Assembly (NCBI GenBank): GCA_017861285.1
Contig: JAGFXO010000001.1
Span: forward strand, 115-64,114
Origin: Geobacteraceae bacterium
GTDB taxonomy: Bacteria; Desulfobacterota; Desulfuromonadia; Geobacterales; Geobacteraceae
Direction of reading: 5' to 3'
DNA length: 64,000 nucleotides
The notes beneath the pieces were generated by a model that made no database searches, was not told the DNA's origin, and saw only the letters and a list, made by a program, of their open reading frames with translations. Positions 1-64,000 of the stretch are shown in pieces. Numbering within the stretch: position 1 is the first letter of the stretch; the number at the start of each line of letters is the position of its first letter. The translations under genes were made by a program, and so were the position numbers.

Positions 1-120
1 GGAACTCAGCGCCTGCGCGACAGCCCGCGCCTCTCCCAGGGCAGGCCCGATGGAGCCAATGGCCATGGTCATTCCCGATATAATGATTGAAACCATTCCG
101 ATGAGCCCGATGTTATCCAT
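1..120 (-). CDS. atpE: ATP synthase F0 subunit c, N-terminal 40 codons only; the gene runs off the window start
   Basis: Manual reverse translation gives MDNIGLIGMVSIIISGMTMAIGSIGPALGEARAVAQALSS. ATG is at 118-120, AAGGAG lies 8 nt upstream, and the start is 1 nt after the atpB stop. The peptide is a hydrophobic helix-1 with a GxGxG-like segment. Confidence 0.8.
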   Translation of the reverse strand, partial: MDNIGLIGMVSIIISGMTMAIGSIGPALGEARAVAQALSS

Positions 121-121
121 A

Positions 122-772
122 TCATAAATCTCCTTTTATTCCTTTTTCTTCCGTGACGTCTTTGCGGCTCCGGATCGAGGTCGCGGAGGCAATATACACC
201 ATGGCAAGCACAGCAAAAATGTACGCCTGGATCAGCCCGATCAGAAGCCCAAGCACCTGCATGACAATGGGGAAAAACAGCGGCGCGGCCAGAGCCAGAG
301 TTCTCGAAAATTCCCCGATAATCTCGAACGGCAGCATGAAGACAGACGGTTTGATATAGTGCTTCAGGTATCCTGCGACCCCCCCCTGCAGTATCCCGTA
401 AAAAGGAACGGCTATGAAGACGCATATCGCCAGTGCTGCAGTGGTGGAGAGGGAGCCTGTCGGCGGTTCGAAACCGGGAACGATTTCCAGGCTGTTGGAG
501 AAAGCGATAAACAGAAAAAGCGTGCCGACAAAGGGAAGAAAACGTCCCGGTTCCTGGCGGCTGGTCGAACGGATCTGGTTGTTCATATAGCTCACCAGGG
601 TTTCGAGCAGGTTTTGCCTGCGGGTCAATTTCGTTTGATCGGACAGTTGGCGCGTTGACAGCCACGAACCAATTACAAGAATTGCCATGACAATCCAGGT
701 ATAAAGGATGGTTGCATTGAGCTTTACCGGCCCCCACTGCCACAATATCGTGCTATCCGGACTCAGTTCCAT
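122..772 (-). CDS. atpB: ATP synthase F0 subunit a (N-type operon); the canonical RLFGN arginine segment appears absent
   Basis: 216 aa. The C-terminus IQAYIFAVLAMVYIASA and the segment EIIGEFSRTLALA are typical of subunit a. The gene sits between atpR and atpE. Confidence 0.85.
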   Translation of the reverse strand: MELSPDSTILWQWGPVKLNATILYTWIVMAILVIGSWLSTRQLSDQTKLTRRQNLLETLVSYMNNQIRSTSRQEPGRFLPFVGTLFLFIAFSNSLEIVPGFEPPTGSLSTTAALAICVFIAVPFYGILQGGVAGYLKHYIKPSVFMLPFEIIGEFSRTLALAAPLFFPIVMQVLGLLIGLIQAYIFAVLAMVYIASATSIRSRKDVTEEKGIKGDL

Positions 773-784
773 TTCATTCTTCCT

Positions 785-1084
785 TCAATGTCCAGGGAGA
801 TCCAATTCATTCCCGACGGGCTTCCAGATACGCACCAGGATTATCCGCATCACCATGAATCCAGACATAACAGCCAAAAGCCTCTCCCACGATCCGGCCA
901 TTACCAGAAAGAAGCCGGACAACGTCACAACGAGGCGCCCCAGGTAACTGCACAGCGTCAATAGGGCCGGACTGGCAGAAAACGGCAGGCGCTTCACCGT
1001 AAGCCACAATCCGCCGAAGTAGAATAGTCCGAGAACCATACCGCATGTTCCGGCAAGCAGAAGTTGCCCTAAATATGAATCCAC
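785..1084 (-). CDS. atpR: N-ATPase accessory membrane protein AtpR
   Basis: 99 aa, 3 predicted TM helices, with a GGLWLTVKRL motif. Its position between atpQ and atpB matches the atpDCQRBEFAG operon layout. Confidence 0.7.
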   Translation of the reverse strand: MDSYLGQLLLAGTCGMVLGLFYFGGLWLTVKRLPFSASPALLTLCSYLGRLVVTLSGFFLVMAGSWERLLAVMSGFMVMRIILVRIWKPVGNELDLPGH

Positions 1085-1107
1085 GGCATTCCTCCTCCAA
1101 TTTCATT

Positions 1108-1411
1108 TCAATCATTTTTCGACACATGCTCAATCCAATACCATGCGTTGAGGCACCCGCAAATAAGGCCTCCGAACAGCAGCATCAACGTCCATGAAAA
1201 ACGGCCCGGCCATCGTGAGTCAATCCAGATACCCAGAGCAATTCCGATCAGCGTGGGGATCACCACAGACCAGCCGACAATACCGAAAATACTTAATCCG
1301 AACCACAGACTATGGTCATTTTCCCGACGGGCCTTTATCCTCAGGGCTTCTTTTGACGCAACGGATTTTTTCATCTGCGCCGTCACTTCCGGTTTTTCTT
1401 TCTTTCGTGGA

Positions 1412-1419
<8 letters not shown>
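1108..1419 (-). CDS. atpQ: N-ATPase accessory membrane protein AtpQ (AtpI/AtpZ-like)
   Basis: 103 aa, with a basic N-terminus followed by 2 TM helices. It overlaps the atpC stop by 8 nt and sits in the position expected for atpQ. Confidence 0.65.
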
Positions 1420-3210
<1,791 letters not shown>

Positions 3211-3267
3211 TCACCGTTTGGTGAATCACTTATTTCAAAGCCTGTAACCAGTATACCGCAAATGGGG

Positions 3268-3299
3268 GAAAAAAATCCCCCTCTTGAAATGGGAGGGGG
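3268..3299 (-). terminator. Rho-independent terminator after the radical SAM gene
   Basis: On the minus strand: CCCCCTC / 9-nt loop / GAGGGGG, followed by ATTTTTTT. It lies 80 nt downstream of the stop at 3379. Confidence 0.6.
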
Positions 3300-3378
3300 C
3301 AAGTGAGAGGAGAAGCTGTGTGGAACGGTTTCATCATTTGCAGATTTTCCGTCATGCGGCTCTTGTCTGTCGCTTTCA

Positions 3379-4725
3379 TCACGAAAGGCACTGAAACAGC
3401 CCCATGCACCAGAAGCAGTCACCGCAGGGAACGGTATTGGTATAGCAATCCTGTTCGAATTCCTCGCAATAGATATACTCGCAGGGGAGCAGGTTGCAGT
3501 TGGAGCAAAAGGGATACTCGTGCTTGAGAACCTCCTCCCGAAAAGCACGATAGCCGGGATCATTCCAGATTTCCAGGATACCTTTGTCCCTCAGGTTGCC
3601 GAAGACCTTCTTGTTGACATACTTCTTTCGTCCGGAAAAATGGCATTGGAATTTGTGCCAGAGGAAGTAGCACGGGTGAATTTCGCCGTCCCAGGAGACA
3701 AACACGCCGCCATTATCTATGAAATCGCACTTCCTTTCGTTTTTGGGCGCGGCACCCGGCAGTCGCAGATCCAGCCCCGTCTCTTCGGCGACAATCCTGG
3801 CCCTGTCAAAGGTTTCGGCCAACTCGTCAGCCATGGCGACATCCCGCTTCGTCAGGTTCTCCAGGTGCAGGAATATATCGCGCGCCCTTGCCTGAGCGAT
3901 CATTTCCAGGACAAAATCCACCATCCGCTGCTCTTCCGCTGTCCTCAGATACTTGCAGTGATAGATATGAAAGAAATCGCTGATGTCTATTCCCTGCTCC
4001 TCTCCCTTCTTCCGCCATGTCGTATAAAGCTCCACCGCTTCCTGAGTATTGTAATCATAGGCAATCTGGGAGACATGACTGCTGTCGTAAGGAAGAAGAT
4101 GGGAGACGATGGCAAAGGAAACCCCCAACGAGGCGGTCCATCTGAGCACATCGGGAAGTTGATGGATGTTGTCGCGCATGAGGACGAACTCAACGCCGAC
4201 CTGAAGGTTGTTTTCGGGGTGCCGTTTCCGTGCCGTGTTCAGCGCGATGAACGCCTGCTCCAAATCTTTCACCTCACCCCCTTCCCGGATCTTGCGGAAG
4301 GTATCGGGGCAGATGGCGTCCAGGGAGAGACATATCCGGTCAAGCCCGGCCCGAACCAGTGATGACGCCCGGGTTTCATCAAGCAGGAGTCCGTTTGACT
4401 GGAAACCTACCCAGCTTCCCGGGGGCATCAGCTCTTTCCCCCTGCGGATGAAGGCTTCGAGGTCGGGATGAAGGAGCGGCTCTCCGATGCCGTTGAGGAC
4501 CAGCGCCTCGGCTTTCGACAGGGACGGTTCAAGTGCCTCGAAAGTTTCGAAAGTGAGGTCACCATCCTCCAAACCGCTTCCCATGCTCTGCTTGACGCAC
4601 ATATGGCACTTCATGTTGCAGCGGGTGGTTGTCTCCACGAACAGGCGGGACGGATAGCTCCTGAGAGCAGGCAACAAAGATATTTCAGGGTCGTTGATCT
4701 TAGTTTGCAATGCAGTGTTATTCAT
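3379..4725 (-). CDS. Radical SAM protein with a C-terminal SPASM-like Cys-rich domain
   Basis: 448 aa. CNMKCHMC (CxxxCxxC) near the N-terminus; GEIHPCYF plus CSNCNLLPC...CGDCFWC...C clusters at the C-terminus. The start codon overlaps the upstream gene's stop (ATGAATAA). Confidence 0.9.
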   Translation of the reverse strand: MNNTALQTKINDPEISLLPALRSYPSRLFVETTTRCNMKCHMCVKQSMGSGLEDGDLTFETFEALEPSLSKAEALVLNGIGEPLLHPDLEAFIRRGKELMPPGSWVGFQSNGLLLDETRASSLVRAGLDRICLSLDAICPDTFRKIREGGEVKDLEQAFIALNTARKRHPENNLQVGVEFVLMRDNIHQLPDVLRWTASLGVSFAIVSHLLPYDSSHVSQIAYDYNTQEAVELYTTWRKKGEEQGIDISDFFHIYHCKYLRTAEEQRMVDFVLEMIAQARARDIFLHLENLTKRDVAMADELAETFDRARIVAEETGLDLRLPGAAPKNERKCDFIDNGGVFVSWDGEIHPCYFLWHKFQCHFSGRKKYVNKKVFGNLRDKGILEIWNDPGYRAFREEVLKHEYPFCSNCNLLPCEYIYCEEFEQDCYTNTVPCGDCFWCMGLFQCLS

Positions 4726-4930
4726 AATTCAACTCTTCACATTTCCTTTTGATTTTGTCGATCGGCATCCGGCGGACCTTCTCCGCCATCTTTATTGCCT
4801 TGAAGATTTCCGCCGGACTCGCCCCGGCTTCGGATGCAGCATTGCAATGGTACTCCAGGCACGGTTCTCAACAGGCTGCCACCGATGCCCCTATGGCAAC
4901 CAACTCAAGGGTTTTCTTGTCAAGGGGCAC
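4718..4930 (-). CDS. AhpD/carboxymuconolactone-decarboxylase-like small protein with in-frame TGA (candidate selenocysteine) at codon 21
   Basis: Manual translation: GTG-PLDKKTLELVAIGASVAAC-[TGA]-EPCLEYHCNAASEAGASPAEIFKAIKMAEKVRRMPIDKIKRKCEELNYE-TAA. GGGAGGA lies 4 nt upstream of the GTG. TGA at 4868-4870 falls at the first Cys of the CxxCxxxH family motif. The ORF track misses it because of the TGA. Confidence 0.7.
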
Positions 4931-4944
4931 TGATCCTCCCTTCG

Positions 4945-6060
4945 CTACGGCATTGTTACATCTTCAACTTTGCACTTCATCTGGTCGGCGAAGTACTTCC
5001 GCTGGAAATAGAAGGCAAGGTTTACCAGGCTGATGAGCACCGGCACCTCGACCAGCGGTCCGATGACCGAGGCGAAAGCCTGCCCGGAATTGAGCCCGAA
5101 CACCGAAATGGCAACGGCAATTGCCAACTCGAAGTTGTTGCTGGCGGCGGTGAACGAAAGTGTCGCGCTCTTCTCGTAGTCGGTGCCGAGTTTCTTGCTC
5201 ATGTAGAAGGAGACCACGAACATGACAACGAAGTAAATGAGAAGCGGAATCGCAATCACGACCACGTCAAGGGGCTGACTCAGGATCTTGTCACCTTGCG
5301 TGGCAAACATGACCACGATGGTGAAAAGGAGGAAAATGAGGGTCAAGGGGCTGATAACAGGGGCGAATGATTTATCGAACCATTCCTTACCCTTTATACG
5401 CGTAAGACTGAAATGGGTAATTAGTCCGGCGATAAAAGGGATACCCAGGTAGATGAAAACGCTCTTGGCAATTTCACCCATGGTTATATCCACCACCGCC
5501 CCCTTGATGCCGAACAAAGGGGGAAGAATCGTGACGAAGACATAGCAGTAAACGGAAAAGAAAAGAACCTGGAAAATGGAGTTGAAAGCCACGAGACCGG
5601 CGGCATATTCACGGTCGCCGCAGGCCAGATCGTTCCAGACGATCACCATGGCGATGCAGCGGGCCATCCCCATCATGATGAGGCCGATCATATATTCAGG
5701 ATAGTTGTGAAGAAAGACGATGGCAAGCACAAACATAAGGATCGGTCCCACCACCCAGTTCTGAATCAAAGAGAGGCCGAGAACCTTCTTGTTCCTGAAA
5801 ACCAGAGGCATCTCCTCGTACTTGACCTTGGCCAGGGGCGGGTACATCATCAGGATCAGGCCGATGGCGATGGGTATGCTGGTCGTACCCACCTGAAACT
5901 TGTTGATGAGGGCCTTTGAGGCGGGCACGAAATACCCGAGAGCGAGACCGAGAAACATTGCCGCGAAGATCCAGACAGTGAGGTAGCGGTCCAGAAAAGA
6001 CAGTTTCTTCATGAGTCCTTGCATTGTTGTACGTCCTCCTTGGGGAATGAGATCAAACAA
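4945..6060 (-). CDS. acr3: ACR3-family arsenite efflux permease
   Basis: 371 aa polytopic membrane protein. The N-terminal [13 protein letters not shown] segment is typical of Acr3. It is adjacent to arsC and arsR. Confidence 0.9.
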
Positions 6061-6080
6061 CGGGGTAAACCCGGATATTA

Positions 6081-6491
6081 TCAGGGCGCAAAATAAGCGA
6101 GCAAAGCCTCTTTGATTTCATCCCGGACCTTGCGGAAAACCTCCATAATCTCCTCTTCACTGCCTGTTGCCTTTGCCGGATCGGAAAAACCGATGTGTAC
6201 CCGCTCTCCCCCACCCGTAAACAGGGGACATCGATCCCGTGCGTCTCCGCACAGGGTGATAGTGTGGTCAAACTGCTGCCCGGAAAATGCATCGACATTT
6301 TTTGAACGGTGGCCGGATATGTCTATACCGATCTCCCGCAAAACCTCAATGGCCCTCGGATTGATAAATGAGGCCTCGGTCCCTGCGGAAAAGGCTTCGA
6401 GACGGTCACCAAGGAAATGATTGGCGATTCCTTCCGCCATTTGGGACCGGCAGGAGTTCGCAGTGCAGAGAAAGAGGGCTTTTTCTTTCAT
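6081..6491 (-). CDS. arsC: Arsenate reductase, thioredoxin-coupled LMW-PTPase type
   Basis: 136 aa. CTANSCRS (CX5R P-loop) plus the [11 protein letters not shown] cysteine pair. Confidence 0.9.
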
Positions 6492-6545
6492 CTATGTCTC
6501 CAGCAATCATTATTGATTCGAATAGGCCGGATTCACATCCGACTT

Positions 6546-6788
6546 TTACTTTTTCTTCCAGACAACCTTTTTACTGGATACGAGCCAATTGCATTTATTG
6601 CAGAAAAATCCCTGACTGCATTTGGAACAGATGATGATTTTTTCGCCGCAGTCGGGGCAGTAAGCCTCCATGTCGAATTCATCGTAAACGGTATAGCGGT
6701 CACAGTTCTTACAAAAAAACCTGGCTCCTTCCGAAGTAAGTTCTTTTATCATTTCCGAACCGCATTCACGACATAATCTTCGTACCAT
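6546..6788 (-). CDS. Small Cys-rich zinc-ribbon protein, function unknown
   Basis: 80 aa with five CxxC pairs (C6/9, C26/29, C44/47, C54/57, C63/66) and a basic tail. GGGAGAG RBS. Located between arsR and arsC. Confidence 0.6.
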   Translation of the reverse strand: MVRRLCRECGSEMIKELTSEGARFFCKNCDRYTVYDEFDMEAYCPDCGEKIIICSKCSQGFFCNKCNWLVSSKKVVWKKK

Positions 6789-6932
6789 GCCACTCTCCCT
6801 CGAGGATGTCTCAACCCCTTCCCGGGAATATTCGAAGAATATCTGATCCCGGACATCGGGTCAGCCTGTGGGCTATGGACGAACCTGCACGGCTACACCC
6901 CCAGACCGTTTCAAAAAAATCCTTCTCTCTCC

Positions 6933-6952
6933 TTATCCGCATGAGCGGATAA
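6933..6952. promoter_or_regulatory. Perfect 8-4-8 inverted repeat TTATCCGC-ATGA-GCGGATAA downstream of arsR (operator or RNA hairpin)
   Basis: Read directly from the sequence. It shares the TATCCG core with the palindrome upstream of arsR. On the minus strand a T7 run follows 12 nt later. Confidence 0.4.
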
Positions 6953-6966
6953 CCTTCATAAAAAAA

Positions 6967-7305
6967 TTACGCGCAGCGATTGTGCTGGCTAAATTCACAG
7001 AGCCGCTTTCGGTCGGCAGCGGCAACCTCCAAATCCGGAAGGTTTTCCCGAAGGGAATCGAGCAGACTGTTTTGCAGATTTTTCACGTTATCCAGTATTG
7101 AATAGTACATCCATACCCCTGCGCGCCGGTCATCCACCCATCCGGCATTCTTCAAATAGGCAAGATGCCGTGACACCGTCGACTGGGGAAGCTGCAGCAC
7201 TGCCATGATGTCACAGACACAGAGTTCCCCGTCCAGCAACAGGCAGATGATCCTCAGCCGGGTTTCATCCGACAGGGCTTTAAACATTCGGGCTGTAGTT
7301 TTCAT
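6967..7305 (-). CDS. arsR: ArsR/SmtB-family arsenite-responsive repressor
   Basis: 112 aa counted from the internal ATG at 7305; the track ORF extends to 7485. ELCVCD metalloid-binding motif and QSTVSRHLAYLKNAG wHTH. Confidence 0.85.
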   Translation of the reverse strand: MKTTARMFKALSDETRLRIICLLLDGELCVCDIMAVLQLPQSTVSRHLAYLKNAGWVDDRRAGVWMYYSILDNVKNLQNSLLDSLRENLPDLEVAAADRKRLCEFSQHNRCA

Positions 7306-7313
7306 GATAAAAC

Positions 7314-7327
7314 TATATCCGGATATA
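7314..7327. promoter_or_regulatory. Perfect 14-bp palindrome TATATCCGGATATA immediately upstream of the arsR start (candidate ArsR operator)
   Basis: Read directly from the sequence, 9 nt upstream of the arsR ATG in the arsR/cysM divergent region. Confidence 0.45.
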
Positions 7328-7654
7328 CGGCTATATTCAAGCAAAAAAAATCTTACCGGATGTGGCCCGGTTTCAATCGAATCCTGCCGACCCCGCTTGC
7401 AATAGCGCGCCCCAGGACAGAAATTGACATAGCGTACACCGAGGCCTGCCGCGGCACTGCCTCCGTCGCCAGGTTCGTCTATCACCTTGTCGGAATATTA
7501 ATTGGCTGTTTGTGTCCATCCGGCTTGAAATTAAATCCCGTACATGATATTTTCGTATACGCTCTTTTTGCGCCATAAAAGCCGCACATTGAATGTACTT
7601 TACAAAAACAATAGATGGTCAGACAACAATATTTTGCCGGCAAGGGGTATCCAA

Positions 7655-8623
7655 ATGAAATACTGTGAAAGCTTGCGGGAAAACGATACGTTCCCGGAAG
7701 CAAGCGACTGCGGGAGGAGCGTCATAGAATCAATCGGCAACACCCCCCTGGTCGGATTGAGAAACCTGGGCAGAAACCCGAAAGTCAGAATTCTCGCAAA
7801 GCTTGAAGGCAACAACCCGGGTGGCTCGGTCAAGGACAGACCTGCATATTATATGATTTCCAAGGCGGAGGAATGCGGCGAACTGACCCGCGAGAAGACC
7901 ATCCTCGAAGCAACGTCGGGCAACACGGGAATCGCCATTGCCATGATCGGCGCAGCCAGGAATTATCGGGTGAGACTTGCCATGCCGGCATGCGTCAGCC
8001 TGGAAAGGAGGAGCATCCTCGAGGCCTACGGTGCGGAGGTTGTCCTCTCCCCCGCCCACGAGGGCACTGACGGGGCAATCCGGCTGGCCCGCCGGATCCT
8101 GGAGGAAAACCCCGATAAATACTATATGCCGAATCAATACGCCAACATAAATAATCTGCTGGCCCACTATGAAACAACCGGACCGGAGATTTTTGCCCAG
8201 ACCGGTGGCGACATCGACGTCTTTGTTGCCGGGATGGGTACGACGGGAACCTTGATGGGAGTTGGCAAATACCTGAAAGAGAAAGACCCGTCAATCAGGA
8301 TCGTCGGGGTAGAGCCCCGGATCGGCCATAAAATACAAGGCCTCAAGAACATGCAGGAAGCAATTGTCCCGCCTCTCTACCAGCCGGAAAAACTTGATGA
8401 AAAGATCACCGCCGAGGACGAGGAAGCTTTTGAAACGGCGAGAATCCTTGCCATTCGCGAGGGGCTTTTTGTCGGCATGTCCGGGGGAGCCGCAATAGCA
8501 TGCGCCCTGAAACTCTCTGAAAGCATGGATAGCGGCACGATCGTTACCATCCTGCCTGACCGGGGAGACCGGTATCTCAGCACTACACTCTTCAGATCCG
8601 TATGTGCGTGTTGCCCGCCCTGA
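7655..8623 (+). CDS. cysM: Cysteine synthase (CysM/CysK family, CysM-like) with a Cys-rich C-terminal tail
   Basis: 322 aa from the ATG at 7655. KLEGNNPGGSVKDRPA, TSGNTGIA and DRGDRYLST motifs. Extra tail RSVCACCPP. Confidence 0.85.
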   Translation: MKYCESLRENDTFPEASDCGRSVIESIGNTPLVGLRNLGRNPKVRILAKLEGNNPGGSVKDRPAYYMISKAEECGELTREKTILEATSGNTGIAIAMIGAARNYRVRLAMPACVSLERRSILEAYGAEVVLSPAHEGTDGAIRLARRILEENPDKYYMPNQYANINNLLAHYETTGPEIFAQTGGDIDVFVAGMGTTGTLMGVGKYLKEKDPSIRIVGVEPRIGHKIQGLKNMQEAIVPPLYQPEKLDEKITAEDEEAFETARILAIREGLFVGMSGGAAIACALKLSESMDSGTIVTILPDRGDRYLSTTLFRSVCACCPP

Positions 8624-8674
8624 CAGAATCACCTTCAACCATATACAACAAATCACTGCATCGGAAAGCAAAAC

Positions 8675-9082
8675 ATGATCAACAACGAGAAAGCTGCTGT
8701 GGAGCAGAAAAAAAACATACGTCCTGTCTGGACCCGCGTGGTTGACATCATTCTGCGGACATTTCATGTGGCGGTCACCAGCGTGCTGTTCGGCGGGGCG
8801 GTCTGCGGAGTGCCGTTCATCCAGCTTATGACTTGGCATAATCTCGCAATCGTAACAGGCTGCGCTCTTATCGCTTCGGAAGTATACCATTGCCGGCGAT
8901 GGCTCTACCAGGGCCGGGGAGTCATGGTACTCATCCATGTAGGTCTGCTCGGCGTCATCCATGTGAGGCCTGACTTGATGGCACCGGTGCTTGCCACGGT
9001 TCTGGTATTCGGCATGGTCGGCAGCCACATGCCCAAGTCGCTCCGCTACTGGTCGTTTGTCCACGGGCGGGTCGTGGATTGA
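8675..9082 (+). CDS. Hypothetical membrane protein (about 4 TM)
   Basis: 135 aa hydrophobic ORF, 51 nt after cysM on the same strand. No family recognised. Confidence 0.5.
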   Translation: MINNEKAAVEQKKNIRPVWTRVVDIILRTFHVAVTSVLFGGAVCGVPFIQLMTWHNLAIVTGCALIASEVYHCRRWLYQGRGVMVLIHVGLLGVIHVRPDLMAPVLATVLVFGMVGSHMPKSLRYWSFVHGRVVD

Positions 9083-9119
9083 CGCGGCGCAACACTTCTT
9101 GAAACTCTCTTTTGCAGAC

Positions 9120-9157
9120 AAAAGAAAACCGGCATCAATTCGGATTCTTGATGCCGG
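9120..9157 (-). terminator. Rho-independent terminator after pyruvate carboxylase
   Basis: 10-bp stem CCGGCATCAA/TTGATGCCGG with a 9-nt loop, followed on the minus strand by TTTTCTTTT. Confidence 0.7.
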
Positions 9158-9183
9158 CAGGAAGTATTGCAATCTGACTTTTT

Positions 9184-12100
9184 TCAGGCCATAACGATCA
9201 GCAGATCGTCCTTGTCAACCTTGTCCCCCTCTTCGAACTTCACTTCCCTTATCTTGCCGTCTTCCTTGGCCTTGATATTGGTCTCCATCTTCATTGCCTC
9301 GGTCACTATGAGAATATCGCCGGCCTTGACCTCGTCACCGACCCTTACGCATACCTTGAGAACTCTCCCCGGCATCGGCGCTCCGACATGAAGTGAATTG
9401 AACTTGTCCGCCTTCTCATGTTCCGAAACCTCCGAAACAACAGATTGGTCGCGCACCGTTACTTGACGTGCCAGACCGTTCAATTCGAAGTAAATGTTCC
9501 TGGTGCCGTCCTGATGGACACTGCCGATCGCATTGAGCTTGATAATCAGCGTTTTCCCCGGATCTATTTCCACGGCAGTTTCCTGGCCGGGCTCCAGCCC
9601 GTAGAAGAAAATCGGCGTGGGGATTACGGATGTATCCGAAAAGGTTATCTGGTGTTTGTGGAATTCCGGATAAACGTTCGGGTAGAGAATATGGGAAAGA
9701 AGGCTCTTTTCATCGACCGACCAGCCGAATTTCGCCTTAACCTTCCTTTTCTCCTCCTCGAAGTCCACCGGTTCCAGCAACTCGCCGGGACGGCAGGTTA
9801 TCGGCTCCTCTCCCTTGAGAACAATTTTCTGCAGCTTTTCCGGGAATCCCTGGTACGGTTGTCCGATCATGCCCTTGAAGAAGCCGACAACCGACTCGGG
9901 GAACGTCAATTCCTCACCCTTGGTGAAGACATCCTCGACGCCAAGGTTGTTTTTGACCAGAAACATCGCCATATCCCCGACAACCTTTGACGAGGGCGTA
10001 ACTTTGATGATATCCCCGAAAAGGATATTTACCTGGTGGTACATCTCCTTGCACTCTTCCCATCGGTCAAGCAGACCGAGTCCGGCAACCTGAGGCTTGT
10101 AATTGGAATACTGGCCACCGGGAATCTCATGGTGGTAGACCTCCGCGGTCCCGCTCTTCAGGCCGGATTCGAATGGAGCATAATAATCCCTTACAGTCTC
10201 CCAGTAATTGGCCAGTTTCTGCAGACCTGCCTCGTTGAGCCCCGGGTCCCACTCCGTGCCTCTCAGCGCTGCAATTATCGCATTGAGATTCGGTTGGGAC
10301 GTCAACCCGGAAATCGATGAGAGTGCGGCATCGACGATATCCACACCTGCCTGGCAGGCCATGAGTATCGAGGCCTCCCCATTCCCTGAAGTATCGTGCG
10401 TATGAAAGTGGACCGGTATGCCGATCTCCTCTTTCAGCGCTTTCACCAGCTTATACGCGGCAAATGGCTTGAGAAGGCCCGCCATGTCCTTGATACCGAG
10501 GATATGAGCACCCATCCGCTCAAGTTCCCTGGCAAGAGAAACATAATAGTCGAGAGGGTACTTGTCCCGCTTCGGATCGGTAATATCACCTGTATAGCAG
10601 ATGGAAGCTTCGCATATCTTGCCCGTATTCCGGACAGACTCCATGGCCACCTTCATACCCCTGATCCAGTTGAGGGAATCGAACACCCGGAACACGTCTA
10701 TTCCCGACTCAGCCGCCTCTGCAACGAAACGCTGTACAACATTGTCCGGGTAGTTCGTATACCCCACGGCATTGGAACCGCGCAGCAGCATCTGGAACAG
10801 GATGTTGGGGGCGGCTTCCGACAACTTGTGCAGCCTCTCCCACGGACATTCCTTAAGGAAACGCATGGCAACGTCGAATGTCGCGCCACCCCACATCTCA
10901 AGGGAGAAGAGATCCGCCGCAAGATGCGAAGTCGGCTCGGCAATCCTGAGCAGATCATGGGTTCTGACCCTTGTCGCGAGCAGCGACTGGTGCGCGTCGC
11001 GCATCGTAGTGTCGGTAATCAGCAGCCTGTCATGCTCCATGATCCATTGTACAAGCCCTTCTGCGCCCTGTTCCCGTAATCTGTCGCGGGTTCCGTAAGG
11101 GCGCGGAGCCGTCGTGTCCATGTCCGGAATTTTCGGCTCGAGCAATTCCGCAGACCTGAGCGGTTTGCTGATGCCTGGAGAACCGTTGACGATCACATTG
11201 CCAATGAAATTGAGTATCTTCGTCGCTCGATCCTTTTTCTCGCTCATTTTCATGAGTTCGGGATGCTTGTCGATAAAGGAGGTGTCACATTGCCCGTCCA
11301 GGAATATCGGGTGAGTAACGACATTTTCCAGAAAAGGTATATTGGTCTTGACTCCGCGAATGCGGAACTCCCGCAGCGAGCGGTCCATGACCTGGGCAGC
11401 CTCTCTCAGGGTGTGCCCCAGCGTGCTGATCTTGACGAGCAGGGAATCGTAAAACGGTGTAATGTGTGCACCGGTAAAGGCATTCCCGGCATCGAGACGC
11501 ACACCGTAACCGCCCGGAGAGCGGTATGCCTTGAGTGTACCGAAATCGGGAGCAAAATTGTTCGCCGGATCCTCGGTAGTAATGCGGCACTGGATCGCAT
11601 ACCCGCGCATGTCGATGGCCTTCTGGTCGGGAATGCCGATTTCCGGGTCTGATAATTTGTACCCCTCCGCCACAAGAATCTGTTTCTGAACCAGATTCCT
11701 CCCTGTTATCATCTCGGTGACGGTATGTTCCACCTGAATGCGGGGATTCATCTCGATAAAATAAAAGGTACCTTCCTGGTCAAGCAGAAATTCAATGGTC
11801 CCGGCATTGCGGTATTTAACCTTCCGGGCGATCTTGAGGGCCTCGTTGCAAATCTCTTCACGTATTTCCGGTGTCAGGCTGAGTGACGGAGCAAACTCGA
11901 CCACTTTCTGGTGACGTCGCTGAATGGAGCAATCGCGCTCGAAGAAATGTACCAGGTTGCCATGATTGTCACCAAGGATCTGTACCTCGATATGCTTCGG
12001 GTTTTCGATGAATCGCTCCAGGAAAACGGCCGGATTGCCGAAAGCTGTCTTGGCCTCGCTCCGCGCACTTGCAATCCCTTCTATCAGCTCCTTGCGATCG

Positions 12101-12627
12101 CGGGCGATGCGCATGCCACGACCGCCGCCTCCCGCTGCAGCTTTTACCATGATCGGGTACCCATAGTTCTTGGCAAATTTGAGGGCGTCCTCTTCAGACT
12201 CTATGGGTTTGTCGGTTCCAGGTACAACCCGTACACCGGCCGCTATTGCAACATGACGAGCGGCAATCTTGTCGCCCACGCTTCGCTGCATCCCGGCGGT
12301 AGGACCGATGAAAACGATCCCGGCTGCCTCGCATTTTTCAGCAAACTCAGGGTTTTCAGAAAGAAAACCGTACCCCGGGTGAATAGCGTCGACATTCTTC
12401 TTCCTGGCCAGTGAAATGATTTCGTCAATTCCCAGATAAGCATCAACAGGGCTCTTTCCCTTACCGATAAGATATGCCTCATCTGCCTTATATCTATACA
12501 GGGAGAGCTTGTCTTCCTGTGAATATATTGCTACCGTGTTGATGCCAAGTTCCGCACAAGCACGGAATATGCGGATGGCTATCTCTCCCCGATTGGCGGC
12601 CATTACTTTTTTGAATTTTCTTTTCAT
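9184..12627 (-). CDS. pyc: Pyruvate carboxylase, single-chain
   Basis: About 1147 aa from the ATG at 12627 (AGGAG RBS). Biotin carboxylase N-terminus, carboxyltransferase domain, and C-terminal biotinyl motif EAMKME. Confidence 0.95.
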   Translation of the reverse strand: MKRKFKKVMAANRGEIAIRIFRACAELGINTVAIYSQEDKLSLYRYKADEAYLIGKGKSPVDAYLGIDEIISLARKKNVDAIHPGYGFLSENPEFAEKCEAAGIVFIGPTAGMQRSVGDKIAARHVAIAAGVRVVPGTDKPIESEEDALKFAKNYGYPIMVKAAAGGGGRGMRIARDRKELIEGIASARSEAKTAFGNPAVFLERFIENPKHIEVQILGDNHGNLVHFFERDCSIQRRHQKVVEFAPSLSLTPEIREEICNEALKIARKVKYRNAGTIEFLLDQEGTFYFIEMNPRIQVEHTVTEMITGRNLVQKQILVAEGYKLSDPEIGIPDQKAIDMRGYAIQCRITTEDPANNFAPDFGTLKAYRSPGGYGVRLDAGNAFTGAHITPFYDSLLVKISTLGHTLREAAQVMDRSLREFRIRGVKTNIPFLENVVTHPIFLDGQCDTSFIDKHPELMKMSEKKDRATKILNFIGNVIVNGSPGISKPLRSAELLEPKIPDMDTTAPRPYGTRDRLREQGAEGLVQWIMEHDRLLITDTTMRDAHQSLLATRVRTHDLLRIAEPTSHLAADLFSLEMWGGATFDVAMRFLKECPWERLHKLSEAAPNILFQMLLRGSNAVGYTNYPDNVVQRFVAEAAESGIDVFRVFDSLNWIRGMKVAMESVRNTGKICEASICYTGDITDPKRDKYPLDYYVSLARELERMGAHILGIKDMAGLLKPFAAYKLVKALKEEIGIPVHFHTHDTSGNGEASILMACQAGVDIVDAALSSISGLTSQPNLNAIIAALRGTEWDPGLNEAGLQKLANYWETVRDYYAPFESGLKSGTAEVYHHEIPGGQYSNYKPQVAGLGLLDRWEECKEMYHQVNILFGDIIKVTPSSKVVGDMAMFLVKNNLGVEDVFTKGEELTFPESVVGFFKGMIGQPYQGFPEKLQKIVLKGEEPITCRPGELLEPVDFEEEKRKVKAKFGWSVDEKSLLSHILYPNVYPEFHKHQITFSDTSVIPTPIFFYGLEPGQETAVEIDPGKTLIIKLNAIGSVHQDGTRNIYFELNGLARQVTVRDQSVVSEVSEHEKADKFNSLHVGAPMPGRVLKVCVRVGDEVKAGDILIVTEAMKMETNIKAKEDGKIREVKFEEGDKVDKDDLLIVMA

Positions 12628-12901
12628 TTTCAGGGCTCCTGGATCACATTTTAATAGAAGCAAAACAAATTGCAGCGGGAAGAAAACCACCATTTCGTAT
12701 TAAAATAATGCAATCTTCCTGATTTTTCATACATTTCCAGTAATTTCGTATAAAACCAGATTCAAAAAACAATGTCAACCGGATAATTTTTCGCACACCA
12801 CAATACCAGAGCATTCATGGGATTCCATATAAATTCTTTCCATAATCCATACAACGTGTTACACTTCCCCGGTCAAAATTAAAACAAAGAGGAGAACTTG
12901 A

Positions 12902-13924
12902 ATGAATATTCCCCACAAAACAATAGTGCGGACGTTCTGCACGGGGCTTGCCCTTTTTTTCGCCCTGAGCGGCATTGCCGTAGGTGCCGAAAAGAAGAAA
13001 GCCAAACCTGTTCAGCAGACCGCTGCACCTTCAAAACCGGCCGAGTTAATGGCAAAAGTCAACGGTGTCGACATTACCCGCGACGAGGTGGACAGGGCTG
13101 TCAAAATAATGCTTTCCCAGAGCAAGGCGCCGAAACCGTTGCCCGAGGACATGATGAAGAAAGCCGAAACCGCGGCACTGAACCAGCTCATTGCTTCCGA
13201 ACTCCTCTACCAGGCCGGCAAAAAGTTGGACATCAAGGATCTCGACAAACAGGTGGACGAGCAGATTGCGCTGAGAAAAGCGCAATTCCCGTCGACTGCC
13301 GAATATGAGAAAATCCTCAAGGAAACCGGCCTGTCGGAAAAAGATCTGAAGCTTCTCATGCGCAAGGAAATAGTGATCAACAACCTGCTGGAGAAGGAAG
13401 TGGCTTCGAAGGTCAAGGTTACCGATGAAGAGGTCAAGAAGTTTTACGACGACAACAAGGAAAAATTCAAAACCGAGGAAAGCGTTCGTGCAAGCCATAT
13501 CCTGATTGGCGTTGACGAAAAGGCTTCCGCCGCGGACAAGAAAAAGGCGAAAGAAAAGGCTGAAGCAATCCGCAAGAGGGTCGCTGGCGGAGAGGATTTC
13601 GCTGCCGTAGCCAAGAAGGAGTCAACGTGCCCGAGCGCGCCCCAGGGCGGAGACCTGGGATTTTTCACCAAAGGGCAGATGGTTCCGGAATTCGAAAAGG
13701 CCGCTTTTGCCCTGAAACCCGCTGAAGTCAGTGATGTTGTGGAAACGAAGTTCGGTTACCACATCATCAAAGCCCAGGAAAAGAAAGCTGCGGGAACCGT
13801 ATCTTTCGACGAGGCGAAAAAGAATATCGGCGAGTACCTGAAAGCCCAGAAAATCCAGAAGGGCGTCAATGAGTATCTTGAAAAACTCCGCAAGGATGCC
13901 AAAATAGAAATGATGAAAAGTTAA
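12902..13924 (+). CDS. Periplasmic parvulin-type peptidyl-prolyl isomerase (SurA/PrsA-like)
   Basis: 340 aa. Signal peptide, SurA-like N-domain, and a rotamase domain (SHILI...GGDLGFF...VPEFE). GAGGAG RBS. Confidence 0.85.
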   Translation: MNIPHKTIVRTFCTGLALFFALSGIAVGAEKKKAKPVQQTAAPSKPAELMAKVNGVDITRDEVDRAVKIMLSQSKAPKPLPEDMMKKAETAALNQLIASELLYQAGKKLDIKDLDKQVDEQIALRKAQFPSTAEYEKILKETGLSEKDLKLLMRKEIVINNLLEKEVASKVKVTDEEVKKFYDDNKEKFKTEESVRASHILIGVDEKASAADKKKAKEKAEAIRKRVAGGEDFAAVAKKESTCPSAPQGGDLGFFTKGQMVPEFEKAAFALKPAEVSDVVETKFGYHIIKAQEKKAAGTVSFDEAKKNIGEYLKAQKIQKGVNEYLEKLRKDAKIEMMKS

Positions 13925-13960
13925 AAGAGAATCCCCATAAAAGAGACTACAGCAGGCAGT

Positions 13961-13999
13961 AAAAATCCCTCTCCTTTTTCGGAGAGGGATTTTCTTTTG
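13961..13999. terminator. Bidirectional rho-independent terminator
   Basis: Stem ATCCCTCTCC/GGAGAGGGAT with a 6-nt loop, flanked by an A-run upstream and TTTCTTTT downstream. Located between convergent genes. Confidence 0.7.
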
Positions 14000-14009
14000 C
14001 ACAATCATC

Positions 14010-14765
14010 CTATTTCTTCATGAACATGCTCAAGAGATCAATCGGCACAGGGAAAATAGTCGTGGAGTTTTTCTCGGTCGCTATCTCGGTGAGCGTCTGC
14101 AGGAAGCGCAATTGAAGGGACATGGGTTCTCCGGCCAGCACGGCGGCCGCCTGGGCCAGTTTCTCGGAGGCCTGCAATTCACCCTCCGCATGGATGACTT
14201 TCGCGCGACGCTCGCGCTCCGCTTCCGCCTGTTTGGCAATGGCCCGCAACATCTCCTGCGGCAGGTCGATATTCTTGACCTCGACATTGGATACTTTCAC
14301 ACCCCATGGTCCCGTGTGACGGTCGAGGATTTCCTGAAGTTCCTTGTTAATTTTTTCCCGGTTGGCGAGGAGTTCGTCGAAATCCACCTGTCCAAGGACG
14401 CTTCGCAGGGTTGTCTGGGAAAGCTGACTGGTGGCATACAGGAAGTTCTCCACTTCAACGATTGCCTTTTCCGGGGCTATGACGCGGAAATAGATGACAG
14501 CCGAAACCTTTACCGTCACATTATCATGGGTGATGACATCCTGCGGCGGTACGTCGAAGGCCACAGTCCTCAGAGAGACCTTCACCAGACGGTCGATGCC
14601 GGGAATGATGAAGAACAGCCCCGGGCCCCTGACACCTGCCAGCCGTCCCAGTCGGAAAAGAACCCCGCGCTCGTATTCCGGAAGTATCCGGACGGCGCTT
14701 GCGGCAAACATTGCCGCAAGTATTATGACAAAAACCAGGGGCACCATATTGAATATTGCATCCAT
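14010..14765 (-). CDS. SPFH/band-7 (stomatin-like) protein
   Basis: 251 aa. N-terminal TM followed by an SPFH domain. Paired with the upstream NfeD gene. Confidence 0.9.
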
Positions 14766-14826
14766 TTCACTACCTCCCGAGATAAGTTGGCAACGTGGTT
14801 TGAAACCGGGATTTCCCGGTTTAAGG

Positions 14827-16122
14827 CTATTCCAGCTGTTTGCTTCCGGTTGCCGTTTTCCTGACTTTCAGTCGCATCCCCTCAACAGCCGTTACGACAA
14901 TTTTATCACCCTGTCTAATGGATTCATCGCTCCATGCATCCCAGTACTCGCCCCTGACAAAGACTTTCCCCTCTGGAAGTATGTCGGAGTCGGCTTTTCC
15001 CTCTTCTCCAATCAATCCCTCCCTGCCGGACGACGGTTTTTGCCGGTGAGCCCTGACGGACCTGGTTATGGCAAAATACGCAAAAAGCGAGACAGCAGCA
15101 ACCGTGATGAGGATGACACTCCATGAAACCCTCAAATACGGTTCCGGCGATTCAAACAGAAGCAACGACCCCAATACCATTGAAATCACCCCTCCGACAG
15201 ACAACATACCGTGAGAGACTATTTTAATCTCGGCAATGAACAGGATAATCGCCAGGATTATGAGCAGGACGCCGGCATAATTGACAGGCAACGTCTGGAA
15301 TGCGAAAAATGCAAGGATAAGAGAGATCCCGCCGATGACCCCCGGCAGAATGACACCCGGATTCGAAAGTTCGAAGAACAGACCGAGGAGACCGAGCATC
15401 ATGAGCACATAAGCGACATTCGGATTGCTGATGGCATCCAGGATCTTTTCCCGTGTCCCCATATCGTGCTTTTCTACCCTTGCTCCAGCCAGTATCAGCG
15501 CAATCTTTTTCCCATCCCTCATGAAGAAACGGCCTTCAATTTTTTTAAGCAGGTCGGGACGGTCGGAGGCGATCATATCGATAACCCCCAACTCCAGGGC
15601 CTTTTCCGCGGAATACGAAATACTGCCACGAACCATTTTCTTTGCTTCTTCGGCGTTTCTTCCCCTTTTTCCGGCAATCCCCTCTACGTATGCAACGGCA
15701 TCGTTGAGAATCTTATCCTGCATTATCTTGTCAGGCTTCTCCCCCAGGGAAACTGGATGAGCCGCCCCGATATTGGTTCCTGACGCCATGGCGCAGATAT
15801 CTGCCGACAGTGCGATGATGGCACCGGCAGAAGCGGCCCTGGCACCCGAAGGGGCAACAAAAACCGCGACGGGAACCGGACTGGCAAAAATCTCTTTTAT
15901 GATATCGCGCATTGCACTGTCCAGTCCTCCGGGGGTATCCATCTCAATCAGAAAAAGTCGCTCCTTCCGCTGGGCTGCCTGTTTTAGATTCCCTGCGACA
16001 TAATTCGCCGTAACCGGATTTACAGGCCCGTTAATGCTGACGACACGTATGATACCCTCGGCATGCGCGTCAAACACCATGCAAAAGAGCATCAGGATGA
16101 AGACGATGAGCAATTTTCCCAT
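14827..16122 (-). CDS. NfeD-family membrane-bound ClpP-class serine protease
   Basis: About 431 aa from the ATG at 16122 (AGGAGA RBS). Signal peptide, ClpP-like domain, multi-TM region and a C-terminal OB (NfeD) domain. Confidence 0.85.
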
Positions 16123-16239
16123 AATTTCTCCTGAACCGGACATGGTAAATAGTATACCACCAGCGTAGCTCAGTCAAATGGAGCCTTGCCAGTTTCGTCG
16201 ATATATGCTATTTTTGCCGTCAAATATCAAGGAGTTGCA

Positions 16240-17610
16240 ATGAGGGACCGCGCAAGGATTCTTTTGATCGAAGATGAGGAGTTGAGCAGGGAATCGCTCT
16301 CACGCCTTCTGAAATCGGCGGGTTTTACCGTAAAAGGTGCCGCCTCGGGCGAAATGGCGATGCAACTCCTCGCTCTGGAGAAATTCGATATTGTTGTTAC
16401 GGACCTCTTCCTCCCCGATGCAAACGGCATAGATATCCTGAAAAAGGTCAAGGGCAATTCCCCCCGAACGGAAGTTATTCTCATTACCGGCCACGCATCG
16501 GCCGAAACCGCCGTCAAGGCAATGAAGGAAGGGGCATATGACTACATCACCAAACCCCTGAATTTTGAAGAGCTTCAGATTATTTTGACAAAAGCCATGG
16601 AAAAGCACCAACTGCTGAACGAGAACGTGTATCTCCGCAAGCAGTTGCGCGAAAAATATGGATTTGCAAATATAGTCGGCAATTCACCCGCCATGCAGAA
16701 GGTTTTCTCCCGCATCAGCAGGGTCACCAATACGGAATCTACCGTCCTCGTTCTCGGAGAATCGGGAACGGGAAAAGAACTGGTGGCAAAAGCCATCCAT
16801 TTTAACGGCCCCCGTAAGGACAAACCCTTTATTGCAGTCAATTGCGCGGCGATTCCCGAGACTCTTCTGGAAAGTGAGCTTTACGGCCACCTCAAGGGTT
16901 CTTTTACCGGTGCGATCAGGGACAAGATCGGCAAATTCGAGGCGGCCAATTGCGGAACGATTTTTCTCGATGAAATAGGCACCATGCCGATACACCTGCA
17001 GACCAAGCTGCTGAGGGTGCTCCAGGAGCAGGAGGTCGAAAAAATCGGCTCCACCAGGCCGGTAAAGCTTGATGTGCGGGTCATTTCCGCAACCAATATC
17101 AACCTCGAAGAGGAAGTAAAAAAGGGAAATTTCAGGGAGGATCTTTTTTACAGGCTCAATGTGATACCCATAGTCATCCCCCCGCTGCGGGAGCGTGTTG
17201 AAGACATCCTTGCTCTCAGCAAATATTTCATAGAAAAATATTGCGCGGAAATGAAGCATCCCTTCATGACCATCTCGAAAGAAGCCCTGGAGACCCTTGA
17301 GCTCTACCACTGGCCAGGAAACGTGCGTGAATTGGAAAACATGATGGAACGGATCGTTGCACTGACGGATGGAGATTCAATTACATTGCTGGATATTCCC
17401 TCCAATATCAGGGAACAGGTCATGACCAAGGTTACTGAACGGGGAGTCGACCTGACCAGGGCCATCAATGAAATGGAGCGTCAGATGATTACCGAGGCGC
17501 TTGCCCTCTCGAAGGGTGTCAAGGCCCAGGCGGCGGCAATGCTCAAACTGAACCGTACTACCCTGGTCGAAAAAATGCGGCGTCTCGGAATAGACGGCAA
17601 CAACTCGTAA
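16240..17610 (+). CDS. Sigma-54-dependent response regulator (NtrC family)
   Basis: Receiver domain, AAA+ domain (GESGTGKE, ESELYGH...GSFTGA) and a C-terminal Fis-type HTH. AAGGAG RBS before the ATG at 16240. Confidence 0.9.
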   Translation: MRDRARILLIEDEELSRESLSRLLKSAGFTVKGAASGEMAMQLLALEKFDIVVTDLFLPDANGIDILKKVKGNSPRTEVILITGHASAETAVKAMKEGAYDYITKPLNFEELQIILTKAMEKHQLLNENVYLRKQLREKYGFANIVGNSPAMQKVFSRISRVTNTESTVLVLGESGTGKELVAKAIHFNGPRKDKPFIAVNCAAIPETLLESELYGHLKGSFTGAIRDKIGKFEAANCGTIFLDEIGTMPIHLQTKLLRVLQEQEVEKIGSTRPVKLDVRVISATNINLEEEVKKGNFREDLFYRLNVIPIVIPPLRERVEDILALSKYFIEKYCAEMKHPFMTISKEALETLELYHWPGNVRELENMMERIVALTDGDSITLLDIPSNIREQVMTKVTERGVDLTRAINEMERQMITEALALSKGVKAQAAAMLKLNRTTLVEKMRRLGIDGNNS

Positions 17611-17632
17611 CCGGCGGCCGGCGGCGAGATTT

Positions 17633-18499
17633 TTATTGCTTTTTCCTTATCTCCGGGACGGGCAATCCCATGCGCCGCAGCACCTGGACCATATCTTCCC
17701 AGACGATCCACCTCATTTCAGGCCCGTTTCTCAGCAGAAACGAAGGATGAAAAGTAGGCATAAGCGGGATTCCATGGTAATCATGAAACCTGCCACGAAG
17801 TTTTGAGATCGGTTCCTTCGTCCCGAGAAGCGTCTGGACCGCAAAGGTTCCCAGAGCTACAATGACCTCGGGACCGATAGCTCGCAGTTGTCGAAGCAGA
17901 TACTGATGACACGCCTCAATCTCCGCTGGCGAAGGGTTCCTGTTACCCGGGGGCCTGCATTTCAAAACGTTGCAGATATATACTTCTTCCCGGCTCAGGC
18001 CCATCCTGCGGATCATGTTCGTAAGCAGTTCACCCGCTTTCCCCACAAAGGGAATACCCTGAAGGTCCTCATCCCGACCGGGGGCTTCACCTACGAAAAC
18101 CACCCGCGCTTCGGGACTTCCGTCCCCGAAAACCAGATTCGTCCTGGTATTTCCCAGGGGACAGCGAACGCATTTTTCAAGTTCAATCCTGATATCATCG
18201 AGGGTTTCGCCGTCTGCCATACCTGCCGTTTCGGCCCTGCCGGCTTCTTCCCCAAGATCTCCTACGTCCGTTGCCTGCTGTCCGGAGTCAACGCAGGAAA
18301 CCTCTTTTGCGGAGCAGCAAACTTCAGCGGCACGCTCATTCCTTTCCTCCGCCTTGTGCGGATCAAAGGGAAGGCCATCTACCCCGGTATCAAGCAATTC
18401 CTCGAGATATACCCGTAAGGAATGTATCGTCTGCTGCAAATCATCATGTATACTCACTGGAAATCCTTCCAATTTCAACCGCGGACTATGAACTTTCAT
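17633..18499 (-). CDS. Family-4 uracil-DNA glycosylase with an N-terminal extension of about 110 aa
   Basis: GEAPGRDEDLQGIPFVGKAG motif and a CxxC...C Fe-S ligand pattern. Confidence 0.8.
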   Translation of the reverse strand: MKVHSPRLKLEGFPVSIHDDLQQTIHSLRVYLEELLDTGVDGLPFDPHKAEERNERAAEVCCSAKEVSCVDSGQQATDVGDLGEEAGRAETAGMADGETLDDIRIELEKCVRCPLGNTRTNLVFGDGSPEARVVFVGEAPGRDEDLQGIPFVGKAGELLTNMIRRMGLSREEVYICNVLKCRPPGNRNPSPAEIEACHQYLLRQLRAIGPEVIVALGTFAVQTLLGTKEPISKLRGRFHDYHGIPLMPTFHPSFLLRNGPEMRWIVWEDMVQVLRRMGLPVPEIRKKQ

Positions 18500-18560
18500 C
18501 CGGATCCACCTGACAGAGACCCTTTACATTTCTATAATTATCTACTATTCTGTTTTCAAT

Positions 18561-19502
18561 ATGTTACTTTGGTTCATACCTTTGCTGATCGTACTGCTTA
18601 TACCCCACGAAGCTTTTGCCTGGGGAGCGGGATTTCATCTGCAACTGGGTTCCTCGGTATTGAGCAACCTGCACCTCATCGAACCGGCAATCGCATCCGT
18701 TATAGCCCAGTTCCCCAACGATTTCCTCTATGGCTGCATTGCAGCCGACATAACGATCGGAAAGAAATTCACCCATTACCTGCAGCATTGCCACAGATGG
18801 CCAATCGGATTCAAGATCCTGGAAAACACCGAAAGCAGGCTGCAAAAGGCCTGTGCGTATGGCTATCTTGCACACCTTGCGGCCGACACCATCGCACACA
18901 ACTACTTCGTACCGTATAAAGTAATGCGGAGCTTCTCTACACTGACCCTCAAGCATACCTACTGGGAGATGCGCTTTGAGAGCCTCGTCGAAAAGGACAT
19001 GTGGGAGATCGGGAAAAAGGTTTCCATGGAACACTACAAGCTCAATGATGAGTTATTGCGCGCCCAGGTGGCCGGAACCATTTTTTCCTTCGATACGAAC
19101 AAACGCATATTCAATTCCATCATTCTCCTGAGCAGGCTGGAAAAATGGCAGAAGGTGTTGACAACCTTGTCAAATAATTCAAGGTATGTGCTTGAGCCCG
19201 GCGACCGGGACGAATATGCATCGATGGCTGAGGAGGCCGTTTTCGATTTCCTTAATGGTCTCGAACACTCCAGGTATTTCAAAGCCGACCCGACGGGAGA
19301 AATGGCGCTTAAAACAGCTGAGGCCGTGCGGAAAAACCTGAGGCTATTGTACAAAAGCGGCAAAATCACCAAGGCGCAGGCCATGGAACAACTGGACGAG
19401 ATGAAAGGGAAGCTGCGCAAAGCGATCTGTTCTCCGCACCACCTTCAGGAAATCCAGTCTGCACGAAAAAGAATCCACGGCAGGGTCCTGTCGCGCCGGT
19501 AA
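18561..19502 (+). CDS. Zinc-dependent phospholipase C-like family protein
   Basis: 313 aa. Signal/TM segment followed by WG..H, CIAADI and HLAADTIAHN histidine/aspartate motifs. Confidence 0.6.
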   Translation: MLLWFIPLLIVLLIPHEAFAWGAGFHLQLGSSVLSNLHLIEPAIASVIAQFPNDFLYGCIAADITIGKKFTHYLQHCHRWPIGFKILENTESRLQKACAYGYLAHLAADTIAHNYFVPYKVMRSFSTLTLKHTYWEMRFESLVEKDMWEIGKKVSMEHYKLNDELLRAQVAGTIFSFDTNKRIFNSIILLSRLEKWQKVLTTLSNNSRYVLEPGDRDEYASMAEEAVFDFLNGLEHSRYFKADPTGEMALKTAEAVRKNLRLLYKSGKITKAQAMEQLDEMKGKLRKAICSPHHLQEIQSARKRIHGRVLSRR

Positions 19503-19525
19503 AAAAAGCGCTCCGGGGAATGCCC

Positions 19526-20734
19526 CTATGCGTCCCTCCTGCGTTGCAGATACAGCATCCTGTCCAGTATGATGTCCGCAAGCTCACTTTTGAGCATCAT
19601 CGGCAGGTCCTCGACCGTCCCGTCACGAAACAGAAGCTTGACCACATTCGTATCCACCGCAAATCCGGCTCCTTCACTGCTTACATCATTAGCGACAATC
19701 ATATCCAGATTCTTCCTGCGCAACTTCTCCCCCGCGTTTTCCTGCAGATTATCAGTTTCCGCGGCGAAGCCCGCAAGGAGTCTGTCTTCTTTCATCACGC
19801 CGAGTTCCGCAAGGATGTCGGGGTTTTTAACCAGCTGCAGAGTATTTGTCGCATCTTTTTTCTTGATTTTTTCCCCACTGCGGGTCATCGGCCGGTAATC
19901 CGCAACTGCGGCGGTCATGATGGCGATACTGCTTTTGCCGAAATACCCGAGAACTGCCGACCTCATCTCCTCAGCCGTCACAACACGGACAGTCTCCACT
20001 CCATAAGGATCATCAAGGCAGGTTGGACCGGATATCAGGGTAACGGCCGCGCCTCTGCGGAATGCGGCCATGGCAAGAGCATAGCCCATCTTTCCGGAAG
20101 AGTGATTGCTGAGGAAGCGTACGGGGTCGATTTCTTCACGGGTAGGTCCGGCAGTTATGAGCACCTGTTCTCCGGCAAGGTCCTTGACGGACAGGGCGGC
20201 AACGATCTCTTCAAAGATGAACACGGGGTCCTGGAGTTTTCCCTCCCCTTCCCACCCGCAGGCAAGCATGCCCTTCACCGGCTCCACGAACAGGAACCCG
20301 TGCCTCCTGAGCTTCTCGACATTCTCCCGATAGAGGGGATTCTGGTACATATTGACATTCATCGCGGGCGCCAAAAGTACCGGTGCCCTGGTTGCCATTA
20401 CCGTCGTGGAGAGCAGATCATCGGCTATTCCGGCAGCAATTTTCCCGATGACACTCGCGGTTGCGGGGGCAATCACCAGAATGTCGGCACGGTCGGCCAG
20501 CGAAATGTGGCTTATCTCTCTCTCCGAAATGAGGTTGAACATGTCCGTATGGACCGGATTCATGGAGAGAGTCTGAAACGTCAGCGGCGCGATAAATTCC
20601 ATGGCATTCGCGGTCATGACAACGCGGACGTTCGCCCCTGCCTTCGTCAGAAGACGCAGCAGTTCTACAGCCTTATAAGCAGCAATCCCGCCGGTTACCC
20701 CGAGAACTATCTCTTTCCCTTTCAGCATTTTCAA
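19526..20734 (-). CDS. coaBC: Bifunctional phosphopantothenoylcysteine decarboxylase / phosphopantothenate-cysteine ligase
   Basis: 402 aa with an N-terminal flavoprotein domain and a C-terminal DFP ligase domain. Confidence 0.95.
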   Translation of the reverse strand: MKMLKGKEIVLGVTGGIAAYKAVELLRLLTKAGANVRVVMTANAMEFIAPLTFQTLSMNPVHTDMFNLISEREISHISLADRADILVIAPATASVIGKIAAGIADDLLSTTVMATRAPVLLAPAMNVNMYQNPLYRENVEKLRRHGFLFVEPVKGMLACGWEGEGKLQDPVFIFEEIVAALSVKDLAGEQVLITAGPTREEIDPVRFLSNHSSGKMGYALAMAAFRRGAAVTLISGPTCLDDPYGVETVRVVTAEEMRSAVLGYFGKSSIAIMTAAVADYRPMTRSGEKIKKKDATNTLQLVKNPDILAELGVMKEDRLLAGFAAETDNLQENAGEKLRRKNLDMIVANDVSSEGAGFAVDTNVVKLLFRDGTVEDLPMMLKSELADIILDRMLYLQRRRDA

Positions 20735-20777
20735 ACCTCATTGAAGACGTGAAGATCGCGAAGAAATCCTGAAGCAT

Positions 20778-21416
20778 TCAGATGTTGCCTGTTGTTGCCT
20801 TCATATAGGGATTGTACATTTTTTCCCGACCCATGGTAGTTGCAGGACCATGCCCGGGGTACACGATGGTATCATCCGGAAGCCTGCTCAGTTTGTCGTG
20901 AATGCTTTTCATGAGCGAGTCGAGGGAGCCCCCGGGGAAATCCGTGCGCCCGATTGACCCGGCGAAGAGGGTATCGCCGGTAATGGCGATACCATTTACA
21001 TAAAAACAGCAACCTCCCGGAGTATGGCCCGGCGTGTGAAAAACTGTTATTTCGTAAGTACCGACCGGAATAATCATTCCATCGTCGAGGTTTCGCCGGG
21101 GAGGTGGGGAATTCTCCGAGCGGAGTCCATAGGCCGCGGCGGTCGAGACGGCCCGGGACAGGAGCGGAATATCGGCTTCATGAAGCAGCAGGTCCGCACC
21201 GGTTGCTTCCAGGATGGCGCGGTTTCCGCCAACATGATCGAAATGCCCGTGGGTATTCAGTACGTGAATTATTCGCAGACCAAGCCTCGAAAACCCGCTG
21301 ACAATCTTGTCAGCGTCGGCCCCCGGGTCGATAACGACACCTTCCATGGTCTTTTCGCAACCGAGAATGTAACAGTTGACCTCCAACGGTCCTACGACTA
21401 CGGTTTCCATAATCAT
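20778..21416 (-). CDS. MBL-fold metallo-hydrolase (glyoxalase II-like)
   Basis: 212 aa with an HxHxDH-type motif (THGHFDHVGG). Confidence 0.85.
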   Translation of the reverse strand: MIMETVVVGPLEVNCYILGCEKTMEGVVIDPGADADKIVSGFSRLGLRIIHVLNTHGHFDHVGGNRAILEATGADLLLHEADIPLLSRAVSTAAAYGLRSENSPPPRRNLDDGMIIPVGTYEITVFHTPGHTPGGCCFYVNGIAITGDTLFAGSIGRTDFPGGSLDSLMKSIHDKLSRLPDDTIVYPGHGPATTMGREKMYNPYMKATTGNI

Positions 21417-21434
21417 GAGCGGCCTTCCCCGTGA

Positions 21435-22535
21435 TCAAAAAAGTTCAAGATTTTTGTTCTGCAGCTTCTCGAACGGGTTGTTGTGAAACCCGTTCCGTTC
21501 CCTCTCGCTATTGCTGACCTGTTCCGGAGACTCCGGACTGTCCTGTATGGTATCGACCTCATGAAGGTCCCGTTCATCTTCCGACAAATAGTTCTCCTTG
21601 AAAAAATAGCGGTCATACAATCTGTGGTATGCCGTCCAGCGGGAATTATTCGCCGGCTCCTTTCTGATGTGCGTTCTGATACCGTTGATCTTGGAATCCA
21701 GGTCATCCAGATAATTGAGGATGGTTGCCTCGATAGTCTTGGGTCGTTTGGGCGAGCCGAATTCATACTGGCCATGATGCGAGAGAATCATATGCTTGAG
21801 GAGCATAGCCAGTTCAGTGGAAAACCCCGGGATGGCCGCAATTTTTTCCTGCACCATTTCCGTGCCGATGGTTATGTGACCGAGCAGTTTACCCTCATCG
21901 GTATAGTCGAAAGAGCGGAAATATGTCATCTCCCGAACCTTGCCGACATCATGAAGCAGCGCTCCGGCCACTAGAAGGTCACGATTGAGCCCTGGGTAGA
22001 GAGCTGTGATTACATCCACCAGCCTTGCGACTGAAAGCGAGTGCTCCAGCAAACCGCCAAGATAGACATGGTGCATACCTTTTGCGGCGGGGGCAATCCG
22101 GTACAGAGACAAAAATTCGGGGTCCTTGAAAAATGACGAGAGGAGCCTGAAAAGACTTTCATCCTCAAGTGATTCAACAAGTGCCTCGAGTTCAGCAATC
22201 ATCTCTTCTATATTGCGCTCAGCCTCAGGAAGAAAGTCGGCAAGACGGACCTCCTCCTCCGGCACTTTCGACAATTCACTGATAATCAACTGCATCTTTC
22301 CCAGATACACGGAAGCCTTCGACCGCACCGAAATAAAATCGTTCTTTTCGAACTTCAAGGTGATCGCATCCACATTATCCCATATTCTTCCCTCCATATC
22401 ACCGCTTTTGTCCATAAGCTGCAGGGTCATGTATGGTTTGCCGTTCTTTGCCATTGCCAGCGACTTGTCCTTTACCAGGAAAACCGACTCCACATGATCC
22501 CGATCCTTTATTTCGCTGATGAATATCTTGCTCAA
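21435..22535 (-). CDS. OB-fold plus HD-domain 3'-5' exoribonuclease (YhaM-like)
   Basis: HD domain (LLHDVGK, SHHG). The likely TTG start at 22535 is preceded by AAGGAG; the track start at 22571 would overlap the upstream gene by 35 nt. Confidence 0.75.
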   Translation of the reverse strand: MSKIFISEIKDRDHVESVFLVKDKSLAMAKNGKPYMTLQLMDKSGDMEGRIWDNVDAITLKFEKNDFISVRSKASVYLGKMQLIISELSKVPEEEVRLADFLPEAERNIEEMIAELEALVESLEDESLFRLLSSFFKDPEFLSLYRIAPAAKGMHHVYLGGLLEHSLSVARLVDVITALYPGLNRDLLVAGALLHDVGKVREMTYFRSFDYTDEGKLLGHITIGTEMVQEKIAAIPGFSTELAMLLKHMILSHHGQYEFGSPKRPKTIEATILNYLDDLDSKINGIRTHIRKEPANNSRWTAYHRLYDRYFFKENYLSEDERDLHEVDTIQDSPESPEQVSNSERERNGFHNNPFEKLQNKNLELF

Positions 22536-22536
22536 A

Positions 22537-24132
22537 TCATGCTCCTTTGCCTTCAATAATACGCCGGGCAATCCTGTCTGCAGCGCGTATGCCGTCCAGA
22601 GCGGCGCTCATTATGCCTCCGGCATAGCCTGCTCCCTCCCCGACAGGGTAAAGACCTTCCAAACTGACGGATTGCAGGTCATCACCGCGCACAATCCTTA
22701 CGGGTGCCGACGTCCTCGTTTCGATGCCGGTCAGTGTAGCCTCTTCCGTAATGAAACCCCGCATTTTCCGGTCGAAATAACATATCCCCTCCCTCATTGT
22801 TTCCGTAACATAATCGGGAAGCACCTCTCTCAGGTCTGCCTCGCGGACGCCGGGCCTGTATGTCGATGCAACAACGTTTGATCGGGACTGCCCGAGAAAA
22901 GCCAGCAGGTTCTGGGCAGGGGCAAAATAATTGCCGCCTCCAGCCAGAAAAGCCTTTCTCTCCCATAATCTTTGGAATTCTACGCCTGCCAGTGGGCTCT
23001 GTCCATGAAAATCACGTTCTCCTACCGGAACCACCAGCGCGCTGTTGGCAAAGGGAGAATTGCGCATGTAATTGCTCATTCCATTGCATACAACCATTCC
23101 GTCTTCGGAAGAACTTGCGACGACTACCCCCCCGGGACACATGCAAAAAGAGTAAAGTGAGCGCTTCGTGCCGGGATTATTGAACGCGAGAGCATAATCA
23201 GCCGCAGGCAGACCGGAATTGACCGGAGTCCCGTACTGAATGCGGTTTATCAACTCCTGGGGATGTTCGATGCGCAAGCCGACGGCAAATGGTTTGCTTT
23301 CGAGGCGAATTTGACGGCGCAGGAGCATCTCATATGTATCCCGGGCGCTGTGGCCGGGAGCAAGCACAAGGAAGTCACAGGAGAACTCATCACGGTCATC
23401 AAGTGTAACAGCAGCCAGCCGCTCTCCCCGGCAAACTATGTCGGTCAGCTTGCGCCTGAACATGATTTCAAAACCCGAATCTTCGAGATTCCTCCGTATT
23501 TCCCGGATAACCCGCCGCAGTCTGTCTGTACCGATATGCGGCTTTCCCAGATAGATGATTTCCGGAGGGGCGCCAAACTGGACAAATTTTTCCAGGACAT
23601 ATTCCATATTGTCGTCCCGTACTCGTGTCGTCAGTTTGCCGTCCGAGAATGTTCCCGCACCACCCTCGCCGAACTGAACATTGCTTTCGGGATCGAGTAC
23701 TCCCTTGGTCCAGAAGGACTGAACATCCCGCAGCCGTTCCTCAACGGGGCTGCCGCGTTCGACAATAGTCGCCGTCAAACCGAACTCGGATAGCCTCATT
23801 GCCGTGAACAGACCGGCCGGCCCCATTCCGACAATTATTATTCTGCTGTCACCCCGGATCCGGGAAAATGACTGCTTCTGTTTTTTCTCCACGACCTGAA
23901 TGTCGGCGTCATTGCCGAAACGCGCCAGGAAGGCAGTCTCATCGGCAACGGCAAACTCGATAGTATAGATATATTTGATGGAAGACTTTTTCCTTGCATC
24001 CAGCGATCTTCGGAGAATCCTGAAGGAGCCGAGTTCATCCTCTCCCAGAGAAAATCTGGCCAGCAGTTTTTCTCTCGCGGAATGCTCGTTTTCCCTGAAG
24101 TCGAGGGCGAGGTTGCGCAGTATCAGCGGCAC
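22537..24132 (-). CDS. FAD-dependent oxidoreductase of unknown function (COG2509-like)
   Basis: 531 aa with a GMGPAG dinucleotide-binding motif and a GTG start. Confidence 0.8.
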   Translation of the reverse strand: MPLILRNLALDFRENEHSAREKLLARFSLGEDELGSFRILRRSLDARKKSSIKYIYTIEFAVADETAFLARFGNDADIQVVEKKQKQSFSRIRGDSRIIIVGMGPAGLFTAMRLSEFGLTATIVERGSPVEERLRDVQSFWTKGVLDPESNVQFGEGGAGTFSDGKLTTRVRDDNMEYVLEKFVQFGAPPEIIYLGKPHIGTDRLRRVIREIRRNLEDSGFEIMFRRKLTDIVCRGERLAAVTLDDRDEFSCDFLVLAPGHSARDTYEMLLRRQIRLESKPFAVGLRIEHPQELINRIQYGTPVNSGLPAADYALAFNNPGTKRSLYSFCMCPGGVVVASSSEDGMVVCNGMSNYMRNSPFANSALVVPVGERDFHGQSPLAGVEFQRLWERKAFLAGGGNYFAPAQNLLAFLGQSRSNVVASTYRPGVREADLREVLPDYVTETMREGICYFDRKMRGFITEEATLTGIETRTSAPVRIVRGDDLQSVSLEGLYPVGEGAGYAGGIMSAALDGIRAADRIARRIIEGKGA

Positions 24133-24144
24133 GGGGAAATACCT

Positions 24145-24555
24145 CTAAGAAGAACCTTTCTGCATATTTTTCCGGTATAAGAGCTGTTCGACTATGATGA
24201 CCACATCCAGGGGGCTGGTGGATTTGGGGATATGAACCTTGGCCCCCATCTCCGCCATCCCGTGCTCGTGGGGTGCTCCGCGAAACATCGATGTCATCAG
24301 AATCATGATCGGATCTTTTTCCCCCGCTAGACGTGATATTTCAAGGCACGTGCTGACCCCTCCCATCTTCGGCATGATCAGGTCGGAAATAACCACATCC
24401 GGACAATTGTCCAGATATGCTCTGATACCTGCTATCCCGTCAGCGGCTGTGGTTACGGCAAAGCCATTATCCTGAAAGGCATCCGACATCACTTTCAAAA
24501 AAAACGGGTCGTCATCAATGATGAGAATTCTGGCGCGGCAGTTTTCCATGAACAC
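24145..24555 (-). CDS. Single-domain response regulator (CheY-like receiver)
   Basis: 136 aa receiver domain (ILIIDDD...ISDLIMP...K). Confidence 0.85.
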   Translation of the reverse strand: MFMENCRARILIIDDDPFFLKVMSDAFQDNGFAVTTAADGIAGIRAYLDNCPDVVISDLIMPKMGGVSTCLEISRLAGEKDPIMILMTSMFRGAPHEHGMAEMGAKVHIPKSTSPLDVVIIVEQLLYRKNMQKGSS

Positions 24556-24614
24556 CTCGGGATCAAGTGAAGGAATACTACAACAATATGGTGTGAAAGA
24601 AAAGGGGGAACGGC

Positions 24615-25805
24615 TCAGAGGATCGTCAGTCCCGTCAAAGGCAGAGATATGTTGAAGGATGCACCCTTCCCGTCGGTGTCTTCAATTTCAATTTTGCCAT
24701 TATATGTTTTGACGACACGGAGCACTACGGAAAGGCCAAGACCGGTTCCGGTCTTTTTCGTCGTAAAAAATGGATCAAAAACTTTATTGAGGTTTTCCTG
24801 CGGTATTCCCTTGCCGGTATCCGAAATCTTTATCACGATATCCTTGTCGTTGTGGTCGAGAAGAATGGACAATGAACCGCCTTCGTGCATCTCATCTATC
24901 GAATTGACGAACAGGTTGCTGAAGATCTGTTCTATTTCCAGAGGATCCGCCGCTATCGGCGGAGGTATGCGACGGAAATCACGGGTTACAAGAATCTTGT
25001 GCATTTCTATCCGTGATTTGAGAAAACCGAGAGTATTGTCGATTATCTTATCGATCAGGACCTCCTTGATCTCGAACTTGGGGCGTTTCACTGCGTCGAG
25101 CAGTTTTCGAAGGATTCCATCGATTCGAGAAATTTCCATCATGATCTTTTCCGTATACTCAACCTTTTCGGGGTCGTTCAGGCCGCTCTTGATAAGCTGC
25201 ACGAAGAGAGAAATGGAGTTCAGAGGGTTGCGTATCTCATGGGCCATTCCCGCCGAAAAAAAGCCCAGGGTCGACAACTTTTCAGACTGGATGATTTCCG
25301 CCTGGGCTTTTTTCAGCTCGAGGGTTTTCTCTTGTACCCTGGCCTCGAGTTCGCGGTTCCATTCCTCGATCTCCCGCAGCAGCCTTTCCCGCTCTCGGAG
25401 AAGTTCGCGGTTCTTCAATTCGACCTGTCGTATCAGGAGGACCTTTTGTACCCTTTCAATAAGATCCTTATTGACAAAAGGTTTCAGTATGTAGTCCGAA
25501 GCTCCCGCCTTCATGAGCTCAACGGCTATTTCCTCGCTCCCTTTACCGGTGAACATGATCACGTAGGTATCGGGATAACGTCGTCGTATCTCCCTCAGGG
25601 CCGACAAACCGTCCATACCCGGCATCATATAATCTACGATCGCCAGATCCGGCTTTTCTGCTTCAATGATGGAAAGGGCTTCAATGGCGCTGGATGCCGC
25701 AAGGGCTCTGAACCCGCGATTTCTCAAAAGAATGGAAATCAGGTCAAGGTTTACCGTTTCATCATCGACGACAAGAATCGTGCTTTTTTCGGGTGTTTTC
25801 ACCAT
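24615..25805 (-). CDS. Receiver-domain-containing histidine kinase (REC, coiled coil, HisKA, HATPase)
   Basis: 396 aa. H-box GMAHEIRNPL, followed by N, G1 and G2 boxes (DTGKGI, GTGLGLS). Confidence 0.9.
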   Translation of the reverse strand: MVKTPEKSTILVVDDETVNLDLISILLRNRGFRALAASSAIEALSIIEAEKPDLAIVDYMMPGMDGLSALREIRRRYPDTYVIMFTGKGSEEIAVELMKAGASDYILKPFVNKDLIERVQKVLLIRQVELKNRELLRERERLLREIEEWNRELEARVQEKTLELKKAQAEIIQSEKLSTLGFFSAGMAHEIRNPLNSISLFVQLIKSGLNDPEKVEYTEKIMMEISRIDGILRKLLDAVKRPKFEIKEVLIDKIIDNTLGFLKSRIEMHKILVTRDFRRIPPPIAADPLEIEQIFSNLFVNSIDEMHEGGSLSILLDHNDKDIVIKISDTGKGIPQENLNKVFDPFFTTKKTGTGLGLSVVLRVVKTYNGKIEIEDTDGKGASFNISLPLTGLTIL

Positions 25806-25869
25806 GTATCATTCCTTCATCCGCACTGCTCAACTCTACTATACTGAAAGCGACATTTCTTGCAACATG

Positions 25870-25892
25870 AAAAAAGGCAGCCTGAGCTGCCT
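25870..25892 (-). terminator. Rho-independent terminator after the usp gene
   Basis: Stem AGGCAGC/GCTGCCT with a 4-nt loop, followed by a T-run on the minus strand. Confidence 0.55.
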
Positions 25893-25918
25893 TTCTTTCG
25901 GTTGATAATTCCTGATAT

Positions 25919-26374
25919 TTAAACGGCTGATTCCACCGGGCGCACAGACATCACAGGACAGGATGACTTCCTGACAACCCTCTCGGCGGTGCTCCCAAAC
26001 AGAAAATGATCGATCCCGGCCCGGCCATGGGTTCCCAGGACAATCAGATCGACATGTTCGGTTTCGGCCTTCCTGAGCACTTCCTCGTACGGTATTCCGG
26101 TCACCGTACATTTCTCGAAATTTGCATAACTTTTCAGCTTCTGGGCACAGAACTTGTCCATCATCTTTTCGGCACTCAATGCAATTTCATGTTCTATTGA
26201 TTCAAAAGATATGTGGGGCACGTAGAACCCACGCAGATCAACCGGTTCATTAATTACATGAATGATGATCAGCCGCGAACCGAATTTTTCCGCAAGTGTC
26301 AAAGCATAATCAAATGCGTACTCCGAAATTTCGGAAAAGTCGGTTGCAAAAAGTATTTTCTTGAATTCTCTCAT
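25919..26374 (-). CDS. Universal stress protein (UspA family)
   Basis: 151 aa from the ATG at 26374. KILFATDFS N-terminus and GTHGR...GS ATP-binding motif. Confidence 0.85.
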   Translation of the reverse strand: MREFKKILFATDFSEISEYAFDYALTLAEKFGSRLIIIHVINEPVDLRGFYVPHISFESIEHEIALSAEKMMDKFCAQKLKSYANFEKCTVTGIPYEEVLRKAETEHVDLIVLGTHGRAGIDHFLFGSTAERVVRKSSCPVMSVRPVESAV

Positions 26375-26438
26375 CACATGCCCCTTTCGATCGAGGTTAA
26401 TCGTGTCGCTGAAAGAACGGCAGTTTTGCAGCACACTG

Positions 26439-26882
26439 TCAATGAATGGTTTCCCGCAAAACTTTTTTCAGAACCAGTTTCAATTCGTCAATTTTTACCG
26501 GTTTATTGATATATTCGAAAGCCCCCAGATTCATTGCCTCAAGGTACGATTCGACGCCGCCATAGGCCGTAACCATAATCACATTCATTTTCGGAAAGCT
26601 TCTGTTCAATTCTTTCAGAAACGAAATACCGTCCATTTCCGGCATATTTATATCGGTAACGATAATCTGAACCGGTTGGTGTCGCAAATAGTTCAGGGCT
26701 TCGTACCCGTTTGCCACACTTTCTACCAGAAATCCCTCCTTTGCAAGGAGCCTGGTAAGTGCCATGCGGGCATTTTCCTCATCATCAACAACCAGAATTC
26801 TTGTCGCACCTTTTGCCAAGTCAGCACCCAAATTTTTGATATTATTCGTGATTAAGTGTAGCATCGCCCCCTGTCCTGTCAA
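26439..26882 (-). CDS. Single-domain response regulator
   Basis: Receiver domain (ILVVDDEE...VTDINMP...K). Confidence 0.8.
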   Translation of the reverse strand: MTGQGAMLHLITNNIKNLGADLAKGATRILVVDDEENARMALTRLLAKEGFLVESVANGYEALNYLRHQPVQIIVTDINMPEMDGISFLKELNRSFPKMNVIMVTAYGGVESYLEAMNLGAFEYINKPVKIDELKLVLKKVLRETIH

Positions 26883-26911
26883 GCCGCGTCAACTCAAAAA
26901 ACCTTTGCGGA

Positions 26912-27763
26912 TCAGCTTTCGCCGTCTTCCGTCTTCAACCTGATATAAGCGGATTCCCCGCTTTTGCCAAAAGGCTTCATCGTCCTGCCGTTAAATTCCG
27001 CTTCAATGCCGCCAGCATTCCCGATTTCGAGGGTGAAGGACTTTTCACCCTTCCACTCGATGAAATCCCCGGACTTTAATTCATAGTGCTGGTTTATTGA
27101 ATCATCGATGGTGATATCGAGCCAGCCGTCCTCAATCACCTTTATCTTGAGCACCATTCCTTTGTTCACGGGTGGAATGGAATCCATAAAAGCCGTATCT
27201 TCACTGGATTGATCATGACTGCCCGGATCTTCGGCAGCCTGGTTATCTTCAGTTTTTGCGGCAGGGAGTTCCGACGAAGTAACATTTCCTGGAGGCGGTG
27301 CGGCAGGAGGAATTCCCACGGGCTCTCCCGTGTTCGTTTTCCTCGTACGCGCGGGAGTCAGAAAGAACCAGGATGCGAAGAGAACGAGAATGAGGACCGG
27401 CACGACCAGCTTCCACAATGTACAGGAAGGCAGCGAGCGTCTCTTATTGTCTTGTGGGTCTCTTACGGGAAGGTCCTGGTTCTCCGCATCTGCAGGGATG
27501 GAAGGGGTGTTTTTTTCGTACAAGTGAAGAATTTCATTTTCCGGAAGTTTCAGATACGAGGCATACCCGCGGAGAAACCCCTTGGCATAGACCTCGCTCG
27601 GAAGCCGTTCATACTTTTCTTCTTCAAGCGCCTGCAAATAAGCCCTTCCAATGCGTGTAACAGCCGAGGCGTCATCCAGGCTGAGCCCTAATGACTCACG
27701 GGCCTTCCTGAGTGCTGCTCCTACCGACTTCACCTCCTGATCCGATGTGTGTGAGTCAATCAC
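26912..27763 (-). CDS. rodZ: RodZ-like cytoskeleton protein (HTH, TM, DUF4115)
   Basis: N-terminal XRE-type HTH, a central TM helix, a Pro-rich linker and a C-terminal beta domain. Synteny with the pilW-like gene and rlmN. Confidence 0.7.
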   Translation of the reverse strand: MIDSHTSDQEVKSVGAALRKARESLGLSLDDASAVTRIGRAYLQALEEEKYERLPSEVYAKGFLRGYASYLKLPENEILHLYEKNTPSIPADAENQDLPVRDPQDNKRRSLPSCTLWKLVVPVLILVLFASWFFLTPARTRKTNTGEPVGIPPAAPPPGNVTSSELPAAKTEDNQAAEDPGSHDQSSEDTAFMDSIPPVNKGMVLKIKVIEDGWLDITIDDSINQHYELKSGDFIEWKGEKSFTLEIGNAGGIEAEFNGRTMKPFGKSGESAYIRLKTEDGES

Positions 27764-27772
27764 GATAGCCTC

Positions 27773-28516
27773 TCATTTCAATGATTCCAGATATTCTCTG
27801 GAGAGCTGGCCGATCTCGAGGTCCGGCGCCAGGCGTATAACTTCCATGAAAGCCGATTTCGCTGATTCGTTCTCGTGTATTTTCATATAGGCAAGTCCAA
27901 GATGATAATACGCCTTTGCATAATCCTTATCCAGTTCCACTGCCCGTTTATACTCCGTAATCGCAAGGTTGTTTTTCCCGGATGCGAAGTAGACCCTGCC
28001 GAGATCCAGCCTTGCTCTCTGATCGGAAGGATTATTGGCAACGGCTGACCGAAAAACCGCCAACGCCTTATCGGAATCGCCTTTGCCGAAGTAGGCCCGC
28101 CCCAAGTGTATCAGGGCTGTCTGCTGGTCAGGATAAAAAATGTCGTCCGCCACCAATTTGAATTGCATGATAGCATCATCCCATCTGCCCATCACCAGAT
28201 AGTTGAGCCCAAGATTGTTCCTTGCCTCAGAAAAATCGGGTTTCAACGAGATGGCCTTCAGGAATTTCTGCTCGGCAATCGCGTATTTGTTTTTATTGAA
28301 ATAAGCCAATCCAAGGGCATTGAGCACATTGGGATCGTCGGGAGTCAGTTTTTCCGCTTCCGTCAACTCTATGAGGGCACCGGTCATATTATTCTCGCCC
28401 AGGTATGACAGGCCCATCTGGTAATGATACGAAGCCTGCTCTCTTGAAGACCCGAGCCCGGCACACGATGAAAGTAAAACTGCGACAAAAAGAATATGCG
28501 GAAGCAGATATTTCAT
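27773..28516 (-). CDS. TPR-repeat lipoprotein (PilW/PilF-like)
   Basis: Lipobox LLSSC at the N-terminus counted from the ATG at 28516, followed by multiple TPR repeats. Confidence 0.75.
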   Translation of the reverse strand: MKYLLPHILFVAVLLSSCAGLGSSREQASYHYQMGLSYLGENNMTGALIELTEAEKLTPDDPNVLNALGLAYFNKNKYAIAEQKFLKAISLKPDFSEARNNLGLNYLVMGRWDDAIMQFKLVADDIFYPDQQTALIHLGRAYFGKGDSDKALAVFRSAVANNPSDQRARLDLGRVYFASGKNNLAITEYKRAVELDKDYAKAYYHLGLAYMKIHENESAKSAFMEVIRLAPDLEIGQLSREYLESLK

Positions 28517-28567
28517 AGAAGCCACCCTTCTTATTTGGACATGAAAGCTAAAACCGATCACCGCAGG

Positions 28568-29497
28568 TTACACGGAAATTCCCATTTCCGGAAGTCCCTC
28601 GAAGTGCGTCATTGCCTTCAGGCTGCGGTACCGCTCTTCTATCTCCCTGTAGTTGAGCTTTTTCAGTCTGTTCAGGCTGAAATCCTCGACCGTGAATGAT
28701 GCCATGACGCTGCCGAAAATGATTGCCTTGCGTATACCATCATCGGAAATATCCCCCGTGTTGGCAAGGTACCCCATGAACCCGCCCGCAAAAGTGTCTC
28801 CGGCCCCGGTAGGATCGAAAACCTCCTCCAAAGGATATGCCGGAGCGGAGAAGACCGACGAGCCGTTAAACATGAGGACCCCATACTCCCCGCGTTTGAC
28901 AATGAGGGTCTTGACTCCGATGTCGAGCAGTTTTCTCGCGGCTTTCACCAGGTTCGGCTCCTGCGAGAGCTGGCGGGCTTCAGCATCGTTGATGATGAGT
29001 ATATCGACGTTTTTGACCACAGTACGCAGCGACTCCGGTTTTGAGGATATCCAGTAGTTCATGGTATCGCTGGCGATGATTTTCGGATTGTTGACCTGCC
29101 TGAGAACGTCCATCTGCAGGTCAGGATCTATATTGGCAAGGAAGAGATAGTCACTGTCAGCATATGATGACGGTATTCTTGGCTTGAAGGATTCGAAAAC
29201 ATTCAGGTGAGTTGCCAGCGTATGCGCCTCATTGAGATCATAACCGTACCTTCCCTCCCAATGAAAGGTTTTCCCCGGGTCTCTTGCCAAGCCCTGCAAA
29301 TCGATGCCTCGTGATGCAAGGAAGTCGATATGCTCCTGCGGAAAATCTTCTCCAACCACCGCGACGATATTTACGTCGGTAAAAAAACTGGCGGACGTGG
29401 AAAAATACGCCGCCGAGCCGCCGAGCACATTATGTGCCTTGCCGAAGGGTGTTTCAACGGAGTCGAAAGCTACCGACCCAACCACAAGAATACTCAT
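28568..29497 (-). CDS. PfkB-family carbohydrate/nucleoside kinase
   Basis: About 309 aa from the ATG at 29497 (AAGGAG RBS). DPTGAGDTFAGGF motif. Confidence 0.85.
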   Translation of the reverse strand: MSILVVGSVAFDSVETPFGKAHNVLGGSAAYFSTSASFFTDVNIVAVVGEDFPQEHIDFLASRGIDLQGLARDPGKTFHWEGRYGYDLNEAHTLATHLNVFESFKPRIPSSYADSDYLFLANIDPDLQMDVLRQVNNPKIIASDTMNYWISSKPESLRTVVKNVDILIINDAEARQLSQEPNLVKAARKLLDIGVKTLIVKRGEYGVLMFNGSSVFSAPAYPLEEVFDPTGAGDTFAGGFMGYLANTGDISDDGIRKAIIFGSVMASFTVEDFSLNRLKKLNYREIEERYRSLKAMTHFEGLPEMGISV

Positions 29498-29641
29498 TTC
29501 CGTGTTCTCCTTACCAAGAAATACGAACCTGATATAACCGGCCGATCGCTGAACATCTCTCCACTTACCGAGCAAAGAAGCAATTGTAGGTCGCGGATTT
29601 TCCCCTCACCCTTCATATGGACGGGAAAAACCGCTGCCATG

Positions 29642-30508
29642 CTACAACAGATATTTCCCCGCAATAATGTCGAGGTCAGCCCTGGCTTGATCGGAAATCG
29701 CCGATCTCTCGGTAATGATCGCGTACTTCAAGGCAGTTGGGCATGGGCACGATCGCTCCCCGTTAATATGACGCACGGCATTTTTTATGATTGCCTTGGC
29801 CGTTGCAACATTCTGCCTGATTATTGCCAGGATGGCATCTACCGAAACGTCTTCATGTGATTCGTGCCAGCAGTCGTAATCGGTTGCAAGGGCGATAACA
29901 CCATAGCATATCTCTGCTTCCCTGGCCAGTTTTGCCTCGGGAACGTTGGTCATACCGATGACAGAGACTCCAAAGGCCCGATACATGTTCGATTCCGCCC
30001 GGGTTGAGAAGGCAGGGCCTTCCATACAAATGTATGTACCGCCGCAATGTACGGTCGCCTTTGCCTCCACCGCCGCATCGTAAAGGATCTTACCGAGTTC
30101 ACCGCAGACAGGATCCGCGAACTGGACATGAGCCACGATTCCATTGCCGAAAAAAGTATTGACTCTGGCACCGTTGGTACGATCGATAAACTGGTCTGGA
30201 ATAACGATGTGCCCCGGGGCGATCTCTTCTTTCATACTGCCGACTGCAGAGACCGAAACGAGGTGTGTCACCCCGAGTTTTTTCATACCGTATACATTGG
30301 CCCGGTAGTTCACTTCCGTTGGAAGCAGCCGGTGACCTCTGCCATGACGGGGAAGGAACACCATTTTCACCCCGTCCAGGGTACCCGTTATAAATTCATC
30401 GGATGGCGCACCGAACGGGGTCTCGAGGATGACGCGACTGATGTCGCTCAAACCGTCCAGTTCATAGAGTCCACTGCCGCCTATCACACCTATAGTGCTC
30501 TCTTCCAT
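29642..30508 (-). CDS. mtnP: S-methyl-5'-thioadenosine phosphorylase
   Basis: About 288 aa from the ATG at 30508 (GGAGG RBS). GVIGGSGLY N-terminus and PNP/MTAP fold. Confidence 0.9.
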   Translation of the reverse strand: MEESTIGVIGGSGLYELDGLSDISRVILETPFGAPSDEFITGTLDGVKMVFLPRHGRGHRLLPTEVNYRANVYGMKKLGVTHLVSVSAVGSMKEEIAPGHIVIPDQFIDRTNGARVNTFFGNGIVAHVQFADPVCGELGKILYDAAVEAKATVHCGGTYICMEGPAFSTRAESNMYRAFGVSVIGMTNVPEAKLAREAEICYGVIALATDYDCWHESHEDVSVDAILAIIRQNVATAKAIIKNAVRHINGERSCPCPTALKYAIITERSAISDQARADLDIIAGKYLL

Positions 30509-30565
30509 TTTTCCTCCAGGAAATCCGCTGATGGAATGCAAACCCCGAACTGGATTGGTATGAAC

Positions 30566-31600
30566 TTACGCCGAAGTTTTGCGTCTTTCAAGTTTTCCCT
30601 TGAGCTGACCGCAAGCAGCGGAAATGTCCCCTCCCCTGCTGGTGCGGGTAATGACCGTAATGTTCTTATCCAGCAGATATTTGTGGAAACGGTCAATTGC
30701 GGACTGGTCAGGGCTCTTGTACGAACAGCCCTCAAATTCGTTAAACGGGATCAGGTTCACTTTGGAAGGGATGCCGTGAATAAGCTTCACAAACCGCTTC
30801 GCATCATCGAGGGAATCATTGATACCGCCGATGAGGACATATTCGAATGTTATCATCCTTCTGGAAGGAAGAGGGAATTTTCCGCACGCAGCAAGAAGTT
30901 CACGAAGGGGGTATTTCCGGTTGATAGGCATCAGCCGGTCGCGTTGCTCATCGGTCGTGGCATTGAGAGAAACGGCAAGGTTCACCGTTACCAGATTTCC
31001 CAGCTGCTCCATCTCGGGCAGAAGCCCCGAAGTTGAAACCGTTACCCTGCGATTCGAAAACTGCATCCCGTCAGGGCTTATGAGGATTTTAATCGCCTTG
31101 ACGACATTTTCAAGGTTCGACAGTGGTTCCCCCATGCCCATGAAGACAATATTCCTGATTTCATGCGTATTCTTCACGGCGCATACCTGGTTTACGATCT
31201 CTGCGCAGGTCAGGTCACGCTCGAGGCTGAAGCTTCCGGTCAGGCAAAAACCGCAGCCCATGGCGCAGCCGACCTGGCTGGAAACGCAGAGGGTATTGCG
31301 GTCTTCATCGGGTATCAGCACCGACTCGACGCACGCATTGTCTTCGAGCCGGAAAAGATATTTCCTGGTGCCGTCAGAGGAAGACTCCTCTATTTCGGGC
31401 TTCAGGGCACTTACGTACGCACGGGTTGAGAGATCATTCCGGAAATCTTTCGAGAGATTGGTCATCTGGTCGAAATCGATGATGTTCTTCTGATAAATCC
31501 ACTTGAATATCTGCCTTGCCCGGTATTTTTCCTTGCCAAGCCCGTGAAGGAAAGATTCAAGTTCTTCAAGGCTGAGATTTTTGATATCAACTTTATTCAT
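30566..31600 (-). CDS. rlmN: 23S rRNA/tRNA adenine-C2 methyltransferase (radical SAM)
   Basis: 344 aa with the CAMGCGFC cluster and a C-terminal catalytic CGQL. Confidence 0.95.
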
Positions 31601-31612
31601 AGTCTGGATATG

Positions 31613-31636
31613 AAAAAGCCCTTCTCGGAGAAGGGC
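31613..31636 (-). terminator. Hairpin plus T-run between ndk and rlmN
   Basis: On the minus strand: GCCCTTCT/AGAAGGGC stem followed by TTTTT. Confidence 0.55.
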
Positions 31637-31660
31637 CGTTTCGAGATGTTGTTTTTCAGA

Positions 31661-32077
31661 TTATTGTACAAGTTCGATCCGGCTGAAAAAATAGGGGATT
31701 TCATAGTTGGCCGATTCGGGAGAATCAGAACCATGCACGCTGTTTTCCTCCAGGCTCAGACCGAACTCATTTCTGATGGTCCCGGATTCAGCTGAGTCGG
31801 GGTTTGTAGCACCCATGAGCCTGCGCCAATCTGGTATGGCATTTTCCTTTTCCAGAACCAGAACTATTACGGCGCTCCTTGACATGTAAGCACAAAGGTC
31901 CGCAAAAAAGGGGCGTTCCTGGTGCACATAGTAGAAACCTTCCGCTTCAGGTCTGGAAAGGAGGATTTTTTTCATTGCCGCTATGGAAAAACCGGCCGAC
32001 TCGATCCTGTCTATAATTTTGCCGGATATATTTCTCTCGACCGCATCGGGTTTGATAATTGCCAACGTCCTGTTCAC
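31661..32077 (-). CDS. ndk: Nucleoside-diphosphate kinase
   Basis: [12 protein letters not shown] and HGSDS motifs. The likely GTG start at 32077 sits behind GGAGGG; the track start is at 32104. Confidence 0.9.
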
Positions 32078-32160
32078 ACTTCCCTCCGGAAGATGGATTT
32101 GCACCTAACTCAGCGTTTTTGAATAACATTCAGGGGATTGATTGTCAAGGGGATTTGAAT

Positions 32161-32190
32161 AAAAAAAGCCTACAGACAGATCTGTAGGCT
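32161..32190 (-). terminator. Strong rho-independent terminator after the small lipoprotein gene
   Basis: 10-bp stem AGCCTACAGA/TCTGTAGGCT with a 4-nt loop, followed by a T7 run on the minus strand. Confidence 0.8.
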
Positions 32191-32223
32191 TTTCAACCTG
32201 TTGAAAGGCAGGTCACATGCCAG

Positions 32224-32418
32224 TTACTTCTTCTCAGGAGCTGCAGTCTCAGTGGTGGTGGTGGTGGTTTCCGTTGTGACGGAAGACATAGGAGCCTGCG
32301 GTACCGGAGTAGCAGTCGTGGTGGTTTCGGTGGTTGTGGTTTCTTCTTTTTTCTTGCAACCAACTGCGAAAGCCAGAGCGATAACAAGGCACAGAGCTAA
32401 TGTAATCAGTTTTTTCAT
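32224..32418 (-). CDS. Small Thr-rich lipoprotein (64 aa)
   Basis: MKKLITLALCLVIALAFAVGC is a signal peptide plus lipobox. It is followed by the KKKEETTTTETTTTA...TTETTTTTTE low-complexity region. The gene has its own terminator. Confidence 0.6.
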   Translation of the reverse strand: MKKLITLALCLVIALAFAVGCKKKEETTTTETTTTATPVPQAPMSSVTTETTTTTTETAAPEKK

Positions 32419-32804
32419 TGACGATATCACCTCTTTTCTTTTCTGAATACCAAATCCGCGCAATGCACGTGGTTTTTTTCACCAGCAAACAATTGGCGAA
32501 TATACTAGCTTTAAATTAAATGTCAACATTTTTTTGCCGGCCCCAATTGTTTTTTATGCACCGTGCAGGGCGGTAACTTCGTGTATACGCTTAAAATTTA
32601 ATTATTTTGCTGTCTTAAAAAACCCCGCGGCACAACCTGTTTTTTCCTTTTCTTGTGTTTCTTCTCATAAGTTTTACGGTCAGAATCCGTATGCCACCCT
32701 GACAAAACTGTGATACTGCCAATATCAACGATACCATCCATATATGCAAACAGCAAAAAATAGTGTATATCACATATGCTAAAGAATGATCCACAGGAGG
32801 GAAC

Positions 32805-33353
32805 GTGAATAGCGATCTGTCAGCAACCGAAAAAGAAAAACTCCTTGCGATAGCACGGGAATCCATCGTAAGCCACTTAAGAAAAAGACAGATACCCGAT
32901 TACACTATCGAGGAAGAGAATCTCTCTGCCAGACGAGGCTGTTTCGTCACAATCAAATGTGAAGGGAAATTGCGTGGTTGTCTCGGTCAGTTCACTTCCG
33001 ACAAACCCCTGTATCAACAGGTCCGGGAAATGGCAATAGCAGCGGCAACGCGGGACCCGCGGTTTTATCCCATGGGTGATGAAGATGCTGAAAGTTTTGC
33101 CCTGGAAATATCCGTGCTGTCGCCTCTGAAAAAGATCGAAACGATTGAGGAAATAGAGGTGGGCAAGCACGGCTTGTACATAGAAAAAAACTTTTATCGG
33201 GGTGTTTTGCTACCCCAGGTTGCCGTGGAATACTGCTGGGACAGGGATACCTTTCTGAGCCAGACCTGCCTGAAAGCCGGCCTGGATAGTGATGACTGGA
33301 AAGAAGAAGCGGATATCTTCATTTTCAGCGCCGAAGTTTTCGGAGATTCCTGA
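32805..33353 (+). CDS. AMMECR1-domain protein (AmmeMemoRadiSam system protein A-like)
   Basis: 182 aa. RGCFVTI...LRGCLGQF core motif. GTG start behind GGAGGG. Confidence 0.85.
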   Translation: MNSDLSATEKEKLLAIARESIVSHLRKRQIPDYTIEEENLSARRGCFVTIKCEGKLRGCLGQFTSDKPLYQQVREMAIAAATRDPRFYPMGDEDAESFALEISVLSPLKKIETIEEIEVGKHGLYIEKNFYRGVLLPQVAVEYCWDRDTFLSQTCLKAGLDSDDWKEEADIFIFSAEVFGDS

Positions 33354-33366
33354 TCACTGAAGAAAC

Positions 33367-34677
33367 CTACCGTGCCGCCTGGGAGGCAAATTCTTCCAGC
33401 ATACCCGTACTGACCGATTTGGGGCGCTCTATGGGATAACCGAGTGCCCGGTCCCAGGTGATGTTTGCAAGTACTCCAAGCGCACGTCCTACGGCGAAAA
33501 GAACGGTATAGAAATCGTAGTCGGTGATACCGAAATACCAGTGGATGACACCGGAATGAGCATCGAGATTCGGCCAGGGATTTTTCACCTTGCCGTATTC
33601 CATGAGTATTCCGGGGGCAACCCTGTAAATCATGCTGACAATCCTGAAAAGTTCATAATCGGGCATATGCCTCTGACAGAACTCCATCTGAGCTGTAAAA
33701 CGCGGATCGGTTCTGCGCAATATCGCATGCCCATAGCCGGGAATCACGTGACCGCTGTTCAGGGTTTCCCAGATGAATGCCTTGAGATCTTCCTCGGTGG
33801 GAATCTTGCCGCCAAGCTTGTGGAGTACGTCCTGAATCCAGCGGAGCACTTCCTGGTTTGCCAGACCGTGCAGGGGACCTGAAAGCCCGTTGAACCCCGA
33901 TGAAAGGCTGTAATACGCGTCTGCAAGGCCCGAAGCCACAAGATGAGTCGTATGGGAAGAAATGTTGCCGGATTCGTGGTCGGAGTGGAGGATGAACGTC
34001 ATCCTGGCGGCATCGTCATAAGGCCTGGGGATACCCATCATATGCGCGAACTCCGCCCCCATGTCCATATACTTGCCGGGTTGGATGATAACGTCGGATT
34101 TATATTTCATCCGGTAGATATAGGCGGCGATCGCCGGGAGTTTGGCAATTATGTTCGTGCAATCTTCATACATCGGCTCCCAGTAGTCGTATTTCGAAAC
34201 CCCTTGTGCGTACTTCTTCGCGAAAATCGACTCCCTCTGCATCGCAAGGACGGCAGCGGACAGCATTGTCATGGGATGAGTGTCTCGGGGCATGGTGCGG
34301 AGAATATCAAAAACATACTGCGGTACCAGTGCACGGGCACTGAAATCCTCCACGACGGCAAGGGTTTCCATCATCGTAGGCACCTCGCCGGTCAGGAGAA
34401 AATACCAGAATCCCTCGACATAGGGATATTGGCAATTGGGAACATGGGGAAGATCGGAGAACACCTCCGTCACGGTCTTCCCCCTGAAGCGGATGCCGTC
34501 ATACGGGTCAAGATAGGAAATATCCGTAACCAGGCACTTTACATTGCGTACACCGCCGATGCATTGGCCTATGGTGACCTGGTCGATAACCACATCTTTA
34601 TGGTCCTTGAGCAATTTCGCCGTTCTGGAACGGTGAGCCTGAATCTTTTCAAAAAGCTTTTCTTTCAGCGATTTCAT
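33367..34677 (-). CDS. gltA: Citrate synthase, eukaryote/Geobacter-like type
   Basis: 436 aa. HSDHE.GN.S.H and GYGHA motifs; the overall architecture resembles mitochondrial-type citrate synthase. Confidence 0.9.
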   Translation of the reverse strand: MKSLKEKLFEKIQAHRSRTAKLLKDHKDVVIDQVTIGQCIGGVRNVKCLVTDISYLDPYDGIRFRGKTVTEVFSDLPHVPNCQYPYVEGFWYFLLTGEVPTMMETLAVVEDFSARALVPQYVFDILRTMPRDTHPMTMLSAAVLAMQRESIFAKKYAQGVSKYDYWEPMYEDCTNIIAKLPAIAAYIYRMKYKSDVIIQPGKYMDMGAEFAHMMGIPRPYDDAARMTFILHSDHESGNISSHTTHLVASGLADAYYSLSSGFNGLSGPLHGLANQEVLRWIQDVLHKLGGKIPTEEDLKAFIWETLNSGHVIPGYGHAILRRTDPRFTAQMEFCQRHMPDYELFRIVSMIYRVAPGILMEYGKVKNPWPNLDAHSGVIHWYFGITDYDFYTVLFAVGRALGVLANITWDRALGYPIERPKSVSTGMLEEFASQAAR

Positions 34678-34762
34678 CCGTTAGCTCTCCTCATCCGGCA
34701 AGGCCGTCATAAAATTCAAATGCTGCTCCGACGCATTGCGCCCCAGTGTGCAGCATGCAGTT

Positions 34763-35953
34763 TCACAGGATTACAAGATCCTGACTGGAAAATGTCAACT
34801 GTTCCAGACCGTTTTCCGACAGGTAAAAGGTATTTTCTATCCCGACCGAACCGACACCGGGGAAAACCAGCTTGGGCTCGAAGGCAAAAACCATCCCGGC
34901 TTCCATGACCATTTCGCTGAATCCCCGCGCCAGAAAGGGGTATTCATCAATTTCCACACCGATCCCATGACCGATAAAAGAGACCTGTGAACCCTTGCAG
35001 CCCATGAAGTGGTCCTGATAACCGAGTTCAACCGCAAGTTCCAGACAGGAGTCATAAATGTCACCCCATGCCGCTCCGGGCCTCACCAACTGCTTCATCA
35101 TCTCCTGCACTGCGAGCATATCCTCGTATCCGGTGCGGAGCCACTCGGGAAGATCTCCTACGGCAAAAAGGCGGGTTTGATCAACCAGGTACCCGTCAAT
35201 GCTGCCGGCAAAATCGACAATAATCGGCTCGCCGCGGCCGATCGGCTTGCAGCCTGCTCCCTGGCCGAAAGAAGGGTTTGGTCCGACGCCGCCCAGCGGC
35301 GTGTCAGTATAAGCGGGGACCGCACCGTCAGCACCGGAAAAGGTGTGGCCGAACATCATTTCCCCGTTGAAAGTCCGCATCCTGATAAGGCCCAAATGAC
35401 CCCCAAGGCGGGCAACATATTCGAGCTCAGCGGCAAGCTCGACGTCGGTCATCCCCTCCCTGATAATCTCCCGGGCTTTGCGGTACACCGAATCCACCTG
35501 CCGGGCGGCGTCCCGCATGATGTCGATTTCATAGGGAGATTTTACCATCCGTACCCTGCGGATCAGGTTCGTTGCGTCGGAAAAGCGGGCATCCGGAAAA
35601 ACTTTCCTGTATTTCTCAAAAAAAGCCACCGGAACAACGTCGAATTCCATCCCGACCCGCTGCGGTTCACGATAGCCGAAGCGGGAGAGAATACCGGGCA
35701 TTTCCCGCATCGAAGCGAATGGAACGATCTGCTTGAGCCCCGATTCTTTCTCTGCCCTCCGCAAATCCCTGCGAACCATGTAAATCGGCTCTCCTTCGAC
35801 AGGAACATACAGGTTCCCCGACTGTATCGTGCCGGTAAAGTAAAAAAGGTCTGCATTCTGAAGAATGATAACCGCATCCAGCCCCTCGGCGGCCATGTAC
35901 TGCTGCAGTTTCCTGTATCGCGCATCAAGCTCGTTTTTTGGCGTCAAACGCAT
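34763..35953 (-). CDS. M24-family Xaa-Pro peptidase
   Basis: 396 aa with a creatinase-like N-domain and a pita-bread C-domain (HGIGVEIDE). Confidence 0.85.
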   Translation of the reverse strand: MRLTPKNELDARYRKLQQYMAAEGLDAVIILQNADLFYFTGTIQSGNLYVPVEGEPIYMVRRDLRRAEKESGLKQIVPFASMREMPGILSRFGYREPQRVGMEFDVVPVAFFEKYRKVFPDARFSDATNLIRRVRMVKSPYEIDIMRDAARQVDSVYRKAREIIREGMTDVELAAELEYVARLGGHLGLIRMRTFNGEMMFGHTFSGADGAVPAYTDTPLGGVGPNPSFGQGAGCKPIGRGEPIIVDFAGSIDGYLVDQTRLFAVGDLPEWLRTGYEDMLAVQEMMKQLVRPGAAWGDIYDSCLELAVELGYQDHFMGCKGSQVSFIGHGIGVEIDEYPFLARGFSEMVMEAGMVFAFEPKLVFPGVGSVGIENTFYLSENGLEQLTFSSQDLVIL

Positions 35954-35993
35954 GGTAATTGCCTTTTCTTAATTGGATAATTGGGGAGAACCT

Positions 35994-37652
35994 TCAGGCA
36001 GTTTCGCCGGCATCTTCCAATTGGAGTTCCAGAATGGCCATCTCCCGCAACTTGAATTTCTGGATCTTGCCGGATGCCGTCATGGGATATGAATCGACAA
36101 ACTTCACATATTTGGGAATCTTGTAGTTGGCAATCTTGCCGCGGCAAAATTCCTTTACCTCCTCTTCGGTCATCTCCACACCCTTCTTCAGGATAACGGC
36201 CGCCATTACCTGCTCCCCGTATTTGCGATCCGGAACACCGTAGATCTGCACGTCGGAAATCTTCGGATGTGTGTAGAGGAATTCTTCAATCTCCTTGGGG
36301 TAGATGTTCTCGCCACCGCGGATGATCATCTGCTTGATCCGGCCGGTGATTTTGCAGTAGCCATTCTCATCCATCACCGCCAGGTCGCCGGTGTGCAGCC
36401 AGCCGTCGGCGTCGATCACCTTGGCGGTCTCTTCCGGCATCTTGTAGTAACCCTTCATGACCATATAGCCCCGGGCGCAAAGCTCCCCCTGCTTGCCCGG
36501 CGGCAGAGTGGCGCCGGTTTCGATATCGATGATTTTCACCTCGGCTCCGGGGAGCGCCCGGCCGACAGTGGCCACCCGCAATTCGATGGAATCCTCGGTA
36601 CGGGTCTGGGTGATACCGGGCGAAGACTCGGTCTGGCCGTAAACGCTGGTGATTTCGGTCAGGTGCATATCCTTCACCGCCCGCTTCATCACCTCGATGG
36701 GACAGACCGAACCGGCCATGATTCCGGTACGCAGGGTGGAAAGATCGAACCTGTCAAACTCCGGATGCTCCAGCTCGGCGATGAACATTGTGGGAACGCC
36801 ATGAACGGCGGTGCAGCCTTCCTTCTCGATGGTCTGCAAGACCTTCAGCGGATCAAAGATCTCCAGCGGTACCATGGCCGTTGCGTGGGTGACGCTGGCC
36901 ATGACTGCCAGAACGGAACCGAAGCAGTGAAAAAACGGCACCGGAATGCAGAGCCGGTCCTTTTCCGTGAACTTCATGCACTCGCCGATGTGAAACCCGT
37001 TGTTGACGAGGTTGTAATGGGTCAGCATGACCCCTTTGGGAAAGCCGGTAGTACCGGAGGTGTACTGCATGTTGACGGTATCGTGAATGTCAAGCGTTGA
37101 CTCCGCTGCAGCCAGCTCCTCTTCGGCGACTTCATTGCCCATCTCCATGATGCGGGCGAAGTTGAGCGTGCCGGCCGGAGTCCCCTCACCGATGAAGACA
37201 ACGTTCTTGAGGAACGGCAGTTTGGGGGTATTGAGCGCACCCGGCTGGGCGGTCGCCAGTCCCGGCACCACGCCGGTAAGAATCGATACGTAATCCGAAT
37301 CCTTGAAGGATTTGACCATGAACAGGGTTGTGGAATCTGACTGGTTAAGGATATATTCCAGCTCTGCCGACTTGTAGGCGGTATTGACCGTCACCAGAAT
37401 CGCGCCGATCTTGGCCGTGGCAAACTGGAGAATCACCCATTCGGGGACGTTATAGGCCCAGATTGCAACGTTGTCCCCCTTCCTGATTCCCAGCTTCAAG
37501 AGCCCTTTTGCCACCTGGCGGCAAACCTGATTGAACTCCCGGTAGGTATATCGAAGCCCTCTTTCCCAGTATACCAGCGCATCATTGTGCGGGTATTTCT
37601 CCGCCATATGGTCGAGCAGACCACCGATCGTAAATTCCAGTTGCTGTGCCAT
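35994..37652 (-). CDS. AMP-forming acyl-CoA ligase (fatty-acid-CoA ligase family)
   Basis: 552 aa. [15 protein letters not shown]-binding motif, plus GWLHTGD and a C-terminal SGKIQK. Confidence 0.9.
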
Positions 37653-38036
37653 AAACTCCCTCCCCCTCCCCGGTATAGCAATTAATTATTTTTATGAATG
37701 AAACCTGTTGATTTAACAGGGATTTTATCAACTAACACGGAGCGTGTCCCAAGTCAAGATATTTTAAAACAAGGTATTATTTTTTATATGCGCATCATTA
37801 CGCTTTTGTTATCAACGGGGAGCATAATCCATAAAATCACATGTTTTTATCGATTGTTACAGTTGCTACTCCGGCTTGGACATAAGACCGGCACTTTGGC
37901 TGCACAAAACTTGAGCAATACGCTATTTTGTATGGTATTATTAATCGTTTTGTAACAGTGAACATTTTTTCCACAAGACTATCCACAACAGCTGTGGAAG
38001 GCCCCACAATTGCCTGTTTTTACTATTTTTACATAC

Positions 38037-38058
38037 TTGTAACATATTTGTAATATTG
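38037..38058 (+). promoter_or_regulatory. Pho-box-like direct repeat upstream of phoB
   Basis: TTGTAACATAT and TTGTAATATTG repeat with an 11-bp period, ending 36 nt before the phoB ATG. Further TGTAACA/TGTTACA heptamers lie at 37855 and 37951. Confidence 0.5.
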
Positions 38059-38093
38059 CAGGATTAGACTGCACCCGAAAGAGGGCGCATACC

Positions 38094-38774
38094 ATGAAAA
38101 CCATACTTGTCATTGAAGATGAAAAGGACCTGGCGGAGCTCATATCTTTCAATCTCGAAAAGGAGGGATACCGGGTTCTGACCGCGGTCGACGGTGCTTC
38201 AGGATTGGAAAGCGCCCGCGGCAACGTACCCGACCTTATCCTTCTGGATCTCATGCTTCCCGCCATATCCGGAGTTGAAATCTGCAAAATACTCAAGAAA
38301 AGTGAAAAAACTTCCCGGATTCCCATCATAATTCTCACCGCAAAGGGGGAAGAGATAGACAGGGTAGTCGGATTCGAAGTCGGAGCAGACGATTATGTGG
38401 TCAAGCCCTTCTCCAACAGGGAACTTATGCTGCGCATCAAGGCAGTTCTGCGGCGCGGGGAACAGGAACGTCAATCCGACAAAATCATCAGGATAGGTTC
38501 TCTTTGCATAGACACTTCACGGCATGCGATCACCTGTGCAGGGGAGGAAATCATCCTTACGACCACCGAGTACAAACTCCTCATCAACCTTGCCGAACGT
38601 TTGGGTCGCGTACAGAGCCGTGATGTCCTTTTAAAAAACGTCTGGGGCTACAACTATATTGGAGATACCCGCACCGTCGACACTCACATAACGAGACTGC
38701 GAACCAAACTGGGGGAAGCAGGAGACATGATAAAAACCGTCAGGGGTTTCGGGTACAAAATGGAGGATGCGTGA
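38094..38774 (+). CDS. phoB: Phosphate regulon response regulator
   Basis: 226 aa OmpR-family protein with a receiver domain and a winged helix (TVDTHITRLRTKL). Followed by phoR and the pst genes. Confidence 0.9.
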   Translation: MKTILVIEDEKDLAELISFNLEKEGYRVLTAVDGASGLESARGNVPDLILLDLMLPAISGVEICKILKKSEKTSRIPIIILTAKGEEIDRVVGFEVGADDYVVKPFSNRELMLRIKAVLRRGEQERQSDKIIRIGSLCIDTSRHAITCAGEEIILTTTEYKLLINLAERLGRVQSRDVLLKNVWGYNYIGDTRTVDTHITRLRTKLGEAGDMIKTVRGFGYKMEDA

Positions 38775-40540
38775 ACTTCGGGATACGTTGGAAACTTATC
38801 ATTTCATACCTTGCCCTCGTTCTGGTCATGGGCGGCGTACTGTATGGCTACCTGAATCATATCCTGGAGCGAAACCTCGTTCAGGGCATCAAGGAGAATC
38901 TTTTCAGTGAAGCCAGACTCACCAGGCTCATGGCTGAAAAAGAGATTATGGATATCCGCCGTGACGCGGATCTGATTGCCGATGCCGCAGGCAGGGAAAT
39001 CAGGGCGCGTGTCACCATTATATCCCTGAGCGGAAGAGTCGAAGGCGATTCGCAAATTGGCCCCGGAGATATGGGTAAACTGGAAAACCATGCCGATCGG
39101 CCCGAATTTAAAGGTGCTCTGCAAAACGGTTCTGGAAACTCCATTCGTTATTCAAGCACATTGAAGACTTACATGCTGTATATCGCCCTGCCTTTTTCCG
39201 CCAGGTCCGGACAGAACGGCGTGGTACGGCTTGCCCTGCCACTCTCCCAAGTCGAAGGTGCACTCTCGCAACTCCATTCGGTTCTCGCCGCCGCAGCCGC
39301 GCTTGCTTTCCTGTGTGCACTGCTGCTGAGCTACATTCTTTCAAATATCACCACACGGCCCCTCAGGGACATATCAGCGGCGGCAGCCAGGATCGGCAAG
39401 GGCGACCTGAGTTTTCGCATTCCGGTAACCGGTCGAGACGAAAGCGCGGAACTGGCCTCGGTCATGAACGACATGTCTGCACGCATAGAATCGAACATGA
39501 CGCGCATTTCTGCAGAAAGGAACAGGCTGGATACGATACTCAGCAGTATGGGAGAAGGAGTAATGGTAACAGACAACCTCGGAACCATTACTCTCGCGAA
39601 CCCCTCATTCAGAGATCTTTTTTCCCTCGATGACTACATTGAAGGGGAATCCCTCATAGAAATCACCCGTCAACCGGCACTGAACACATCCCTGAAGAGA
39701 ATCTTGCAGACACGGGAGGAAATCCAGGAGGAGATCACCCTGCAGGGCATCGATGAAAAGACTATCCTTGTCCATTGGGTTCCCTTGTTGGAAAAGGGAG
39801 AAATGGCCGGAGTCGTTGCCGTTTTCCACGATATCAGTGATTTGAAAAAACTGGAGAAGATCCGCAAGGATTTCGTGGCCAATGTTTCCCACGAACTGCG
39901 GACGCCGGTAGCCGTAATAAAGGGCTATGCGGAAGCGCTCATCAGTGACGGGCAGGGAATCGACAGAGAAAAGATCGCCCGTTTCAGCAAGATCATCCAC
40001 AATCATGCCGAACGCCTCACCTCCCTTATCAGCGACCTGCTCACCCTTTCACAGCTCGAGTCAGGAAAACTGGAACTGAACCTGCAACCGGTCACCATCC
40101 AGGGTGCGGTCAACCGGGCACGCAATCTGCTGGAATCCAAGGCAGCAGACAAGGAGATCAGCATAAATCAGCACATCAGCCACGGGTCGACACAGGTGCT
40201 CGTGGACCTCGGCAGACTGGAGCAGGTCCTCATAAACCTGTTGGACAATGCAATAAAATATACGCCGCTCCATGGTTCCGTAACCATATCAACGGAGGAC
40301 ATCGGTTCCATGATTAAGGTCTCCGTGACCGACACGGGAATCGGCATCCCGGCAAAAGACCTCCCCCGGATATTCGAGCGCTTCTATCGGGTGGATGCCG
40401 CGAGAAGCCGTGAAATAGGGGGGACGGGCCTTGGGCTTTCCATCGTCAAACATATCGTGCAGGCGCATGGCGGAACGGTGTCGGTAGAGAGTATCCAGGG
40501 CAAAGGCTCGACCTTTTCCTTTACCATCAGAAAGGCCTGA
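38771..40540 (+). CDS. phoR: Phosphate regulon sensor histidine kinase
   Basis: 589 aa. TM, HAMP, PAS, the HELRTP H-box and an HATPase domain. GTGA overlap with phoB. Confidence 0.9.
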   Translation: MNFGIRWKLIISYLALVLVMGGVLYGYLNHILERNLVQGIKENLFSEARLTRLMAEKEIMDIRRDADLIADAAGREIRARVTIISLSGRVEGDSQIGPGDMGKLENHADRPEFKGALQNGSGNSIRYSSTLKTYMLYIALPFSARSGQNGVVRLALPLSQVEGALSQLHSVLAAAAALAFLCALLLSYILSNITTRPLRDISAAAARIGKGDLSFRIPVTGRDESAELASVMNDMSARIESNMTRISAERNRLDTILSSMGEGVMVTDNLGTITLANPSFRDLFSLDDYIEGESLIEITRQPALNTSLKRILQTREEIQEEITLQGIDEKTILVHWVPLLEKGEMAGVVAVFHDISDLKKLEKIRKDFVANVSHELRTPVAVIKGYAEALISDGQGIDREKIARFSKIIHNHAERLTSLISDLLTLSQLESGKLELNLQPVTIQGAVNRARNLLESKAADKEISINQHISHGSTQVLVDLGRLEQVLINLLDNAIKYTPLHGSVTISTEDIGSMIKVSVTDTGIGIPAKDLPRIFERFYRVDAARSREIGGTGLGLSIVKHIVQAHGGTVSVESIQGKGSTFSFTIRKA

Positions 40541-40603
40541 CATGCAACAGCAGGAGGCGGGCAAAGAAATTCCTGTTACATTTTCAACATATCTTAGCAT
40601 GAA

Positions 40604-40637
40604 TGTAACATGCCTGTAACATTGACTACCCTATAAT
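40604..40637 (+). promoter_or_regulatory. Pho box plus -10 element of the pstS promoter
   Basis: TGTAACAT at 40604 and 40615 (11-bp period), then TATAAT at 40632-40637. An inverted TGTTACA lies at 40574. AAGGAGG RBS precedes the ATG at 40670. Confidence 0.55.
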
Positions 40638-40669
40638 CCGAGGGTGAAATCATCAACAAGGAGGTTACG

Positions 40670-41701
40670 ATGTTCAAAAACTTTTTCAGGACTATTCTCA
40701 TCTGTTCTGCCCTTATCACGGCTGCACTGGCCGGCCGGGCCTCGGCCGCAACTCTCGTCAACGGGGCCGGCGCGACATTTCCCTACCCACTCTATTCGAA
40801 ATGGTTCAGTGAATACGCCAAAATCGATCCTTCCGTCAAGTTCAACTACCAGTCGATCGGCAGCGGCGGCGGCATCAAACAGACCCTGGCCCGGACTGTC
40901 GATTTCGGCGCCACCGACAAGTTTCTGACCGATGCGCAGCTAAAGTCGGCACCCGGCAAGATCCTGCACATCCCCACAGTGATGGGTGCCGTCGTCGTTA
41001 CCTACAACATCCCCGGCATCGGCAAAGGATTGAGACTGACCCCTGATGTGCTGGCAGACATTTACCTCGGCAAGATAACCAAGTGGAACGACCCGAGAAT
41101 TGTTTCCGTGAACAAGGGGCTGAAACTTCCCGCAAACGCCATCGTTGTCGTCCATCGCTCCGACGGCAGCGGCACTTCCGCTATCTTTACCGACTATCTT
41201 TCCAGTGTCAGCGCTGACTGGAAACGCAAGGTGGGCATGGGCGCTTCCGTCAACTGGCCGGTCGGACTCGGCGGCAAGGGGAATGAAGGTGTCGCAGGGC
41301 AGATCAAGAACGTTAAAAACAGCATCGGATACGTTGAACTTGCCTATGCTTTCGAAAACAAACTGCCATACTCCGCCATTAGAAACGCCAGCGGCAATTT
41401 CGTGGAACCCACCATCAAGTCCACCAGTGCCGCCGCTGCGGGAGCAGCGAAAAGCATGCCCGCCGATTTCAGGATATCCCTGGTCAACCAGCCGGGAAAA
41501 GACACCTACCCTATCGTCGGTTTCACCTGGCTGCTTGTCTACCAGCAGCAGAAGGATGCCGTCAAGGGAAGAAAACTGGTCGAGTTCCTCAACTGGGAAC
41601 TGAAAAAGGGGCAGAAAATGGCGGCCGCAATCCTGTACGCCCCGCTCCCCGAGAAGGTGGTCAAAATGGTTGAAAATACCATAAAAACCATCAAATATTA
41701 A
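40670..41701 (+). CDS. pstS: Phosphate ABC transporter substrate-binding protein
   Basis: 343 aa with a signal peptide and GAGATFP, SGGG and DGSGT motifs. Confidence 0.95.
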   Translation: MFKNFFRTILICSALITAALAGRASAATLVNGAGATFPYPLYSKWFSEYAKIDPSVKFNYQSIGSGGGIKQTLARTVDFGATDKFLTDAQLKSAPGKILHIPTVMGAVVVTYNIPGIGKGLRLTPDVLADIYLGKITKWNDPRIVSVNKGLKLPANAIVVVHRSDGSGTSAIFTDYLSSVSADWKRKVGMGASVNWPVGLGGKGNEGVAGQIKNVKNSIGYVELAYAFENKLPYSAIRNASGNFVEPTIKSTSAAAAGAAKSMPADFRISLVNQPGKDTYPIVGFTWLLVYQQQKDAVKGRKLVEFLNWELKKGQKMAAAILYAPLPEKVVKMVENTIKTIKY

Positions 41702-41732
41702 TACATTCACCAAGCAACCGGGTCTCTTTTGA

Positions 41733-41758
41733 GGGCGGTCAATCGGACCGCCCTTTTC
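41733..41758 (+). terminator. Intra-operon hairpin/attenuating terminator after pstS
   Basis: Stem GGGCGGTC/GACCGCCC with a 5-nt loop, followed by TTTTC. Confidence 0.6.
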
Positions 41759-41807
41759 ACGGAAAACGTTTTTTTTTCAGACTTCGAAAGTGATAATGGA
41801 ATAAGCG

Positions 41808-42809
41808 ATGGAAAAAGAAAGCTCGACCGGTCGCAAGGCAGTTTCTGCTGAACAATCGGTATCGCAGACACGGTCCATGAAAAAAATTCTCAGTGGTGAT
41901 TCAATTTTCAAGGGAATTACCATCTGCTTTGCGCTGAGTATACTATTCATACTGCTTTTAATGGTATATGAAATGGGCAGAGAGAGTTTCCCTTCTATCC
42001 GACAATTCGGCTTGAAATTTATCACCAGCAGTACTTGGGATGCCGTTGCGGAGGATTTCGGGGCGCTTCCATTTATTTACGGCTCAGTCATTTCCTCCCT
42101 GCTCGCACTGCTCCTTGCTACGCCCCTCAGTGTCGGCACGGCAATCTTTGTAACCGAGATCAGCCAGAAAAGGATTGGCGGCATTATCTCGGCACTGGTT
42201 GAACTTCTGGCTGCAATTCCAAGTGTCATTTACGGCCTTTGGGGTGTCCTTGTCATGGCGCCCTGGCTGCAGCGCTCAGTCCAGCCGTTTCTCATCGATC
42301 ATTTCGGCTACCTCCCCTTTTTCCAGGGGGCGCCTTACGGGGTGAGCATGATGGCTGCGGTCATCATCCTGATGATCATGATCGTCCCGATCATTACCTC
42401 CATATCCAAGGAGGTACTCATGGCAATACCCCAGAGCCAGCGTGAGGCTGCGGTTGCTCTGGGCGCCACCCGCTGGGAGATGATCCGCATGGCCGTCCTT
42501 CCATACGGACGTTCAGGCATTCTCGGCGCGGTAATCCTCGGGCTCGGGCGTGCCATAGGGGAGACAATGGCGGTGACCATGGTGATCGGCAATACGCCGC
42601 AGATATCGTTGTCTCTTCTCAGCCCGGCTTATACAATGCCCAGCGTAATTGCGAACGAATTTGCCGAGACGACCACCAGGATGCACTCGGCAGCACTTAT
42701 GGAGATTGGACTCATCCTTCTTGCGGTTACGCTGCTTGTCAATGTTCTGGCCAGACTGCTGGTATGGAGTGTCACCCGCGGAACAGCAGGTGGGGGGAGA
42801 ATCCAGTGA
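41808..42809 (+). CDS. pstC: Phosphate ABC transporter permease
   Basis: 333 aa polytopic protein with the EAA-loop region (REAAVALGATRWE). Confidence 0.9.
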   Translation: MEKESSTGRKAVSAEQSVSQTRSMKKILSGDSIFKGITICFALSILFILLLMVYEMGRESFPSIRQFGLKFITSSTWDAVAEDFGALPFIYGSVISSLLALLLATPLSVGTAIFVTEISQKRIGGIISALVELLAAIPSVIYGLWGVLVMAPWLQRSVQPFLIDHFGYLPFFQGAPYGVSMMAAVIILMIMIVPIITSISKEVLMAIPQSQREAAVALGATRWEMIRMAVLPYGRSGILGAVILGLGRAIGETMAVTMVIGNTPQISLSLLSPAYTMPSVIANEFAETTTRMHSAALMEIGLILLAVTLLVNVLARLLVWSVTRGTAGGGRIQ

Positions 42810-43639
42810 AACAAGTGAACATTCGCTCCGCGAAAAATCTGGTGATGACCTTTTTGATGTTTTCTGCAACGGTCGCTGTTCTCATTCCCCTCGCAATAAT
42901 TTTCATTCATATTGCCAAAATGGGATTCAGTTCGATAAGCCTTGATTTCTTCACCAGCATACCCAAACCGACCGGGGAAACCGGCGGCGGAATGGCAAAC
43001 GGCATCGTCGGTTCGGGTGTCCTGATTGCCATGGCATCCGCCATCGGACTTCCGATAGGAATTTTCGGGGCCATCTACCTTGTAGAATACGGCGGTGGGA
43101 AGCTCTCCTCTATCATCCGCTTTGCAGCCGATGTATTGAACGGAATTCCGTCAATCATAACCGGGATGGTTGCATACACGCTGATTGTTGTGCCGATGAA
43201 GGGGTTTTCCGCATTAGCGGGAGCCGTGGCACTGGCGCTCATCATGATACCGATCGTTCTTCGTACCGCGGAGGAACAGTTGAAAATGGTGCCCAACTCT
43301 CTACGAGAGGCATCCCTGGCGCTTGGTGTTCCCCTGTGGCGTACGACATTCAGGGTAACACTGAGAAGTGCGCTGAAGGGTGTTGCCACCGGTGTGCTGC
43401 TGGCCATCGCCCGCATTGCCGGAGAAACCGCGCCGCTTCTCTTTACAGCATTGGGGAACATGTTCTGGAGCAAAAAACTGACCGAACCGATTGCCGCGAT
43501 GCCCCTGCAGATTTTCAATTTCGCCATCTCTCCTTATGAAGACTGGCATCGCCTGGCATGGGCCGGTGCCCTGGTGCTGGTGATGTTCATGTTCACCATC
43601 AGCCTGGCCACACGGTATTTCAGCAGGCAGAGGAATTAA
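42806..43639 (+). CDS. pstA: Phosphate ABC transporter permease
   Basis: A GTG start overlaps the pstC stop (GTGA). EAA-loop region REASLALGVPLW. Confidence 0.9.
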   Translation: MKQVNIRSAKNLVMTFLMFSATVAVLIPLAIIFIHIAKMGFSSISLDFFTSIPKPTGETGGGMANGIVGSGVLIAMASAIGLPIGIFGAIYLVEYGGGKLSSIIRFAADVLNGIPSIITGMVAYTLIVVPMKGFSALAGAVALALIMIPIVLRTAEEQLKMVPNSLREASLALGVPLWRTTFRVTLRSALKGVATGVLLAIARIAGETAPLLFTALGNMFWSKKLTEPIAAMPLQIFNFAISPYEDWHRLAWAGALVLVMFMFTISLATRYFSRQRN

Positions 43640-43692
43640 CTATCCTGCCGGATAACAAGAGCACAGAGTATTAAAGAATTACAGAGGACGAC

Positions 43693-44451
43693 ATGGGCAT
43701 AAAATTAAAGCTTGAAGGTGTGAATGTATTTTTTGGCAACAACCGGGCGGTAAAGGACGTCAATATCGATTTTCATGCCAATATGGTGACCGCGATCATC
43801 GGTCCTTCCGGCTGCGGCAAATCTACCGTCCTTCGCAGCATCAACCGCATGCACGACATGGTCCCTTCAGCCCGGGTTACCGGCAAAATACTTCTTGACC
43901 AGACTGACATCTACGAAAAGAATGCTGACCCGGTATCAATCCGGAGGAGAATAGGGATGGTTTTTCAGAAGCCGAACCCCTTCCCGGCCATGTCCATCTA
44001 CGATAACGTCATAGCCGGGTACAAGTTGAACGGCCGGGCGAACAGGCAAGAATCCGATGAAATCGTGGAGGGAAGCCTGAAGCGCGTTGCCCTCTGGGAT
44101 GAGGTCAAGGACCGCCTGAAGAAAAGCGCCATGGAATTATCCGGCGGACAGCAGCAGAGGCTGTGCATCGCCAGGACCATTGCCGTCAGGCCTGAAGTCA
44201 TCCTCATGGATGAGCCCTGTTCAGCACTCGATCCCATCGCCACTGCCAAGATCGAGGAGTTGATCAACGAGTTGAAGGAACAGTACACAGTCGCCATCGT
44301 TACCCACAACATGCAGCAGGCGGCCCGTGTTTCCGATTATACGGCTTTTTTGTACCTGGGGGAGTTGATAGAGTTCGACAGAACCGGTAAAATTTTCACC
44401 AATCCCGAGAAGAAGCACACCGAGGATTATATTACCGGACGGTTCGGGTAG
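43693..44451 (+). CDS. pstB: Phosphate ABC transporter ATP-binding protein
   Basis: 252 aa. Walker [10 protein letters not shown] and signature [13 protein letters not shown]. Confidence 0.95.
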
Positions 44452-44460
44452 TCAGGTTAT

Positions 44461-44495
44461 AAGTTTTGATTTTTCAATTTTGAGTTTTGAGTTTT
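44461..44495 (+). repeat. Five tandem heptamers NNRTTTT in the pstB-phoU spacer
   Basis: AAGTTTT GATTTTT CAATTTT GAGTTTT GAGTTTT, read directly. Immediately followed by a GC hairpin at 44500-44520. Confidence 0.6.
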
Positions 44496-44569
44496 AGCTG
44501 CGGCCCGGGCTTCGGGTTGCGGACATCGAAGATGCACTTATCCATAATAATTTTCGCTTGGGGTAATGA

Positions 44570-45265
44570 ATGGAAAGAGAACATATTGTCAAACAGTACG
44601 ATACGGAGTTGAACGAGATCCGTGAGAAACTGCTCGAGATGGGCGGGAAGGTGGAGATGATGATCTCCAACTCGGTGAAAGCCCTTGTCGACAGGGACTC
44701 GGAGCTTGCAGATCAAACTATCATTCTGGATCATGAAATTAATCATCTTGAAGTCGACACGGATGAAAGATGCCTGGAAGTGCTTGCGCGGTGGCAACCC
44801 ACTGCGCGCGATCTTCGTTTCATAACCCTGGCGCTGAAAATCGTCACCGACCTGGAAAGAATCGGCGATCAGTGTGTCAGCATTGCCACCAGAGTCAAGG
44901 AACTGAATGAGGAACCTCCCTTGAAGCCCTATATCGATCTTCCACGTCTGGCTGAAGCCTCAAGCATTATGGTGAAAGAAGCGCTGGACGCCTTTGTCCG
45001 TGGAGACGAACAGCTGGCCATGAAGGTCTGTAATGACGATCAGTTTGTCGACGACCTTAACATCCAGATTCAACGGGAACTCCTGACCTTCATGATGGAA
45101 GACCCCTCCACCATCACCCGCGCGCTGAAACTCAACTATATCTCGAAATACCTGGAGAGGATTGCCGACCATTCGACCAACGTTGCCGAAATGGTCATAT
45201 TTATGGTCAAGGGAAAGGACATACGGCATACCTCCGCGCCGCAGAGCACGTTAGAAGGACAGTAG
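44570..45265 (+). CDS. phoU: Phosphate signalling modulator PhoU
   Basis: 231 aa with two PhoU repeats (LERIGDQ and LERIADH). Confidence 0.9.
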   Translation: MEREHIVKQYDTELNEIREKLLEMGGKVEMMISNSVKALVDRDSELADQTIILDHEINHLEVDTDERCLEVLARWQPTARDLRFITLALKIVTDLERIGDQCVSIATRVKELNEEPPLKPYIDLPRLAEASSIMVKEALDAFVRGDEQLAMKVCNDDQFVDDLNIQIQRELLTFMMEDPSTITRALKLNYISKYLERIADHSTNVAEMVIFMVKGKDIRHTSAPQSTLEGQ

Positions 45266-45366
45266 ATGACACTTTCTTTCCCTTGAAAAAACCGGAAGGT
45301 CACCCTGGAGGGTGGTGCCAGGACCGGTATGAGGTCTACCGATCGGGAAGCTTTTAATTGCAAGTT

Positions 45367-45774
45367 TTATCTATTTCCCGGGATTATCTTTACGGCAACC
45401 TTCCTGTTGCTCCTGGGGCCATCGAATTCACAAAAATAAATCGCTTGCCAGGTTCCCAGGAGAATATCACCCTCTTCGATGAAAATCGTTTGGGACACAC
45501 CTACGAGGGTTGATTTTACATGGGCGTCGGAATTGCCTTCACCATGGGAAAAGGGGTAGGAAACCGGCACCAGCTTGTTCAGGAAACAGATGATATCGCG
45601 CTGCACATCCGGGTCCGCCCCTTCATTGATGGTTATTCCGGCCGTCGTATGAAAGGTGAACACCTGGCATACGCCGTCGCGCACCCTCGACTTCCGGACC
45701 AGCGCACGTACTTCGGCGGTTATGTCGATTGTCTCGGTGCGTGAGCGACTGTCAACCTTAATATACTGTATCAT
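45367..45774 (-). CDS. yjbQ: YjbQ/UPF0047 family protein (secondary thiamine-phosphate synthase)
   Basis: About 135 aa from the ATG at 45774. HTTAGITINE and SHV/H motif pattern. Confidence 0.85.
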   Translation of the reverse strand: MIQYIKVDSRSRTETIDITAEVRALVRKSRVRDGVCQVFTFHTTAGITINEGADPDVQRDIICFLNKLVPVSYPFSHGEGNSDAHVKSTLVGVSQTIFIEEGDILLGTWQAIYFCEFDGPRSNRKVAVKIIPGNR

Positions 45775-45866
45775 TTCACCTGCTCCTGTCAGTATGCCGT
45801 CAGAAGGTACCGGCTCAATCCTCCACCGTAAAAAAAGAAGCAAACAAAAACCGGGAAAAGCATACT

Positions 45867-46349
45867 CTACAGCTTATACCCGATCTTCCTCAGCAGCGAC
45901 TTCCGGTTTTCCCGGTCCTCCGGGGTTTCCACACCCTTCGGCGGGAACCCGTCGACCACCCCGAGAACCCCCCTGCCCTGCCCGGTGCCCGCCACGAGCA
46001 CTTCCAGGGGATTGGCGGTCGCACAGAAAACCCGGCAGACCTCCGGGCAATTTTTCACCTGGTTGAGGATATTGATGGGATATGCGTTCTTCAACAGAAC
46101 GCAGAAAACATGCCCCGCACCAATCTCCCCGACAGTGTCAGCGCACAGGCGAACCAGTTCCTCATCATTTCCTTCCGTGCGGACCAGGCAGGGGCCTGAA
46201 GCCTCGGTAAATGCTATGCCGAATCGGGCCTGGGGAACTGTGGTTGCTATTATCTCGTGCAGGTCCTCCGCTGTTTTGATGAAGTGCGTCTGCCCGAGAA
46301 TGACGTTGCACCCCTCCGGTATTTCCACCCGAATTGCCTGAATTTCCAT
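45867..46349 (-). CDS. Adenosine-specific kinase family protein (PF04008-like)
   Basis: 160 aa from the ATG at 46349 (AAGGAG RBS). GQTHFIKT...FCATANP pattern. Confidence 0.75.
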   Translation of the reverse strand: MEIQAIRVEIPEGCNVILGQTHFIKTAEDLHEIIATTVPQARFGIAFTEASGPCLVRTEGNDEELVRLCADTVGEIGAGHVFCVLLKNAYPINILNQVKNCPEVCRVFCATANPLEVLVAGTGQGRGVLGVVDGFPPKGVETPEDRENRKSLLRKIGYKL

Positions 46350-46547
46350 GCAGGTCTCCTTTCCGGCACGCAGCTTCAAGATCGAAAATGCGTGCAACGT
46401 ATCGTGATGCCATCAGAATGCCATACGTTTAAAGTGTAGCAGACGATTTCACGAGAGATAATGTAAATCTGAAAATAATTGAGGACGATGCAAAAATGCC
46501 ATCGCTGCCGAAGGGTTGTTTCCCCAACCAAATAGGCTATTATTTTC

Positions 46548-47411
46548 ATGAAGGCAATGAAAGAAGAACGGGGTACAAAGCCGGTGCGGTTCGATTTCGC
46601 AGCATACGCCCTGCCCGGGGAACTCGACCTCAACAACCTTGCGGCAGGGTTCGGCATCACCAGGAGATACCGGTGGGAAGAACCGATGGTGCTCTGCCCG
46701 ATACATCTCAAACCGCTACCAACGGATAGATATGAAACGACACAGGTATATCTGTACTATTTCGGAGGAATTGTTTTTATAAATTGCCCCGAAGAAATAA
46801 TCAGCAATTTTTTTCTCAGGGTGGAGAGTATCTCGCATGAGATGCGGGGCCATCGAAACACACCATTCAGGGATAATTATTCTCTCGAAATCGATGCTGA
46901 AGCAAAGCCTTCCATAACGAACGACTCCTCCATCATGCCCACCTATGACCCGGCTTTCATCGATATCATCTGCTTTGTCATCGCCAAGTCGGTGGCTCTT
47001 GAACGGATCGAGGAAAAGGTAGACACGGTTCTCGATGAAATGGAAGGATTTATCGGCCTGCTCGGTCTCGGTAAATTGGGGATTCCGGACAAAAAGCTGG
47101 CAAAACTTGCATCGACAATCCTCGGATTCAAATACCGGTCACTGGCCCATATCATGGTGCTGGACAAGCCGGATGTGACCTGGGACAACCTGGAAGCGGA
47201 CAGGCTTTACCAGACTATGGCAAACCTCTTTGAACTGAACCAGCGCTACTCCGAAATCAGGCATAAATCCGAAACCCTGATGGACATTGCCGAGGTATTC
47301 AGCAGCCTCAGTCACGCCAGAAGAGCCGCCCGCCTCGAACTGGCGATCATCATACTGATTCTCATCGAAATCATACTGTATATTTTCGAGATTCTCTGGA
47401 AACCGGCATGA
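46548..47411 (+). CDS. RMD1/DUF155 family protein
   Basis: 287 aa soluble domain ending in one C-terminal TM helix (LAIIILILIEIILYIFEIL). Confidence 0.7.
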   Translation: MKAMKEERGTKPVRFDFAAYALPGELDLNNLAAGFGITRRYRWEEPMVLCPIHLKPLPTDRYETTQVYLYYFGGIVFINCPEEIISNFFLRVESISHEMRGHRNTPFRDNYSLEIDAEAKPSITNDSSIMPTYDPAFIDIICFVIAKSVALERIEEKVDTVLDEMEGFIGLLGLGKLGIPDKKLAKLASTILGFKYRSLAHIMVLDKPDVTWDNLEADRLYQTMANLFELNQRYSEIRHKSETLMDIAEVFSSLSHARRAARLELAIIILILIEIILYIFEILWKPA

Positions 47412-47441
47412 GGCTTCAGGAATGCACATACCTTTTTCATA

Positions 47442-47463
47442 CTCTCCCCGTGGAGAGGTTTTG
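47442..47463 (+). terminator. Weak hairpin plus T-run after the RMD1-like gene
   Basis: CTCTCC / CCGT / GGAGAG, followed by GTTTTG. Confidence 0.35.
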
Positions 47464-47479
47464 ACTGTATGAGCATCTT

Positions 47480-48043
47480 TTATTTATTGCTTTCCTGCAA
47501 AGCTTTCCTGGACCAGACCACGACATACTGAATGCCTGAAATGACGGATGTGAGAAAAACGAGGACGAACAATGCGGGGAGCCATGTTGCCAGGGTCATC
47601 ATTCCCGACGCCTGGCAGAGCACCAGGAATATCAGCATTACCTGCAGAAACGTATTGACCTTGCTCACAATTGTGGGAGCCATGTCAACATGACCGATTG
47701 CACAGCGCCACGCAATGGCGCCACCGGCAATAATCAGGTCCCGGCAGACGACCACAATCATGAGCCATATGGGCAGCAGGCCCTGAAGGAAAAGGGCGAA
47801 CACCATTGACACGACGAGAACTTTGTCCGCAATGGGGTCGAGAGTCGCTCCCAGTTCGGTGCGCATATCGAATCGTCTGGCAATGAAACCGTCCAACGCA
47901 TCACTAATGCCGGCAAGGAGGAAAAGCCATAATGCGCTTTGAAAGTTCCCCTCGAGCAGTAGATATATGATGAGCGGTACAAGAAGTAACCGCAATAAAG
48001 TTATACTGTTCGGAAGATTCAGAAATCGCACGCTTAGATCCAA
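47480..48043 (-). CDS. pgsA: CDP-alcohol phosphatidyltransferase (PgsA-like)
   Basis: DALDGFIARR...GATLDPIADK motif and a multi-TM profile. Confidence 0.85.
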   Translation of the reverse strand: MDLSVRFLNLPNSITLLRLLLVPLIIYLLLEGNFQSALWLFLLAGISDALDGFIARRFDMRTELGATLDPIADKVLVVSMVFALFLQGLLPIWLMIVVVCRDLIIAGGAIAWRCAIGHVDMAPTIVSKVNTFLQVMLIFLVLCQASGMMTLATWLPALFVLVFLTSVISGIQYVVVWSRKALQESNK

Positions 48044-48134
48044 ATGATTTTTTGGGTAAACTTGTTCGACCGCAAGTTCTTTCGATCGGCAGGAACAGAT
48101 AAAAAGCTTTTTATAAGTGCAACCGCTCCCCTTG

Positions 48135-48965
48135 TCAATCCCTTGCTTTCCCGGAAGGCTTTTTTCCTATTGCATAGACAACTTCATAGGTAGCCGGGAT
48201 CAACCCCCTCTTGCGGAACTCTTTCGCGTAAGCGGCAATCATTTCCTGCATGATCTTCCGGCCAGACAGTCCTCTGCCATGAACCGGAGCGGTGTTACCT
48301 GCACCGATATTCTTCAGCGACCGGAGCAGCAAAGGGACATTTTCATGGTATTCGAGATACTGCTCCGAAACAGCAATGCAACTTTCGAACCCGGCCTGAA
48401 CAAGTGAATCTTCAACTTCACGGGCAGTGCGGAAGGCATGCGTATTATCTTCCCCGAGCTTACCGCAAGTGGCAAGAGCCCTGCGGTAGGATTTTTTCAG
48501 TTCATGCAGGGTACTCTCGCCGAACAGGGAAAAACAGAAAATGCCCCCCGGGTCCAGGACCCTGAATGATTCTTTGAAGGCAGAATCCAGGGTATTGAGC
48601 CATTGAAAAGTCGATGTGGAAATGACGAGATCGAATGCTCCATCGGCAAAGGGGAGATGTTCCGCATCCGCCGACAGGAAATTCGCTGATATTTCCTCCG
48701 GCATTTTTGCCCTTGCCGCCCGACTCATATCGAACGCCAGGTCGATACCGAACAGGGAAGCTGCCGGGAATACCTCTTTCAGGCCGCTCAGGAGCAGTCC
48801 GGTACCTGTCCCCACATCCAGGACTCTTCGCGGCTCCTTTACCCGTTCACATAAAATCTCAAGAAATCGGGCCACAACTCTCTTCTGGACATCGGCGTGC
48901 CTGTCATACTCATCAGCCTGCCTATTGAAAGAGCGTTTCACTTTTTTCTTGTCAATTGTCCCCAT
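48135..48965 (-). CDS. bioC: Malonyl-ACP O-methyltransferase
   Basis: 276 aa class I SAM methyltransferase (VLDVGTGTG). Overlaps the bioH stop, downstream of bioF. Confidence 0.8.
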   Translation of the reverse strand: MGTIDKKKVKRSFNRQADEYDRHADVQKRVVARFLEILCERVKEPRRVLDVGTGTGLLLSGLKEVFPAASLFGIDLAFDMSRAARAKMPEEISANFLSADAEHLPFADGAFDLVISTSTFQWLNTLDSAFKESFRVLDPGGIFCFSLFGESTLHELKKSYRRALATCGKLGEDNTHAFRTAREVEDSLVQAGFESCIAVSEQYLEYHENVPLLLRSLKNIGAGNTAPVHGRGLSGRKIMQEMIAAYAKEFRKRGLIPATYEVVYAIGKKPSGKARD

Positions 48966-49776
48966 ATATTCCCTCCAGGAACATGCGCATCAGAGAGCCG
49001 AAATCCTGGGGTCGCGAAAGAAACGGGGCGTGCCCGGCGCCTTGGATAATCTCCAGGGTTGCACGGGGAATATGCTCTTTCATGTAGAGGGAAGCAGCGG
49101 GCATTGTTACGGCATCCTCGCTTCCGTGGACAAGCAGGACAGGCACGTTTATCCCCGGCAGCAGCATGCGGAGATCTCCGGAAGCCAGGGTATCCAGGCT
49201 TTTCAGGGCTGCTCCGGGATCGGGCAATATCCCGCCTGTTACTGCTTCCCGCAAGAGAGCCGGATACCTTTCACGGAAGAACTCTTCTTCGGCAAACATC
49301 CCGTTGAAGAATTCTTTCATGGTTCTTGCGTAGTTTCGTTTCAACCGCAAAGCCATTCCCCTCGTCTCCATGGGTGAAAGCCCGAACGGATAATCGTCCG
49401 ACATGGTGAACCGGGGTGTTCCACTGACAAAAACCAGTGCTTTCAGGTGCTCTCTGATCCGCTCGAAAACCTGTATTGCAACCTGAACCCCCATGGACCA
49501 GCCTATCAAAACAGCCTCGTACAGATCCAGCTTGCTGAACAATTCCGCTGTATCCGCCGCAAAGTCTTCAAAGGTAAAGGTTCCGGCTGATCCCGACGAT
49601 TTTCCATGGCCCCTCAAATCCATCGTAATAAACCGGTATGACGACGCCAGATCTTCAGCCTGAAACTTCCAGACATTTCCCGACATGGACCAGCCATGGA
49701 TAAAGACGAGGGGGCGGCCTTCACCTATGGATTCATAATGTATACAGACACCTGGGGCAGTTTCGATAAACGGCAT
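48952..49776 (-). CDS. bioH: Alpha/beta hydrolase, probable pimeloyl-ACP methyl ester esterase
   Basis: 274 aa with the GWSMG nucleophile elbow. Sits between bioF and bioC. Confidence 0.7.
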   Translation of the reverse strand: MPFIETAPGVCIHYESIGEGRPLVFIHGWSMSGNVWKFQAEDLASSYRFITMDLRGHGKSSGSAGTFTFEDFAADTAELFSKLDLYEAVLIGWSMGVQVAIQVFERIREHLKALVFVSGTPRFTMSDDYPFGLSPMETRGMALRLKRNYARTMKEFFNGMFAEEEFFRERYPALLREAVTGGILPDPGAALKSLDTLASGDLRMLLPGINVPVLLVHGSEDAVTMPAASLYMKEHIPRATLEIIQGAGHAPFLSRPQDFGSLMRMFLEGIYGDN

Positions 49777-49824
49777 TGCAATCCTTCAACCACTCATTGT
49801 AGAGCAAAGTGAGTAGCATGATCT

Positions 49825-50997
49825 CTAAATGACGCCAACCTCTTTTCCGGCTTCAGTAATGGCCAGGACGGCCTGTTCCAGATCGGCCCTTGTGTGGGTC
49901 GCCATGACAGTGCAGCGTAGACGGCATGAACCTGCCGGTACGGTCGGCGGACGAATACCCTGTACGTAAACGCCGCGGTCAAGAACATTGTTGGAAAATT
50001 CCATGACCGGCTCGGGGTCACCTGCAAAAACCGGCGTAATCTGTGTTTCGCTTCCCATGATGTCAAAGCCGGCATCCTCAAGGGCTGATCTGAAAAAAGC
50101 CGAATTGTCAGAAAGACGCTTGCGCAGGGATGCACCCTCCCGAGAGCAGACAAGCCCTAATGCCGCTATGGATATGGCCAGCACCGCGGGAGGAAGAGAC
50201 GTCGAGAAGATGAAACTCCTGGCCCGGTTGGCCAGATATTCGACGATATCCCGAGAAGCGGCCGCATATGCTCCGAAACTGCCGAGTGCCTTGCCCAGGG
50301 TACCCATATGAATATCTATTTCGGGAAGAAGCCCGAAATGCTCGGCGGTACCCCTGCCCGTCGTCCCGAGCACACCGGTGCCATGGGCATCGTCCACCAT
50401 CAGCAGAGCCCCGAACTCTTTTTTCAAGGCGACAAGCTCGGGCAGAGGTGCCAGGTCCCCATCCATGCTGAACACACCATCGGTCACAATAAAACGTCGG
50501 CCATCCGTTTCATTTTCCACCAGCAGCTGCCTCAAGGCGGCAACATTATTATGCGGATACCTGACAAGCCTGGCCCGGGAAAGGAGACAACCATCGATGA
50601 TGCTGGCATGATTCAGCCGGTCGCAAAAGATAATGTCTCCCTTCCCCGTCAGAGCCGGGATTATTCCCGTGTTGGCAGCATAGCCGGAATTGAATATGAG
50701 CGCGGCTTCCGTTCCTTTGAAACGGGCAATACATGTTTCAAGTTCCTCATGCAGCTCCATGGTTCCCGAAACAAGGCGCGAGGCGGCACTCGATACTCCG
50801 TATTTCTCCACAGCCCGTATTGCGGCATCCTTGAGAAGTGGATGATCAGCCAGCCCCAGATAATTATTGGAGCACAACATGATCACTTCATCTCCGTCAA
50901 GCACCACGCGACTCTGCTGGGCACCTTTCACAAGGCGCATGGTGCGGTAAAGCCCTTGCTTTTTCAACAAATCCAGTTCTTCGCGAAAGGTAGTCAA
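49825..50997 (-). CDS. bioF: 8-amino-7-oxononanoate synthase
   Basis: 390 aa PLP class II aminotransferase fold, with DDAHG and the TLGKALG lysine motif. Confidence 0.9.
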
Positions 50998-51135
50998 TGA
51001 TTTTGTACTCCTTTTATCACCAGTATCATATTTTCAATAAAATCGTCAACCAGGTACATCGCTCAAGTTAACGAACTCTCCAGGCGCACAATCCGACACT
51101 CACGGACCGAAGAGACTATCCTGTCCAGGGGTTAA

Positions 51136-51930
51136 TCAGTACGTGCCGCCCACCAAGGTCGCGGTAATGCTTCCGACCGGGACCTTGGTTTTCATCATTA
51201 CCGGTAGATGCCTTATGTCATCGGTAAGCCAGATGTACATATCTCCCTTTTTTTCAAAGATGCCTTCCGATTTCATCAGGGGCTTGACTACAATCGTATT
51301 GAAGGTCCCCAACCTGACTTTGATCTTTTCCCTTCGCAGGACCTGAACCTCCGTATCCCACAGTTTCTTTCCGTCAAAAACAGTTACATAAATCGATTTA
51401 CCGATGTGAAGGGGCAATGACCGCACATAGTAAAAACTTGATAGCGTATCAAGGGTTTTATCATCGATTGCAACATTTTTCCTTTCACCGCCGAGGTGGT
51501 CTATGTACAAAGCGGTTCGCTTCGCGTGATCAAACAGGATTTCCTTGTCACGCCTGGTTTTTCCTTCCCTGATTTTCATTCGATATGATTTGGGCAAACC
51601 GAAAGCCGTTGACTGTTTGCGCACAAGCACTGATTCAATGCGGTCTTCGACCCGAAAAAAAGTACTGAGCCAATCGGCTGACCTCGCCGTCGACACTATC
51701 CGGACATTCCCTCCATCATGGGCAATTTCCTGAATCGCCGTTCCTGCTTTGATCCCTGTCCATGTAAGTTCATAGATCAGTTTCTCCGGTATGGCAACCG
51801 AATGGGCATCGAAAGGAGTGCCCAAAAGGAGTAGCGCTCCGCAGGAAACAACTGTGAGCAAGTATCGTATTATTCCGGACGGAACCTTCGATTCAACCGT
51901 TATCATTTCGCGGCAGTTTTCTTTTTGCAT
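51136..51930 (-). CDS. DUF3108-like secreted protein
   Basis: About 264 aa from the ATG at 51930 (AAGGAG RBS). N-terminal signal/TM segment followed by a beta-rich sequence. Confidence 0.65.
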   Translation of the reverse strand: MQKENCREMITVESKVPSGIIRYLLTVVSCGALLLLGTPFDAHSVAIPEKLIYELTWTGIKAGTAIQEIAHDGGNVRIVSTARSADWLSTFFRVEDRIESVLVRKQSTAFGLPKSYRMKIREGKTRRDKEILFDHAKRTALYIDHLGGERKNVAIDDKTLDTLSSFYYVRSLPLHIGKSIYVTVFDGKKLWDTEVQVLRREKIKVRLGTFNTIVVKPLMKSEGIFEKKGDMYIWLTDDIRHLPVMMKTKVPVGSITATLVGGTY

Positions 51931-52209
51931 TAAATACTCCTTACCTAAACTGAAATATGTAGCATACGGCACGGCCAAACGGCATTTGCCGTCAACCTCC
52001 GCCTTACTTCGGCACAACCTGCGGAAATAATTGTGAATGTTGTATTGCTTTTGTTACAAGCTTTGCTATAGTACTTCTTAATCTGTTTACGGCACACGGA
52101 TATGAAGCCATGTAGGCAACTCGTTGCGATTCCCATATTCGCATTTCCCGCCCGCAATCTTCCTTTTCCGGCGCCGGCAGGTCAATTCCATTATGAGGTG
52201 AAAACTGTC

Positions 52210-52389
52210 ATGAAAATGCAGGACGTCAAAGAAATCGCAAAAAAACGGGGCATCAAAACCGCAAGCATGAAAAAAGCCGATATTATCCGGGCCATCCAGC
52301 AGGATGAAGGCAATTCCGATTGCTATAACACGGGCAACGCGGAACATTGCGGACAAGCGGAATGTCTATGGAAAAATGACTGTATCTGA
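52210..52389 (+). CDS. Small SAP/Rho-N-domain protein with a C-terminal 4-Cys motif
   Basis: 59 aa: MKMQDVKEIAKKRGIKTASMKKADIIRAIQ, then C..........C....C......C. GAGGTG RBS. Confidence 0.65.
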   Translation: MKMQDVKEIAKKRGIKTASMKKADIIRAIQQDEGNSDCYNTGNAEHCGQAECLWKNDCI

Positions 52390-52407
52390 TCTGAAAACGC
52401 ATGCGCT

Positions 52408-53544
52408 TTACTCTCCGTGCACGAGATCGATAACTGTTACCTCCGGGGGGGCCAGAAAACGTATGGGTGGCCCCCATGTCCCGGTCCCCCTGCTCACGTA
52501 CAGCGTCCCGGCTCCCTCCTGACGCGAGGCTCCCGATGGTGCAGGGTAAATCAGGCGGGTAACAAGAATAAAAGGAAATATTTGCCCTTGGTGGATATGC
52601 CCGGAAAGCTGCAGATCATAGAGCCCCGGGCTTTCTTTCTCCACAACGGGCCGGTGCTTGAGAAGCAGGGTGAATTTGTCGCGCGGCAATCGCGCAAGCA
52701 TTTCCTTTTCAGGAGTCCCGCCGAAAACCCCCATTTGACGGCTCGCGGGATCACTCACCCCGGCAACGGTTATTCCCCCCTGGTATAAGGCTTTCCCGTC
52801 CATAACCGCAAAGCCCGTTTTTCTGGTGAAATTGAGTGCCTGGTCAATTCCGGCGTACCACTCATGGTTGCCGGTTACAGCATATTTCCCGTATTTCGGT
52901 TTAATTTCCCGCAGCGGGGCAACCAGTTCCGACAGGCCGTCAATCTGGCCATCCACGAGATCGCCCGTTGATACCAGCATATCCGCTTTTGTCGCCTCAA
53001 TTTCACGAATGATCCTTCTCAGCCGCTTTTCCCCGACAATCAGACCGAGATGCACGTCGGAAATCTGCACCACCCGGATTCGCCCGATCTCAACCGGAAT
53101 CTTTGCCGATTTGATTACAATCCGTTCCGCACGAAACTGCAACGCCTCGAAATACCCATAAAAAGAAATACAGACAGAAATGGCCGAAGCAGTCAGAAAG
53201 GCGGTCCTCCCCGAAACGCCCAGGCCCGGCAGGTCCCGATGAGCAACAAGTCGTGCCGCACCCGCGGCGAGCCGGAACAAATCCAATGCCACTGAAGCGG
53301 AAAAGAAAAGAAACAGGACCCCCATCCAGACATACCCGGCATACGCCAGAATTCGGGCGGCGTCCTCATATCCGGCCCGCTCCGCAAGGCGTACCAGGAT
53401 CGGGGCAATAACCATAAGTGCAAGAAAAAGAATAAGGGCCGAACTGCAAGCGGGACCGGGCGCAAAGGCGCCCCTGAACTTCGCAAAAAAGTAAAAATGT
53501 ACTCCTCCGTACACTATGAAAAAAGCCAGGAGAAAGAGGCTCAT
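52408..53544 (-). CDS. Membrane-anchored metallophosphoesterase
   Basis: 378 aa. About 4 N-terminal TM helices, then DVHLG, GDLVD and GNHE motifs. Confidence 0.8.
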   Translation of the reverse strand: MSLFLLAFFIVYGGVHFYFFAKFRGAFAPGPACSSALILFLALMVIAPILVRLAERAGYEDAARILAYAGYVWMGVLFLFFSASVALDLFRLAAGAARLVAHRDLPGLGVSGRTAFLTASAISVCISFYGYFEALQFRAERIVIKSAKIPVEIGRIRVVQISDVHLGLIVGEKRLRRIIREIEATKADMLVSTGDLVDGQIDGLSELVAPLREIKPKYGKYAVTGNHEWYAGIDQALNFTRKTGFAVMDGKALYQGGITVAGVSDPASRQMGVFGGTPEKEMLARLPRDKFTLLLKHRPVVEKESPGLYDLQLSGHIHQGQIFPFILVTRLIYPAPSGASRQEGAGTLYVSRGTGTWGPPIRFLAPPEVTVIDLVHGE

Positions 53545-53621
53545 GAGTATTCCACCGCCCGTCCTTTGCCAAAACCCGTCGGCAGTTTATTTATCCTGAT
53601 TCTTTGAAAACACTTCGTCCC

Positions 53622-54788
53622 TCATACCGCCCTCAGCGCATCCACAATCTCCATCCTGGCAGCCCGCACCGCCGGGAGCAGTCCTCCGACAAACCCCATC
53701 ACAAGAGAAAAAAGAAGTGACTTCCAAATGATATCAACCGTGAGCGCAAAACCGAACGAGAGTTCGGCGAAGGTCTGCCAGTTCATGGTCGATATGGTAA
53801 TCAACTGCATGAAGGAAGCCAGGAATATCCCCAACGTGCCTCCCAGGATACCGAGAAAGAGGGATTCGAGCATGAATGCCGCAAGGATACTGCCTTTCAT
53901 GAATCCAAGAGCCCTTAGTGTACCGATCTCTGTGGTGCGGGTCGACACGGCGGCATACATCGTTATCATCGCACCGATGACAGCACCCAACGAAAAAATG
54001 ATCGTGAGGGTTATCCCGAGAATGCGAAGGAATTTCGCCATCGCCTCAGATTGGTCGGCATAATACCTGGTTTCGCGCCGCGCTTCGATGGTGAGGCGGG
54101 GGTCACTCTCCATCCTTTGTTTGAAACCGTCAAATTCGCCCGAGTTCCGCAGCTTGAAAATGACCGAGGAGTAAACCGGCCGGCGAAACGCCTGCATCAA
54201 TTGATCCGCGTCTCCCCATATTTCAGAATTGAACCCGGTACTTCCGGCATCAAAGACGCCGACTACCCGCCAGTTGCGCATCCCGAACCTGAGAGTCTCT
54301 CCGAACCCGGCGCCCTTGAACCGTTCCGCAATACTTTTCCCCGCAACAACCTCTGCCGATCCGGGGCGTGGCATTCTTCCTTCAATCAGTTTTACCTGCG
54401 GCCTCAGAACGAGGGAAGCCTCCGCCGTTCCTCTAATCACCACATTGGAAGGTTTGCCGGTACCCCTCTTCGACAGGTTTATCAGAACGACCAGTTCCCT
54501 TGCCAAAAGCTTGCGGCCATTTACCCCTGTCGCCACTTCGGGCTGGCTCTCCACAATAGCCGCCTGGAACCTTTCGACACCACTCTGCACTTCCGAGCCG
54601 GCCCCCTTGCGAATGGCAACCACATTGTCGAAGGAGCCAGTATCCACCAGGGTCTTGCGCAGCCCTTCCACAAGCATCAGGGTGGCGGCAAAGACAAAGA
54701 CCACCAGAGCCATTCCGAACGCCGTCAGAACAGTTGTCAGCCTGCGGGTCCAGAGGTTTCTGAAACTGTAATAGTAAGGAATGCCCAT
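53622..54788 (-). CDS. ABC transporter permease (FtsX/MacB-type)
   Basis: About 388 aa from the ATG at 54788. One TM, a large periplasmic domain, then a 3-TM FtsX domain. Confidence 0.85.
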   Translation of the reverse strand: MGIPYYYSFRNLWTRRLTTVLTAFGMALVVFVFAATLMLVEGLRKTLVDTGSFDNVVAIRKGAGSEVQSGVERFQAAIVESQPEVATGVNGRKLLARELVVLINLSKRGTGKPSNVVIRGTAEASLVLRPQVKLIEGRMPRPGSAEVVAGKSIAERFKGAGFGETLRFGMRNWRVVGVFDAGSTGFNSEIWGDADQLMQAFRRPVYSSVIFKLRNSGEFDGFKQRMESDPRLTIEARRETRYYADQSEAMAKFLRILGITLTIIFSLGAVIGAMITMYAAVSTRTTEIGTLRALGFMKGSILAAFMLESLFLGILGGTLGIFLASFMQLITISTMNWQTFAELSFGFALTVDIIWKSLLFSLVMGFVGGLLPAVRAARMEIVDALRAV

Positions 54789-54793
54789 AATTC

Positions 54794-54820
54794 GTGCAAC
54801 GTACGACGTGCGACGGTCCG
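54794..54820 (-). repeat. Short intergenic repeat (GTYGCACG units), inverted copy
   Basis: The reverse complement CCGTCGCACGTCGTACGTTGCACG resembles the copies at 55004 and 56909. Confidence 0.5.
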
Positions 54821-54829
54821 AAAACAAAG

Positions 54830-55015
54830 TTATTTCATAGAAGCAACAAGTCTACTGAGCATTCTGATAATACGATCGCACTTTCCGTTTAATTCCATGA
54901 ATGACTCATCATCAAGATATCCCAGCTCATGCCCTAAATTAAAGACATCCATATCTTCAAGCTTCATAAAAGGCCCTACTTTCGTCTCGAGCAATTTGGA
55001 TACCGTACGTCGCAC
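54830..55015 (-). pseudogene. C-terminal remnant of a four-helix-bundle (23S rRNA IVS-type) protein gene
   Basis: 61 codons with a GTG start. The tail LGHELGYLDDESFMELNGKCDRIIRMLSRLVASMK resembles only the last helices of that roughly 120-aa family. Wedged between two permease genes. Confidence 0.5.
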
Positions 55016-55030
55016 GTTGAACGTCGCACG
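55004..55030 (+). repeat. Short intergenic repeat, tandem GTACGTCGCACG / TTGAACGTCGCACG
   Basis: Read directly. Inverted relative to the copy at 54794-54820 and direct relative to the copy at 56909-56942. Confidence 0.5.
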
Positions 55031-55034
55031 ACTT

Positions 55035-56192
55035 TTATCCTATCCTTCGTAAACCATCCGCTATGCCAATCGTGGCACCGCGCCAGGTGGGAAACAATGC
55101 CGCGACAACACCCACGATCAAGGCAGCGAGCATTTCCAGGCACACCGTTGAAGCAGACACCGAAAAAATCGGGAAATACTGGCTCAGGGCCGTTTTGATC
55201 CAGTGGGCAGCAGGGAAAGTCAGCAAAACTCCCATCCCCCCACCGACAGCTGAAATGATAACAGATTCACCGAATACCAGCACTGCGATATGCCGTGCGC
55301 CGAAGCCAAGTGTCTTCATGGTTGCGTATTCGCCCAGCCGTTCCCGAGCCGTCATCGCCATGGTGTTGGCTGCGACCGCCATTATTATAACGATAACCAC
55401 GTAGGAAACAATCTTGATGGCTATCATGATAGCCTCCGTCATGGACACAAAACCCAACTGAAAGGCTTTCTCCGTTTCAGTGAGGGTCTCGGCCAGAGAA
55501 TTCCGGAAAAGCCTGTCTACTGATACCGCCACTTCCGCCGCCTGATCGGGCCGTGAAACGCCGATCATATAGTATCCCACCTGGTCTGCCCTTCGCGGCA
55601 CTGTTTTTTTCAGTGTTTCATTGAGGTAATCCCAATGGAAGAAGAACTGCGTTTCATCGGTACTCTTTTGCGCGCCGCGATAGATGGAGCGCAGGATGAA
55701 ATCCCATTGCCCGGGGAAAATGGTGCCCTTCAGGGTTATCTGATCCCCCACCTTCCAGCCGTATTTGGCGGCCAGTTTTCTCCCGGCAACAGCACCCTTG
55801 CGGTCAAGGAGAAAGGCCGCCTTCTGGTCGGGGGAAAGTACAAATTCCGGATACAATTCAAGATAACTTTTTGGCTCCACGGCAAAATTGGGGAAAAAAT
55901 TCTTAGGATCGATGTACACCCCCCCAAACCAGTTCCCCCAGGAAACTGCTTCAATACCGCGAACACGGCTTATCCTGTCCTTATATGAGATAGGGAGGGT
56001 AAAAACAAGTGAAATGGAGTTTCTCGTCACCAGGCGGGTTGCGGACGACGATTCCACCCCCAGGTACCATAAACCCACAAGGGTCCGCAGCAGGCCGAAG
56101 GCAAGAACGGCGATTGCGACTCCTACGATGGTGAGGATAGTGCGCATCTTGTGGCGAAAAGCATTACGTATGATCATCGTGAGAAAAAACAT
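55035..56192 (-). CDS. ABC transporter permease (FtsX/MacB-type)
   Basis: 385 aa with the same architecture as 53622-54788. Confidence 0.85.
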   Translation of the reverse strand: MFFLTMIIRNAFRHKMRTILTIVGVAIAVLAFGLLRTLVGLWYLGVESSSATRLVTRNSISLVFTLPISYKDRISRVRGIEAVSWGNWFGGVYIDPKNFFPNFAVEPKSYLELYPEFVLSPDQKAAFLLDRKGAVAGRKLAAKYGWKVGDQITLKGTIFPGQWDFILRSIYRGAQKSTDETQFFFHWDYLNETLKKTVPRRADQVGYYMIGVSRPDQAAEVAVSVDRLFRNSLAETLTETEKAFQLGFVSMTEAIMIAIKIVSYVVIVIIMAVAANTMAMTARERLGEYATMKTLGFGARHIAVLVFGESVIISAVGGGMGVLLTFPAAHWIKTALSQYFPIFSVSASTVCLEMLAALIVGVVAALFPTWRGATIGIADGLRRIG

Positions 56193-56203
56193 GTGCGTAA
56201 CCG

Positions 56204-56899
56204 CTACCCACTGCTCAGGACACCCTTGTCAAGGTGCCTTATGAGACGGGCCTTTTCCGCCGCCCTGGGATCATGGGTAACCATGATGACCGTCTTGCCG
56301 AACTCGTGATTGAGCCGATCGATGAAATTGAGTATTTCTATTGCGGAAACCTTGTCCAGGTCGCCGGTCGGCTCATCAGCGACAAGTATCACCGGATCGG
56401 TGATTATTGCCCGGGCGATGGCAACGCGCTGCTGCTGCCCACCGGAAAGCTGTGAAGGGTAATGGTCCATCCGGTCCGCAAGATTTACCAGTCGCAAAGC
56501 GGTTTCCACATGCTCCCGGCGTTCTTTGCGGGAAAGGCGTGTGAGCAGCAGGGGCAGTTCGACGTTTTCAAAGGCCGTAAGCACCGGGATGAGATTATAA
56601 AACTGGAAGATGAAGCCGATATTGGCTGAACGCCATCCGGCCAGTTCGGTTTCCGAGAGTGAGGTGATATCGACTCCGCCAATCATTATCTGCCCGGAAT
56701 CGGCCTTGTCGATGCCAGCCAGAAGGTTGAGAAGGGTGCTCTTGCCGGAACCGGACGGTCCCATCAGCGCGATGAAATCCCCCTCGCCGATATCGAAATT
56801 GATATCCATCAGCACGGGGATGTCCTGGCTGCCCCGGCGGTAGGACTTGGAGAGGTTTCGAATCTGGACAATTGGTGGTTTCACGGTAATGCTTTCCAT
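56204..56899 (-). CDS. ABC transporter ATP-binding protein (MacB/LolD-like)
   Basis: Walker [10 protein letters not shown], signature [14 protein letters not shown], and Walker B ILVADEPT. Confidence 0.95.
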
Positions 56900-56908
56900 T
56901 TTTGTATT

Positions 56909-56942
56909 AAACGTCTAACGTTGCACGTTAAACGTCGCACGG
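56909..56942 (+). repeat. Short intergenic repeat, third copy
   Basis: AAACGTCTAACGTTGCACGTTAAACGTCGCACGG, located between the adaptor and ATPase genes. Confidence 0.5.
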
Positions 56943-56953
56943 CTTCTCCATCC

Positions 56954-58171
56954 TCACTTTTCCGCTATCCTCACATTCATCCCGTCTTTCAGTTTTTCCG
57001 GCGGCTTCAACACCACCTTGTCGCCTGCCTTGGCCCCCTTCCGGATTTCCAGGAAGTCACCGACAGTGCTGCCGATTGCAACCGGCGTTTCCACCACCCG
57101 ATCACCCTGGAGCATGAACACCACCTTCCTGCCTTTGCGGGAGACCACTGCAGAAGGGGAAACGGCGGTTTTGGGTTTTCTTTCAGCAGCGGGCAAGGGT
57201 TTGGAAAGAAAGGCAACCATGGCACTCATTTCCGGGAGAACACGATGATCCGTATCGACAAAACGGACCTTCACCAGCACCGTCGCCTTGGAGCGGTCAG
57301 CGGTCGGAACGATCATGTGCACCACTCCGCGAAACCTGTCTTCAGGGAAGGCATCGAGGCTGATTTCACAAGGCTGCTCCACCCTGATTTTCCCCAGGTT
57401 CGATTCCGACACGTCGGCTTCAACCTGCAGAGAACCCATGTCGGCAATTGTCACAACAGATGCCCTGGCATTTGCCGCAGCTCCCAATGGAGTGATGATG
57501 TCACCAACATCGGCATTCTTTGTCAGGACGACCGCATCGAATGGAGCGCGTATCTGGGTGTATTCAATAGCAACCTCGGCTTCCCGGAGGGCTGCGCGAG
57601 CCGCACTTACAGACGATTCACCGGCGGCAACCGCGGCCTTTGCTTTCCTGTATCGCGCCTCAGCGGCATCAAAATCGGCCTGGGCAACAATCCCCTGTTT
57701 AAACAGATCCGTCTGCCGGTTAAACGACAGGGCGGCGTCATGCAACTCCGCCCGGCTTTGATTCAGATTCTCTTTGGATACGTTCAGGTTTGCGGAGGCC
57801 TGTTGCCGGACTGCAGCCACATCTTCACCTTCGAGGCGCGCAATGACTTCCCCCCTGCGCACCCTGTCCCCCTCTTCAACACCAAGCCATTCAAGTCTGG
57901 AGGTGGTTTTTGAGGCAACAGCCGCTTTTCGCTGGGCAACGACATAACCGCTTGCATTGAGTACGGTGTAGCTCTGGTAAGGGTAAACCTGGGAGACCGT
58001 AACAAGGTCTACTTCGACAGAAGGAGAAAAAACACCCGCAAGATAGAGAATAACTGCAAGGATGACAGCCGAAACTACGGCAGCACGGAATAAAAGCTTG
58101 CGGCGCCCCCCTGCTCTCGCGGAAATTGGGGTTTTGTCAATTTTCAATTTTGAAAGGTCTTCGTCCGGCAT
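56954..58171 (-). CDS. HlyD/MacA-family periplasmic adaptor
   Basis: About 405 aa from the ATG at 58171. N-terminal TM, coiled-coil hairpin, lipoyl and beta-barrel domains. Confidence 0.85.
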   Translation of the reverse strand: MPDEDLSKLKIDKTPISARAGGRRKLLFRAAVVSAVILAVILYLAGVFSPSVEVDLVTVSQVYPYQSYTVLNASGYVVAQRKAAVASKTTSRLEWLGVEEGDRVRRGEVIARLEGEDVAAVRQQASANLNVSKENLNQSRAELHDAALSFNRQTDLFKQGIVAQADFDAAEARYRKAKAAVAAGESSVSAARAALREAEVAIEYTQIRAPFDAVVLTKNADVGDIITPLGAAANARASVVTIADMGSLQVEADVSESNLGKIRVEQPCEISLDAFPEDRFRGVVHMIVPTADRSKATVLVKVRFVDTDHRVLPEMSAMVAFLSKPLPAAERKPKTAVSPSAVVSRKGRKVVFMLQGDRVVETPVAIGSTVGDFLEIRKGAKAGDKVVLKPPEKLKDGMNVRIAEK

Positions 58172-58365
58172 AGGGTATAGACTCCAGGGAAGATTAACTG
58201 ACCGGCAGCAATCAAGCCTCCCGTCTCGAGTGCAGAAGGAAATTGGAGAGTCTCTCGGCAATCGTCAATGTCTGTTATTTCGCCCCAAAAGACGAAGTCG
58301 AGGAGGTTCCCTCATCCACCTTTACCATTTTAGCCGTATTCGTGAAGACTTGCACTCTGGATTTC

Positions 58366-59898
58366 TCAATCTCTGCTCTTTTCGTACAACGAATCCGCAT
58401 CCTTTTGATTCAGGGTTATGCCTTCCCTTTCCAGAAGCTCGCCACTAGCCTTCCACAGGGCGGTTATGGCATTGTTGTAATCTGCCAGCGCCCTTATCTG
58501 GTTTCCCTTGGCCGTAACCAGGTCATTTTCCACATCGAGCACGTCCTTGGCCGTTGCCAACCCAACCTGGTTTTTCTTGATGTACGCATGCAGACGTTCC
58601 TCTGCATAGGCGCTCCCCCGCGTCGTGACATCAAGCTGCTTGTAGCTTGACTTCAAAGCCCGGACGGCATTACGCACCTCATTGGCGATCGTGTCTTCCA
58701 GACTCTTCACCTGGGTCTGTGTCTGTCCGATCCTCAGTTTGCTTTTTATGTATTCGTTTTCCGCTGTCTGATTGCCGAGCGGGTAGGAAAACTGCAGGCC
58801 GACAGCCCATATGGGATAGTCGCCGGATACCACCTTGTCCGTATCTCTGCTGTAGCTTTTACCCAACCCCGTGAGGGCAGCGCTTGCGATAAAAGACAGG
58901 TCGGGAAGAGTCTGATGCCCGGCCACCCTGGACTGAAGTTCAGTGGCCTTGAGGGTTGTCAGCAACTGTTTCAAATCAGAGCGCTCGGTAAGGGCTTTCC
59001 GGATCGAAGCTGCCTCGTCAACCGCATATTCGTCCCGCAAGGGTTTATCAACGGGCACGATATCCCCTCCCGCCGGGAGTTGCAGAAGCACCTGCAGACT
59101 GTCGACCTGATCTTTAACGGCACGTTCCGCGTCAATCAGATTCTTCTGCATGGAGGCGACACCGAATTGGGCATTCAGGATCTCCATCGCCGGCAAAACC
59201 CCGGCTTTGACCTGGGCACGGGTATCGTTCAGTATCTTCTCCGCAAGCATCAGTGAAGTCTTTTTCACTTCCAGGTCTTCCCGCAGGCTGTTTAGTTGAA
59301 AGTACTGGGTCCTGACCTGCGCTATGGTATCTATCAGTTTTGTTTTGAATTGATCAAGCGCCCCCTCTTTGTTGTATTTCGCAACCGAAATATTCAATTC
59401 CGTGGTTTCCCTGCCGAAATTTTTCAGCAGAGGTTGAGTAAAGGTAAGGGCGAGTTGAGACTGCCAGTAGTCGTTCAGGAACCCTCTCTCCGGACTGGAG
59501 TTGTTCTGGTTCCAGGTGTTATCGAACACCAGGCCCAGTGCCCCCCCGGACGGAATAAGCTGATTGATGCCCGGATTGATCTGCAGGATCTTCTCCCTGC
59601 TGAGCGGGGTTCCCGCTAAAAAGATGCTGGGCAGTTGCGTGGTGGAATTCTCGTAGTTTACGAGAAAGGAAAGAAGAGGATCGTACATACCCGAGTTTTT
59701 TCTAATATCGGCTTCGGCCATGGCGGAATTGTACAGTTCTGCCTTGACATCGAGATTTTTCTCCACAGCCATCGTGATCGCCTGTTTCAGGGTCAGGTTG
59801 AGGGATCCATCTTCTGCATCAGCATGTCCGAAAAGGCACGAACCAGACACCATGACGATGAAAAACAGGATTCTCGAGGAGAAATGATAACTGGGCAT
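58366..59898 (-). CDS. TolC-family outer membrane channel
   Basis: 510 aa with a signal peptide and two OEP repeats. Confidence 0.85.
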   Translation of the reverse strand: MPSYHFSSRILFFIVMVSGSCLFGHADAEDGSLNLTLKQAITMAVEKNLDVKAELYNSAMAEADIRKNSGMYDPLLSFLVNYENSTTQLPSIFLAGTPLSREKILQINPGINQLIPSGGALGLVFDNTWNQNNSSPERGFLNDYWQSQLALTFTQPLLKNFGRETTELNISVAKYNKEGALDQFKTKLIDTIAQVRTQYFQLNSLREDLEVKKTSLMLAEKILNDTRAQVKAGVLPAMEILNAQFGVASMQKNLIDAERAVKDQVDSLQVLLQLPAGGDIVPVDKPLRDEYAVDEAASIRKALTERSDLKQLLTTLKATELQSRVAGHQTLPDLSFIASAALTGLGKSYSRDTDKVVSGDYPIWAVGLQFSYPLGNQTAENEYIKSKLRIGQTQTQVKSLEDTIANEVRNAVRALKSSYKQLDVTTRGSAYAEERLHAYIKKNQVGLATAKDVLDVENDLVTAKGNQIRALADYNNAITALWKASGELLEREGITLNQKDADSLYEKSRD

Positions 59899-59938
59899 CG
59901 GAAAAATCCTTTCTGCTATTCATTACTATTCATTATTA

Positions 59939-61168
59939 TTACTCGTACCGCAACGCTTCGATCGGGTTCAACAAGGCCGCTTTTCTTGCAGGGTAGAAAC
60001 CGAAAAAGATCCCTACTGCACCCGAAAACCCGACGGCCATCAGAATCGCCTTTGCGGATATGAGCGTCGGCCAGTTGAAAAAAGCCGAGACGAGTTTCGC
60101 CCCGGCTACGCCCAATGCCATCCCCAATATGCCGCCGATCAGTGTCAGCAAGACTGCTTCGACCAGGAACTGGAGCATTATATCCCTTTCTTTTGCTCCG
60201 ATTGCCATGCGAATGCCGATTTCCCTTGTCCTTTCGGTTACCGAAACCAGCATGATATTCATGATGCCGATCCCGCCGACAATCAGGGATATGGACGCCA
60301 CCGCTCCCAGCAAAAACGACATGGCTTTCGATGACTGTTCGGCAACACCCAGTATCTCCGACAGGTTCCTCACGGTAAAATCCTGATCACGGCTGGGGCC
60401 GATCCTGTGCCGCTGACTGAGCAGCACGTTCACCTGCTCTTCCGCCCTGTCCAGATCCTGCTCGCTTTTTGCCTGGACCATGATCGACCCGACCGTATTG
60501 GGGAACTGCGTGCCAAAAAGTTTTCTCTGTGCGGTCCGAAGGGGTATATAGACTATATCATCCTGGTCCGTCCCCTGGGGGGACTGCCCCTTTTGGTCCA
60601 GGAGACCGACAACCGTAAAAGGGACCTTTTTTATTCTGACAATTTTCCCGATTGGGTCTTCGGAACCGAAAAGATTCGTGGCAACCGTCTGCCCGATAAG
60701 GCAGTTCTTTACGGAACCTTCTACGTCGGACGGGGTAATATGCCTTCCATGAATAACCGGCCAATTCCTGACAAGGAGATACTCCGGGGTTATTCCCATG
60801 ACTACCGTAGACCAGTTCATGTTACCGTAAATGATTTGCGCCGCCCCCCGTACGACCGGCGCTGCATATGCTACCGCGGAGCATTCTTTTTGTATGGCCC
60901 TTGCATCATCATAGGTAAGGGTGGGCGCTGCTCCGGTAGGGAGACGAAGACCGCCGCTGGTTGTTGACCCAGGCAGAATCAGGAGGATGTTGCTGCCGAT
61001 ACTGGCAATCTGTTCGGAAACAATTTTGCTCGCGCCTGAGCCGATGGCAACCATGGCAATGACAGCGGCAATACCGATGATGATCCCCAGCATGGTAAGG
61101 AAAGAGCGCATCTTGTTGCTCCGCAGCGCCCTGATTGCAATTCTCAGACTCATGAGAAGTTCCATCAC
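59939..61168 (-). CDS. MacB-type ABC permease (MacB periplasmic core domain plus FtsX)
   Basis: 409 aa. Overlaps the ATPase gene's stop by 4 nt. Confidence 0.9.
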
Positions 61169-61887
61169 AAGTTCCCTCGGCTCCGACCCGTTTCCGTCGG
61201 GTCGGGCAACTGCACATCGGAGAGGATGCGTCCGTCGCGAAACACTACGTTTCTCTTGCTGAACGCCGCTATGTCCGGTTCATGGGTCACCATGACAATG
61301 GTTATCCCCTGCCGGTTAAGCTTCTGGAAGATTGCCATTATTTCCGAACTGGTTGCGGTATCCAGGTTTCCTGTCGGTTCATCGGCCAGGATTATTGACG
61401 GCTCCCCCACCAGTGCCCGGGCTATTGCAACCCGCTGCTGCTGACCACCGGACATCTGGTTACTGTAATGTTGCGAACGGTCGGCGAGCCCCACCATCTC
61501 AAGAGCGGCAATGGCCTTTGCTCTCCTCTTCACAGCGGGAACCCTGCCGTATATAAGCGGCAGTTCGACATTTTCCAATGCAGATGTTCTGCTCAGCAGG
61601 TTAAATCCCTGAAAGACGAAGCCTATCTTCCTGTTGCGTATTTCCGCGAGGGCGTTTTTTGACATCCCCCGGACGTTTTCCCCTTCAATCCAGTAATCTC
61701 CGGAAGTGGGAAGATCAAGACAGCCGATGATATTCATGAAAGTAGACTTGCCGCTTCCCGATGCTCCCATGATAGAGAGGAAATCCCCCCTCTCCACTGA
61801 CAGGGAAACCTCCTTGAGGGCCTCGACCCGCTGTTCTCCCGAACTGTACACCTTTGAAATCCGGATTGTGCGGACAACATCTTCCAT
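61165..61887 (-). CDS. ABC transporter ATP-binding protein (MacB ATPase-like)
   Basis: Walker [10 protein letters not shown] and signature [14 protein letters not shown]. Confidence 0.95.
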
Positions 61888-63093
61888 TTAAAACCTCGGT
61901 CCCATGGCCCCGCCCATGCCGCTCTGTTTTTTCCTGGGAAGAATCTGCTCCGTAACAACCTCGTCGCTCTGCCGCAATTTCCCGTCCGTGATTTCAACGA
62001 AAGAATCGTCGCTTATGCCTGTCTTTACCGGCACCGGCTCCGGTTTGCCATCTTTGAGGATGTATACCTGTTGCCCAAACCCACCACTGTTGGGACGCCG
62101 TACATTTGAGGAGGGCTGCTGCTCCTTTTCTTCTCCAGTTGTTTTAGGTTTGAATCTCAAGGCCGCACTGGGCACTTTCAGCACGGAATCTTTTTTCATT
62201 ACCTCGATATTGACATTGGCCGTCATGCCGGGCTTAAGCTTCAAATCCCTATTGTCGACAGCAATGATTACGTTATAGGTAACCACGTTCGAGGTGATGG
62301 TTGGAGAATTCCTGATCTGTACTACCTGACCGGTGAAACTCGACTCAGGATAGGCATCCACCGTGAAAGCCGCATTCTGTCCTACCCGGATTTTTCCGAT
62401 ATCGGCCTCGTCCACGCTGGTGTCGATCTGCATTTTTGTCAAGTCCTGGGCAATGGTAAACAGGGTAGGTGTCTGGAATGAGGCGGCAACAGTCTGCCCA
62501 ACGTCCACATTGCGGGAAACGACGATTCCGTCAACGGGGGACCTGATCGTGGAATAGCGCAGATTCGTCGATGCCTGCCCATATGAGCCGCGAGTCTGGG
62601 CAACGCTTCCCTCGGCGGCTTTCACAGCCGCAAGGCTTTGTTCGTATTTCGTTTCCGCAGAATCGTAATCGGCCTGGGAGACTACCCCTTCCTTCAGAAG
62701 TTGCCGGTTCCTGTCAAGGGTCCTTCGTGCATCCGTCACGTCCGCCCTTGCATTTCGAAGATTCGCCTGGGCGTTCCGGTAATTCCCGAGGGTCTGTTCT
62801 ACCTGGGAGTTGAAAATTGCCGGATCAATCTGGGCAATGGTCTGGCCTTTTTTCACCGTTGAGTTAAAGTCCACGAAAAGTTTCTGTATCGTCCCGGAAA
62901 CCTGGGTACCGACCTGGACGGTAACCACCGCATTCAGATTGCCGGTAGCCGTCACCGTAGACACGACTGTCCCCTTTTCAACCTGTGCCGTTCTATAAAC
63001 CGGTGCGGGGGACCTCTTGACGTAAAAAAATATGATGGACGCCGCAAGCAGCATGACAACGGCGGTAATGATGAGCCATTTTTTCATATGCAT
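61888..63093 (-). CDS. MacA/HlyD-family periplasmic adaptor
   Basis: 401 aa with an N-terminal TM and a coiled coil. Its stop abuts the ATPase start. Confidence 0.9.
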   Translation of the reverse strand: MHMKKWLIITAVVMLLAASIIFFYVKRSPAPVYRTAQVEKGTVVSTVTATGNLNAVVTVQVGTQVSGTIQKLFVDFNSTVKKGQTIAQIDPAIFNSQVEQTLGNYRNAQANLRNARADVTDARRTLDRNRQLLKEGVVSQADYDSAETKYEQSLAAVKAAEGSVAQTRGSYGQASTNLRYSTIRSPVDGIVVSRNVDVGQTVAASFQTPTLFTIAQDLTKMQIDTSVDEADIGKIRVGQNAAFTVDAYPESSFTGQVVQIRNSPTITSNVVTYNVIIAVDNRDLKLKPGMTANVNIEVMKKDSVLKVPSAALRFKPKTTGEEKEQQPSSNVRRPNSGGFGQQVYILKDGKPEPVPVKTGISDDSFVEITDGKLRQSDEVVTEQILPRKKQSGMGGAMGPRF

Positions 63094-63395
63094 CCCCTGG
63101 AAAATAAAAAAAACGACTGGTCCTTGCAGACCGGATAGGACTTCTATTGATTAACGTTTCGAAGCCTTTTCGGTTTACATCGTCAATCAGCCACACGCAA
63201 TTTGTCAAGGCAATTTTTCCTTGCGGAAAGCAGAAGGGGTTTGAATTAACAATTAATAGCAGGTATTATGAAAAGAAATATTTTGAACTTCCAGGAATTG
63301 ACAACTAGAGGCATTTCTTCATGAGCCATGACACATAATACAGGGGTATGGTGGCCTGCGGCTATATAAAATATTATACAGGATGGTTTTCTCAT

Positions 63396-64000
63396 ATGAC
63401 CTCACGCAGATTCGTAATACCCGACATTCACGGTTGTGCGTTGACTTTTCGCGCACTGGTGGAGAATGTAATCAGGTTGCAACCCGAGGATTCCCTCTAT
63501 CTTCTCGGCGATTACATTGACCGCGGGCCACGAAGCCGGGAACTCCTCGATTCAATTCTGGATCTGCGCAAGCATGGATTTCACGTTGAAGCACTGCGTG
63601 GCAACCATGAGGAAATGCTGCTCAACGCGGATGATTCCCTGATGACTTTCCGGCTCTGGATAATAAACGGCGGGCACGCAACCCTGGACAGTTTCGAGGT
63701 CGAAAGGGCAGGCGAAATTCCCTCACGCTATCTGGATTTTTTGAAAAACCTCAGATATTTCATAGAACTTGAAGATTTCGTTCTGGTCCACGCATGCCTT
63801 GACTTTCAAAATGAGAATCCTTTTTCCGACAGGGAAACCATGCTCTGGGCGCGGTATTGTGACGTGGACATCTCGCGTATCGGCAACAGAAGGCTGATTA
63901 CCGGTCACACTCCGGTACCCCGTGAAGCGCTGTTAAAAGGCCTTGAAGCCGAAAGAATACTGCTCGACAACGGCTGTGTATACAAAGGAGCCCCCGGACT
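63396..64000 (+). CDS. Ser/Thr-type metallophosphoesterase (ApaH/PrpE-like), 3' end off window
   Basis: Manual translation from the ATG at 63396: MTSRRFVIPDIHGC...GDYIDRGP...RGNHE. The frame stays open to the window end, which is why it is not in the ORF track. Confidence 0.8.
   Translation, partial: MTSRRFVIPDIHGCALTFRALVENVIRLQPEDSLYLLGDYIDRGPRSRELLDSILDLRKHGFHVEALRGNHEEMLLNADDSLMTFRLWIINGGHATLDSFEVERAGEIPSRYLDFLKNLRYFIELEDFVLVHACLDFQNENPFSDRETMLWARYCDVDISRIGNRRLITGHTPVPREALLKGLEAERILLDNGCVYKGAPG

Follow-up and report, generated by a model that had tools for sequence, protein, structure and literature searches.

The AhpD-like gene described here belongs to an arsenic (ars) operon on the minus strand of the window, the 64,000-nt stretch of DNA analysed, which comes from a Geobacteraceae metagenome-assembled genome (MAG). 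It lies between the acr3 gene and a radical SAM (rSAM)/SPASM gene (Table 1), an arrangement that is found in Geobacteraceae ars operons, where the AhpD-core gene overlaps the rSAM/SPASM gene by 8 nt. The module consisting of acr3, a 70-aa CCxxC AhpD-core gene and a TIGR04311 rSAM/SPASM gene is uncurated, and a literature search for the ars/rSAM module in Geobacter turned up no paper. The rSAM protein shares its 90% cluster with just one other member, and no further strains could therefore be drawn from it. Exact look-up of the 359-aa Acr3 protein matched public contigs, while the same look-ups with a 355-aa version of Acr3 and with ArsC gave no match.

Table 1. Features of the ars operon and of its TGA-containing AhpD-like gene, in window coordinates (CMD, carboxymuconolactone decarboxylase; RBS, ribosome-binding site).
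Feature	Position	Strand	Details
Radical SAM/SPASM "putative metalloenzyme maturase" gene	3379..4725	-	TIGR04311, 655.8 bits; NCBI MBP1751170.1, Geobacteraceae MAG
AhpD/CMD-core gene	4718..4930	-	70 codons, in-frame TGA at codon 21; sequence, translation, HMM matches, homologues
CMD stop/rSAM start overlap	4718..4725	-	8 nt, ATGAATAA; kept in all CMD-bearing orthologues
Second hairpin	4812..4828	-	GCCGGGGCGAGUCCGGC; loop begins GG, codons EAGASPA; kept in all orthologues
SECIS-like hairpin	4821..4867	-	4-50 nt past the U of the UGA; -13.0 kcal/mol; apical loop UGCA 21 nt after the UGA
In-frame TGA	4868..4870	-	First Cys of CxxCxxxH; TGC in all orthologues
RBS and start codon	4928..4940	-	GGGAGGA (4940-4934) and GTG (4930-4928); 14 nt past the acr3 TAG (4947-4945)
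ACR3 arsenite efflux transporter gene	4945..6024	-	359 aa as called on public contigs
ArsC, thioredoxin-type (LMW-PTP) arsenate reductase gene	6081..6491	-	
Zn_ribbon_6 protein gene	6546..6788	-	80 aa; conserved in the operon
ArsR/SmtB regulator gene	6967..7305	-	112 aa as called on public contigs

The first-pass annotation had proposed a real but unannotated AhpD-like gene at this position, and such a gene is present, with eight homologues. With the residue at the TGA replaced by Cys, its product scores 48.6 bits against Pfam CMD (PF02627; cutoff 23) and 41.5 bits against the ahpD_dom model (TIGR00778; cutoff 27.8). The frame from 4930 to 4718 translates as VPLDKKTLELVAIGASVAAC, the TGA and then EPCLEYHCNAASEAGASPAEIFKAIKMAEKVRRMPIDKIKRKCEELNYE before the terminal stop, with the part after the TGA running from EPCLEYH to EELNYE. 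CMD/AhpD chains in the PDB match the 70-aa protein at E values of 1e-8 to 5e-3, and the CxxC of three solved CMD/AhpD structures (7y4r, 5dik and 1vke) falls at positions 21 and 24. The TGA thus occupies the first Cys position in the canonical CxxCxxxH motif, where the first-pass annotation had put it, in agreement with both the homologue and the PDB alignments. The Glu...CxxC...His relay is in register, comprising E9, codon 21 (TGA here, Cys in the homologues), C24 and H28. Position 20 is an additional Cys, and with the TGA the motif reads C-U-E-P-C. The 70-codon ORF is a real gene of a small family, as yet uncurated, of AhpD-core thiol proteins that are 70 aa long and have the motif E9...C20-C21-x-x-C24-x-x-x-H28. 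An unassigned 70-aa ORF in loci L131 and L132 was considered as a CMD paralogue and rejected.

The translation signals that had been read from the sequence are also found at their reported coordinates. The 14-nt spacer between acr3 and the GTG start, CGAAGGGAGGATCA, contains the GGGAGGA, and the stop codon of the AhpD-like gene (TAA, 4720-4718) shares the overlap with the rSAM start codon (ATG, 4725-4723). After the TGA, the first in-frame ATG, GTG or TTG is Met48, which has no Shine-Dalgarno sequence, in keeping with the earlier view that the downstream segment has no plausible start of its own.

The eight homologues are 70-71 aa long and 79-87% identical, begin and end at the same points, and have the motif AACCEPCLE[YF]H and the synteny in common, an agreement beyond chance. 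Codon 21 is Cys (TGC) in all eight of them and in all orthologous loci, and the in-frame UGA aligned to this conserved Cys makes a Sec/Cys pair. Comparison of this column across homologues, one of the checks named at the outset, thus gave a clean Cys at the site but no TGA in any other lineage, with no UxxC form found outside the window species among 146 loci from genome and metagenome collections. Within the species, the TGA is identical in five independent assemblies, the window MAG and L125, L126, L127 and L138 (L136 and L137 repeat the two ENA contigs of L126 and L125). The four other contigs come from four samples (ERZ27276622, ERZ27276616, JGI 3300035675 and JGI 3300033413) and have scattered SNPs relative to the window elsewhere. 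The TGA is therefore no error: a sequencing or assembly mistake in a normal TGC codon, which would need nothing more than the single-base difference observed, is refuted by this recurrence and has a negligible probability.

No disabling lesion is found beyond the TGA: all five assemblies have an undamaged reading frame, RBS, start and stop, and the 8-nt overlap is kept, which fits either a gene that is still functional or one that was hit very recently. L128, the nearest relative (93.4% nucleotide identity), has TGC at codon 21 and shares the GTG start of the window, while the other orthologues have ATG at this position. Window-specific replacements at conserved sites (C43F, Q54R and T38S) all lie downstream of the TGA; codon 43 (4802..4804, minus strand) is TTC (Phe) in the window and Cys (TGC) in eight of nine homologues. 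Of the one-step paths to a nonsense codon in the ancestral gene, 1/30 hits codon 21 and 2/30 hit the CxxC, so the position of the TGA is unusual for a random lesion.

Constraint on the gene is relaxed. Between the window and L128, nine nonsynonymous changes and the TGA stand against four synonymous changes (pN/pS 0.63, from small counts), and the codons after the UGA give no signal of purifying selection in this comparison. At the family omega of ~0.1, 1.4 nonsynonymous changes would be expected (P=1.8e-5), and the nine observed are compatible with neutrality (p=0.5). The Cys orthologues show pN/pS values of 0.07-0.12 among themselves, and the adjoining rSAM gene is still constrained between the window and L128 (pN 0.007; Fisher p=0.0018). 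The intact L128 branch evolves as fast as the window branch, and the rapid evolution could therefore reflect functional change and not decay.

The gene has also been lost recurrently. In the rSAM tree, the window and P0011/L128 fall within a clade in which none of the six other sampled lineages has a functional CMD gene. A frameshifted relic with destroyed Cys codons and an internal deletion is found in L139, the last ~40 nt are all that remains in L140, and the gene is deleted in P0014, L141, L142 and L143, leaving gaps of 36-91 nt. Two hallmarks of a unitary pseudogene, relaxed constraint and loss in close relatives, are therefore both present; the stop at codon 21 of 70, premature when set against intact orthologues, would be a lesion only in the absence of recoding. 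Disrupted or truncated orthologues had been named in the first-pass annotation as evidence against recoding, and they account for some of the relatives (frame-disrupted, truncated or deleted genes), with a Cys column in others.

Bacterial SECIS (bSECIS) elements are delimited by a loop of 3-9 nt with a G in its first two positions, usually as G[G/U], a distance of 16-37 nt from the UGA and an MFE of <= -7.5 kcal/mol (PMC13188914). The SECIS-like hairpin of the window falls within the numeric limits (loop of 4 nt, G at loop position 2, spacing 21, -13.0 kcal/mol), and its core hairpin spans 4831-4857 (-5.0 to -5.6 kcal/mol). Its loop lacks G[G/U], and its upper stem has 3 bp followed by a mismatch. 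All the Cys orthologues pass the same limits, at -13 to -19 kcal/mol, and of random Cys codons 6% reach -13 kcal/mol and 30% reach -7.5 kcal/mol. The proposed SECIS search returned a hairpin of suitable dimensions, but one that is equalled or surpassed by all Cys orthologues and by 6% of random Cys codons. The Cys-form L128 has a nearly identical hairpin sequence. The ancestral SECIS-type hairpin (loop CGUGA or CGCGA, codons AAREAG) is destroyed in the window and L128 (AASEAG), and substitutions specific to these two build the pairs 16-38, 17-37, 20-33 and 24-29. As evidence for a Sec-specific SECIS, these substitutions were rejected, since the Cys-form L128 has the same sequence. The second hairpin (Table 1) is 44 nt from the UGA, beyond the 16-37 nt range. 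Rfam searches yielded nothing relevant, either over the whole window at the gathering threshold or over 4600-5000 in E-value mode. The 76 nt around the UGA, when folded by plain MFE, did no better than shuffles (z = -0.21), a result since superseded by the geometry-aware scan. The SECIS-like hairpin does not discriminate. As for Sec machinery, no tRNA-Sec was found in the 64-kb window and no SelA, SelB or SelD domain in the ORFs scanned within it, and scans of the window for other TGA-interrupted genes gave no credible candidate.

On balance, the TGA appears to be an ordinary nonsense allele, in a gene that is probably decaying or being lost in this lineage. The TGC of Cys21 has changed to TGA in the window species, where the allele is fixed. 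Translation would end after 20 residues if the UGA is read as a stop, the AhpD-like protein would not be made, and the rSAM protein could be translated by independent initiation from its own weak Shine-Dalgarno sequence, as in relatives without the CMD gene. Such a lesion would be tolerated because this branch of the family seems able to do without the gene: all the sister lineages sampled have it deleted or decayed, and in the window species and its nearest relative its evolution is close to neutral. The earlier preference for recoding over a pseudogene is not supported by these comparisons, given a TGA confined to one species, TGC in the nearest relative, CxxU in the known families and in the ars-operon relatives, near-neutral evolution, a non-discriminating hairpin and deletion or decay in 6/6 sister lineages. 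A leaky hypomorph is improbable. UGA is the leakiest stop codon, and near-cognate read-through by tRNA-Cys or tRNA-Trp at UGA21 would give a little full-length protein, maybe enough under weak selection, which suits an ORF that is intact past a fixed TGA; near-neutral evolution and loss in relatives, however, suggest little selection on the product.

A newly arisen selenoprotein is possible, although the evidence leans away from it. In this case UGA21 would be decoded as Sec by SelB via the 47-nt hairpin, giving a C-U-x-x-C AhpD-core selenol/thiol protein with an arsenic-related substrate, translationally coupled to the rSAM/SPASM gene. The TGA might then be, tentatively, a Cys-to-Sec conversion near its origin, with a SECIS remodelled from the ancestral family hairpin and shifted upstream with the UGA, and the fast evolution of the window and L128 would be a functional shift instead of decay. 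Such a protein would account for a clean Sec/Cys pair at the canonical redox Cys, where a random nonsense mutation has a chance of 1/30 to 2/30, and for an ORF kept intact around a fixed TGA seen in five assemblies from different samples. The hairpin within numeric bSECIS limits, with added pairs specific to the window and L128 and a loop spacing (21 nt) near the 24 nt of CxxU relatives, also speaks for it. Sec use in Geobacteraceae ars operons is shown by the CxxU genes of the sister family, Geobacter species are Sec users with SelD and about 8 selenoproteins (PMC1794560), and CU dipeptides occur in organometallic-system selenoproteins (10.1101/2022.07.06.499078). Against recoding, there is no second TGA-bearing lineage among the 146 loci, and the first-Cys position is unlike every known AhpD-type selenoprotein, the catalogued AhpD/CMD families being all CxxU with Sec at the second Cys (review table, PMC13188914). 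The hairpin lacks G[G/U] in its loop, is shared with the Cys-form L128 and is no better than those of Cys orthologues, while the ancestral SECIS-like hairpin is destroyed; the gene evolves nearly neutrally, has lost the conserved C43 and is gone from 6/6 sister lineages.

If the TGA is a nonsense allele, the case is one of ordinary gene loss, yet a cautionary example for selenoprotein prediction. A decaying gene can yield a Sec/Cys pair at a CxxC together with a hairpin within bSECIS limits. The region is intrinsically structured in this case, and any one-step TGA mutation of the gene necessarily falls on a Cys codon. If the codon does encode Sec, the gene would offer a rare glimpse of a selenoprotein just arising, the first AhpD-core one with Sec at the first motif position (C-U-x-x-C), and would tie selenium to the uncharacterised AhpD-core/radical-SAM module of Geobacteraceae arsenic operons.

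The closest systems for comparison are the Cys-form orthologues (P0001-P0008; L001, L045, L046 and L128-L135), which share 79-87% amino acid identity, the 70 codons, the 8-nt overlap and the gene order Zn-ribbon, ArsR, ArsC, Acr3, CMD, rSAM. Unlike the window gene, these orthologues read TGC at codon 21 and evolve under strong purifying selection (pN/pS 0.07-0.12). Selenoproteins of the AhpD type do exist in anaerobes, as the first-pass annotation had stated, and Geobacteraceae are among them. Those known comprise the NF041047 GSU3128 family ("distant AhpD homolog"), TIGR01926 AhpD-like, PF02627 CMD-like, NF041238, MduS and NF041537 ArsM/AhpD proteins. They have the AhpD-core fold and a CxxCxxxH-type motif, occur in anaerobes including Geobacter and are in some cases linked to arsenic (ArsM/AhpD), but have Sec at the second Cys (CxxU), whereas the TGA of the window gene is at the first. 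The window gene matches AhpD-type selenoprotein HMMs weakly, at 30-38 bits and far below the curated cutoffs of 110-510 (NF041047, 30.1 bits vs 110; NF041537, 37.9 vs 510; NF045649, 35.6 vs 380).

Small AhpD-core genes of the CxxU form are also found in Geobacteraceae ars operons (L002, L003, which is Geobacter hydrogenophilus, L004 and L047), and this selenoprotein sister group of the module's AhpD-core gene is likewise uncurated. The genes are 58-67% identical to the window gene, encode ~75 aa, lie directly after arsR-arsC-acr3 and have the ELVAIGASV helix and LEYH motif in common with it. In contrast to the window gene, their TGA is at the second Cys (GCDD, the TGA, then LEYH) and is shared by four lineages, which also conserve a hairpin whose loop (CGUGA) lies 24 nt past the UGA. 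They are followed by genes for an ArsP-like permease, Trx and DsbD, where the window gene is followed by the rSAM/SPASM gene. Their assignment to the curated GSU3128 family (NF041047) was rejected (38 bits vs a cutoff of 110). Among structurally characterised relatives, the proton relay of Mycobacterium tuberculosis AhpD (Glu118/Cys130/Cys133/His137; PMC3141380) and those of 7y4r, 5dik and 1vke have the spacing Glu...Cys-x-x-Cys...His that is matched by E9/C21/C24/H28 of the window protein. The window protein differs from them in its length (70 aa vs 96-177 aa), in having no N-terminal helices, in its extra Cys20 and in its ars operon context in place of ahpC.

The 70-codon AhpD/carboxymuconolactone-decarboxylase-core gene (CMD) is preceded by an ACR3 arsenite pump gene (TIGR00832, 1.5e-135) and followed by a radical SAM/SPASM gene (rSAM) annotated as a 'putative metalloenzyme maturase' (TIGR04311, 655.8 bits). 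With Cys in place of U, its 70-aa product scores 48.6 bits against Pfam CMD (cutoff 23) and 41.5 bits against TIGR00778 ahpD_dom (cutoff 27.8), and the family profile alignment places positions 21 and 24 at the CxxC of solved CMD/AhpD structures. The spacing E9...C21-x-x-C24...H28 is the same as that of the Glu118/Cys130/Cys133/His137 relay of M. tuberculosis AhpD (PMC3141380). The frame, ribosome-binding site, GTG start, TGA position, overlap and CxxC register described in the first-pass annotation were all confirmed. Eight homologues of 70–71 aa (79–87% identical) have their start, end and motif AACCEPCLE[YF]H in common, and the annotation's question of whether homologues carry Cys or TGA at the interrupted column is answered by Cys in all eight. 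On homologue contigs, the operon order is invariantly Zn-ribbon, ArsR, ArsC (LMW-PTP type), Acr3, CMD (70 aa) and rSAM/SPASM (448 aa), and the 8-nt CMD/rSAM overlap is kept. In every one of these operons, arsR and arsC flank the conserved gene of an 80-aa Zn_ribbon_6 protein (window 6546–6788, minus strand). The CMD gene is genuine rather than a chance frame, and a pN/pS of 0.07–0.12 among Cys-form orthologues indicates that it is normally under strong purifying selection.

Coordinates of the CMD gene and its signals in the window, and of the corresponding regions in sister lineages (P, rSAM protein clusters; L, loci)
Feature	Position	Strand	Description
CMD frame	4930..4718	minus	reads VPLDKKTLELVAIGASVAAC*EPCLEYHCNAASEAGASPAEIFKAIKMAEKVRRMPIDKIKRKCEELNYE*
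acr3 stop TAG	4947-4945	minus	14 nt, then GTG start
RBS GGGAGGA	4940-4934	minus	within 14-nt spacer after acr3 TAG
CMD GTG start	4930-4928	minus	
In-frame TGA	4870-4868	minus	
CMD TAA	4720-4718	minus	overlaps rSAM ATG (4725-4723) as ATGAATAA
Second, stronger hairpin	4812-4828	minus	loop GGCGAGU; kept in all orthologues; 44 nt from UGA, outside 16-37 nt
P0012 (L139)	L139:3860-4008		relic aligning over CxxC; Cys codons destroyed (CTTTCCGAGCCGTCC vs TGTTGCGAACCGTGC), internal deletion, frameshift
P0013 (L140)	L140:640-717		just last ~40 nt of CMD left
P0014, P0015, P0016	L142:155-190 (P0015); L141:923-1013 (P0016)		acr3, then rSAM after 36-91 nt
P0028	L143:2950-3000		widespread lineage; arsR-arsC-rSAM-arsA/D-acr3; 51-nt gap 5' of rSAM

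Proteins identical to the rSAM (NCBI MBP1751170.1, from a Geobacteraceae MAG) and Acr3 of the window are encoded on contigs of four further samples (ERZ27276622, ERZ27276616, JGI 3300035675 and JGI 3300033413), each with a ~220-nt gap without a called gene and each with the same TGA. Scattered SNPs elsewhere separate these contigs from the window, and one of them (L125) has two synonymous changes inside CMD. The recurrence of the TGA in four samples with differing SNPs excludes a sequencing or assembly error with near certainty, and the species is fixed for this allele. Reassignment of the genetic code is likewise excluded, as more than half of the window ORFs end in UGA as their ordinary stop. 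Outside the window species, no TGA at the first Cys was found among 44 loci from genomes, 80 from metagenomes and further loci added to these. The nearest relative (L128, equal to P0001) shares 93.4% nucleotide identity with the window and also begins with GTG, but has TGC at codon 21.

In-frame TGA codons at the second Cys were found in L002, L003 (Geobacter hydrogenophilus), L004 and L047 (GCDD*LEYH), and in L085 (NCQA*LVYH). The first four (CxxU relatives) carry an AhpD-core gene of ~75 aa (e.g., L003:6001-6228 in NZ_JAHCZI010000005.1) with the motif GC[AD][DE]*L[ED]YH, directly after arsR-arsC-acr3. They have a hairpin in common, with loop CGUGA 24 nt after the UGA, over codons AAREAG. This gene, which recurs in four lineages, looks like a genuine selenoprotein. 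Its scores of 36–38 bits against NF041047 (cutoff 110) suggest an uncurated family, and both it and the window protein fall far under the cutoffs of the curated AhpD/CMD selenoprotein models. In M. tuberculosis AhpD, the second Cys (Cys133) is the residue that attacks AhpC, which would explain why selenocysteine (Sec) is located there. All AhpD/CMD-type selenoprotein families covered in a 2026 review are CxxU (NF041047, TIGR01926, PF02627, NF041238, MduS and the AhpD domain of NF041537; PMC13188914), whereas the window TGA falls at the first Cys. Use of Sec is documented for Geobacter species, with ~8 selenoproteins each (PMC1794560); this, and the Sec of the CxxU relatives in an ars-operon context, make the host likely to be Sec-competent by analogy. 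Within the 64-kb window there is no tRNA, no Rfam family match and no other credible TGA-interrupted gene, and its larger ORFs contain no SelA, SelB or SelD domains.

Cys-form orthologues of the window family contain a hairpin, GCCGCC-CGCGA-GGCCGGC, that is nearly that of the CxxU relatives. It lies at CMD codons 31–36 in L129, L131, L001 and L045 (e.g., L129:10091-10108), differs by about one base from the CxxU SECIS hairpin, is equally far from the second Cys codon, and may be a fossil SECIS or simply imposed by the AAREAG peptide. This ancestral-type hairpin is destroyed in the window and L128 (AAREAG to AASEAG). Their substitute has a core 14–40 nt after the U of UGA (−5.0 to −5.6 kcal/mol) and, with its lower stem, spans 4–50 nt at −13.0 kcal/mol, with loop UGCA and a spacing of 21 nt. 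The SECIS-like hairpin sought after the UGA is therefore present within the numeric bSECIS limits, including a spacing of 16–37 nt from the UGA (PMC13188914), but lacks the G[G/U] usual in the loop and does not discriminate a Sec site from background. The Cys-form L128 departs from this sequence by a single change, all Cys orthologues have compliant hairpins (−13 to −19 kcal/mol) after their TGC, and among 196 in-frame Cys codons of window genes 6% reach −13 kcal/mol and 30% reach −7.5 kcal/mol.

Between the window and L128, CMD differs by four synonymous and nine nonsynonymous changes plus the TGA (pN/pS 0.63). At the family omega of ~0.1, 1.4 nonsynonymous changes would be expected (P = 1.8e-5); the nine observed fit neutrality (p = 0.5). 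Between the same two loci, the first 396 nt of rSAM show three synonymous and two nonsynonymous differences (pN 0.007; Fisher p = 0.0018 vs CMD). Polarisation by outgroups places T38S, C43F and Q54R on the window branch, and L8P, A45T, A49V and K59R on the L128 branch. The changes on both branches imply that constraint was relaxed, or altered, already before the TGA arose.

The rSAM gene served as an anchor for tracing CMD, since it is called regardless of CMD state. Its closest clusters are P0011 (98% identity, the L128 lineage), followed by P0012–P0016 (83–87%). When rSAM proteins are clustered by neighbour-joining, the six lineages tabulated here all fall in the window-containing clade, and loci with intact Cys-CMD go with rSAM lineages that are basal. 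The window clade has thus lost CMD repeatedly, and rSAM works without it. These independent losses upstream of the TIGR04311 gene in Geobacteraceae include a relic, a 3' remnant and clean short gaps.

The TIGR04311 gene itself (window 3379–4725, minus strand; loci L125–L146) forms part of ars operons throughout Geobacteraceae, in the order arsR-arsC-acr3-[CMD]-rSAM or, in L143, arsR-arsC-rSAM-arsA/arsD-acr3. This context suggests an arsenic-related role, of which no description was found in a literature search. Directly 3' of the ars/rSAM module is an alternate (N-type) F1F0 ATPase operon (window 1412–3207, minus strand; onward in L125:11519-18197), whose members include beta (TIGR03305), epsilon (TIGR03166) and AtpR; in L125, a second rSAM/SPASM gene (560 aa) and a CDF cation-efflux gene come after it. 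The ORFs at 69–743 (minus strand, 224 aa) and 19520–20752 (plus strand, 410 aa) had no Pfam match at 1e-5; the former, also without an NCBIfam match, is possibly a spurious reading frame lying across the N-ATPase operon. Window 32224–32481 (minus strand), in a 700-nt stretch otherwise without a long ORF, encodes a small putative lipoprotein (MKKLITLALCLVIALAFAVGC...) with a Thr/Glu-rich low-complexity tail.

The TGA is probably a nonsense allele, as would be expected of a gene that is demonstrably dispensable and decaying in the window clade; Cys-to-Sec conversions rarely arise de novo. The first-pass annotation had considered recoding more plausible than a pseudogene, a preference that we reverse. 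The TGA is confined to a single lineage and, compared with every known member of the family, lies at the wrong Cys; the present hairpin carries no information, and the SECIS-like one of the family is lost; CMD evolves near-neutrally with loss of a conserved Cys (C43F), and all sampled sister lineages have lost the gene. Genuine decoding as Sec is accordingly doubtful, although the ORF is intact apart from the TGA and a compliant hairpin lies at the right distance from it. In favour of Sec, the position is striking, in that of 30 one-step nonsense paths in the ancestral gene just one hits codon 21 and two hit the CxxC; but all six TGA-yielding paths fall on Cys codons, so that any mutation to TGA in CMD automatically replaces a Cys. 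That the UGA acts as a stop with leaky read-through is improbable.

In the relatives, the intact product is a minimal AhpD-core dithiol, in fact a trithiol (C20-C21-x-x-C24), and its gene is co-transcribed with those for arsenic resistance and coupled in translation to rSAM/SPASM. Thiol-disulfide or As(III) handling are putative roles. With the TGA read as a nonsense codon, translation in the window species most likely ends at codon 21, and rSAM would then start from the purine-rich stretch AAAGGAAATGTGAAGAG 5' of its ATG; in lineages without CMD, it presumably starts from a clearer AAAGGAG.

For selenoprotein prediction, the case is instructive in that the two classical signs, Sec/Cys pairing and a bSECIS hairpin, are formally present while the comparative evidence is contrary. 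Neither AhpD-like selenoproteins nor nonsense pseudogenes are new kinds, and if the TGA were decoded, Sec at the first Cys of a C-U-x-x-C motif would be the sole new element.

Follow-up and report, generated by a model that had tools for sequence, protein, structure and literature searches.

Closest described systems

Both radical SAM enzymes known from ars operons carry out arsenic-carbon chemistry (PMC8552651). ArsL, the arsinothricin radical SAM enzyme, has a CX3CX2C motif at residues 194-201, only three conserved cysteines and one cluster; arsM and arsQ are its partner genes (PMC8552651). In the arsenosugar system, ArsS stands beside a peroxidase-like partner.

Two catalogued radical SAM families are also relevant here. 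TIGR04311 (rSAM_Geo_metal, ‘radical SAM/SPASM family putative metalloenzyme maturase’) is found in Geobacteraceae and Desulfuromonadales, whose genomes encode several paralogs each, and combines a CxxxCxxC motif and a SPASM domain with a Cys-rich C-terminal tail. TIGR04317 (‘tungsten cofactor oxidoreductase radical SAM maturase’) can be compared with cmo, the neighbour of aor in Pyrococcus. For both families, the maturase role was inferred by the curators from gene neighbourhoods. Among AhpD-domain selenoproteins, NF041537 (an ArsM/AhpD fusion) and NF041047 (the GSU3128 family) unite the AhpD core fold with a Sec-bearing CxxC-type motif and an arsenic-related context. Our search of the accessible literature found no description of a TIGR04311 lineage embedded in ars operons; one such locus is analyzed below within a 64-kb window, i.e. 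the whole stretch of Geobacteraceae DNA that was examined.

Organization of the operon

The features of the locus, in the direction of transcription, are as follows (the two palindromes have no strand).

7312..7340, minus strand: putative sigma-70-like promoter, TTGAAT-17 nt-TATAGT (pattern scan, 9/12 matches)
7315..7326: 12-bp palindrome ATATCCGGATAT, candidate ArsR operator, between the -35 and -10 hexamers
6967..7305, minus strand: arsR, ArsR/SmtB repressor, HTH_5 (NF033788, 97.7 bits; PF01022, 68.6 bits)
6934..6951: 18-bp palindrome TATCCG-N6-CGGATA between arsR and the zinc-ribbon gene, candidate for a second operator or for a hairpin between cistrons
6546..6788, minus strand: double zinc-ribbon protein, 80 aa, five CxxC pairs (PF07191, 63.3 bits)
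6081..6491, minus strand: arsC, arsenate reductase of the LMWPc (thioredoxin-coupled) type (PF01451, 74.2 bits)
4945..6024, minus strand: acr3, arsenite efflux permease, alternative TTG start at 6060 (TIGR00832, 452 bits, cut-off 282.8)
4718..4930, minus strand: AhpD/CMD-like redox protein, 70 codons, GTG start (PF02627, TIGR00778)
3379..4725, minus strand: radical SAM/SPASM enzyme, 448 aa, TIGR04311 (PF04055, 50.7 bits; PF13186, 59.2 bits)
3269..3299, minus strand: intrinsic terminator of the operon (CCCCCUC/GAGGGGG stem, 9-nt loop, -13.6 kcal/mol)

The locus is a genuine arsenic operon, probably ArsR-controlled, in which the last two cistrons are accessory. Its ArsR carries the As(III)-site motif ELCVCD, its ArsC is of the LMWPc type (150.6 bits against TIGR02691, under the cut-off of 174.3), and its Acr3 scores well above the family threshold. 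All six genes (arsR, double zinc ribbon, arsC, acr3, the AhpD/CMD-like gene with its in-frame TGA, and the radical SAM/SPASM gene) were recovered on the minus strand, and their order agrees with that given by a first-pass annotation of this DNA.

Spacers within the operon range from 14 to 178 nt. Those reported earlier hold for the zinc-ribbon/arsC gap (54 nt), the acr3/AhpD-like gap (14 nt) and the overlap that follows, while the 20 nt given for arsC/acr3 would require the TTG start of acr3 at 6060. The ATG at 6024 is the better start, since it is preceded by an AAGGAGG ribosome-binding site and agrees with the N-termini of homologs, and the spacer is thus 56 nt. The 3′ end of the AhpD-like gene and the 5′ end of the radical SAM gene share 8 nt, ATGAATAA, and we infer that the two are translationally coupled. 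A promoter of its own for the radical SAM gene would not fit into the overlap and the short spacers, and a pattern scan detected no strong promoter internal to the operon.

Transcription would end at a single site. As had been proposed, a real terminator follows the radical SAM gene, with a 7-bp G+C stem (3277-3299), then an A and seven U residues at 3269-3275; it was overlooked by the pattern scan because of its 9-nt loop. Taken together with the conserved embedding described below, the overlap, the short spacers and the single terminator indicate that the radical SAM gene is almost certainly an integral, co-transcribed part of the ars operon, in agreement with the co-expression suggested previously.

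The two palindromes are conserved and are likely ArsR operators, a prediction drawn from their position and recurrence. The putative promoter stops 7 nt short of the arsR ATG, and ATATCCGGATAT begins 21 nt upstream of that codon; at least 10 orthologous loci carry the motif (at most one mismatch) at exactly that distance from arsR. The second palindrome forms a perfect 8-bp hairpin directly after arsR with no T-run immediately behind. In 2.04 Mb of homologous loci plus the window it occurs 28 times, against about one expected, and nearly all copies are found 17-59 nt 5′ of arsC or 32-168 nt 5′ of a separate acr3. This recurrence upstream of arsC and acr3 elsewhere makes it look like an operator rather than a terminator.

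The radical SAM/SPASM protein

By its profile matches, the radical SAM protein belongs over its full length to TIGR04311 and is not an ArsS. It scores 655.8 bits against TIGR04311 (cut-off 400), its residues 24-447 covering the whole model (positions 1-423 of 423), and we see no difference from the family at that level. The second-best model, TIGR04317, reaches 257.7 bits in two stretches and stays below its cut-off of 380; the window protein is about 100 aa longer than that family, with a helical insert at residues 230-330, and has ars genes as neighbours, with no adjacent AOR (tungsten aldehyde:ferredoxin oxidoreductase).

The radical SAM motif consists of C36, C40 and C43. The CNMKCHMC, GEIHPC, CSNCNLLPC and CGDCFWC motifs noted before are all present, and most of their cysteines are invariant across 53 homologs. 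In total 14 cysteines are invariant in this set, 10 of them in the C-terminal part with the SPASM domain, and the conserved patterns include C333-x13-G347-x4-C352 and C407-x2-C410-x4-C415. This sets the enzyme apart from ArsL, in that its motif lies at residues 36-43, it has many more conserved cysteines and a SPASM domain, and no arsM is adjacent.

The first-pass annotation also recognized a SPASM-type enzyme distinct from ArsS, but drew a parallel with the pairing of ArsS and an AhpD-like protein. That the pair is a divergent arsenosugar system is highly improbable. Beyond the superficial likeness of a radical SAM gene beside an AhpD-like gene in an ars context, the comparison finds no footing: the 25 NCBIfam models that match the enzyme best (the weakest at E = 4e-6) do not include ArsS, the SPASM domain with its 10 invariant C-terminal cysteines is a different architecture, the partner model is not among the matches of the AhpD-like protein, and the AhpD-like gene is dispensable, being missing from most orthologous loci. 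At the family level, these profile results effectively refute an ArsS-plus-partner identity.

The enzyme was also modelled (pTM 0.80), and a structure search returned generic SPASM/twitch neighbours only (TM 0.4-0.47), including SkfB, SuiB, PqqE and anSME. SPASM enzymes often modify Cys-rich peptides that are encoded alongside. The enzyme could accordingly be a maturase of the co-encoded zinc-ribbon protein, introducing thioether or other cross-links that yield an As(III)-binding chaperone or sensor. The structural neighbours fit such a role, as does the distribution of the zinc-ribbon gene: most ars-linked loci have it, co-located with arsR, the non-ars loci all lack it, and there are one or two copies directly 5′ of the radical SAM gene in L043, L048, L116 and L118. 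We nevertheless consider it improbable. A Pfam search of the enzyme gives Radical_SAM and SPASM alone, with the core starting at residue 24 and no RRE/PqqD-like leader-recognition domain; the small neighbouring genes encode folded-domain proteins, the zinc ribbon belonging to PF07191 instead of being a leader-core peptide, so that the features of a RiPP-type SPASM peptide maturase are absent. Moreover, most orthologous loci have the zinc ribbon upstream of arsR and away from the radical SAM gene, the available flanks of L002, L075 and L090 contain no zinc-ribbon gene, and the AOR-linked family members have no such partner.

Genomic neighbourhoods of the homologs

A neighbourhood survey, as the first-pass annotation had advised, covered 160 homologous loci. 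In 23 of the 24 informative loci of the orthologous clade (>78% identity), the radical SAM gene is embedded among ars genes, with acr3, arsC or arsR directly upstream at 25-325 nt. The order differs in L171-L173 (ZnR-ArsR-ArsC-rSAM-ArsA/D-Acr3), where arsC precedes the gene and arsA/acr3 follow. Linkage to ars genes is also seen in four other lineages at 54-65% identity (L043/L116, L048/L118, L033/L106 and L075), one of which belongs to Deferrisomatales, and a 560-aa paralog also adjoins arsR. Since the same embedding is seen in the orthologous loci and in four other lineages, the arrangement is not due to chance.

Could the gene be a passenger, held in place by synteny in one Geobacteraceae lineage and with no role in arsenic stress? 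The linkage within the orthologous clade could stem from one ancestral event, and most family members have no ars linkage. In addition, the closest genome ortholog (L001, 87% identity) is surrounded by housekeeping genes, with neither ars genes nor the palindrome. The linkage has, however, outlasted rearrangement, with the gene following acr3, arsC or arsR or lying between arsC and arsA, and it arose in at least four additional lineages, including the one in Deferrisomatales; the missing room for a promoter of its own also argues against a passenger, which we hold to be quite unlikely. The retention of the radical SAM gene in the ars operons of many related bacteria makes it a good candidate new member of the arsenic-stress genes.

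The islands of at least 13 loci also encode an ArsM-like methyltransferase, an ArsE-type thioredoxin-like protein and an ArsP_1/DUF318 permease, and a second paralog from TIGR04311 is oriented divergently to an arsR-trx-arsM unit. Along with the embedding in ars operons of five lineages, and with the arsenic-carbon chemistry of both known ars-operon radical SAM enzymes (PMC8552651), these neighbours would suit an enzyme whose own substrate is an arsenic compound. One option is an oxygen-independent counterpart of ArsI that works anaerobically as a C-As lyase or demethylase on methylarsenite or aromatic arsenicals; another is a radical SAM enzyme that forms C-As bonds, the third of its kind after ArsS and ArsL. 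Against this, the window has no ArsM-like gene near the operon (only a 31% methyltransferase match at 48.5 kb), similarity to ArsS and ArsL is limited to the radical SAM core, the literature searched ties no SPASM enzyme to arsenic, and the other contexts of the family (AOR, housekeeping) are unrelated to organoarsenicals. The first-pass annotation had raised a different organoarsenical or thiol-chemistry enzyme as a possibility, and the gene may encode one. On balance, direct action on arsenicals appears rather unlikely, if worth keeping in view.

The AOR context is found in clades of 50-61% identity, where 22 loci have an AOR gene 0.2-3.8 kb away, a likeness to TIGR04317. All sampled clades score 578-660 bits against TIGR04311 and fall under the TIGR04317 cut-off. 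A gene matching NF045664 (‘XdhC family aldehyde oxidoreductase maturation factor’, 414 bits) comes right after acr3 in L004 and L005 and follows the radical SAM gene in L009. The AOR neighbours within TIGR04311 indicate cofactor or protein maturation at least as much as organoarsenic chemistry. Neither an AOR gene (by tblastn) nor an XdhC gene is found in the 64-kb window, and many paralogs lie outside both the ars and the AOR context. The first-pass annotation had missed both TIGR04311, an already catalogued family, and the AOR neighbours of its other members.

The AhpD-like protein and its in-frame UGA

The AhpD-like protein has the core domain and the CxxC-type motif of AhpD/CMD-fold thiol oxidoreductases. 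Scored with Cys substituted for U, it reaches 48.6 bits against PF02627 (cut-off 23) and 41.5 bits against TIGR00778 (cut-off 27.8), and both matches span the in-frame TGA at 4868-4870. Read as Sec, this codon gives a U-E-P-C motif. The position is Cys in 8 of 9 database homologs and in L016 and L167, and identity to homologs across the codon is 73-86%, with the coding sequence conserved on both sides. In the L093 homolog the TGA falls on the second Cys of the motif (CxxU, versus UxxC in the window), while most others have Cys at both positions. Based on this alignment, the UGA is best read as selenocysteine. Local folds 3′ of the UGA, searched for a SECIS element, do no better than shuffled sequences (z = 0.19 and -0.71), the sole conserved hairpin nearby occurs in Cys homologs too, and the window contains no tRNA-Sec or sel genes.

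Only five NCBIfam models match the protein at E ≤ 0.01 (TIGR00778, NF041537, NF045649, NF041047 and TIGR00777). The matches to NF041537 (37.9 bits) and NF041047 (30.1 bits) are local and far from the cut-offs of 510 and 110; unlike those families, the protein is a stand-alone 70 aa coupled to a radical SAM gene, with Sec at either motif position across homologs. The local NF041537 match, and the AhpD-ArsM fusions among known selenoproteins, lend something to direct arsenic chemistry, in which case the selenoprotein would keep the arsenical or the thiols of the enzyme reduced. The gene is confined to some lineages and, wherever it occurs (window, L016, L093, L094, L167, L170 and L174-L177), it overlaps the start of the radical SAM gene by 8 nt.

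A proposed role for the radical SAM enzyme

We tentatively favour, as a possibility read from sequence and gene context, that the radical SAM enzyme is induced by arsenite and is a paralog of a maturase of cofactors or proteins, in an ArsR-controlled operon with an accessory AhpD-like protein. The six genes would be transcribed from the promoter/operator before arsR, and possibly also from the second operator behind it; As(III) would de-repress all of them, up to the single terminator. The enzyme would be a paralog of maturases that normally serve tungsto/molybdopterin enzymes of the AOR type, and with its SAM cluster and auxiliary SPASM clusters it may build or rebuild what As(III) poisons, namely a cofactor or protein feature with many thiol, dithiolene or Fe-S groups. 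The CxxC/UxxC AhpD-like protein could supply thiol/selenol-disulfide redox chemistry to the radical SAM enzyme or to ArsC.

Membership in TIGR04311, the ars embedding, the AOR link, the XdhC factor, the palindromes and the 8-nt overlap favour the maturase-paralog reading; it is weakened by the lack of AOR and XdhC genes in the window, the L001 context, the paralogs outside both contexts and the generic structural neighbours. At only about 50-60% identity to the clades found beside AOR, the ars-linked clade may serve a new function.

Organization of the ars operon

ORF listing, three-frame translation and HMM scans agree on six genes on the minus strand of the window, in the order proposed in the first-pass annotation, and these are followed by an intrinsic terminator, namely:

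6967-7305, minus strand: arsR (NF033788, 97.7 bits), with an As(III)-type ELCVCD motif
6546-6788, minus strand: 80-aa double zinc-ribbon protein, ZnR (PF07191, 63.3 bits), with five CxxC pairs
6081-6491, minus strand: arsC of the LMW-phosphatase, thioredoxin-coupled type (TIGR02691, 150.6, under the 174.3 cut-off)
4945-6024, minus strand: acr3 (TIGR00832, 452 bits)
4718-4930, minus strand: 70-codon AhpD/CMD-like gene with a GTG start and an in-frame TGA at 4868-4870
3379-4725, minus strand: 448-aa radical SAM/SPASM gene, identified by HMM scans
3269-3299, minus strand: intrinsic terminator with a 7-bp G+C stem, a 9-nt loop, and an A then U7 (-13.6 kcal/mol)

The spacers are, in order, 178, 54, 56 and 14 nt, while the AhpD-like and radical SAM genes overlap by 8 nt (ATGAATAA) and may be translationally coupled. 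The spacers of 54 and 14 nt and the overlap are as first described; the 20 nt given for the arsC/acr3 spacer holds only if acr3 starts at the TTG at 6060, and of the two starts the ATG at 6024 is preceded by the better ribosome-binding site. The terminator lies 79 nt past the radical SAM stop codon, where it had been placed before. The pattern scan detected no convincing terminator within the operon and overlooked the one at its end solely through its loop-length limit. The operon is probably co-transcribed in an As(III)-inducible manner.

On the downstream side, an N-type ATPase-like operon begins just beyond the terminator (69-3207, minus strand; atpD, atpC, small genes matching ATPase_gene1 and AtpR, and atpB). 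The small genes were assigned through synteny with L170, one of the retrieved loci encoding radical SAM homologs, and the same synteny is found in L004, L006-L008, L062 and L094. A link of the radical SAM gene to this operon was considered and rejected: the ATPase genes come after it in some loci only, and the terminator lies between them. A cysK/cysM-type cysteine synthase gene (7544-8623, plus strand) is divergent from arsR, and such a neighbour is also present in L033 and L106. Its ORF has an N-terminal extension of ~55 aa with respect to the family models, so that the real start is probably later. Further away, a 1169-aa ORF (9184-12693, minus strand) is pyruvate carboxylase-like by eye only, with apparent biotin carboxylase, carboxyltransferase and biotinyl domains.

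The radical SAM protein belongs to TIGR04311

Among the NCBIfam models, the radical SAM protein fits TIGR04311 best ('radical SAM/SPASM family putative metalloenzyme maturase'), with an end-to-end alignment at 655.8 bits (cut-off 400). The second, TIGR04317 'tungsten cofactor oxidoreductase radical SAM maturase', scores 257.7 bits, under its cut-off of 380, and the remaining matches (MoaA, NirJ, PqqE and others) cover the radical SAM core alone. The Pfam domains are Radical_SAM and SPASM and nothing else, and no RRE-type leader-binding domain was found in the protein. The enzyme is thus not the arsenosugar enzyme ArsS and has a SPASM-type C-terminus, as had been recognized from the sequence. 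The parallel that was also drawn, to ArsS paired with its AhpD-like partner, did not hold up: the NCBIfam scan offers no support for it on the side of either protein, and a divergent pair of the ArsS type is very improbable.

Across 53 aligned homologs, 14 cysteines never vary: C36, C40 and C43 of the SAM cluster, C132, and ten others in the C-terminal half (among them those of the SPASM motifs and of a CGDC tail). The AlphaFold model has a pLDDT of 77.5 and a pTM of 0.80, with the Cys-rich tail modelled at low confidence, as expected without clusters. Against the PDB, Foldseek returns only generic SPASM/twitch enzymes (BlsE, DesII, SkfB, PqqE, BtrN, MoaA, SuiB and anSME; TM 0.36-0.47), and these neighbours of the predicted fold do not tell small-molecule from peptide substrates. 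A PDB sequence search gives radical SAM core matches only, to BtrN, MoaA, NifB and PqqE.

Linkage to ars genes is conserved and has evolved repeatedly

To survey the gene neighbourhood, the window proteins were placed by tblastn on 160 retrieved loci (80 genome and 80 metagenome) encoding radical SAM relatives, which are part of roughly 460 hits. The orthologous clade (>78% identity) comprises 26 loci, 24 of them with usable upstream sequence. In 23 of these 24, acr3, arsC or arsR ends 25-325 nt upstream of the radical SAM gene on the same strand, which bears out its association with arsenic detoxification genes. The order varies: acr3 may precede the radical SAM gene directly, arsC may precede it with acr3 further downstream, or arsR may do so. 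The arrangement in L171-L173 (ZnR-ArsR-ArsC-rSAM-ArsA/D-Acr3, where rSAM is the radical SAM gene) places it inside the operon. The only exception is L001 (10001-11347, 87% identity), the closest genome-derived ortholog, which lies between rpoD/rlmL and rph/ham1/tig/clpP/clpX, with no ars cluster and no ars-type palindrome.

The linkage extends beyond the orthologous clade. The order is arsC-acr3-ZnR(-ZnR)-rSAM in L043/L116 and L048/L118 (59-61% identity); a maturase acting on the zinc-ribbon protein is a further reading of the enzyme, and one we regard as quite improbable. In L033/L106 (65% identity) the ars genes are 2.2 kb upstream, and L075 (54% identity, Deferrisomatales) has arsR-arsC-acr3-rSAM. 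Furthermore, a 560-aa TIGR04311 paralog (650.6 bits) with an internal duplication of ~110 aa adjoins arsR in L003, L005, L006, L011, L016, L062 and L174. This paralog (L016:14116-15798; L174:10320-12002) is often divergent from a unit of arsR, thioredoxin-like (ArsE/MTH895) and ArsM-like genes that belongs to the same arsenic islands. Linkage kept through rearrangement, together with repeated recruitment to ars genes, makes a strong case against a passenger gene, and we hold little expectation that the radical SAM gene is one.

A probable Sec/Cys AhpD-like partner

When scored with U replaced by C, the AhpD-like protein matches PF02627 (48.6 bits) and TIGR00778 (41.5 bits), and both matches span the TGA. 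There are weak local matches only to NF041537 (an ArsM/AhpD selenoprotein fusion) and to the GSU3128 (seleno)protein family, and no match to the arsenosugar partner family in the NCBIfam and Pfam scans. Hence, of the earlier description, the UGA-containing AhpD-like gene beside the radical SAM gene stands, while its likeness to the arsenosugar partner does not.

Searches for homologs of the 80-aa and 70-aa proteins gave 17 and 9 hits, respectively, which are close relatives only because of the word index used. The close AhpD-like homologs (77-87% identity; L016, L093, L094, L167 and L174-L177) are without exception encoded between acr3 and the radical SAM gene, whose start they overlap by the same 8 nt. 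The window copy reads A-C-U-E-P-C, with Sec at the first CxxC position (UEPC, 4718-4930), versus A-C-C-E-P-C in 8 of the 9 database homologs; most homologs have Cys at both positions. In L093 (2735-2947) the sequence is G-C-D-A-U, which puts Sec at the second position (CDAU), and in the L170 copy both cysteines are gone (KSEPY). This small redox protein therefore shows Sec/Cys exchange at either CxxC position, a pattern that makes selenocysteine a reading of the in-frame TGA well supported by homology. As for a SECIS element, neither three folds around the UGA nor folds of the Sec-containing and Cys-containing homologs outdid shuffled sequences; the single conserved hairpin is common to the Cys forms too. 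Rfam and tRNA scans detected neither tRNA-Sec nor a riboswitch in the window. The gene occurs in three or more subclades of the ortholog tree, a distribution that fits an ancestral gene lost repeatedly.

Possible roles of the radical SAM protein

Every sampled clade of the radical SAM relatives is a TIGR04311 member (578-660 bits), with up to five paralogs per genome. A tungsten aldehyde:ferredoxin oxidoreductase (AOR) gene lies 0.2-3.8 kb away in 22 of 134 non-orthologous loci, all in clades of 50-61% identity, and the curated TIGR04311 name presumably rests on this proximity. Other paralogs adjoin ECF sigma factors, PabB-like genes or unrelated genes, and the neighbourhoods of three non-ars paralogs have no common partner. 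The arsenic islands contain ArsM-like methyltransferases, ArsA, ArsP_1/DUF318 permeases, ArsE/MTH895 thioredoxin-like proteins and CcdA. In addition, they contain a match (414 bits) to NF045664, 'XdhC family aldehyde oxidoreductase maturation factor', at the following positions:

L004:14664-15776 and L005:19993-21102: directly after acr3
L009:2412-3515: after the radical SAM gene

Arsenite inhibits molybdenum and tungsten hydroxylase-type enzymes. Based on the AOR context of the family and the AOR-type XdhC factor in ars islands, we tentatively favour a maturase, although at somewhat less than an even chance: arsenite would induce a radical SAM paralog of an AOR-type cofactor or protein maturase, and the induced paralog would restore a thiol, dithiolene or Fe-S feature that As(III) can damage.

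Anaerobes are not known to have an O2-independent C-As lyase, and this gap speaks for an enzyme that acts directly on organoarsenicals. The precedent of the arsenosugar and arsinothricin radical SAM enzymes ArsS and ArsL (PMC8552651) points the same way. Even so, we consider such an enzyme rather unlikely. The fuller proposal, in which the ars-embedded TIGR04311 lineage represents a new radical SAM C-As lyase/demethylase that works without oxygen, or another organoarsenical-transforming enzyme, with a dedicated Sec/Cys AhpD-like reductant, is unlikely. ArsI and ArsH depend on O2, which leaves a gap in anoxic sediments and paddy soils that such an organoarsenical enzyme, if the proposal is true, would close. 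Geobacteraceae are the dominant group in iron-reducing, arsenic-mobilising aquifers and in paddy soils.

The enzyme family is already catalogued and ars operons are textbook material. A full-text literature search turned up neither a description of ars operons carrying a SPASM or TIGR04311 enzyme nor an ars operon with an embedded TIGR04311 gene and a Sec/Cys AhpD-like partner, although a prior mention is possible. New ars genes, such as those for ArsM, ArsI, ArsS and ArsL, have repeatedly exposed new arsenic biochemistry. A radical SAM/SPASM gene kept in ars operons through rearrangements, and recruited to them several times independently, is a concrete, testable candidate, either for an anaerobic arsenic-transforming enzyme or for the repair or maturation of arsenite-sensitive tungsten or molybdenum enzymes, and the survey gives TIGR04311, a named yet uncharacterised family, its first clear physiological handle.

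Candidate promoter and ArsR operators

A promoter-like site (TTGAAT-17-TATAGT) stops 7 nt short of the arsR ATG and contains the 12-bp palindrome ATATCCGGATAT (7315-7326), 21 nt ahead of that ATG; in at least 10 loci the motif precedes arsR at the identical distance. These positions suggest that the arsR mRNA is leaderless or nearly so. A second, 18-bp palindrome, TATCCG-N6-CGGATA, is found just past arsR (6934-6951). It has 28 copies, versus ~1 expected, in the 2.04 Mb of loci plus the window, nearly all of them upstream of arsC (by 17-59 nt) or of a separate acr3 (by 32-168 nt); carriers include L004, L005, L012, L033, L043, L048, L093, L095, L116, L118 and L167-L169. This second palindrome probably serves as an ArsR operator or forms an intercistronic hairpin. 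Both palindromes are conserved candidate ArsR operators that could be of use for the design of Geobacter-type biosensors.
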